Assembly (NCBI GenBank): GCA_046757165.1
Contig: JBHHXT010000051.1
Coordinates: 1-27,870 of the forward strand
Source: a bacterium
GTDB taxonomy: Bacteria; Zhuqueibacterota; Zhuqueibacteria; Oceanimicrobiales; Oceanimicrobiaceae
Direction: 5' to 3'
Length of the DNA: 27,870 bases
Shown here: positions 1-27,870 of the stretch, piece by piece
Position numbering within the stretch: the stretch's first letter is position 1
Layout of the letters: each line of letters starts with the position of its first letter
Translations under genes and position numbers: made by a program
The notes under the pieces: generated by a model
Databases searched by the model: none
What the model was told of the DNA's origin: nothing
Seen by the model: the letters and a program-made list of their open reading frames with translations, nothing else

Positions 1-26
1 AAAAACCAGAGGCAAGAAGCATTAGC

Positions 27-59
27 ATTTCCCCGGCACTTTCAAAGTGCCGGGGAAAT
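27..59. terminator. Perfect 16-bp inverted repeat just downstream of the M1 peptidase stop; terminator-like or REP-like hairpin
   Basis: ATTTCCCCGGCACTTT (27-42) / AAAGTGCCGGGGAAAT (44-59). No U-tract directly follows on the minus strand, so the terminator role is uncertain. Confidence 0.5.
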
Positions 60-61
60 CT

Positions 62-1939
62 TTAACTCCGCCAATTCAAAATGTCATCGATGGTCCCGAC
101 AGAAATCGCATGGTATGTGGGCCTGGCCTTCTGATAGATCAGCTTCGCCATCTCCAGCAGTGCCGGGTTCTCGGCCATTTTTTCGTACAGGGGTTTCAGG
201 AATTTCCGACGTCCCATGGACGTGAGGAACTTCTCCAACGCCGGATAGGCGGCGGCGTACTGGTTGGCGACCACGTTCAAGAGCCAGGCATGCAGGACCT
301 CGGAGTTGCCGGTGGTTGAGAAGCCAAACGCTGCGTCCAGATCCCGCATCTGGCTTTTGGACAGGTTGTCTGGAAGCGTGTGCAAAAAGTGGAGCCAGTG
401 GTGGGTTGTCCAGCCATCGGTGGCAAGTGACTTTGCCGCGGTTCCGGACTGCCATTTCTGCACCTCTGCCTCGACTTTGGCAAACGCATCGGAGTGGACG
501 GCGGCGATATTGTCCGGGATGCCGGCGCCATAGAGCCAGGCCTCGAGCTGTAATTTCTCTTCGAGCTGGCGATCCCCTTTGAGCAATTCCTTTTGGAGAT
601 AGCTCTGGAAGTTCTCAGTTGTCATGCTCTGGAACGCGAACTTGTCAAAATAGGTGCGCAGGAAGGTATCCCATCTCTCCCGTCCGACGGTTTGCTCGAC
701 TGTTCGCAGGAAGAAGTGTCCTTTGTCGTAAGCGACAGCGGTCATGCCTTCATCGGGGTCCCGGCCTTTCAGGCTCAGGTGCAGGTGTGTGTCTGCGCTC
801 TCTTCGCCCAGGGTTCGCACCGCCTCTTGCAGATCTCGATGGCTGAGCGAAGCCAACATGTCAGCATATTCTTTGCCGTAGAGTTCTTCCATGATACGGT
901 GTTCAAAGTACGTCGTGAACCCTTCGTTGAGCCAGAAGTCGTCCCAGTTGGCGTTGGTGACGAGATTGCCAGACCAAGAGTGGGCCAGCTCGTGCGCGAT
1001 GAGCGCCACCAGGGATTTGTCGCCAGCGAGGACCGTCGGCGTGGCGAAGGTCAGCCGGGGATTTTCCATGCCACCGAATGGGAAGCTTGGCGGCAGAACG
1101 ATGATGTCGTACCTGCCCCACCGGTACGGCCCGTAAAGTTTTTCTGCAGCGGCCATCATTTTTTCTGTGTCTTCAAACTCGGCCGCGGCTTTGTCCACTA
1201 TCTGAGGTTCCGCGTACACACCGCTGCGTTCTCCCAAAGAGCGAAATTGCAGGTCGCCCACCGCCAGTGCGAGCAGGTAGGAGGGGATGGCCTGCGGCAT
1301 GGTGAAATGATAGACCCCGTCTGCGCTTTTCTGGGTGCTGTTCTCCGCGCTCATGACCGCCAACAGGTCAGGAGAAGTCCGTATCGTGGCGGTGTAGGTG
1401 ATTCGGAGCCCCGGGCTGTCCTGGCACGGAATCCATGTCCTGGCCAGGATTGCCTGGGACTGGGTGAACAAAAAGGGCGTCCTGCCGCCGGCGGTTTGCT
1501 CCGGTTCCAGCCACTGCAAGGCGGCTGCCTGAGGGGAAGTTTCATAGGCGATATGAACGGTTTTGGTATGTGGCGTGATTTTCACCACTATCGATCGGCC
1601 CAGGTACTCGACGGGCTCGCCCAGGGTATACGTGGTTTCCGTAGAATCGTCGTCGAGGGTTACGCGGTTGATGGTCAAATCGCGTGTGTCCAGCCACAGC
1701 TCCTCTGTGCCGGTTCTGTTGTCAATGGTCAACTTGACTCCTCCCGTCAGTCTTTTTTGCTCAAAATTCACTTCAAGGTCAAGGTCGAGGTGCTTGACGA
1801 CAACATCGTTTGGGCGCGAGAATGAATGCACATCTTCAACATAAACAGGGAGTGTATCTTTTTCCAGCTTGCAACCCATGCTCAGCGTTTGATAGGCGGC
1901 AAAACACAGGGCGAAAAAATAGGTTCGTTTAACACACAT
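62..1939 (-). CDS. M1 family zinc aminopeptidase (leukotriene A4 hydrolase-like), possible lipoprotein
   Basis: GGMEN exopeptidase motif, HELAH-x18-E zinc motif (HELAHSWSGNLVTNANWDDFWLNEG), YDKG, C-terminal GRRKFLKPLY, N-terminal hydrophobic stretch ending LSMGC. Confidence 0.93.
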   Translation of the reverse strand: MCVKRTYFFALCFAAYQTLSMGCKLEKDTLPVYVEDVHSFSRPNDVVVKHLDLDLEVNFEQKRLTGGVKLTIDNRTGTEELWLDTRDLTINRVTLDDDSTETTYTLGEPVEYLGRSIVVKITPHTKTVHIAYETSPQAAALQWLEPEQTAGGRTPFLFTQSQAILARTWIPCQDSPGLRITYTATIRTSPDLLAVMSAENSTQKSADGVYHFTMPQAIPSYLLALAVGDLQFRSLGERSGVYAEPQIVDKAAAEFEDTEKMMAAAEKLYGPYRWGRYDIIVLPPSFPFGGMENPRLTFATPTVLAGDKSLVALIAHELAHSWSGNLVTNANWDDFWLNEGFTTYFEHRIMEELYGKEYADMLASLSHRDLQEAVRTLGEESADTHLHLSLKGRDPDEGMTAVAYDKGHFFLRTVEQTVGRERWDTFLRTYFDKFAFQSMTTENFQSYLQKELLKGDRQLEEKLQLEAWLYGAGIPDNIAAVHSDAFAKVEAEVQKWQSGTAAKSLATDGWTTHHWLHFLHTLPDNLSKSQMRDLDAAFGFSTTGNSEVLHAWLLNVVANQYAAAYPALEKFLTSMGRRKFLKPLYEKMAENPALLEMAKLIYQKARPTYHAISVGTIDDILNWRS

Positions 1940-1983
1940 TTCTTACTCTCCAATACTTTGGTCAGGTCAGGTCTCGAGCACAA

Positions 1984-2012
1984 AAGATAGCAGTGCAGGG
2001 GTTCAATGGCAA
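1984..2012 (-). promoter_or_regulatory. Putative sigma-70 promoter for the M1 peptidase
   Basis: Minus strand reads TTGCCA-N17-TATCTT with a TGn extended -10, about 45 nt upstream of the start codon. Confidence 0.5.
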
Positions 2013-2089
2013 GTAAAATGTTCACCCATCCCTCTTCTGTGGCCCAAGCCGCCAGCACGCAAATGCCCTGCGGTGCGGGTATTCTTTTC

Positions 2090-2118
2090 TTGCTTTAGTG
2101 GTGCTGATTGAGTAAATT
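2090..2118 (+). promoter_or_regulatory. Putative sigma-70 promoter for the amidohydrolase-tilS operon
   Basis: TTGCTT (2090-2095)-N17-TAAATT (2113-2118). Confidence 0.4.
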
Positions 2119-2254
2119 TCTTCAGCTATTACTTGAGAGCTCGCGGCGCGGCGTATCCGCTCATCGAACCAGAGCGGACAAAGAAATCCGGTCGGAAAGA
2201 GGCGGCTTTCATGACTGTGTCTTTTGAAAATTTCGTAACGAAAGGGGCTCATTC

Positions 2255-2333
2255 GCAATGCTGAAGCATTGCACTCCGGTAGAAGTCATCAGAATTGTCT
2301 GCGCTTATGTGGAGTGAAAAGCTTCAGCTTTTC
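2255..2333. repeat. Inverted pair of 23-bp REP-like hairpin units
   Basis: 2255-2277 reverse complement is GGAGTGCAATGCTTCAGCATTGC; 2311-2333 is GGAGTGAAAAGCTTCAGCTTTTC. They are 19/23 identical and the four differences form two compensatory stem pairs. Confidence 0.65.
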
Positions 2334-2446
2334 ACTTTTCCGCAAAGTTTATGCATTCGGATCCGGATCTTTGCGTTTAAGATGAAAGGGAGACCCAGGG
2401 TGCAGGCTGTCCTGGCGTTTTACAAAATGACATAAGTTCACGTCTC

Positions 2447-3655
2447 ATGAGCATTCGTATCAGAGCAGTTGCCGAGCAAATACAGACCGAGACCAATCGC
2501 ATCCGGGAGGATATCGTTGGTCTCAGGCGTCATTTGCACCAGCACCCTGAACTGAGCTGGAAGGAGTTCCAGACGGCGGAAAGGATCGCCCTGATGTTGC
2601 AAGAGGAGGGGCTTTCGGTCAATCGGGAGGTTTGTGGCACGGGGTTGGTCGCCGATCTCGAAGGAGTTGCGGATGGCAAAACGATTGCGATACGAGCGGA
2701 TATGGACGCCCTGCCGATTCACGACGACAAAGACGTTCCTTATGCGTCCCGCGTGGCTGGCGCGATGCATGCCTGTGGCCACGATTGCCACATGTCGATG
2801 GCGGTGGGCGTTGCGAAGGTCCTGAAAAGCCTGAGGGGCTTCCCGGGGAGGGTGAGATTCATTTTCCAGCCATCTGAGGAAGCCGTCCCGAGCGGAGCTT
2901 GTGAGATGGTAAAGGCGGGCGTGATGGACGGCGTTGATGGCGTTTTGGCCTTCCATGTCGACCCGGAAATACCTGCCGGCAAGATAGGTCTCAGAAGCGG
3001 CGTTTTGACTGCGCATTGCAGCGAATTCAACCTGTCGCTCTTCGGTAAAGGCGGGCACGCAGCGCGGCCGCATCAAGCCGTTGACACCGTCTATCTCAGC
3101 GCACGCATCCTGAGTGCGCTTTACGACATTGTTGGCGAGCGCAGCCAGCCTTTTGTTCCGGCCGTTTTGACGGTTGGAAAGATCTCCGGGGGCACGAAAT
3201 CCAATATCATTCCGGAGGTCGTCGAAATATCGGGTTCCATTCGCACCGTCGACGAGCAATCGTACGAGGAAATCACGGCCAGAATCGAGGAAAAAGTTCG
3301 TGCCCTGACCCGGTCTGCTGGCGGGCGTTACAAGCTCCACTTCCCTTCACCTGTGCCCTCTGTGGTCAATGATTCTGGCGTGATCCATCGGGTGAAGGAA
3401 ATCGTCACCGCCGTCTGGTCGCAGGATAGAATTGTGGACATCCGAAATGTCAGCATGGGAGGAGAGGATTTTTCCTGGTATCTGACCAAAGCGCCAGGCG
3501 CGCTCATCCGGCTTGGAGCCAGAAAAGACAGCGGCGAGATAACCTATTTGCACACCAACAATTTTGACATCGATGAGCGGGCCCTGCCCCTCGGAGTCAC
3601 CCTCATGACGATGCTCGTGCTGGAGTATTTGAAAGGGCATAAATCTTTTTTGTAG
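2447..3655 (+). CDS. M20D family amidohydrolase (hippurate hydrolase / IAA-amino acid hydrolase-like)
   Basis: LHQHPELS, RADMDALP, MHACGHDCH, FQPSEE, GGHAARPH and MGGEDF motifs. Confidence 0.93.
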   Translation: MSIRIRAVAEQIQTETNRIREDIVGLRRHLHQHPELSWKEFQTAERIALMLQEEGLSVNREVCGTGLVADLEGVADGKTIAIRADMDALPIHDDKDVPYASRVAGAMHACGHDCHMSMAVGVAKVLKSLRGFPGRVRFIFQPSEEAVPSGACEMVKAGVMDGVDGVLAFHVDPEIPAGKIGLRSGVLTAHCSEFNLSLFGKGGHAARPHQAVDTVYLSARILSALYDIVGERSQPFVPAVLTVGKISGGTKSNIIPEVVEISGSIRTVDEQSYEEITARIEEKVRALTRSAGGRYKLHFPSPVPSVVNDSGVIHRVKEIVTAVWSQDRIVDIRNVSMGGEDFSWYLTKAPGALIRLGARKDSGEITYLHTNNFDIDERALPLGVTLMTMLVLEYLKGHKSFL

Positions 3656-3719
3656 CTGAGGATGCGAAACGATTTCAGCGCTTGTTGAGAAACTCATTCA
3701 TCATCTCGACCATACCGAT

Positions 3720-5069
3720 TTGGTGAAGCCCGGGAAACGGATCCTTCTGGCAGTTTCGGGTGGACTCGACTCCGTGGTCATGCTTGACTTATTTTGTCAG
3801 ATTCAGGTGCGAAGAAACCTGGATTTACAGGTGGTCCATGTTCATCACGGGCTGCGGGGCAAGGAAGCCGACGAAGACCTGGCCTTTGTGGAGAAGTTGG
3901 CGTTCAGCCGCACCCTTCCATGCCACAGCCGAAAAGTTGACGCGGGTGACTACGCGAAGACACACAAACTGTCGATTGAAGATAGTGCGCGTGTTTTGCG
4001 GTATCAGGTTTTCGAGGAAATCCTTGCAAAAACAGGGTTTGACAAACTCGCAACGGCCCATACTGCGCACGACCAGGCTGAGACGGTCATCGACCGGTTC
4101 TTGCGCGGCTCAGGTGCAGCCGGTTTGCGGGGAATCCCGGCCAGCCGGGGGGCGTACGTTCGGCCCTTGCTCAGGTTCGGGCGTGATGAGCTGCGACTCT
4201 ATGCCCAGCAACGCGATCTGGCCCATCGAGAGGACAGTATGAATCAGCAATTACAGTACAGAAGAAACCGCATTCGGCATGAGCTCATTCCCTACCTTGA
4301 AGAACATTTTAATCCGAATCTCATCGGGACCCTGAACCGGACTGCCGAGATTTTTCGTGAGACGGAAGCCTTTCTGAATGTGACAGCCGCAGAGGCGTTT
4401 AAGTCCTTGGTTTCTTTACAAAAAAAAAATGAAATAATTGTTGGAATTGAGGGGTTTTTGAAGTATAATAGGCTGATTCAAAAGTATATTTTGTTTCATT
4501 GCTGTAAGAAGCTATCGCTAGACCGCCGTATTTTCAGCTTCCCGAAGATCAACAGTTTATTAGAGATCATCAACAAGAGGGAGGTCGGGAAGACATTTAA
4601 GCTAGATCCATTCTTGACACTGCAAATTGACCACGACGGCCTGGTAATTCGAACCGCGATAGACTCGCATCCTCCTTCCGTTGAAGTGAATTTCTTGTCA
4701 CAAAAATCGATAAAATATCTTGACTATCAATTCCAATGGTCTATTTTAGACAGTGAGAGACACGTGGTTTTTGATCCACACAGAAATGTCGAGTTTTTTG
4801 ATTTTGAGAAGACGGGGACACAACTAAAGATGACCTGTTTTTATCCCGGCGCCTGGTTCACCCCTTTGAACTTTGCAGGCAAAAAGAAGGTGGCCGCCTT
4901 TTTTTCTGACATGAAAATTCCACTACATCTGCGAGAGCGTATTCCGATTCTCGTGGCTCCAAACGGCATTGTTTGGATATGCGGTTATCAAATCGACGAC
5001 AAGTTCAAGGTTACGGAGAACACCCGTACGGTTTTGAGAATGGAGATGAGCAGAACAAAAGATGGTTAG
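3720..5069 (+). CDS. tilS: tRNA(Ile)-lysidine synthetase; true start probably upstream near 3672 (see findings)
   Basis: PP-loop AVSGGLDS, HVHHGLR, ARVLRY, TAHTAHDQAET, RPLL, RNRIRHELIP and the C-terminal KK..FF.D.KIP...R domain; conserved tilS-hpt-ftsH order. Confidence 0.95.
   Translation: MVKPGKRILLAVSGGLDSVVMLDLFCQIQVRRNLDLQVVHVHHGLRGKEADEDLAFVEKLAFSRTLPCHSRKVDAGDYAKTHKLSIEDSARVLRYQVFEEILAKTGFDKLATAHTAHDQAETVIDRFLRGSGAAGLRGIPASRGAYVRPLLRFGRDELRLYAQQRDLAHREDSMNQQLQYRRNRIRHELIPYLEEHFNPNLIGTLNRTAEIFRETEAFLNVTAAEAFKSLVSLQKKNEIIVGIEGFLKYNRLIQKYILFHCCKKLSLDRRIFSFPKINSLLEIINKREVGKTFKLDPFLTLQIDHDGLVIRTAIDSHPPSVEVNFLSQKSIKYLDYQFQWSILDSERHVVFDPHRNVEFFDFEKTGTQLKMTCFYPGAWFTPLNFAGKKKVAAFFSDMKIPLHLRERIPILVAPNGIVWICGYQIDDKFKVTENTRTVLRMEMSRTKDG
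4441..4469 (+). promoter_or_regulatory. Putative internal sigma-70 promoter inside tilS
   Basis: TTGGAA (4441-4446)-N17-TATAAT (4464-4469), preceded by an A-rich tract (A10 at 4420-4429). Confidence 0.4.
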
Positions 5070-5628
5070 CGAAGAAACACACAAGTTCATAACCAACGAA
5101 AAAACCAGAATCCTCCTGTCTGGGGAGCAGATACAACTAAAAGTCAAGGAGTTAGGAGCGCAAATTTCAAGGGATTATGCCGGTAAATGCCCGATTCTTA
5201 TCGGGGTCTTGAACGGGAGTTTTATTTTCTGTGCGGACTTGTTTAGGGCCATCACTATCGATTGTGAGATCGACTTCATCAAGATCTCCAGCTATGGCGA
5301 AGCGATGGAAACATCCGGCGTGGTCAAACTCAAGAAAGATATCGATGCACATCTGCAAGACCGCCATGTGCTTGTGGTTGAAGACATTGTTGATTCCGGG
5401 TATTCGGTGAATTATTTGAAAGAGAGGCTCGAGACGGTGAAACCAAAATCTCTTAAGTTTGTATCATTGTTGGTAAAAGAAGGCACAGCCAAGATCGCCT
5501 ATGAAATCCATTACGTCGGGTTCAAGATCCCAAACCACTTTGTGATCGGCTATGGTTTGGATTATGCTCAAAAATTTCGCAATCTACCGGCCGTTTATGT
5601 GATGGATGAACAAGTTATTATGAGTTAA
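5062..5628 (+). CDS. hpt: Hypoxanthine phosphoribosyltransferase
   Basis: GVLNGSFIF, ISSYG, PRPP-binding VLVVEDIVDSG, FVIGYGLDY..RNLP; overlaps the tilS end by 8 nt. Confidence 0.96.
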   Translation: MVSEETHKFITNEKTRILLSGEQIQLKVKELGAQISRDYAGKCPILIGVLNGSFIFCADLFRAITIDCEIDFIKISSYGEAMETSGVVKLKKDIDAHLQDRHVLVVEDIVDSGYSVNYLKERLETVKPKSLKFVSLLVKEGTAKIAYEIHYVGFKIPNHFVIGYGLDYAQKFRNLPAVYVMDEQVIMS

Positions 5629-5657
5629 GAATTTAAAGAAGGTAGCCAGTTGAGTTG

Positions 5658-7634
5658 ATGAACGAAGATAAAAGAAAAAAAAAGCGCAACAACGAGCCCA
5701 ACAGAACGCCAAAAAAGGACGAGAATTTTCAGTGGCGTAAAGCGACGCGTACGCTCACTTTTTGGTTGATTATCATCATCGTTTCGATCTTCATCTCGTC
5801 CAAATTCAACCTGGAGGAAAGAAGCGCTCTCGAGATCACCTACTCGATGTTCGTCCGACATCTCGAGAAAAAGGAGATTCGGAAGGCGATCGTTGAGGAC
5901 AAACAATTCCTCGGTGAGCTGAAAACCGAGGCGAATGACGTCATCAATGAAAAACCGGTGACATACAGCAAGTTCAAAGTCACCCTGCCCGAGGCGCCGA
6001 AAGCAGAGACTGCGGCCCAATGGTCAAAGGATTACGAGGTTGCTCTGGAGTTCAAAGAAATCTCGAATGATTGGTGGAACTATGTTTTCAATCTCTTGCC
6101 GTGGATTCTCTTTGGGGTCTTCTGGATTTTCATCTTGCGCAGGATGCAGGGTGGAGGTGCGAAGGGTATTTTTTCTTTTGGCAAGTCGCGTGCCAAATTG
6201 CTCACCGAAAACCAGAGCAAAGTGACCTTTGACAACGTCGCCGGCGCAGACGAAGCCAAGCAAGAGCTGCTCGAGATCATCGAATTTTTGAAAGAACCGG
6301 ACAAGTTCCAGAAGCTCGGCGGGAAGATCCCGAAAGGCGCCTTGCTGCTCGGCCCGCCCGGAACCGGAAAAACGCTGCTGGCAAAAGCCGTGGCTGGCGA
6401 AGCAGGCGTGCCTTTTTTCAGCATGTCTGGCGCTGACTTCGTTGAAATGTTTGTGGGAGTGGGCGCGTCACGGGTTCGTGACTTGTTTGAACAGGGCAAG
6501 AAGAGCGCGCCGTGCATCATTTTCATCGATGAAGTCGACGCAGTGGGGCGGCACCGGGGCGCGGGGTTAGGCGGCGGCCACGATGAGCGTGAGCAGACCC
6601 TCAACCAGTTGTTGGTGGAGATGGATGGGTTCGATTCCAATGAAGGCGTCATTCTGCTCGCCGCAACCAACCGTCCTGACGTGCTGGACCATGCCTTGCT
6701 CAGACCGGGCCGATTCGACCGGCAGATCGTGGTGGACCGGCCGGACGTGCGAGGGCGTGAGGGGATTTTGAAGGTCCACACCAAGAATATCCCCCTCGAA
6801 GAGAATGTCGACCTTGCCATTATCGCCAAGGGCACCCCGGGATTTTCCGGCGCCGACCTGGCGAACCTGGTGAACGAGGCGGCTTTGTTGGCGGCGCGCT
6901 ACAACAAAAAAATCGTCGAGATGACCGACTTTGAATATGCAAAGGACAAGGTCAGGATGGGTGCCGAACGCCGGAGCATGATCATTACTGAAGAGGAAAA
7001 ACGCTCCACCGCCTATCATGAGGCTGGCCATGTTCTGGCCGCAAAATATACGCCTGGAGCAGACCCGGTGCACAAGGTCACGATTATTCCGCGTGGGCGC
7101 GCTCTCGGGGTGACCACGATGCTGCCCATCGACGATAAGCACAACTACTCCAAGACGTGGTGTGAAGGCGAGCTGGTCGTCTTGTTAGGTGGGCGAGCGG
7201 CCGAGATGCTGGTGATGAACGAGCTGACCACCGGCGCAGGCAATGACATCGAGCGTGCCACAAACCTGGCGCGAAAAATGGTATGCGAATGGGGCATGAG
7301 CGACCGCCTTGGGCCGCTCACGTTCGGCAAAAAAGATGAGGAAATCTTTCTCGGTCGTGAAATCGTTCGGCATCAAGATTTCAGCAACAAAACCGCCGAA
7401 TTGATCGATGATGAGATCAAGTTGATCGTCAACACGGCGGAGAAAAAAGCCATGGAGCTAATCAAGAAGCACCTCGACAAGTTACACGCTCTAGCAGCGG
7501 CTCTGCTCGAGCGGGAAATACTCGATGTTTCTGAGATCGATAAAATTCTGAATGGGGAACCGCTCGAGCCAATGCCAACGAAAAAACATCAAGAGAAAAA
7601 GAAAGAAAAAGACGTTGTCGATGATTTGAATTGA
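5658..7634 (+). CDS. ftsH: ATP-dependent zinc metalloprotease FtsH
   Basis: Two N-terminal TM segments, Walker A GPPGTGKT, Walker [28 protein letters not shown], zinc motif HEAGH. Start is ATG 5658 or TTG 5655. Confidence 0.98.
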
Positions 7635-7683
7635 TGCTCTCTTGCGATCCCGCGGCCCGGGAACGTAGGAGTCTCGATTGGTC

Positions 7684-7733
7684 AGAGTTGAAAGTGGGTG
7701 CCCAAAGGGCCATTTCAACTCTTTTTTATTTTT
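7684..7733 (+). terminator. Rho-independent terminator after ftsH
   Basis: AGAGTTGAAA (7684-7693) / TTTCAACTCT (7713-7722) stem with an inner GCCC-AAA-GGGC, followed by a long T tract. Confidence 0.75.
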
Positions 7734-7753
7734 GGCTTCAGGAGAGCCACCGA

Positions 7754-8590
7754 ATGCTGCTGAAACTCCAGAGTAGAACCATCGACTTGAGCGGCCGTAC
7801 TTACATCATGGGGATCATAAACTGCACCCCTGATTCCTTTTATGGCGAGAGCAGAAGAACGACCCTGCAGGAGGCGGTGGACGTCGGGGTTCGAATGGTG
7901 GCCGAAGGGGCTGACTTTCTCGACGTCGGGGGGGAATCCTCCCGACCTGGGTCAGAGCCAGTCACCACCGAGGAGGAAATGCGCCGCGTCTTGCCCGTGA
8001 TCGAGCAACTGGCGCGCGAGGTCGACGTGCCCATTTCCGTGGATACGTACAAAGCGAGCGTCGCAGAACGTGCGCTCGATTGTGGGGCTGAAATCATCAA
8101 TGACATCAGTGCCTTGCAGTATGACTCTGACCTGGCGAGAATTGCTGCGACCTACGAGGCTGTGTTGGTCTTGATGCACATCAAGGGCAGGCCGAAAGAA
8201 ATGCAGCTCAATCCAGCATACGACGATGTGGTGCACGAAATCTATCAGTACCTGGAAGAGCGGCTGAATACCGCCCGCAAAGCTGGAATTGCCCGCGACA
8301 AGATAATCTTGGACCCGGGCATTGGGTTTGGAAAACGATTAAGAGACAACTACGAGATCACGCAGCATCTCGACCGCTTTGCTGTTCTGGGATGTCCTAT
8401 CCTGTTCGGGGCCTCCCGCAAATCCTTTCTGAGCAATGTCTTAGACTTGCCAGCCGGAGAGTGCCTGGAGGCTACCATCGCAGTCAATGCCATCGCGCTC
8501 TTGCGAGGTGCTCATATCTTGCGCGTTCACGATGTCAAGGAGGCCAAACGCGCCGCGCAGGTCGTCGACTACTTGATCCGGAACACTTAG
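7754..8590 (+). CDS. folP: Dihydropteroate synthase
   Basis: MGIINCTPDSF, DVGGESSRPG, SVDT, INDIS, LMH, DPGIGFGK, SRKSF, RVHDV. Start moved to ATG 7754 (AGGAG RBS upstream) because the longer ORF runs through the ftsH terminator. Confidence 0.95.
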   Translation: MLLKLQSRTIDLSGRTYIMGIINCTPDSFYGESRRTTLQEAVDVGVRMVAEGADFLDVGGESSRPGSEPVTTEEEMRRVLPVIEQLAREVDVPISVDTYKASVAERALDCGAEIINDISALQYDSDLARIAATYEAVLVLMHIKGRPKEMQLNPAYDDVVHEIYQYLEERLNTARKAGIARDKIILDPGIGFGKRLRDNYEITQHLDRFAVLGCPILFGASRKSFLSNVLDLPAGECLEATIAVNAIALLRGAHILRVHDVKEAKRAAQVVDYLIRNT

Positions 8591-8602
8591 TCGTCAGGAG
8601 AA

Positions 8603-9403
8603 ATGAATACTCAGTTTGTTTTTTTCCATATCGGATTCATAAAAGTTACGCTGTTCGATATTCTTGATATTTTGGCCGTATCGGCAATTCTTTACAAGCT
8701 TTACTTCTTCATCCGCCGCTCGCGCGCGGCGCAGATGTTTGTCGGTCTCATTCTCATTTTGATCTTCTCTTTGCTGAGCCGTCTCTTCAATATGAGCGCG
8801 ATGACCTGGATTTTCGACAGTCTCAAAAATCTCTACCTCATTATTTTCGTGATCATTTTCCAACCCGAACTGCGTCGGATGCTGATTTTTCTCGGTCAGA
8901 GCCGACTCATCCGCTATTTTGTGAAAGTTTCGAGCGGCAAGACGTTTGAGGAGGTGGTGAAAGCGGCAGTCGAGCTGTCCAACCGCAGATTTGGCGGCCT
9001 CATCGTGGTCACTCGCGATATGGGGATCAAATCCATCACTGAGACGGGTATCCAGATCCAGGCTGAGGTCTCATCACAATTGATTTGCTCCATATTCAAC
9101 CCGAAAGCGCCCTTGCATGATGGCGCCATCGTGATTCAGAATGATGTCATCGAGGCGGCAAAGTGCATCTTGCCGCTCAGCCAGGCAACAGACATTGCGC
9201 CTCACCTTGGCACACGACATCGCGCCGCCATTGGCCTGGCTGAGGAATCCGATGCAGTGGTTGTTATCGTATCTGAAGAAACAGGAAAAATCTCCATCGC
9301 CAAAGACGGCACCTTGATTCAGGACCTGGACAAAGAGGAAGTCCGAAGCATCCTGTTCAACGCGTTCAAGCTCAACACAAACTCGGATTTCGACTCCAAG
9401 TGA
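8603..9403 (+). CDS. cdaA: Membrane-bound diadenylate cyclase (c-di-AMP synthase) CdaA/DacA
   Basis: Three N-terminal TM helices, IIFQPELRR, PLHDGA, GTRHRAA, VSEETG; AGGAG RBS; follows folP as in many genomes. Confidence 0.94.
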   Translation: MNTQFVFFHIGFIKVTLFDILDILAVSAILYKLYFFIRRSRAAQMFVGLILILIFSLLSRLFNMSAMTWIFDSLKNLYLIIFVIIFQPELRRMLIFLGQSRLIRYFVKVSSGKTFEEVVKAAVELSNRRFGGLIVVTRDMGIKSITETGIQIQAEVSSQLICSIFNPKAPLHDGAIVIQNDVIEAAKCILPLSQATDIAPHLGTRHRAAIGLAEESDAVVVIVSEETGKISIAKDGTLIQDLDKEEVRSILFNAFKLNTNSDFDSK

Positions 9404-10620
9404 AAACAACAGTCAGGCGAGTGGCCGAGGACTGGAGCACGGGTCATGCCGACCTTGTGGCAAGATTTTGCGCTGCTTGCGGGCGAGCGCCCGGGCCCCT
9501 GACCTTCCCGGCACGACTTGGTGACCAGGCTTGTCGAGCTCTCGTTGGCGCTGTTGTTCTGTTGTGCTCATTGGGTTCCCTGCCTGCACATGAGCTCAAC
9601 ACCAGCTACACCGATATCAACCTCCACCCCCACAACCGGGCGCTTTCTTGCACGCTCATCCTTGATGTCACCGATCTAGACCTGATATTCGATTTGGATG
9701 CAAACGGAGATGGCGAGATCACTCGGGATGAGATACAGGTCAAGATTGACGAAATGCGAGATACCCTCTATCCGAAGGTGCATCTTTCCGTGGCCGGAGA
9801 GGAGCTGCTGCTGGAAAAGCAGCGGCCGCTCCTGTCCGAGGATGGTCTTGGCAACACGTTCGTAAAGTTCAATTTCGGGCAAACGCTCGAACGCATACCA
9901 TGGCGATTCGTCTTGCGGCTGGAGGTTTTTGATGACCTTGGTCCGAGGCACAAGAACCTGGTCAAGGTGACCCGGGGTTCGGAGACGTTGCAGGCCATTC
10001 TTACGGTCGATTACCGCGAGCAGGCTTTTTCTTTCGCAGGTGACGCAGGGGCGGTTTTCGAGCAATCCTTGCAGTTTGTCTGGCTTGGCATGGAGCACAT
10101 TTTCATCGGCTATGACCATATTCTGTTTCTGCTCGGGCTGATTCTGATTGGGGGGAGCCTGCTCAATCTGGTCAAGATGGTCTCGGCCTTCACCGTGGCG
10201 CACAGCATCACGCTCATTCTTGCTGTGCTGCAAGTTGTGACGCTTCCAAGCAAGCTGGTGGAGTCGGTCATCGCATTGAGCATTGTCTACATTGCGGCGG
10301 AGAATTTCTTTGTGAGGAAAAACGACCAGCGTTGGCTCATCGCGTTCGTTTTTGGCCTGATGCACGGCTTCGGGTTTGCCGGCGTGCTGACCGAGCTGGG
10401 TCTGCCGACGAACGGCCTGGTCGCATCCCTGTTGTCGTTCAATGTTGGCGTAGAAATTGGCCAGGTGACGATCGTCGCCGCCTGTTTCCCCGTCATCCTC
10501 TGGATTGCCAAGTCGCATTGGCAGAGGCAAATTGTCTACAGTTTGTCTTCGTTGATCCTGTTTTTCGGTCTGGTGTGGTTTGTTGAGCGAGCCTTGAATC
10601 TCGAGCTGTCATTCCTCTAG
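9400..10620 (+). CDS. HupE/UreJ-family membrane protein with an N-terminal extracytoplasmic domain (putative Ni/Co metal-handling); start uncertain
   Basis: GMEHIFIGYDHILFL, FTVAHSITL, FGLMHGFGFA, FNVGVEIGQ; signal-like segment ending LPA-HE; EF-hand-like DANGDGEITRDE. The GTG start overlaps the cdaA stop (GTGA). Confidence 0.85.
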   Translation: MKTTVRRVAEDWSTGHADLVARFCAACGRAPGPLTFPARLGDQACRALVGAVVLLCSLGSLPAHELNTSYTDINLHPHNRALSCTLILDVTDLDLIFDLDANGDGEITRDEIQVKIDEMRDTLYPKVHLSVAGEELLLEKQRPLLSEDGLGNTFVKFNFGQTLERIPWRFVLRLEVFDDLGPRHKNLVKVTRGSETLQAILTVDYREQAFSFAGDAGAVFEQSLQFVWLGMEHIFIGYDHILFLLGLILIGGSLLNLVKMVSAFTVAHSITLILAVLQVVTLPSKLVESVIALSIVYIAAENFFVRKNDQRWLIAFVFGLMHGFGFAGVLTELGLPTNGLVASLLSFNVGVEIGQVTIVAACFPVILWIAKSHWQRQIVYSLSSLILFFGLVWFVERALNLELSFL

Positions 10621-11175
10621 CTTGCGCCAGGTGGTCTCCTGAACCCCATTTTGGTGGTTTTCGTAACGCGCCAGCACAAACAAAGCATCTGACAACCTGT
10701 TCAAATATTTGACCATATTCTCACCGGTGGCTTCTTCTTTTGCGAGCCGGACGACCAGCGTTTCGGCCCGGCGGCACACGCACCGTGCTTGATGCAGGAA
10801 GGCGGCGGTTGGCCTTCCCCCTGGCAGAATAAACTCATCGAGTGGCGGCAGCTCCCGAGTCAAAGTGTCAATCAGGGTTTCCAGAGCGTCGACATGTCTG
10901 GGCTCGATTGTCTTCAGGTGCCGTTTCGCTTTCTCTACATGTAGCAGGCTGAGCTCGCCGCCAAGGATGAACAGTTCATGTTGGATACGTAGCAGGGCGG
11001 TCTTCGCCTGTTGGGCAGGATCGAACGCCAGGGCAATGCCGATGACAGAATTGAGTTCATCAACCGTGCCATAAGCTCGAATTCGTACGGCGTCTTTCCG
11101 GATACGTTCACCGCCGCTCAGGCGCGTTTCCCCCTGGTCGCCCTGTTTGGTGTAGATTTTGCAAATTCGTGCCAT
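10609..11175 (-). CDS. PduO-type ATP:cob(I)alamin adenosyltransferase
   Basis: KIYTKQGDQGET, AYGTVDELNS, FILPGG, RCVCRRAE, YLNRLSDALF; GGAGG RBS. Confidence 0.95.
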   Translation of the reverse strand: MARICKIYTKQGDQGETRLSGGERIRKDAVRIRAYGTVDELNSVIGIALAFDPAQQAKTALLRIQHELFILGGELSLLHVEKAKRHLKTIEPRHVDALETLIDTLTRELPPLDEFILPGGRPTAAFLHQARCVCRRAETLVVRLAKEEATGENMVKYLNRLSDALFVLARYENHQNGVQETTWRKLEE

Positions 11176-11220
11176 GTCACCTCCAACCCGATAGTGTTCA
11201 GATAGGGTAAGACCATCGCC

Positions 11221-11249
11221 AAATTACCGACTGTAGCCCGGTAAGTCAA
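11221..11249 (-). promoter_or_regulatory. Putative sigma-70 promoter for the adenosyltransferase
   Basis: Minus strand reads TTGACT-N17-TAATTT. Confidence 0.5.
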
Positions 11250-11275
11250 GCAAAAAAACTCCCGGCGGTTTTCCC

Positions 11276-11304
11276 TTGACATTTAGGGGCCTCGGTGTTA
11301 TTTT
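11276..11304 (+). promoter_or_regulatory. Putative sigma-70 promoter for the two-component genes
   Basis: TTGACA (11276-11281)-N17-TATTTT (11299-11304) with a TGn extended -10. Confidence 0.65.
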
Positions 11305-11392
11305 AAAAATTCAAATCGACGGCCTTCTGACTTGGAACAATCGCCTCGTCGATTCACGCGTCTCTTGAATTCATCATCATAGCACGTTCAGG

Positions 11393-12832
11393 ATGAGAAT
11401 ATTTCACAAACAGCTAATTCTGCTCTCAGTGCTCCTGGGCGTCGTCTTCGGCACCTCGAGCTACTATTATTTTACCAGCCTTGACCGGGTCGTGGAAGAA
11501 TTAGCACGAGAATCCTCTCGGCTGGTGGCAGATAAGTTCAAGGCCATGGCTGAGGGTCGGTTGAAGCGACTACGAAGTAGCAAGTGGACGGAGAAAGATA
11601 AAAAAGCTCTCCGCGAGGGACTGTTAACAGATGCCAGCCCGTTTGAACAAATCGTGGACTTTTTCCTGGTTCAGGCAGACAGCCAGGTCGTTTTCACGTT
11701 GAACAAGCAGAGCTTCAAACCCAGACATCCCTTGCACATGTTTTTGTCAAGCCGCAACAACAATGCCGAGATTCATTTGCTCAACGAAGACGGGTCCGGG
11801 TACTACGAAGCTTATTGGACCCCCAGAAACAAGAAGAAGTTGATCGCAATTCTCGCCGTAAACGCGACATATGCTGTTCAGGACATCCGGCACGATTTCA
11901 CAAAAAAGGTCTATCTCACGGGCTTTGCCGGCGTCTTGTCCGTCATCCTGATCGCCCTGGTTAGCTCGCGGGTTATCCATGCGCCCTTCAAGAAGATTGA
12001 ACGAGCGATGGTCAGCATCGATAAGCGCCGATATGGGTTCCGCCTCAAAGGCAGACGGGACCATGAATTCAAGGATGTTTTTGAGAAGGTCAACCTGGCG
12101 CTGCAGCGTCTGGAACAGTTGGATTCGGTACAGCGGACCGCGGTGCAACGAAAAAATAACCTCATCAGTGAGCTCAAAGCCACTGCGCGTTCAATGGATA
12201 CTATGGCACACGAGGTCAGGAATCCGCTGCAGGCCATGGTTTTCAGCATCGATGTCCTGAAAACAAAAATCGAAAAGGGCCGCGCCCGGGCTGAGATGCT
12301 CAAGCATGCCAGGACAATCGAACGTGAAATCGACCATTTGAAAGAAATTATCGAGGGCTTCCTGCACTACGTTAGACCGGGCGTGCCACAAAAAGAGCGC
12401 CTTCAAATCAATGACTTGATCAAGGAAGTGTGCCAGATGGTTGCGGCCAAGGCTGCAAAAACAAAAATCAAAATTGAGACGCGCCTTGCCAAAGCACTCA
12501 ACGATGTGATGTTGGATCGCGAGCAAGTCAAACAAGCTTTGCACAATCTCATCATCAACGCCATTCATGCCAGCAGCGATGGCAGCAAGATTATTATTCG
12601 CACGTGGGCCAGGCGCGACAAAATCCTGCTCTCGGTCATAGATGAAGGCAGCGGCATTCCCAGGGAAGAACTGAAGAAGATTTTCGAGCTCTATTTTACC
12701 ACAAAAAAGGAAGGAAGTGGCATTGGCCTGCCGGTGACAAAAAGAATCATTGAGGCGAACGGCGGTCAGATGCAATTGGAAAGCGAGGTTGGTAAGGGAA
12801 CGACGGTAACGATCATAGTGAACTCATTGTAG
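11393..12832 (+). CDS. Membrane sensor histidine kinase (NtrB/AtoS-like)
   Basis: Two TM segments flanking a periplasmic domain, HAMP-like linker, H-box AHEVRNPL, N-box NLIINAI, DEGSGI, YFTTK, GSGIGL. Confidence 0.93.
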   Translation: MRIFHKQLILLSVLLGVVFGTSSYYYFTSLDRVVEELARESSRLVADKFKAMAEGRLKRLRSSKWTEKDKKALREGLLTDASPFEQIVDFFLVQADSQVVFTLNKQSFKPRHPLHMFLSSRNNNAEIHLLNEDGSGYYEAYWTPRNKKKLIAILAVNATYAVQDIRHDFTKKVYLTGFAGVLSVILIALVSSRVIHAPFKKIERAMVSIDKRRYGFRLKGRRDHEFKDVFEKVNLALQRLEQLDSVQRTAVQRKNNLISELKATARSMDTMAHEVRNPLQAMVFSIDVLKTKIEKGRARAEMLKHARTIEREIDHLKEIIEGFLHYVRPGVPQKERLQINDLIKEVCQMVAAKAAKTKIKIETRLAKALNDVMLDREQVKQALHNLIINAIHASSDGSKIIIRTWARRDKILLSVIDEGSGIPREELKKIFELYFTTKKEGSGIGLPVTKRIIEANGGQMQLESEVGKGTTVTIIVNSL

Positions 12833-12845
12833 AGGCGACTGAGAG

Positions 12846-14219
12846 ATGCAGAAAAACACAACGTTCAAAATCCTGATTGCCGATGACGAGGAGTCGATTA
12901 CGGAAGGGCTGTCGGCCATGCTGCAAGAGGAGGGTTACCAAACCGCGGTCGCAGATGATGGTACGGCAGCGCTGCGGCTGTTAGAAAAACAACCGTTCAA
13001 TCTCGTTCTGGTAGATTTGTTGATGCCGGGCCTCACGGGCCTCGAGCTGCTGCAAGAAGTCAAGAAGAAACAGCTTGGCGTGGAAGTCATTATCATCACC
13101 GGGCACGGCACCATCTCTACCGCGGTGGAGGCCATGAAAGCAGGCGCATACGATTATCTGACCAAGCCGATCGATCCCAATCGACTGCGGACTATCGTTC
13201 CCAAAGCCCTCGAGCGCCAGGAGTTGATCGCGCAGAACCGGAAACTGCGACAGACCGTGAAAAACCTGTCCAGATTCGAAGAGATGGTTGGCCGTGATGA
13301 GAGGATGCAGAGGGTGTATGACATGATCACGGCAGTTGCCGACACCACGGCGAACGTATTGATTACCGGGGAAAGCGGAACCGGCAAGGAGCTGGTCGCG
13401 CGCGCGGTCCACAACAAGAGTAGCCGAGCCAATGGCCCATTTATCGCAGTCAATTGCTCTGCCTTGCCACGGGATATTTTAGAGAACGAGCTCTTTGGGC
13501 ACGAAAGGGGGGCGTTTACCGGTGCGGTCAAGGAGAAAGCAGGCTGTTTTGAAATGGCCAACAAAGGGACTCTCTTCTTGGACGAGATTGGAGAGATGCC
13601 GCCGGATACGCAGTCCAAGCTGCTGCGTGTGCTCGAAGAAAGACGGTTCAGACGGTTGGGAGGAACCAAGGAAATCCATGTCGATGTACGGGTGATTTCG
13701 GCCACCAATTGTGACATCCAGAGAGCGCTGAAAGACGGCCTGCTGCGACAGGATTTGTATTTCAGGCTGAGCGTCATGGACATTGAGCTGCCACCGCTAC
13801 GCGAGCGTATGAGCGACTTGACGTTGATCGCGAACGAGTTTTTGCAGCGTTACAATCAGAAGAACAACAAGAATGTACAAGGTTTTTCTGCCGAGTGCAT
13901 GGAATTACTGCGCAAGTACAAATGGCCGGGCAATGTGCGCGAACTGAAGAACATGGTCGAGCGTGCTGTGATCCTCTGTCGCGGCGAGACCATCGAGCTT
14001 CAGCATTTGCCACGGCACATGTTTTTCCCGGAGCAAGAGGCGTCAGGTGATTCCATTGAGCTCGGCAAGCCCTTGCATGAGATCGAGCGGGAAATTATTT
14101 TCAGAACCCTCGAAATGACCAACAACAACAAGACGAAGGCAGCACAGATATTGGGCATCAGTTTGAAGACCATGCACAATAAGCTCAACAAGTACTTTCT
14201 GGACGAGCAGACACAGTAG
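12846..14219 (+). CDS. Sigma-54-dependent response regulator (NtrC/AtoC family enhancer-binding protein)
   Basis: Receiver domain (ADDE, DLLMP, TKP); AAA+ GESGTGKE, ELFGHERGAFTGA, LFLDEIG, WPGNVREL; Fis-type HTH NKTKAAQILGIS. Confidence 0.96.
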   Translation: MQKNTTFKILIADDEESITEGLSAMLQEEGYQTAVADDGTAALRLLEKQPFNLVLVDLLMPGLTGLELLQEVKKKQLGVEVIIITGHGTISTAVEAMKAGAYDYLTKPIDPNRLRTIVPKALERQELIAQNRKLRQTVKNLSRFEEMVGRDERMQRVYDMITAVADTTANVLITGESGTGKELVARAVHNKSSRANGPFIAVNCSALPRDILENELFGHERGAFTGAVKEKAGCFEMANKGTLFLDEIGEMPPDTQSKLLRVLEERRFRRLGGTKEIHVDVRVISATNCDIQRALKDGLLRQDLYFRLSVMDIELPPLRERMSDLTLIANEFLQRYNQKNNKNVQGFSAECMELLRKYKWPGNVRELKNMVERAVILCRGETIELQHLPRHMFFPEQEASGDSIELGKPLHEIEREIIFRTLEMTNNNKTKAAQILGISLKTMHNKLNKYFLDEQTQ

Positions 14220-14252
14220 AGGGGCCGAGTTTCGTTCGGACCCTAACCGCAA

Positions 14253-14265
14253 TGTAAGAATTACA
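14253..14265. promoter_or_regulatory. Candidate upstream activator sequence for a sigma-54 activator
   Basis: Palindrome TGTAA-GAA-TTACA about 105-117 bp upstream of the -24 element. Confidence 0.5.
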
Positions 14266-14368
14266 CCAGCTTCACCATCCTCGTTTCCTGCTGCCGCCGG
14301 GTTTCGACCACGTCACAATCTCAATTTTTTCAACAACATAACTGTAAAACGCGCCTCTGATTTTGTTC

Positions 14369-14383
14369 TGGCATCGGCTTTGC
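14369..14383 (+). promoter_or_regulatory. Sigma-54 (-24/-12) promoter
   Basis: TGGCATCGGCTTTGC (GG-N10-GC), close to consensus TGGCAC-N5-TTGC; about 55 nt upstream of the LysM gene ATG and directly downstream of a sigma-54 activator gene. Confidence 0.75.
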
Positions 14384-14437
14384 CTGTGTTGGGGTAGCCT
14401 TCTTATCATTCATTACCAAACTCAGGAGGGTTTGAAG

Positions 14438-15268
14438 ATGAAAAAGTACATCTTAGCAACCGTCTTGTTTGTGTTGTTTCTTTGCTGCCTCGAGCCTGCC
14501 AGGAATCTGCTGAGCCGGTTGCTCCGGCTCGAGCAGCCAATCATCCATGAAATTCAGGAGGGCGAGTGGCTAAGCAAAATCGCGATCCAATATTACGACG
14601 ATGCTTCGTACTGGAAAGAGCTCGGGCTCATCAATCGGGCGCCCGATGGCGACAAAATTTATCCCGGTGAACAGATCATCGTCCCCAGTTTCGATGTGAT
14701 TCAAAAAATCAGGCAAACGCGGAGGCTGTCAGCGGTGAATGAGTTCGTGCGAGCGCAACAACAGATTGTTGCGGGCACCGGGACTCGAGCGGTGCCGGCG
14801 CAGAGTGATTTTGAGCACCAGATTGCCGAGGAAATCAAAGCCGATGTCGTGGAAAGCTTCGGCAAGGCAGAAGTGGAGGAGCCAACTTTTGAAGGGACGG
14901 TTGTCGAAGATATGGTTGCGGAAAAATCAACAAACCATACACTGGACGACCTCCCCGTCAGCATTGCCGTTCCGCAGCAGGAGAACTCGAGGACAGATGC
15001 AGAGCTGAAAACCAATTCGTCTTTGAACATCACGCTCCTGGCCAGCGTGGTTGCTTTGATCCTCGCGTTCGTTGTTGGCATCTATCTCTACATCAAGAGG
15101 AGAACTGAGGAAGAAGTGACGACTTATGGCAGCACTGAAGACGATTACGAAGACACCGAGGACACAACGCGATCGACCTTCGATTTTGGGTCTCTGACGG
15201 ATGATGACGGTGCAGATAACAGCATCGATGCCAGGAATGGTTCCGGCAGCAAAATCGAAGTCGCTTAG
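14438..15268 (+). CDS. LysM-domain protein with a C-proximal transmembrane anchor and acidic tail
   Basis: AGGAGG RBS before ATG 14438; signal-like MKKYILATVLFVLFLCC; LysM HEIQEGEWLSKIA...N...IYPGEQIIVP; TM LLASVVALILAFVVGIYLYI followed by KRR and a D/E-rich tail. Confidence 0.85.
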   Translation: MKKYILATVLFVLFLCCLEPARNLLSRLLRLEQPIIHEIQEGEWLSKIAIQYYDDASYWKELGLINRAPDGDKIYPGEQIIVPSFDVIQKIRQTRRLSAVNEFVRAQQQIVAGTGTRAVPAQSDFEHQIAEEIKADVVESFGKAEVEEPTFEGTVVEDMVAEKSTNHTLDDLPVSIAVPQQENSRTDAELKTNSSLNITLLASVVALILAFVVGIYLYIKRRTEEEVTTYGSTEDDYEDTEDTTRSTFDFGSLTDDDGADNSIDARNGSGSKIEVA

Positions 15269-15289
15269 GTCGCACATGAGTGAGAATGG

Positions 15290-15345
15290 AGGGGGACGTG
15301 AAACCATCTTTACGGGCCCAAAGATGTTTTTCATCTCCCCTTTTT
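15290..15345 (+). terminator. Terminator- or attenuator-like hairpin between the LysM gene and the receiver gene
   Basis: Imperfect stem GGGGGACGTGAAACCATCTTT / AAAGATGTTTTTCATCTCCCC followed by TTTTT. Confidence 0.6.
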
Positions 15346-15362
15346 AACCGCCGGTAGGAAAG

Positions 15363-15722
15363 ATGAAATTGAAAATACTCATCATCGAAGACAACGAAGA
15401 TACGGCTCTGGTCTTACAGGAGTTCTTTGCAGATGTAGGATTCAAGGCCGACGTCGCGGTGACGGGCAGGGAAGCTTTACAGAAATTCCGGAAGGGTAGA
15501 CACCAGATGTTGATTACTGACTTTATGCTACCCGATACGGACGGTTACTCTCTGGTGAAGAAATGCAAAGGGATAGCCAATGACGTGAAAGTCATCTATT
15601 TGACGGGCGTGGACATCGGGAAAAATTTGTCGCAAGTCGAGGTTGGCGCAGACTGCCAGATTATCAAGAAACCCGCCAGACCCGGTGATATTCTGAAGAT
15701 GGTTCACAAGATGACTGAGTGA
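15363..15722 (+). CDS. Single-domain response regulator (CheY-like receiver)
   Basis: ILIIEDNE, phosphoacceptor LITDFMLP, YLTG, KKP; no output domain. Confidence 0.9.
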   Translation: MKLKILIIEDNEDTALVLQEFFADVGFKADVAVTGREALQKFRKGRHQMLITDFMLPDTDGYSLVKKCKGIANDVKVIYLTGVDIGKNLSQVEVGADCQIIKKPARPGDILKMVHKMTE

Positions 15723-15747
15723 TAGAAAATTGCAAGAGGTTGAGACC

Positions 15748-16458
15748 ATGAACACGAAATACAAAACAGTTGGCTTGCAGAAAAAAATGAGGGGATGGAT
15801 GCAGAACGCAAGGCCTCTGCCTTTCGTTGCAGGGGTGTTGTTCCTTTCCATGCTGCCTGCGAGTAGCACCAAATCCGTCATCGTCTCCTGGGATGCGAAC
15901 AGGGAAGATGACCTGGCGGGCTATCGAGTCTATGTGGGCGAAAGGTCCGGCCAGTATCAGCAGGATGTTTACGTGGGAAACGTCACCTCTCACAGGGTCT
16001 CCGGTTTGGAGCCTAACCAACGCTACTATTTCGTGGTGACGGCCCTTGACCACGCCGGCAACGAGAGCGGTTTTTCCGAAGAAGTGGACATCCTGACCCC
16101 GGAAGACAGTGAGGGCGATGGCGATGGAGGGGATCCGCCTGATCCCGCTTCCGATGGGTCGCGGACGCTGAGCCCGCTAGCGTACAATTTCCCGAATCCG
16201 TTTCGTGTGAGTCGGGAAGCGACAACCATCCGGTACGAGCTCTTGTCGCCCGGCGAAATTACGATTCAGATTTTGGATGCGAATACGAATCTGGTCAAGA
16301 CCATCGTCAAGAACCAGCTCAAGCGCGCTGGTGAGCATATCGAAGACAGGTGGGACGGCACCAACCGTCATGGCCAGTATGTTGCCAACGGTGTCTACTT
16401 TTGCAATATTCGGACCGACAATGAGCAGGCAATGATCAAAATAGCCATAACCCGATAA
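15748..16458 (+). CDS. Secreted fibronectin type III protein with a FlgD-Ig / T9SS type A-like C-terminal domain
   Basis: GAGGT RBS before ATG 15748; hydrophobic signal; FN3 VSWD...LAGYRVY...GLEP...YYFVVTALD.AGNES; CTD YNFPNPF...TIRYEL...WDG.N..G..VANGVYF...KIAITR. Confidence 0.85.
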   Translation: MNTKYKTVGLQKKMRGWMQNARPLPFVAGVLFLSMLPASSTKSVIVSWDANREDDLAGYRVYVGERSGQYQQDVYVGNVTSHRVSGLEPNQRYYFVVTALDHAGNESGFSEEVDILTPEDSEGDGDGGDPPDPASDGSRTLSPLAYNFPNPFRVSREATTIRYELLSPGEITIQILDANTNLVKTIVKNQLKRAGEHIEDRWDGTNRHGQYVANGVYFCNIRTDNEQAMIKIAITR

Positions 16459-16473
16459 TCTAACATCGAAGGA

Positions 16474-17718
16474 ATGATGATTATGCAACCGATGAAAGGC
16501 AACTCAGTGCGCCTTACAATTTTGTGGCTCACGCTGCTGCTCACCTTGCCGGCGGGCCGGCGGGTGCTGGCGCAAGAAACCACGGTGAGCGCCGCAAGCC
16601 AGGAGAGCAACGGTGCTCCGGGCGTGTTTCTTAGACTAGGAGTCGGGGCGCGGGCCCTGGGCATGGGGAGCGCGTTTACTGCCGTGGCAAACGATGCTTC
16701 TGCTGGTTACTGGAATCCGGCCGGACTCGATCTGGTTGAACGCGCGCAATTCGAGTTTATGAATGTGGATTTGCCGTTCGACCGTACCTTCAATTTCATC
16801 AGTACTGCGCTTCCGATCAAGAACTTGTTTACTCTGGGGGCGAGCTGGGTCGGACTCAGGGTCAATGACATCGAAGGCAGAACCACAAACAGCGTCGAGC
16901 CGGAGTATTTTTTTGGCAATTCGCAAAACGCATTTTTCTTTTCCTTTGGTAAGACACTGGGGTACAATCTGGCGGTCGGCGGCAGTCTCAAGTTGATCCG
17001 CAACACCCTGGACGAGGACGCCGCCAACGGCCTGGGGTTCGACGCCGGGGTCATGCTGCGGCTAACCGACCGGATTTCCCTGGGGGCGCTGGCGCAGGAC
17101 ATCGGAACGGACTACCGCTGGGATAGCGGCCTGACCGAGGGGGTGCCGATGACACTGCGCCTCGGCGCTGCCGTCAAGGCTTACGACGGCGTAATGTTAG
17201 CGGCTGATGTCAGTCAAGTCTCCGGACTCGAGCCGACCCTTCACCTTGGCGCCGAGATCCGGCCCCTCAAAGTGCTGCCCATCAGGCTGGGCTACAACGA
17301 TGACCAGATCACCGGCGGTGCAGGTCTTGCTCTACCGCTCTCTAATCATACACTGGAATTGAACTATGGGTACTCAAACGACCGCATTCTGCATGCAGAT
17401 ATTCACCGGGTCTCGGTCGTCTTCTCTTTTGGCAGCAAGGCAAAGCCGGCGTATGAGAGCTCTGGCAGCGCTTACCCATCGAAGAAGAAACGGAACCCGG
17501 GCCGAACCGGCTATCGCGGAAAAGGTGAGTTCGTGGTGGTGACCGCACGGGTGTTGAATGTGCGCTCTGGACCCGGAACCCGCTACCTGAAGATCGCTCA
17601 GGCAAAGAGCGGACAGAGACTCGAGATGCTGCAACAGAAAGGCGTATGGAGAAAAATACGGTTAGACAATGGCCGTACCGGATGGGTGCACGGCAAGTAC
17701 GTCAGGCTGATTAATTAA
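16474..17718 (+). CDS. PorV/PorQ (FadL-like) outer-membrane beta-barrel fused to a C-terminal bacterial SH3 domain
   Basis: FLRLGVGARALGMGSAFTAVANDASAGYWNPAGL signature; amphipathic strands ending HRVSVVFSF; then SH3b LNVRSGPGT.Y...W..I...G..GWV...YV. Start may be ATG 16483. Confidence 0.85.
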   Translation: MMIMQPMKGNSVRLTILWLTLLLTLPAGRRVLAQETTVSAASQESNGAPGVFLRLGVGARALGMGSAFTAVANDASAGYWNPAGLDLVERAQFEFMNVDLPFDRTFNFISTALPIKNLFTLGASWVGLRVNDIEGRTTNSVEPEYFFGNSQNAFFFSFGKTLGYNLAVGGSLKLIRNTLDEDAANGLGFDAGVMLRLTDRISLGALAQDIGTDYRWDSGLTEGVPMTLRLGAAVKAYDGVMLAADVSQVSGLEPTLHLGAEIRPLKVLPIRLGYNDDQITGGAGLALPLSNHTLELNYGYSNDRILHADIHRVSVVFSFGSKAKPAYESSGSAYPSKKKRNPGRTGYRGKGEFVVVTARVLNVRSGPGTRYLKIAQAKSGQRLEMLQQKGVWRKIRLDNGRTGWVHGKYVRLIN

Positions 17719-17785
17719 CTCGTAGTTCTTCGATGGTTGAAAGAGGAGTTGCTGTCAAATGACCCCTGAATTGCCTACGGTAAGA

Positions 17786-17816
17786 CGAGTGTTCGGGAGA
17801 AACCCCCGAACACTCG
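17786..17816. terminator. 12-bp hairpin between convergent genes (possible bidirectional terminator)
   Basis: CGAGTGTTCGGG (17786-17797) / CCCGAACACTCG (17805-17816); no clear U-tract. Confidence 0.5.
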
Positions 17817-17839
17817 CAGACGCAGCTACCGGCCCGGGG

Positions 17840-18385
17840 TTAGGAAATCAATTCTGCCGGCAGCACGTCTTTCACCTCCACCTTTTTGTCACTGTATTCG
17901 TTGTATGCCTCGACCAATTCCTCCAGTGCGCTCCGGTATTGGTGCCGCTCACCTGCTTGCGGGTCTTCTTCCATCTCCCTCCGGGCCTCCAGGATGGTAT
18001 TGCCGATTTTTTCGAAATAGTAGTTTGACATGGATGTCTTGATCAAATGCGCGACAGATTTCTCTATGTCCTTGCTAACGAGACTTTTGAACGGATTTCT
18101 GGATTGCGTATGATTGCCCCGTTCAGAATCCTTAAAGGGCTTTACGGCATGAAACTGATTCAGGCTGCTGATCAACTTGTAATCGATGCCAAGATAGTCC
18201 AGATTTGCTCCGCCATAGTCGCCTTCGGTGTCATTGGCGAGATTTTTGAGCAAATATCTTTCGATCGTTGCTCGCTCTTCATCGCTCAACTTGCGGTGTG
18301 AGGCATAACGAAAAGAATGTGATTGGCCAGCATGCTGCACCTGGATCATGACGTCGGACTTCGAGAAATAGTAAAGCTCTTTCAT
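17840..18385 (-). CDS. Hypothetical cytoplasmic protein (181 aa)
   Basis: Fills the gap between flanking genes, GGAG RBS upstream of the ATG, protein-like composition; no motif recognised. Confidence 0.75.
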   Translation of the reverse strand: MKELYYFSKSDVMIQVQHAGQSHSFRYASHRKLSDEERATIERYLLKNLANDTEGDYGGANLDYLGIDYKLISSLNQFHAVKPFKDSERGNHTQSRNPFKSLVSKDIEKSVAHLIKTSMSNYYFEKIGNTILEARREMEEDPQAGERHQYRSALEELVEAYNEYSDKKVEVKDVLPAELIS

Positions 18386-18441
18386 TGCTGACTCCGCTTT
18401 GGTCGTAAATACTGATGTTACTTAGTTGTTGCCTTTCTTTA

Positions 18442-18456
18442 ACAAACTCTATGCCA
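18442..18456 (-). promoter_or_regulatory. Possible variant sigma-54 promoter for the 181-aa gene
   Basis: Minus strand reads TGGCATAGAGTTTGT (GG-N10-GT; the -12 C is replaced by T), about 57 nt upstream of the ATG. Confidence 0.35.
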
Positions 18457-18613
18457 GGGCGTGGCCGCTGAGTTGCATGAGCCAAGTCGCTGTAAATAAA
18501 CAAACGGTACCCATTGCCTATTGGTGAACAATGTTAAACCTGATGTTATTTCATGAATCAACACAGATGGAGTGAGACAATCTGGACACCAGAGGGGAAG
18601 CCGCGAGCCTTGA

Positions 18614-21600
18614 TTATTTGCATGGTAGAAACCGCACCGTAGTCTCCATCTCCTCCAGCACTTGCGCAATCGCCAGTAGGGTTTCATCGATATCCTGCTC
18701 AGTCGTGTCGTGGGATAGCGAGAATCGCACAGCGCAGTGGGCGTCTTCCTCGCTCTTTCCCATGGCGAGCAGAACATGGGTCGGCTCCGGCGAGCCGGCT
18801 TTGCAGGCGGAGCCCGATGAAAGCGAAATGCCGTGCTGGTCCAGGGCCACGACAAGGGATTCTCCGCGCAGGTCAGGCAAGGTCAAATTCGACGTGTTTG
18901 GCAACCGGTTTTCGGCGGAGCCGTTGAGTATTGCCTCCGGGATAAGTTCCAGAATACCCCGCTCGAGCTTATCCCGCAGTTTGGCCAGATTTTCAGTATG
19001 AGGCAAAACCTGGCGGGCCAGCTCAGCCGCCTTTCCGAATCCGACGATGGCAGGGACGTTTTCAGTGCCGGCTCGCAAGCCACCTTCCTGCTTGCCCCCA
19101 TGAATCAGCGGCTCGATGTCGACCCCTTTCTTGACGTAGAGGGCGCCGATGCCTTTGGGCGCATAAAGCTTGTGGCCAGAGAGACTCAGCAGATCGACAT
19201 TCAAATCCGCCGCGTCCAGAGGGATCTTGCCTGCGGCTTGCACAGCATCGGTATGAAAAAGTGCGCCACGTTCGTGCGCAACCGCGCACAGCTCTTTGAT
19301 GGGGAGGAGGGTGCCGACTTCATTATTGGCCATCATGATGGAAACCAGGATGGTCTGGTCTGTGAGAGCTTTGTATAGTTTTTCCGGCGCCAGCCAGCCA
19401 TCGCCGTCGACCTCCAGGTAAGTCACGGCGTAACCGATTTTCTGCAGGAATTTGCAGGCGCCCAGGATAGCCGGGTGCTCGATGGTGGTGGTGATGATGT
19501 GGTTCCCTTTGTCCCTGTGGGCAAACGCCACACCTTTGAGCGCCAGGTTGTCCGCCTCGGACCCGCCGCCGGTAAAAATGATTCTGCGCGGCCGGACATT
19601 GATCAGCCTGGCCAACTGCCGGCGGGCATTTTCAACCGCCTCCCTGGCGTCACGTCCGGTGCCGTGGATGCTGGAGGGATTGCCGTGCAGGGTTTGCAAG
19701 TAAGGGCGCATGGCCTCTGCAACTTGCTCATGCACGCGGGTCGTGGCATTGTTGTCGAGATAGACGCGCCGGGCCGCTTTGTTTTCAGAGATCCTGTTGT
19801 TTACCAGCACTGGCCCGCAGGCCGCGACGCGCCGGTTGATGATACGCCTGTCTCTCGGGCTGCCTTCTTCTACCTTGACGACTTCGGCCAGGAGCGCTTT
19901 GTACACCGGGAAACCTGAGATTCGGTCGTAATTGTCGAGGTCCGTCAGCTCGTTGACGTTCCACCTTTGCCAGGCTTTTGGCCCGACCGGGCCGCCACCG
20001 CCCATGTTGCATTCGATGCAGCCTTTGGCGATGTCGTCGCTGACACGTGCGCGGAACGGGACGGAACCGCGCGCGGTTTGCACCTGCACCAGGTCGCCGC
20101 TCTGGATGTCTCGCTCGGCCGCGTCTTCGAAATTGAGCTCCACAGTGGGTTCAGGATTGTCCCTGGCTAGCCCTTTGATGCCGTGGTGTTGCGAGCGGAA
20201 ATCCGTGTGGGGCCGGGCGCCCGAGTTGAAGACCAGCGGAAATTGCTTTGCAAGCTCAGGATTCGCTTTTGGGCCTTCCTTCGGTTCAATGTATTTAGGC
20301 AGCGGTTCGTAGCCATACTCCTCCAGGGCAGTCGACCAGATTTCGAATTTACCGGTCGGTGTATCGAAGCCCGGCTGGCCATCTGGCCGCAGACCGCCCT
20401 TTTGCCATTTCTTGTATTCCATCATCGGTGTGGGGATTTTGACCCAGCCACCGGCTTCTTTTACCTGCTCGAGCGTATATCCCGAGCCTTGCAGGGCGAA
20501 CCGAATGAGTGCCTCCTCGCTTTGAGGGTAGAGGTGACCATAACCCAGCCGGTTGGCGAGCTCTGACATGATCAGGTAGTCGTTGCGCGCCTGCCCGACC
20601 GGCTCGATCAATTTCTCACGCAGCCGGAAAATGGGCCCGTAAACCATGTAGGACTCGATTTCGAACATGGTGGTGGCTGGCAGGACAATGTCAGCATACG
20701 CCGCATCCGCGGTCAGCTGCCGGTCAATGCAAACCTGAAAATCGAGTCCGGAGAGGGTTTCGCGCCAGACCGGGGTCTGCGGCCAGGAGGTCAGCAACGA
20801 AGCCCCATGAATGATCAGGCCGCGAATCCGGTACGGCTCGCCTTTGAGCACAGAGTCGACCAGGCCGCTGGCATGTGACTCGCCGCGATAGTGACTGTAG
20901 ATCGGGACCTTGTCGCGCGCGACCGCCAGATCGATATCGGGATTCTCCTGGTTGCAGGAGCGATTGATCGGGAAATGGGTGTTCAACATGGCCAGGCCGA
21001 GGCCGCCGGGGACATCGAGTTGCCCGGCTAAGGCGAACAGTGTCAGCACGGCGCGGATGGCCTGGATGCCGCTGTTGGAGTATTCGAGACCGGTGTACAT
21101 CACAGGGCAAGCTCCGGTGGCGTGGCTGATCCGGCGGGCGAGCTCCCGCAGGGTCTCTGCCGGCACCCCCGTGATTTGCTCGACCACCTGCGGGCGAAAG
21201 TGCTGCGTGTAGGTGCGCAATTCCTGAAAGCCGTGACACCAATTCTCCGCAAAATCTTCATCATACAGCTCTTCATCGAGCATGACTTCGATGAGACCGA
21301 GAGCGAGGGCGCCATCCGTGCCGGGCCGAATGGGGACCCACTGCGCGCCGGTTCGAATGGCCGTGTCCGTACGTCGAGGATCGATCACCACGATGTCGGC
21401 ACCGCGTTTGGCTGCGGTTTCCAAACGATGCATATCCAGGGGCGGCGAGTCCGTGGCCGGGTTTGCGCCCCAAACCACCAGCATCTCCGCGTTCTCCATG
21501 TCGCTAAACATGTTGACGAGCATGCGACCCATGGTGACATGTGGCGCGATCATGGCAAAGGAGACATAGCAAAGCGCGCCGACCCCCATCGTATTCGGGG

Positions 21601-22036
21601 AGCCAAACGGAAACAGAATGTTCGATGCTGAAGAGACTGCGACACCCTTCGGCTGGTACATATCACAGAGCGAGAGCTCAAACGCGCCGCGCCCGGTGTA
21701 GATGGCCACAGCCTCAGGCCCGGACTCTGCCTTGATCGTCTTGAGATTATCCACGATGATGTCGTACGCTTCGTCCCAGTCAATGCGCTCAAACTCATGC
21801 GTGCCTTTAGGCCCGACGCGCTTCAGGGGATATCGCAGCCGGTGCTCGGACGTGACGATCTCGGGTGTATGCTCGCCGCGCCGGCAAATCATGCCGAGTG
21901 CATGGGAGTCGTCAGGTCGAATGTCGACGATCTGGCCATTTTTTTTCTCGACTTCTACCCAGCAGCCGGCCGGGCAAATGCCGCAAATGCCCTTCTGCCA
22001 GCCACCGGTTATGGACGTTGGGGGGGGATTAGCCAT
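18614..22036 (-). CDS. Fusion: Mo/W-bisPGD (DMSO reductase superfamily) oxidoreductase + NifS/IscS-type PLP cysteine desulfurase
   Basis: aa ~13-722: C18-x2-C21-x3-C25...C51 [4Fe-4S] motif, RLRYPLKR, WDEA, FGSPN...LC156, WGANP, VIDPR, PIRPGTDGAL, ADIVLPA and a molydopterin-binding domain. aa ~757-1140: YLDNNATT, FTGGGSEADN, EHPAI, ANNEVG, HTDAVQ, SGHK956, SSGSAC1078. One continuous ORF with an AAGGAG RBS. Confidence 0.93.
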   Translation of the reverse strand: MANPPPTSITGGWQKGICGICPAGCWVEVEKKNGQIVDIRPDDSHALGMICRRGEHTPEIVTSEHRLRYPLKRVGPKGTHEFERIDWDEAYDIIVDNLKTIKAESGPEAVAIYTGRGAFELSLCDMYQPKGVAVSSASNILFPFGSPNTMGVGALCYVSFAMIAPHVTMGRMLVNMFSDMENAEMLVVWGANPATDSPPLDMHRLETAAKRGADIVVIDPRRTDTAIRTGAQWVPIRPGTDGALALGLIEVMLDEELYDEDFAENWCHGFQELRTYTQHFRPQVVEQITGVPAETLRELARRISHATGACPVMYTGLEYSNSGIQAIRAVLTLFALAGQLDVPGGLGLAMLNTHFPINRSCNQENPDIDLAVARDKVPIYSHYRGESHASGLVDSVLKGEPYRIRGLIIHGASLLTSWPQTPVWRETLSGLDFQVCIDRQLTADAAYADIVLPATTMFEIESYMVYGPIFRLREKLIEPVGQARNDYLIMSELANRLGYGHLYPQSEEALIRFALQGSGYTLEQVKEAGGWVKIPTPMMEYKKWQKGGLRPDGQPGFDTPTGKFEIWSTALEEYGYEPLPKYIEPKEGPKANPELAKQFPLVFNSGARPHTDFRSQHHGIKGLARDNPEPTVELNFEDAAERDIQSGDLVQVQTARGSVPFRARVSDDIAKGCIECNMGGGGPVGPKAWQRWNVNELTDLDNYDRISGFPVYKALLAEVVKVEEGSPRDRRIINRRVAACGPVLVNNRISENKAARRVYLDNNATTRVHEQVAEAMRPYLQTLHGNPSSIHGTGRDAREAVENARRQLARLINVRPRRIIFTGGGSEADNLALKGVAFAHRDKGNHIITTTIEHPAILGACKFLQKIGYAVTYLEVDGDGWLAPEKLYKALTDQTILVSIMMANNEVGTLLPIKELCAVAHERGALFHTDAVQAAGKIPLDAADLNVDLLSLSGHKLYAPKGIGALYVKKGVDIEPLIHGGKQEGGLRAGTENVPAIVGFGKAAELARQVLPHTENLAKLRDKLERGILELIPEAILNGSAENRLPNTSNLTLPDLRGESLVVALDQHGISLSSGSACKAGSPEPTHVLLAMGKSEEDAHCAVRFSLSHDTTEQDIDETLLAIAQVLEEMETTVRFLPCK

Positions 22037-22121
22037 GTTTTCTCCTTAAACCTGAGATGTACCGCTTTTGGGGAAGTTAAGGGATTGAGACATCATTTGC
22101 AACTGAATCAGGAACTTGTCT

Positions 22122-24521
22122 TCAAAATGACACCCTTGCGCCGAGCACCAGGTTTCTTCCCGGCGCGTTGAACCCGCTCAAATGTTCACGATAGTTTCTG
22201 TCGAGAAGATTGAATGCGGAAAACTTGACTAGGAGATGGGTTGAAACCTCGATTCCGACCCGGAAGTTCAGGGTCAGCCAGCCAGGCGTGCCGCCTTCTG
22301 GAATGCGCAGGTCCTCCTTGTCCTGGAGGGAGAGACGTCTTTGTTCTCGTGCAAAGCGGGCGTTTATCTCGGCCCAACAGCGCGTCGAGCGCCAGCGTAG
22401 CCCTACGAGTCCCGTCACCGGTGGGATGCCAGAGAGTGGCTGGTCGTCGCTGGTGTTCTGGCCGTAGGTACAGCTCAGATTTGCGAACGCGACCAGGTGA
22501 CGGTTCACGGCAAGCTCTCCTGCGATCGCGAATCCAGCGGTGAAAGCCTTGCCAGCATTCTCCTTGCGAAAGACTTGCAGAGAGTCCCCTTCCTCCACGA
22601 CAACCCCTGAGCCGTTAAATTCCGCCGGGACTCGAACGAGCAAGTCGGTGATCGAGTTGTAAAACCCAATGATGTCCGCCCGCAGCCGGCGCGAATGAAT
22701 CTTGATGCCTCCATCCACGCTCAAGGATTTTTCGGGCTCTACCTCCGGATTGGGAATGTCAAAGAAGCTGCTGCCCTTGCCCGGCCCGAGTTTGCTGACA
22801 TCGTCCAGATTGGCGATGCGGAAGCCCTGCGCGAGGTTGGCGACCAGACTCACACTTTCACTCATGTGGAACTGCGAGCCCAGGCTTCCGGTCAAGGCGG
22901 TGGCGGTTTGCTCAACGTTGCCAAACAGGTCATCGCTGTGCGGATCATCTTTGAAGGGCGCCCTGAGTCGCGCCACATTGAGCCGCACGCCGGGGGTCAA
23001 GCGCCACCGCGACGACAGGGCAAACGCGTCCTGAACAAATACGCCAAAGTTCAGGAAGGAGGAGCCATCGGGGAACAGGGGCGATTTGTGCGCCAACTCG
23101 CTGGAACCGGTGTTGAGATTGAATGACTTCGTGGCGACCCGGTCGCGATACACCTCAGCACCGTAAACGAGATGATGAGAGTCCTCGAGTACTTTATTGA
23201 ACTGCACCTGCAAGCCGGTCGTCCAGGTCCGAAATTGGTCGCGCGTCTGCTTCATACTGCCAAATCTTTGCCGAATGCGACGTTCGAGTTGCCTGTGAAA
23301 GGAGAGGGTCGCTGTGATGCTATTGAAGATCCGGTTTGTAGCGTTGTTGAAATAGGTCAGATAAACCAGGTCGCGTTCCTGCGGGTCAAAGAGGCGAATC
23401 GAGTCTTTTCGCACCTCCACGACGTCATATCGCGGCACCTCCTGCTGGCGATTGAGCTGATAAGCGACGGTGATCTGCTGCTGGTCAGAGACTTTTAGCC
23501 GTGCCTTGGCGGTCAAGTCAAAGGCATCGTAACCGTTTGGCGCCTGTTTTTTGTGCAAGTCCCGGTTTGTGCGGGAGTCATTTCTGAGGCGCTGCATCAG
23601 CGTCTTGCCGCCGTTGCTGCCTCTGTCGATGTCACCAAACGACTTGAACGAGCCATCTATCACCACGCCAAACCGTTTACCGGCACCGCTCAGGCTGATG
23701 TGTGTCGTCTGTGTCCGCTCTGCAGTCGACAGCGAACCGGACAAAGAGCCGGCCAGGCGAACTCCGACTCCTTGATTCATCTTTGGTGTTCTGGTGATAA
23801 CGTTGACGACCCCGCCGAGTGCGTCGCTGCCGTACAGAACGGAGATGGGGCCATGGACGACTTCCATGCGCGCCAATGCCCCGGAATCGACAGAATTGAG
23901 GTATTGCGTGTTGCCGCCGCGGTAGGTTGCATTGTTGAGCCGAATGCCATCGACAAGCAGCAGCAGCTTGTTCGCCTTCAAGCCGCGAATGATGGGCGAA
24001 CCGCCCCCCTGGTTGGTTTTTTGCACGAAGACGCCCACCTCCTCGCGCAGGAACTCCGGCGTCTGTTGGTTGCTGCGCTGCTGAATTTTGCGGGCGCTGA
24101 CAACGGAAACCAACTGCGACACATTTGCCGTGTTGTCAAGATTGCGTGTGGCGGTGACCAGCAACTTGTCCAGCTCAATGATCACGGGCATGAGTGAGAC
24201 AGTGAGTTCGACGGTTTCGTTGGATGCCAGCACCACCTCGGTGGCACGAAAAGTCTCATACCCCTGTAGTTGAAATGTAATCTGATAGTTGCCGGGAGGA
24301 AGACCATCGAGGTGAAATTCACCATTGGAGTTGGAGACGTCACCGCGCTGCAACGATTCAATAAAGACCTGCACGTGTGCCAGGGGAGTGGCCTCTTTCT
24401 CGTCCAGGATCCGACCTATGACGCTGGCCGTGTTTGCATTTTCCGAAGCGCCTGCAAACGCGGTCGAAAGCAAGATACAGAGGAGGTGCGATGAAAACAG
24501 GATACGATTTCTGATGTGCAT
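22122..24521 (-). CDS. TonB-dependent outer-membrane receptor with an N-terminal carboxypeptidase-regulatory-like domain
   Basis: Signal peptide, G.F...LPPG.Y domain, LLVTATR, plug IRG...LLLVDGIRLN and EVVHGP.S.LYGSDALGGVVNVIT, C-terminal NLLDRNY...PGRN...F. Confidence 0.93.
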   Translation of the reverse strand: MHIRNRILFSSHLLCILLSTAFAGASENANTASVIGRILDEKEATPLAHVQVFIESLQRGDVSNSNGEFHLDGLPPGNYQITFQLQGYETFRATEVVLASNETVELTVSLMPVIIELDKLLVTATRNLDNTANVSQLVSVVSARKIQQRSNQQTPEFLREEVGVFVQKTNQGGGSPIIRGLKANKLLLLVDGIRLNNATYRGGNTQYLNSVDSGALARMEVVHGPISVLYGSDALGGVVNVITRTPKMNQGVGVRLAGSLSGSLSTAERTQTTHISLSGAGKRFGVVIDGSFKSFGDIDRGSNGGKTLMQRLRNDSRTNRDLHKKQAPNGYDAFDLTAKARLKVSDQQQITVAYQLNRQQEVPRYDVVEVRKDSIRLFDPQERDLVYLTYFNNATNRIFNSITATLSFHRQLERRIRQRFGSMKQTRDQFRTWTTGLQVQFNKVLEDSHHLVYGAEVYRDRVATKSFNLNTGSSELAHKSPLFPDGSSFLNFGVFVQDAFALSSRWRLTPGVRLNVARLRAPFKDDPHSDDLFGNVEQTATALTGSLGSQFHMSESVSLVANLAQGFRIANLDDVSKLGPGKGSSFFDIPNPEVEPEKSLSVDGGIKIHSRRLRADIIGFYNSITDLLVRVPAEFNGSGVVVEEGDSLQVFRKENAGKAFTAGFAIAGELAVNRHLVAFANLSCTYGQNTSDDQPLSGIPPVTGLVGLRWRSTRCWAEINARFAREQRRLSLQDKEDLRIPEGGTPGWLTLNFRVGIEVSTHLLVKFSAFNLLDRNYREHLSGFNAPGRNLVLGARVSF

Positions 24522-24557
24522 GCCTGTATCGACGTTTGGTTTCTTTACAGTTTATCG

Positions 24558-24806
24558 CTATCTGGCACAGGTCAGGTGTCGTCCTCCGTCTATATTCAGG
24601 GTCACGCCTGTGACCCAGCCAGAGTTTTCAGAGGCCAGAAAGAGAATGGAGTGTGCGATTTCACCGGCCTCACCAACCCGGCCCAGGGGATGAGTGGTCT
24701 TGCTGTGCTCGAGGAATGCGCCATTTTTTGCAAACAGAAGCGCTGTCGCTTTGCCAATGCCACTGGATGCGCCGGTGATGAGCGCACCGCTCTCCTGCAA
24801 CTGCAT
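24558..24806 (-). pseudogene. Short-chain dehydrogenase/reductase remnant with a large in-frame internal deletion
   Basis: N-terminal ALITGASSGIGKATA (TGxxxGIG) is joined directly to the SDR C-terminus HPLGRVG...EIA..ILFLAS..SGWVTG..L.IDGG. The NAG and YxxxK core is absent; only 82 aa; GGAGG RBS retained. Confidence 0.85.
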
Positions 24807-25157
24807 GCTGCCTCCGGGGTTTGAGTATCGGTTGAAAAACCTGCTGATCAGGTTAAGCGGTAATTAAAGGAAATTCGAGGAATGATTCAATAACAATTTT
24901 CAAACGGCTGAATGCCCCCACCCATTTTTGGGGAGACAATTAATTCAAGCTCGATCCAACATCCCGCCTTTGCGGGACAACCGTGTTTTGCGCACAAATT
25001 CGGGAGGTATACACAGCTGCAAACTGTGTAGGATCACGATAAGCAAAAAAGAACTTTTGGGGACATCCAGCAATTTTTCAAAGGGCGGGGAAATCGTCCC
25101 TGGCGGGATGGGCAGATCTATCGCGGCATGCCTTTCGGACGTATTATCCATACTTGA

Positions 25158-26840
25158 TCAATCCAGATTTGGGCCTCGTCGAATCAATTCCTGCATGTCG
25201 GAATCCATGGCGCCCTCGCTGGTATAGTGGTCTTCCACGATCTTGTAGATTTCCTCCATGTTGTCAACCTTGATGCCATTTTTCAACACTGTTTTGAAGA
25301 TCTTGATTGCCTGGTCAGATGTCTTGTGAGTCTGTAGATACAAATTCGCCAGCAACGGGTAAGTCTGCATGGCACCCGGTGATCTGCGCTGGACTTTTTC
25401 GAGCAGCTTGATTGCCGACTCGGCTCTGCCAAATAGAATGAATATCCTTGCGAGCATCATCGGCGCCATGAAAATGACCAGCACAGCAAGAAGAAACAGG
25501 ATGCCCAAGAGAGATAGCGCTGAAATCAGAAACATACGCGTCCTTTTGGAGCGGACGCCCTGCTCTAAGACCGCGTCGTTTGCTTGCGCCGGACGGTGCT
25601 GGGAAACTGAGATAGATCCCATTGTCTCATCGCCAAGATATTCGACCTCTTCGCTTTCATGCAGGACCTCTGGTTTATCTGGCCTGATTTCAAACTCGCC
25701 TGATTCCATGACAGGATCGTTCTCAGTCAGCGACGCTTCCGAGCTCTCAGGCTGCATGGCGGTGCTGCTGCCAGTTTGATTCGGCGATTGCTTTTTCTGG
25801 AGAATTGTTTTTGTTGAGACAAGAGCCTTCTTATTGTTGGTGTTAGCGTCTGACTCGGCCTCCGTGCCTGCCTCGGGTCTGTTGTCTGTGGTCGCCCTGG
25901 CTTTCGTTGCGGGGAGGTTGTCTTGAGAATCTGATGCTGCAAGTTGTTCTAACTCTTCTTCTTTCCTTTTTTCCGCTCTGGCTTGCTTAAACCTATCAAG
26001 CAATAACTGCGCATCCTTGTATGAACCCGGCGCTTCCTCCACTTTTTCCAGAAACGCAATTGCCTCGTTCAGGTTTCCCGTTGCGGCGAGCTCGAGTGCG
26101 CGGTCATAGGCCAGGTTGTTCGCAAGTTCAGTTTCTTTCGCCAGGAGAATCGAGTCCAGCCAGGCAACTTTTACCTTGATACGATTCTCTGTCGGAGATG
26201 CCGCTTTGACCTGGTTCAGCAACCCTCTGGCCCTGGATAGATTACCGTCAGCAAGCGCTGTCTCGGCGTCGTAACACAACTCCAGGACTTTCGCGGCACC
26301 GACAAACGAATCAGAAACGGACGCGCCTTCCTCTTCCTGTAACTTTCTTAGAGCCTCCATCGCTTCAGACTTGCGATTCTGGGCGTTGAGAAGGCGCGCC
26401 AACGAAACCGTATGCTCATGCTTCCTGGATGGCGTTAGCGCAAACTCAATGCAAGCCCGCAAAGCTGTTTCGTACTGGTCAGCATTGTTGACTTTCTTGT
26501 ACATCTCAGCCAACTGACGAACGATTCTGTATCTGGTGTTCACATCTCCGCCGTCCTGTACAATCCGGAGAGCTTTGTGGAAGGCTCTGCCGGCAGCCGG
26601 GTAGTCCTTTTTCGATTTGTACGTCATCCCCAGGTAGTAATAGGCATCCACAAAAAGAGAATCCTCCTTGACCGCCATCTCATAGGCGTGGATTTTCTTG
26701 CTGCTCCTGGTTTCCAAATGGCCAGCCTCAAACCATTCCAGCGCCTTCTTGTTGCGCGACTGTGCCACGGTTGTTTTTTGTGGCAGGCAGACAAGAACAG
26801 TCAGAGCCACAATCAAAAACGCGGTCTTACGCGGTACCAT
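25158..26840 (-). CDS. Tetratricopeptide-repeat membrane protein
   Basis: GGAGGG RBS before ATG 26840; signal peptide; TPR-like helices (AYYYLGMTYKSKKDYPAAGRAFHKAL); low-complexity linker; one TM (LISALSLLGILFLLAVLVIF); C-terminal TPR-like segment. Confidence 0.8.
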   Translation of the reverse strand: MVPRKTAFLIVALTVLVCLPQKTTVAQSRNKKALEWFEAGHLETRSSKKIHAYEMAVKEDSLFVDAYYYLGMTYKSKKDYPAAGRAFHKALRIVQDGGDVNTRYRIVRQLAEMYKKVNNADQYETALRACIEFALTPSRKHEHTVSLARLLNAQNRKSEAMEALRKLQEEEGASVSDSFVGAAKVLELCYDAETALADGNLSRARGLLNQVKAASPTENRIKVKVAWLDSILLAKETELANNLAYDRALELAATGNLNEAIAFLEKVEEAPGSYKDAQLLLDRFKQARAEKRKEEELEQLAASDSQDNLPATKARATTDNRPEAGTEAESDANTNNKKALVSTKTILQKKQSPNQTGSSTAMQPESSEASLTENDPVMESGEFEIRPDKPEVLHESEEVEYLGDETMGSISVSQHRPAQANDAVLEQGVRSKRTRMFLISALSLLGILFLLAVLVIFMAPMMLARIFILFGRAESAIKLLEKVQRRSPGAMQTYPLLANLYLQTHKTSDQAIKIFKTVLKNGIKVDNMEEIYKIVEDHYTSEGAMDSDMQELIRRGPNLD

Positions 26841-26890
26841 TGTTACACCCTCCATTGAGTTGTCTGACTAAGTACTGGTTTTCATAACTT

Positions 26891-27000
26891 CGATGACATA
26901 TCGCCTCACGCAAAGCCGCAAAGTCCGCAGAGAAATGAAGGTCAAAAACAAACAAACTCGACGTGCCTGGCGTCTTTGAGTGAGATTAAATACGTCATCG
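26891..27000. repeat. ~110-bp imperfect inverted-repeat (MITE-like) element built on CGCAAAG units
   Basis: CTCACGCAAAGCCGCAAAG (26905-26923) matches the reverse complement of 26966-26984 (CTCACTCAAAGACGCCAGG) at 15/19. Outer CGATGACATA (26891-26900) matches the reverse complement of 26991-27000 at 9/10. Confidence 0.55.
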
Positions 27001-27047
27001 TATTTACGAATTCCTGAACTAAGTTGAGTAAAGTTGAACCATTTTGT

Positions 27048-27869
27048 TCAGAAGGTCACCTCGAGCTGTGTTGACAGATGCAGGTTGCCCTCATCGAAAT
27101 TGTTGTGAAACATCCAGCCGAACTCCAGAATCATCCAACGAGTTCGCTGGTTGATTTGATGCCTGAATCCATGAAAGACTTTGTAGGTCGCGTCCTCGAC
27201 CAGATCCCCGGCCGCATACAGCCGCCAGGTCTCATACAATCCATAAAGACTCAACCGGGTGCCAAGCGAGTAACTAAACTGGACATAAGCGCCTAGAGAT
27301 GAAAGTGAGTTCAGGCCTGCAATGCCCTGGGAAAGTTCCTCCGAAATGTTTGCAACGCCTGTCTGCTGTATGCTTCTCGGATTGTTGTTCTTCTGAAAGA
27401 CTGCTTCTCCTGAGAGAGAGAATCTTGGGGTCAGGAATTGCCAGTCGACGCCATAGGCGTACCTTTTGTTGGTGGAAAACTCAGCGAGGTAAGCGGAGGC
27501 CCCGAGACCAAACTTAGTGCCAGTATATCCCAGACGGGCCACGAAATCCTTGGATTTATCGTTGTCCGCCCGGTCCAGGCTCGAAGTACGGCCGCTTCGG
27601 CCGTGAACCAGCGCGGCCTTCATCACCACGCCGCTGTCAAAGTTTTTGTCTACCTGAATCCCCAACTCGATCTTTTTGAGTGCGAAACCGTTGACGAGTG
27701 TATTGTTCTTGGTTGATGTAAAATTTCTGTGTGAGGTAAAATCAGACCACAACCCGAATGGGTTGCGAATTTGGCCAATCATAACGCCGAAGCCACTATC
27801 TTCGATGTTATCGATCCGGGCATAGAGCTGTTCAAACTCGATCTCTTCCTCTGGTTGAGACTCGATACT
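27048..27869 (-). CDS. Outer-membrane beta-barrel / porin-like protein, 5'-truncated by the window edge
   Basis: Frame stays open from the window end (SIESQPEEEIEFEQLYARID...). G...PFG and DND.SKDFVARLG segments resemble OprO/P-like porins; alternating aromatic strands; C-terminal LEVTF. Confidence 0.7.
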   Translation of the reverse strand, partial: SIESQPEEEIEFEQLYARIDNIEDSGFGVMIGQIRNPFGLWSDFTSHRNFTSTKNNTLVNGFALKKIELGIQVDKNFDSGVVMKAALVHGRSGRTSSLDRADNDKSKDFVARLGYTGTKFGLGASAYLAEFSTNKRYAYGVDWQFLTPRFSLSGEAVFQKNNNPRSIQQTGVANISEELSQGIAGLNSLSSLGAYVQFSYSLGTRLSLYGLYETWRLYAAGDLVEDATYKVFHGFRHQINQRTRWMILEFGWMFHNNFDEGNLHLSTQLEVTF

Positions 27870-27870
27870 C

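Follow-up and report, generated by a model that had tools for sequence, protein, structure and literature searches.

What is the function of a protein that carries a DMSO-reductase-family module and a complete cysteine desulfurase in one chain? Such a fusion is encoded in the window, by which we mean the whole 27,870-nucleotide stretch of contig JBHHXT010000051.1 that was analysed. A sequence-only reading of this DNA had recognised the fusion and knew of no biochemical description of it. On that last point it was wrong: metallopterin-dependent ergothioneine synthase (MES), a fused metallopterin module and PLP cysteine desulfurase, was characterised in 2022, and is the only molybdenum or tungsten enzyme known to its discoverers to form a C-S bond (PMC9516567). 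No later primary study of MES was found in the literature searched, subscription papers being outside its scope. The fusion is a new member of this known family, not a new kind of enzyme, and it brings a further host to an enzyme that is known but little studied. Judged from its sequence, it is very probably an MES orthologue, which would attach sulfur taken from cysteine to trimethylhistidine (TMH) to give ergothioneine by an oxygen-independent route.

Two modules and their catalytic residues

The gene is an uninterrupted ORF of 1140 codons on the minus strand; over the same interval, the frame on the plus strand is riddled with stops. Pfam matched Molybdop_Fe4S4, Molybdopterin and Molydop_binding in the N-terminal module and Aminotran_5 (residues 758-1117) in the C-terminal module (Table 1), bearing out the proposed joining of a DMSO-reductase-family module to a group I desulfurase in a single ORF. 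The best NCBIfam match of the desulfurase module was TIGR03402, at 512.8 bits slightly below the cut-off of 530.75. The linker is about 34 aa long, close to the 35 aa estimated earlier, with a median of 34 and a range of 27-56 over 183 aligned rows. No twin-arginine motif is present at the N-terminus, as the earlier reading had also noted.

Residue conservation was counted over 182 homologous rows. The four Fe-S cysteines (Cys18, 21, 25 and 51), which match Cys14, 17, 21 and 48 of the Caldithrix abyssi enzyme (CaMES), are each kept in 182/182 rows. These cysteines, the GSPN at position 145 that precedes Cys156 in protein order, Cys156 itself, and the SGHK and SSGSAC motifs all lie where they had first been placed. 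Cys1101 and the C-terminal Cys1139 had been overlooked.

Table 1. Positions in the window of the fusion gene, its modules and its predicted catalytic residues
Feature	Position	Strand	Basis
mes gene, predicted 1140-aa metallopterin-dependent ergothioneine synthase orthologue (P0001)	18614..22036	-	ORF, Pfam, homologues, supplement of PMC9516567
Shine-Dalgarno-like AGGAG, 6-10 bases 5' of ATG	22042..22046	-	sequence
[4Fe-4S]-binding domain, aa 13-61	21854..22000	-	PF04879
bis-MGD catalytic domain, aa 66-496	20549..21841	-	PF00384; best PDB match acetylene hydratase 2E7Z
Cys156, predicted Mo/W ligand (CaMES Cys153)	21569..21571	-	182/182 rows; C153S inactivates CaMES
Molybdopterin dinucleotide-binding domain, aa 607-714	19895..20218	-	PF01568
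Weakly conserved linker, aa 724-756	19769..19867	-	median identity 25% vs 82% and 73% in the two modules
Group I (NifS/IscS-type) PLP cysteine desulfurase module, aa 757-1140	18617..19768	-	PF00266, TIGR03402
Lys956 (in SGHK), PLP lysine (CaMES Lys952)	19169..19171	-	182/182 rows
Cys1078 (in SSGSAC), predicted first persulfide carrier (CaMES Cys1074)	18803..18805	-	181/182 rows
Cys1101 (CaMES Cys1097)	18734..18736	-	179/182 rows; two-fold effect when mutated in CaMES
Cys1139, penultimate residue, predicted second persulfide-relay cysteine (CaMES Cys1135)	18620..18622	-	181/182 rows, one gap

Comparison with MES and other relatives

In Table S1 of the 2022 study, MES enzymes are recognised by five conserved residues, Cys153, Lys952, Cys1074, Cys1097 and Cys1135 in CaMES numbering (PMC9516567), which correspond to Cys156, Lys956, Cys1078, Cys1101 and Cys1139 here. 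With the four Fe-S cysteines, all nine MES residues named in that study are present and nearly invariant. The earlier proposal of Cys156 as a metal ligand agrees with CaMES, where Cys153 is the assigned metal ligand and the C153S mutant is inactive (PMC9516567). The CaMES C1135S mutation lowered ergothioneine 2000-fold; both relay cysteines and a same-chain requirement were shown by mutation, while the order of the relay is the authors' proposal (PMC9516567).

Counted by eye on segments of the printed sequences, not over the whole chain, residues 101-212 of the fusion are identical at 99/112 positions (88%) and residues 309-421 at 89/113 (79%) to hvMES, an enzyme from a hydrothermal-vent metagenome (UniProt A0A3B1C0R1). 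The two proteins have in common both modules, all named catalytic residues and a C-terminal ETTVRFLPCK, but differ in the linker and N-terminus. CaMES (UniProt A0A7V4WV16), the type enzyme, is more distant, with 89/112 identities (79%) by eye over residues 101-212; its architecture is alike, at 1136 aa vs 1140 aa. None of four short N-terminal motifs of tested MES enzymes was matched (0/120 proteins), no MES chain was among the matches of PDB sequence searches, and the clusters of 10 proteins yielded no UniProt ids comparable with Table S1 (PMC9516567).

The best solved match of the N-terminal module was acetylene hydratase (PDB 2E7Z, E 3.5e-70, low identity), which is likewise the closest solved relative of CaMES. 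Acetylene hydratase is cytoplasmic and contains a [4Fe-4S] cluster and a Cys-liganded bis-MGD (PMC9516567), but it is a stand-alone protein of about 730 aa, without a desulfurase module, that adds water to acetylene; the fusion is not a stand-alone protein of this kind. The PLP lysine and the SSGSAC cysteine are common to the fusion and the NifS/IscS group I cysteine desulfurases, whereas the penultimate cysteine is extra, and the recipient of the sulfur would be the same chain instead of a scaffold or carrier protein. EgtB and EanB act at the same pathway step after EgtD but have folds unrelated to MES, and EgtB requires oxygen. Identity as part of a respiratory DMSO-reductase-family complex (Psr/Phs, Dms, Fdh) was rejected, as scores for PhsA, Fdh-alpha and DmsA (245, 279 and 230 bits) fell far below their cut-offs (694, 666 and 778), the Tat signal is missing, and no Fe-S or anchor partner gene was found in the scanned window ORFs.

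Neighbourhood, partner genes and distribution

Pfam was run on 25 of the 140 listed window ORFs, the fusion and 24 others. Among these 24 there is no Fe-S subunit, membrane anchor or TorD/FdhD chaperone, in line with the earlier reading, and egtD is absent from the window. An operon with the window neighbours was rejected: the upstream TonB-dependent receptor is kept in 4/94 loci and the downstream 181-aa ORF in 5/94, several of these loci being overlapping stretches of the same DNA. A promoter/terminator scan gave no excess over chance (3 vs 3.5 and 6 vs 8.4).

Elsewhere in the host genome, egtD was found on contig C137 (2535-3542; TIGR03438, 391.9 bits vs a cut-off of 290.9). The host EgtD keeps 8/8 of the substrate-contact residues labelled in Fig. 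S1 (PMC9516567), and an EgtU-like betaine ABC transporter follows its gene. The location of egtD on another contig beside a transporter differs from the situation of CaMES, as do three cytochrome c oxidase (coxA/coxB) loci, which suggest that the host can respire oxygen. Cytochrome c oxidases in an MES host are an addition that we did not find described in the literature searched, and they contrast with the statement, in the abstract of the 2022 study, that MES is exclusive to anaerobes (PMC9516567). For EgtB, nothing in the host genome exceeded the cut-off (best TIGR03440 match 74.1 vs 360 bits, partial matches only). There was no convincing match to EanB, as judged via the two long proteins among three rhodanese ORFs; these two resemble MoeB/Uba4 and metallo-beta-lactamase-rhodanese proteins. 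Matches to moaA and modA exceeded their cut-offs, and a mobA-like match was slightly below its own.

Among 41 related genomes, whose counts are not independent because the genomes are kin, the fusion occurs in 13/22 with egtD and in 3/19 without it. EgtB-like genes were found in 0/16 fusion-bearing genomes, and the fusion in 0/5 genomes with an EgtB-like gene; 5/22 egtD-bearing genomes have neither. The two genes share a contig in 0/13 of the related genomes that have both. Of 80 GTDB loci, 37 have egtD at 24-596 bp downstream of the fusion; the other 43 showed none, and 25 of these are complete at the 3' end with 1.5 kb or more of downstream sequence. In the host lineage, the fusion gene is separated from egtD, and it and EgtB-like genes alternate, an arrangement not found described in the literature searched.

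Of the 16 fusion-bearing related genomes, 13 have egtD and three gave no match. In G015 a contig end interrupts the transporter operon, and the fragmented G017 carries 9% contamination. The assembly of G027, by contrast, has 20 contigs and a completeness of 98%; its fusion is 57% identical, and no egtD was found. A 329-aa ORF 3' of the G027 fusion was considered as EgtD and rejected.

Predicted mechanism and alternative readings

The predicted steps are as follows: Methylation: EgtD, encoded on contig C137, is likely to methylate histidine to TMH. Persulfide formation: With Lys956, the PLP module is predicted to convert cysteine to alanine, Cys1078 being left as a persulfide, as expected from the C. 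abyssi desulfurase module, for which conversion of cysteine to alanine and persulfide was shown in vitro (PMC9516567). Relay: Sulfur would pass from Cys1078 to the C-terminal Cys1139, and from there to the bis-MGD metal in that same polypeptide. Transfer: In the authors' tentative mechanism, the TMH imidazole would attack metal(VI)=S, ergothioneine would be released, and the resulting metal(IV) would be re-sulfurised by the next persulfide. The persulfide would be the source of both sulfur and two oxidising equivalents, which may be why a Tat signal, Fe-S subunit and membrane anchor are missing. One of two roles proposed in the sequence-only reading, delivery of cysteine sulfur to the Mo/W site for use as substrate, is in essence this published mechanism (PMC9516567).

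An MES-like paralogue that sulfurises some other small molecule would account for the separation from egtD, which is unlinked in the host lineage. It would also fit the 57% identical G027 fusion, with no egtD found in that genome, and the authors' suggestion that related enzymes may sulfurise other heterocycles (PMC9516567). However, we consider such a paralogue very unlikely, since the compared segments are nearer to hvMES than hvMES-type sequences are to CaMES in Fig. S2 (by eye), the fusion is single-copy in the host genome, no other sulfur-inserting partner was found for the host egtD, and the distribution is complementary to that of EgtB.

There is also very little chance that the same enzyme serves chiefly to sulfurise imported TMH or to desulfurise imported ergothioneine, or that it also makes selenoneine from selenocysteine and TMH. 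CaMES carries out the C-S step reversibly (PMC9516567), an EgtU-like betaine ABC transporter comes after egtD, and the host genome has two selD matches over the cut-off, one of them fused to a NifS-like domain. Against this, the fused desulfurase and intact egtD indicate net synthesis; for net desulfurisation a sulfur acceptor would be required, but the scanned window ORFs encode none and include no recognised selenium-pathway gene. A more specific selenium proposal is unlikely, though less so: selenium from selenocysteine might travel along the Cys1078-Cys1139-metal relay to give selenoneine independently of oxygen; the lineage would be one that respires oxygen and in which either MES or an EgtB-like enzyme can partner a separate operon of egtD and a transporter. 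Circumstantial support comes from the two selD matches, the fusion of NifS to SelD, and the complementary distribution of MES and EgtB.

A role of the desulfurase confined to maturing the enzyme it is fused to, by providing a Mo=S ligand or an Fe-S cluster to an otherwise ordinary oxidoreductase or hydratase, is extremely improbable. Desulfurase-dependent cofactor sulfuration is a known theme, as in XdhC, formate dehydrogenase and Aba3 (PMC9516567), and self-maturation was the other role offered in the earlier reading. It is disfavoured for the family by the desulfurase-dead CaMES K952A, which makes 2000-fold less ergothioneine and yet has an active metal site, with 34S exchange between ergothioneine and TMH persisting (PMC9516567). 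Furthermore, the host genome encodes three other group I desulfurases, stand-alone or otherwise fused, and no electron-transfer partner was found among the scanned window ORFs.

The full-length fusion, with both domain sets, is present in all 119 other proteins among the matches listed (74-85% identity, 98-100% query coverage), so the modules are not separate unlinked genes in these homologues, a point the sequence-only reading had left to a homologue search. Because these 119, and 63 complete single-ORF copies among 84 translated loci from other genomes, carry the same fusion, a chimeric assembly or an accidental read-through of two genes, which the 531-contig assembly and the weakly conserved linker might suggest, is ruled out for practical purposes.

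Where such proteins are named in databases, they are called 'IscS/NifS cysteine desulfurase' or 'aminotransferase class V', and with such generic names the MES family is easily rediscovered. The 2022 study did not succeed in purifying full-length MES, and hvMES in E. coli gave 83-153 μM ergothioneine (PMC9516567); the many close homologues of the fusion could include proteins better suited to structural studies or to producing ergothioneine.

Structure and surroundings of the fusion gene

The sequence-only reading had described a Mo/W bis-MGD module fused to a cysteine desulfurase. This fusion is real and was correctly described: the ORF listing of the window holds a 1140-aa frame, preceded by AGGAG 5' of its ATG and free of internal stops, Pfam recognised both domain sets, and the motif positions were borne out on the translated sequence. 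The top NCBIfam match was NifS, at 512.8 bits against a cut-off of 530.75, and the NCBIfam molybdoenzyme models all scored far under their cut-offs. In a PDB search, residues 1–723 matched acetylene hydratase (2E7Z) best, followed by polysulfide/thiosulfate reductase (2VPW).

The domain scan of the window (Pfam and NCBIfam) took in 25 of the 140 listed ORFs, picked as likely genes. Neighbours of the fusion encode a TonB-dependent receptor, a TPR protein, a PorV-like protein, a two-component system and housekeeping proteins. No Fe-S subunit, anchor or chaperone gene was found among these 25 ORFs, as had been read from the sequence. The 181-aa ORF after the fusion had no Pfam or NCBIfam match and has counterparts in 5 of 94 loci, of which some overlap. 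The short-chain dehydrogenase (SDR) remnant aligns over its first 30 residues with one end of a 279-aa SDR from locus L015 (70%) and over its last 52 with the other (77%), indicating that the middle was deleted in frame.

Location of features in the window, the fusion protein, the host genome (G000) and related genomes
Feature	Location	Strand	Remark
Fusion gene	window 18614–22036	minus	1140 aa (P0001)
Molybdop_Fe4S4	fusion aa 13–61		Pfam
Molybdopterin	fusion aa 66–496		Pfam
Molydop_binding	fusion aa 607–714		Pfam
Aminotran_5	fusion aa 758–1117		Pfam
ORF after fusion	window 17840–18385	minus	181 aa
fn3/FlgD-Ig protein and PorV/PorQ-family protein with SH3 domain	window 15730–17718	plus	type IX secretion-like parts
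SDR remnant	window 24558–24806	minus	82 aa
egtD, ProV-type ATPase, fused OpuAC/permease	L082:140–3542 (G000:C137)	one strand	egtD at C137:2535–3542
coxA/coxB loci	L122, L123, L124 (G000:C227, C76, C19)		cytochrome c oxidase
NifS-like desulfurase–SelD fusion	L110:294–2510 (G000:C171)		738 aa
MES-type fusion of G027	L109:8609–12007 (G027:C3)		57% identity
MES gene as two overlapping ORFs	L111:1864–5246 (G007:C39)		524 and 603 aa
Pyridine nucleotide-disulphide oxidoreductase family	L080:10482–11876		and 12 other loci

Assignment to the MES family

The earlier statement that no biochemical description was known did not hold. Metallopterin-dependent ergothioneine synthase (MES), an acetylene-hydratase-related N-terminal module fused to a cysteine desulfurase, was characterised by Beliaeva & Seebeck (JACS Au 2022; PMC9516567). 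It was discovered by co-occurrence with EgtD, which makes trimethylhistidine (TMH), in 55 of about 80 genomes without EgtB and EanB. Four homologues produced ergothioneine from TMH in E. coli, about 400 μM with CaMES from Caldithrix abyssi and 83–153 μM with hvMES from a hydrothermal-vent metagenome, and the C-terminal module alone converted cysteine to alanine. Output fell 2000-fold in K952A, C1074S and C1135S, was nearly abolished in C153S and was halved in C1097S. No complementation was seen between the K952A and C153S variants, indicating sulfur transfer within one chain. Exchange of 34S between ergothioneine and TMH persisted in K952A, indicating that the desulfurase supplies each turnover and is not merely a maturation aid. 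The authors proposed that sulfur is relayed from Cys1074 to Cys1135 and that TMH attacks Mo(VI)=S, labelling the attack mechanism tentative; their study left the metal unidentified, and purification of the full-length enzyme failed (PMC9516567). The same account is repeated in a 2023 review (PMC10903977), and a review from 2026 lists the paper among its references (PMC13547098). A 2018 survey names cysteine desulfurase, in one clause, among known molybdoprotein fusion partners (PMC6147048); the word MES does not occur in PMC11664081 or PMC13674229.

Table S1 of PMC9516567 uses Cys153, Lys952, Cys1074, Cys1097 and Cys1135 as the criterion for MES homologues; in P0001 these residues are Cys156, Lys956, Cys1078, Cys1101 and Cys1139. 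Identities to the tested enzymes were counted by eye, segment by segment, from their published sequences. Residues 101–212 of P0001 share 99/112 identities with hvMES and 89/112 with CaMES, residues 309–421 share 89/113 with hvMES, and the last ten residues are identical to those of hvMES. By sequence, P0001 is assigned as a further member of the known MES family.

Work on MES orthologues showed that the desulfurase is active, that every catalytic residue is required, that transfer stays within one chain and that the C–S step is reversible (PMC9516567); the present analysis showed the anatomy of the sequence, its conserved residues and the partner genes. P0001 very probably acts as the published enzymes do, on TMH from an unlinked EgtD, and would need no electron-transfer partner because the persulfide would re-oxidise the metal.

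Conservation and distribution

The MES-type fusion is both common and ancient. Of 8000 candidates scored in a protein search, 4571 had E ≤ 1e-50; all 119 non-query proteins among the best 120 were full-length fusions (74–85% identity), and the remaining matches need not all be fusions. A relative is encoded in 408 stretches of GTDB species genomes. By their titles, the 80 kept span candidate division KSB1, Calditrichota, Chloroflexota (many Dehalococcoidia), Gemmatimonadota, Actinomycetota, Acidobacteriota, Bdellovibrionales, Chromatiales and further groups, the nearest named relatives being mostly KSB1/Calditrichota, where the host too is likely to be placed. The alignment combined the query with these 119 proteins and with 63 complete ORFs taken from 84 loci; partial ORFs were excluded and inter-set duplicates kept. 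Cys18, 21, 25 and 51, Cys156 and Lys956 were each present in 182/182 aligned rows, Cys1078 and Cys1139 in 181 and Cys1101 in 179. Median identity was 82% for the metallopterin module, 73% for the desulfurase and 25% for the linker.

An egtD follows the fusion at a distance of 24–596 bp in 37 of these 80 loci, convergently in 31 and on the same strand in 6. No egtD was found near the fusion in the other 43, 25 of which retain an intact 3' end plus 1.5 kb or more of downstream sequence. Genes of one pyridine nucleotide-disulphide oxidoreductase family recur near the fusion in 13 of 84 clustered loci, and Lpd/PRK06370 is among the neighbours of EgtB-type genes (4%; PMC13674229); the fusion-adjoining enzyme is a possible candidate for an ergothioneine-recycling reductase.

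The host genome and 40 relatives, which are kin and partly incomplete, were also searched. The fusion was present in 16 of the 41; this count includes a copy divided between two contigs, another truncated where its contig ends and a third that occupies two frames. In G007 the MES gene is broken into two overlapping ORFs, through either a frameshift or an assembly error, and G012 has two copies. Strong egtD matches occurred in 22 genomes, 15 of which have the EgtU-like transporter gene within about 2.5 kb on the same contig, and EgtB-like matches in five, two of them over the cut-off. Thirteen egtD genomes have the fusion, always on a different contig, four an EgtB-like gene and five neither. 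No EgtB-like gene was found in the 16 fusion genomes; this lack of co-occurrence suggests that, within a single bacterial family, one substitutes for the other. Counting against the MES reading, no egtD was found in three fusion genomes. In G015 a contig start cuts the transporter operon, and in G017 other genes occupy the place expected for egtD. In G027 (98% complete), neither egtD nor an EgtU-like transporter was found and the fusion keeps all key residues; a SUF-type desulfurase and an Rrf2 regulator lie 4–7 kb away.

Pathway genes and respiration in the host

The host genome (99.98% complete, 531 contigs) has a single copy of the fusion and one egtD, which passes TIGR03438. Its product retains Phe57, Ile60, Tyr66, Tyr219, Thr226, Phe229, Met265 and Glu295, corresponding to the eight positions marked in Fig. 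S1 of PMC9516567. The next genes, on the same strand, encode an ATPase of the ProV type and a betaine-binding domain fused to a permease; in the PDB, the binding domain is matched best by the ergothioneine-binding domain EgtUC. OpuBA/OpuBB genes are tabulated near EgtB-type genes (PMC13674229). The search for EgtB in this genome gave nine partial matches only (best 74.1 bits, cut-off 360). Of three ORFs found in a rhodanese search, two are long and resemble MoeB/Uba4 and a beta-lactamase-rhodanese. Two moaA copies and modA exceeded their cut-offs, and a mobA-like match reached 137.9 against 151.85.

One coxA and all three coxB of the three coxA/coxB loci were over cut-off, so the host likely respires oxygen. 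MES, in contrast, is exclusive to anaerobes according to the abstract of PMC9516567. In the present lineage the fusion is also detached from egtD. These departures are small and leave the family assignment unchanged.

The host also encodes a NifS-like desulfurase fused to SelD, a type of fusion described as rare (PMC4561486), and desulfurase matches in open frames of about 740–810 aa recur across many of its relatives.
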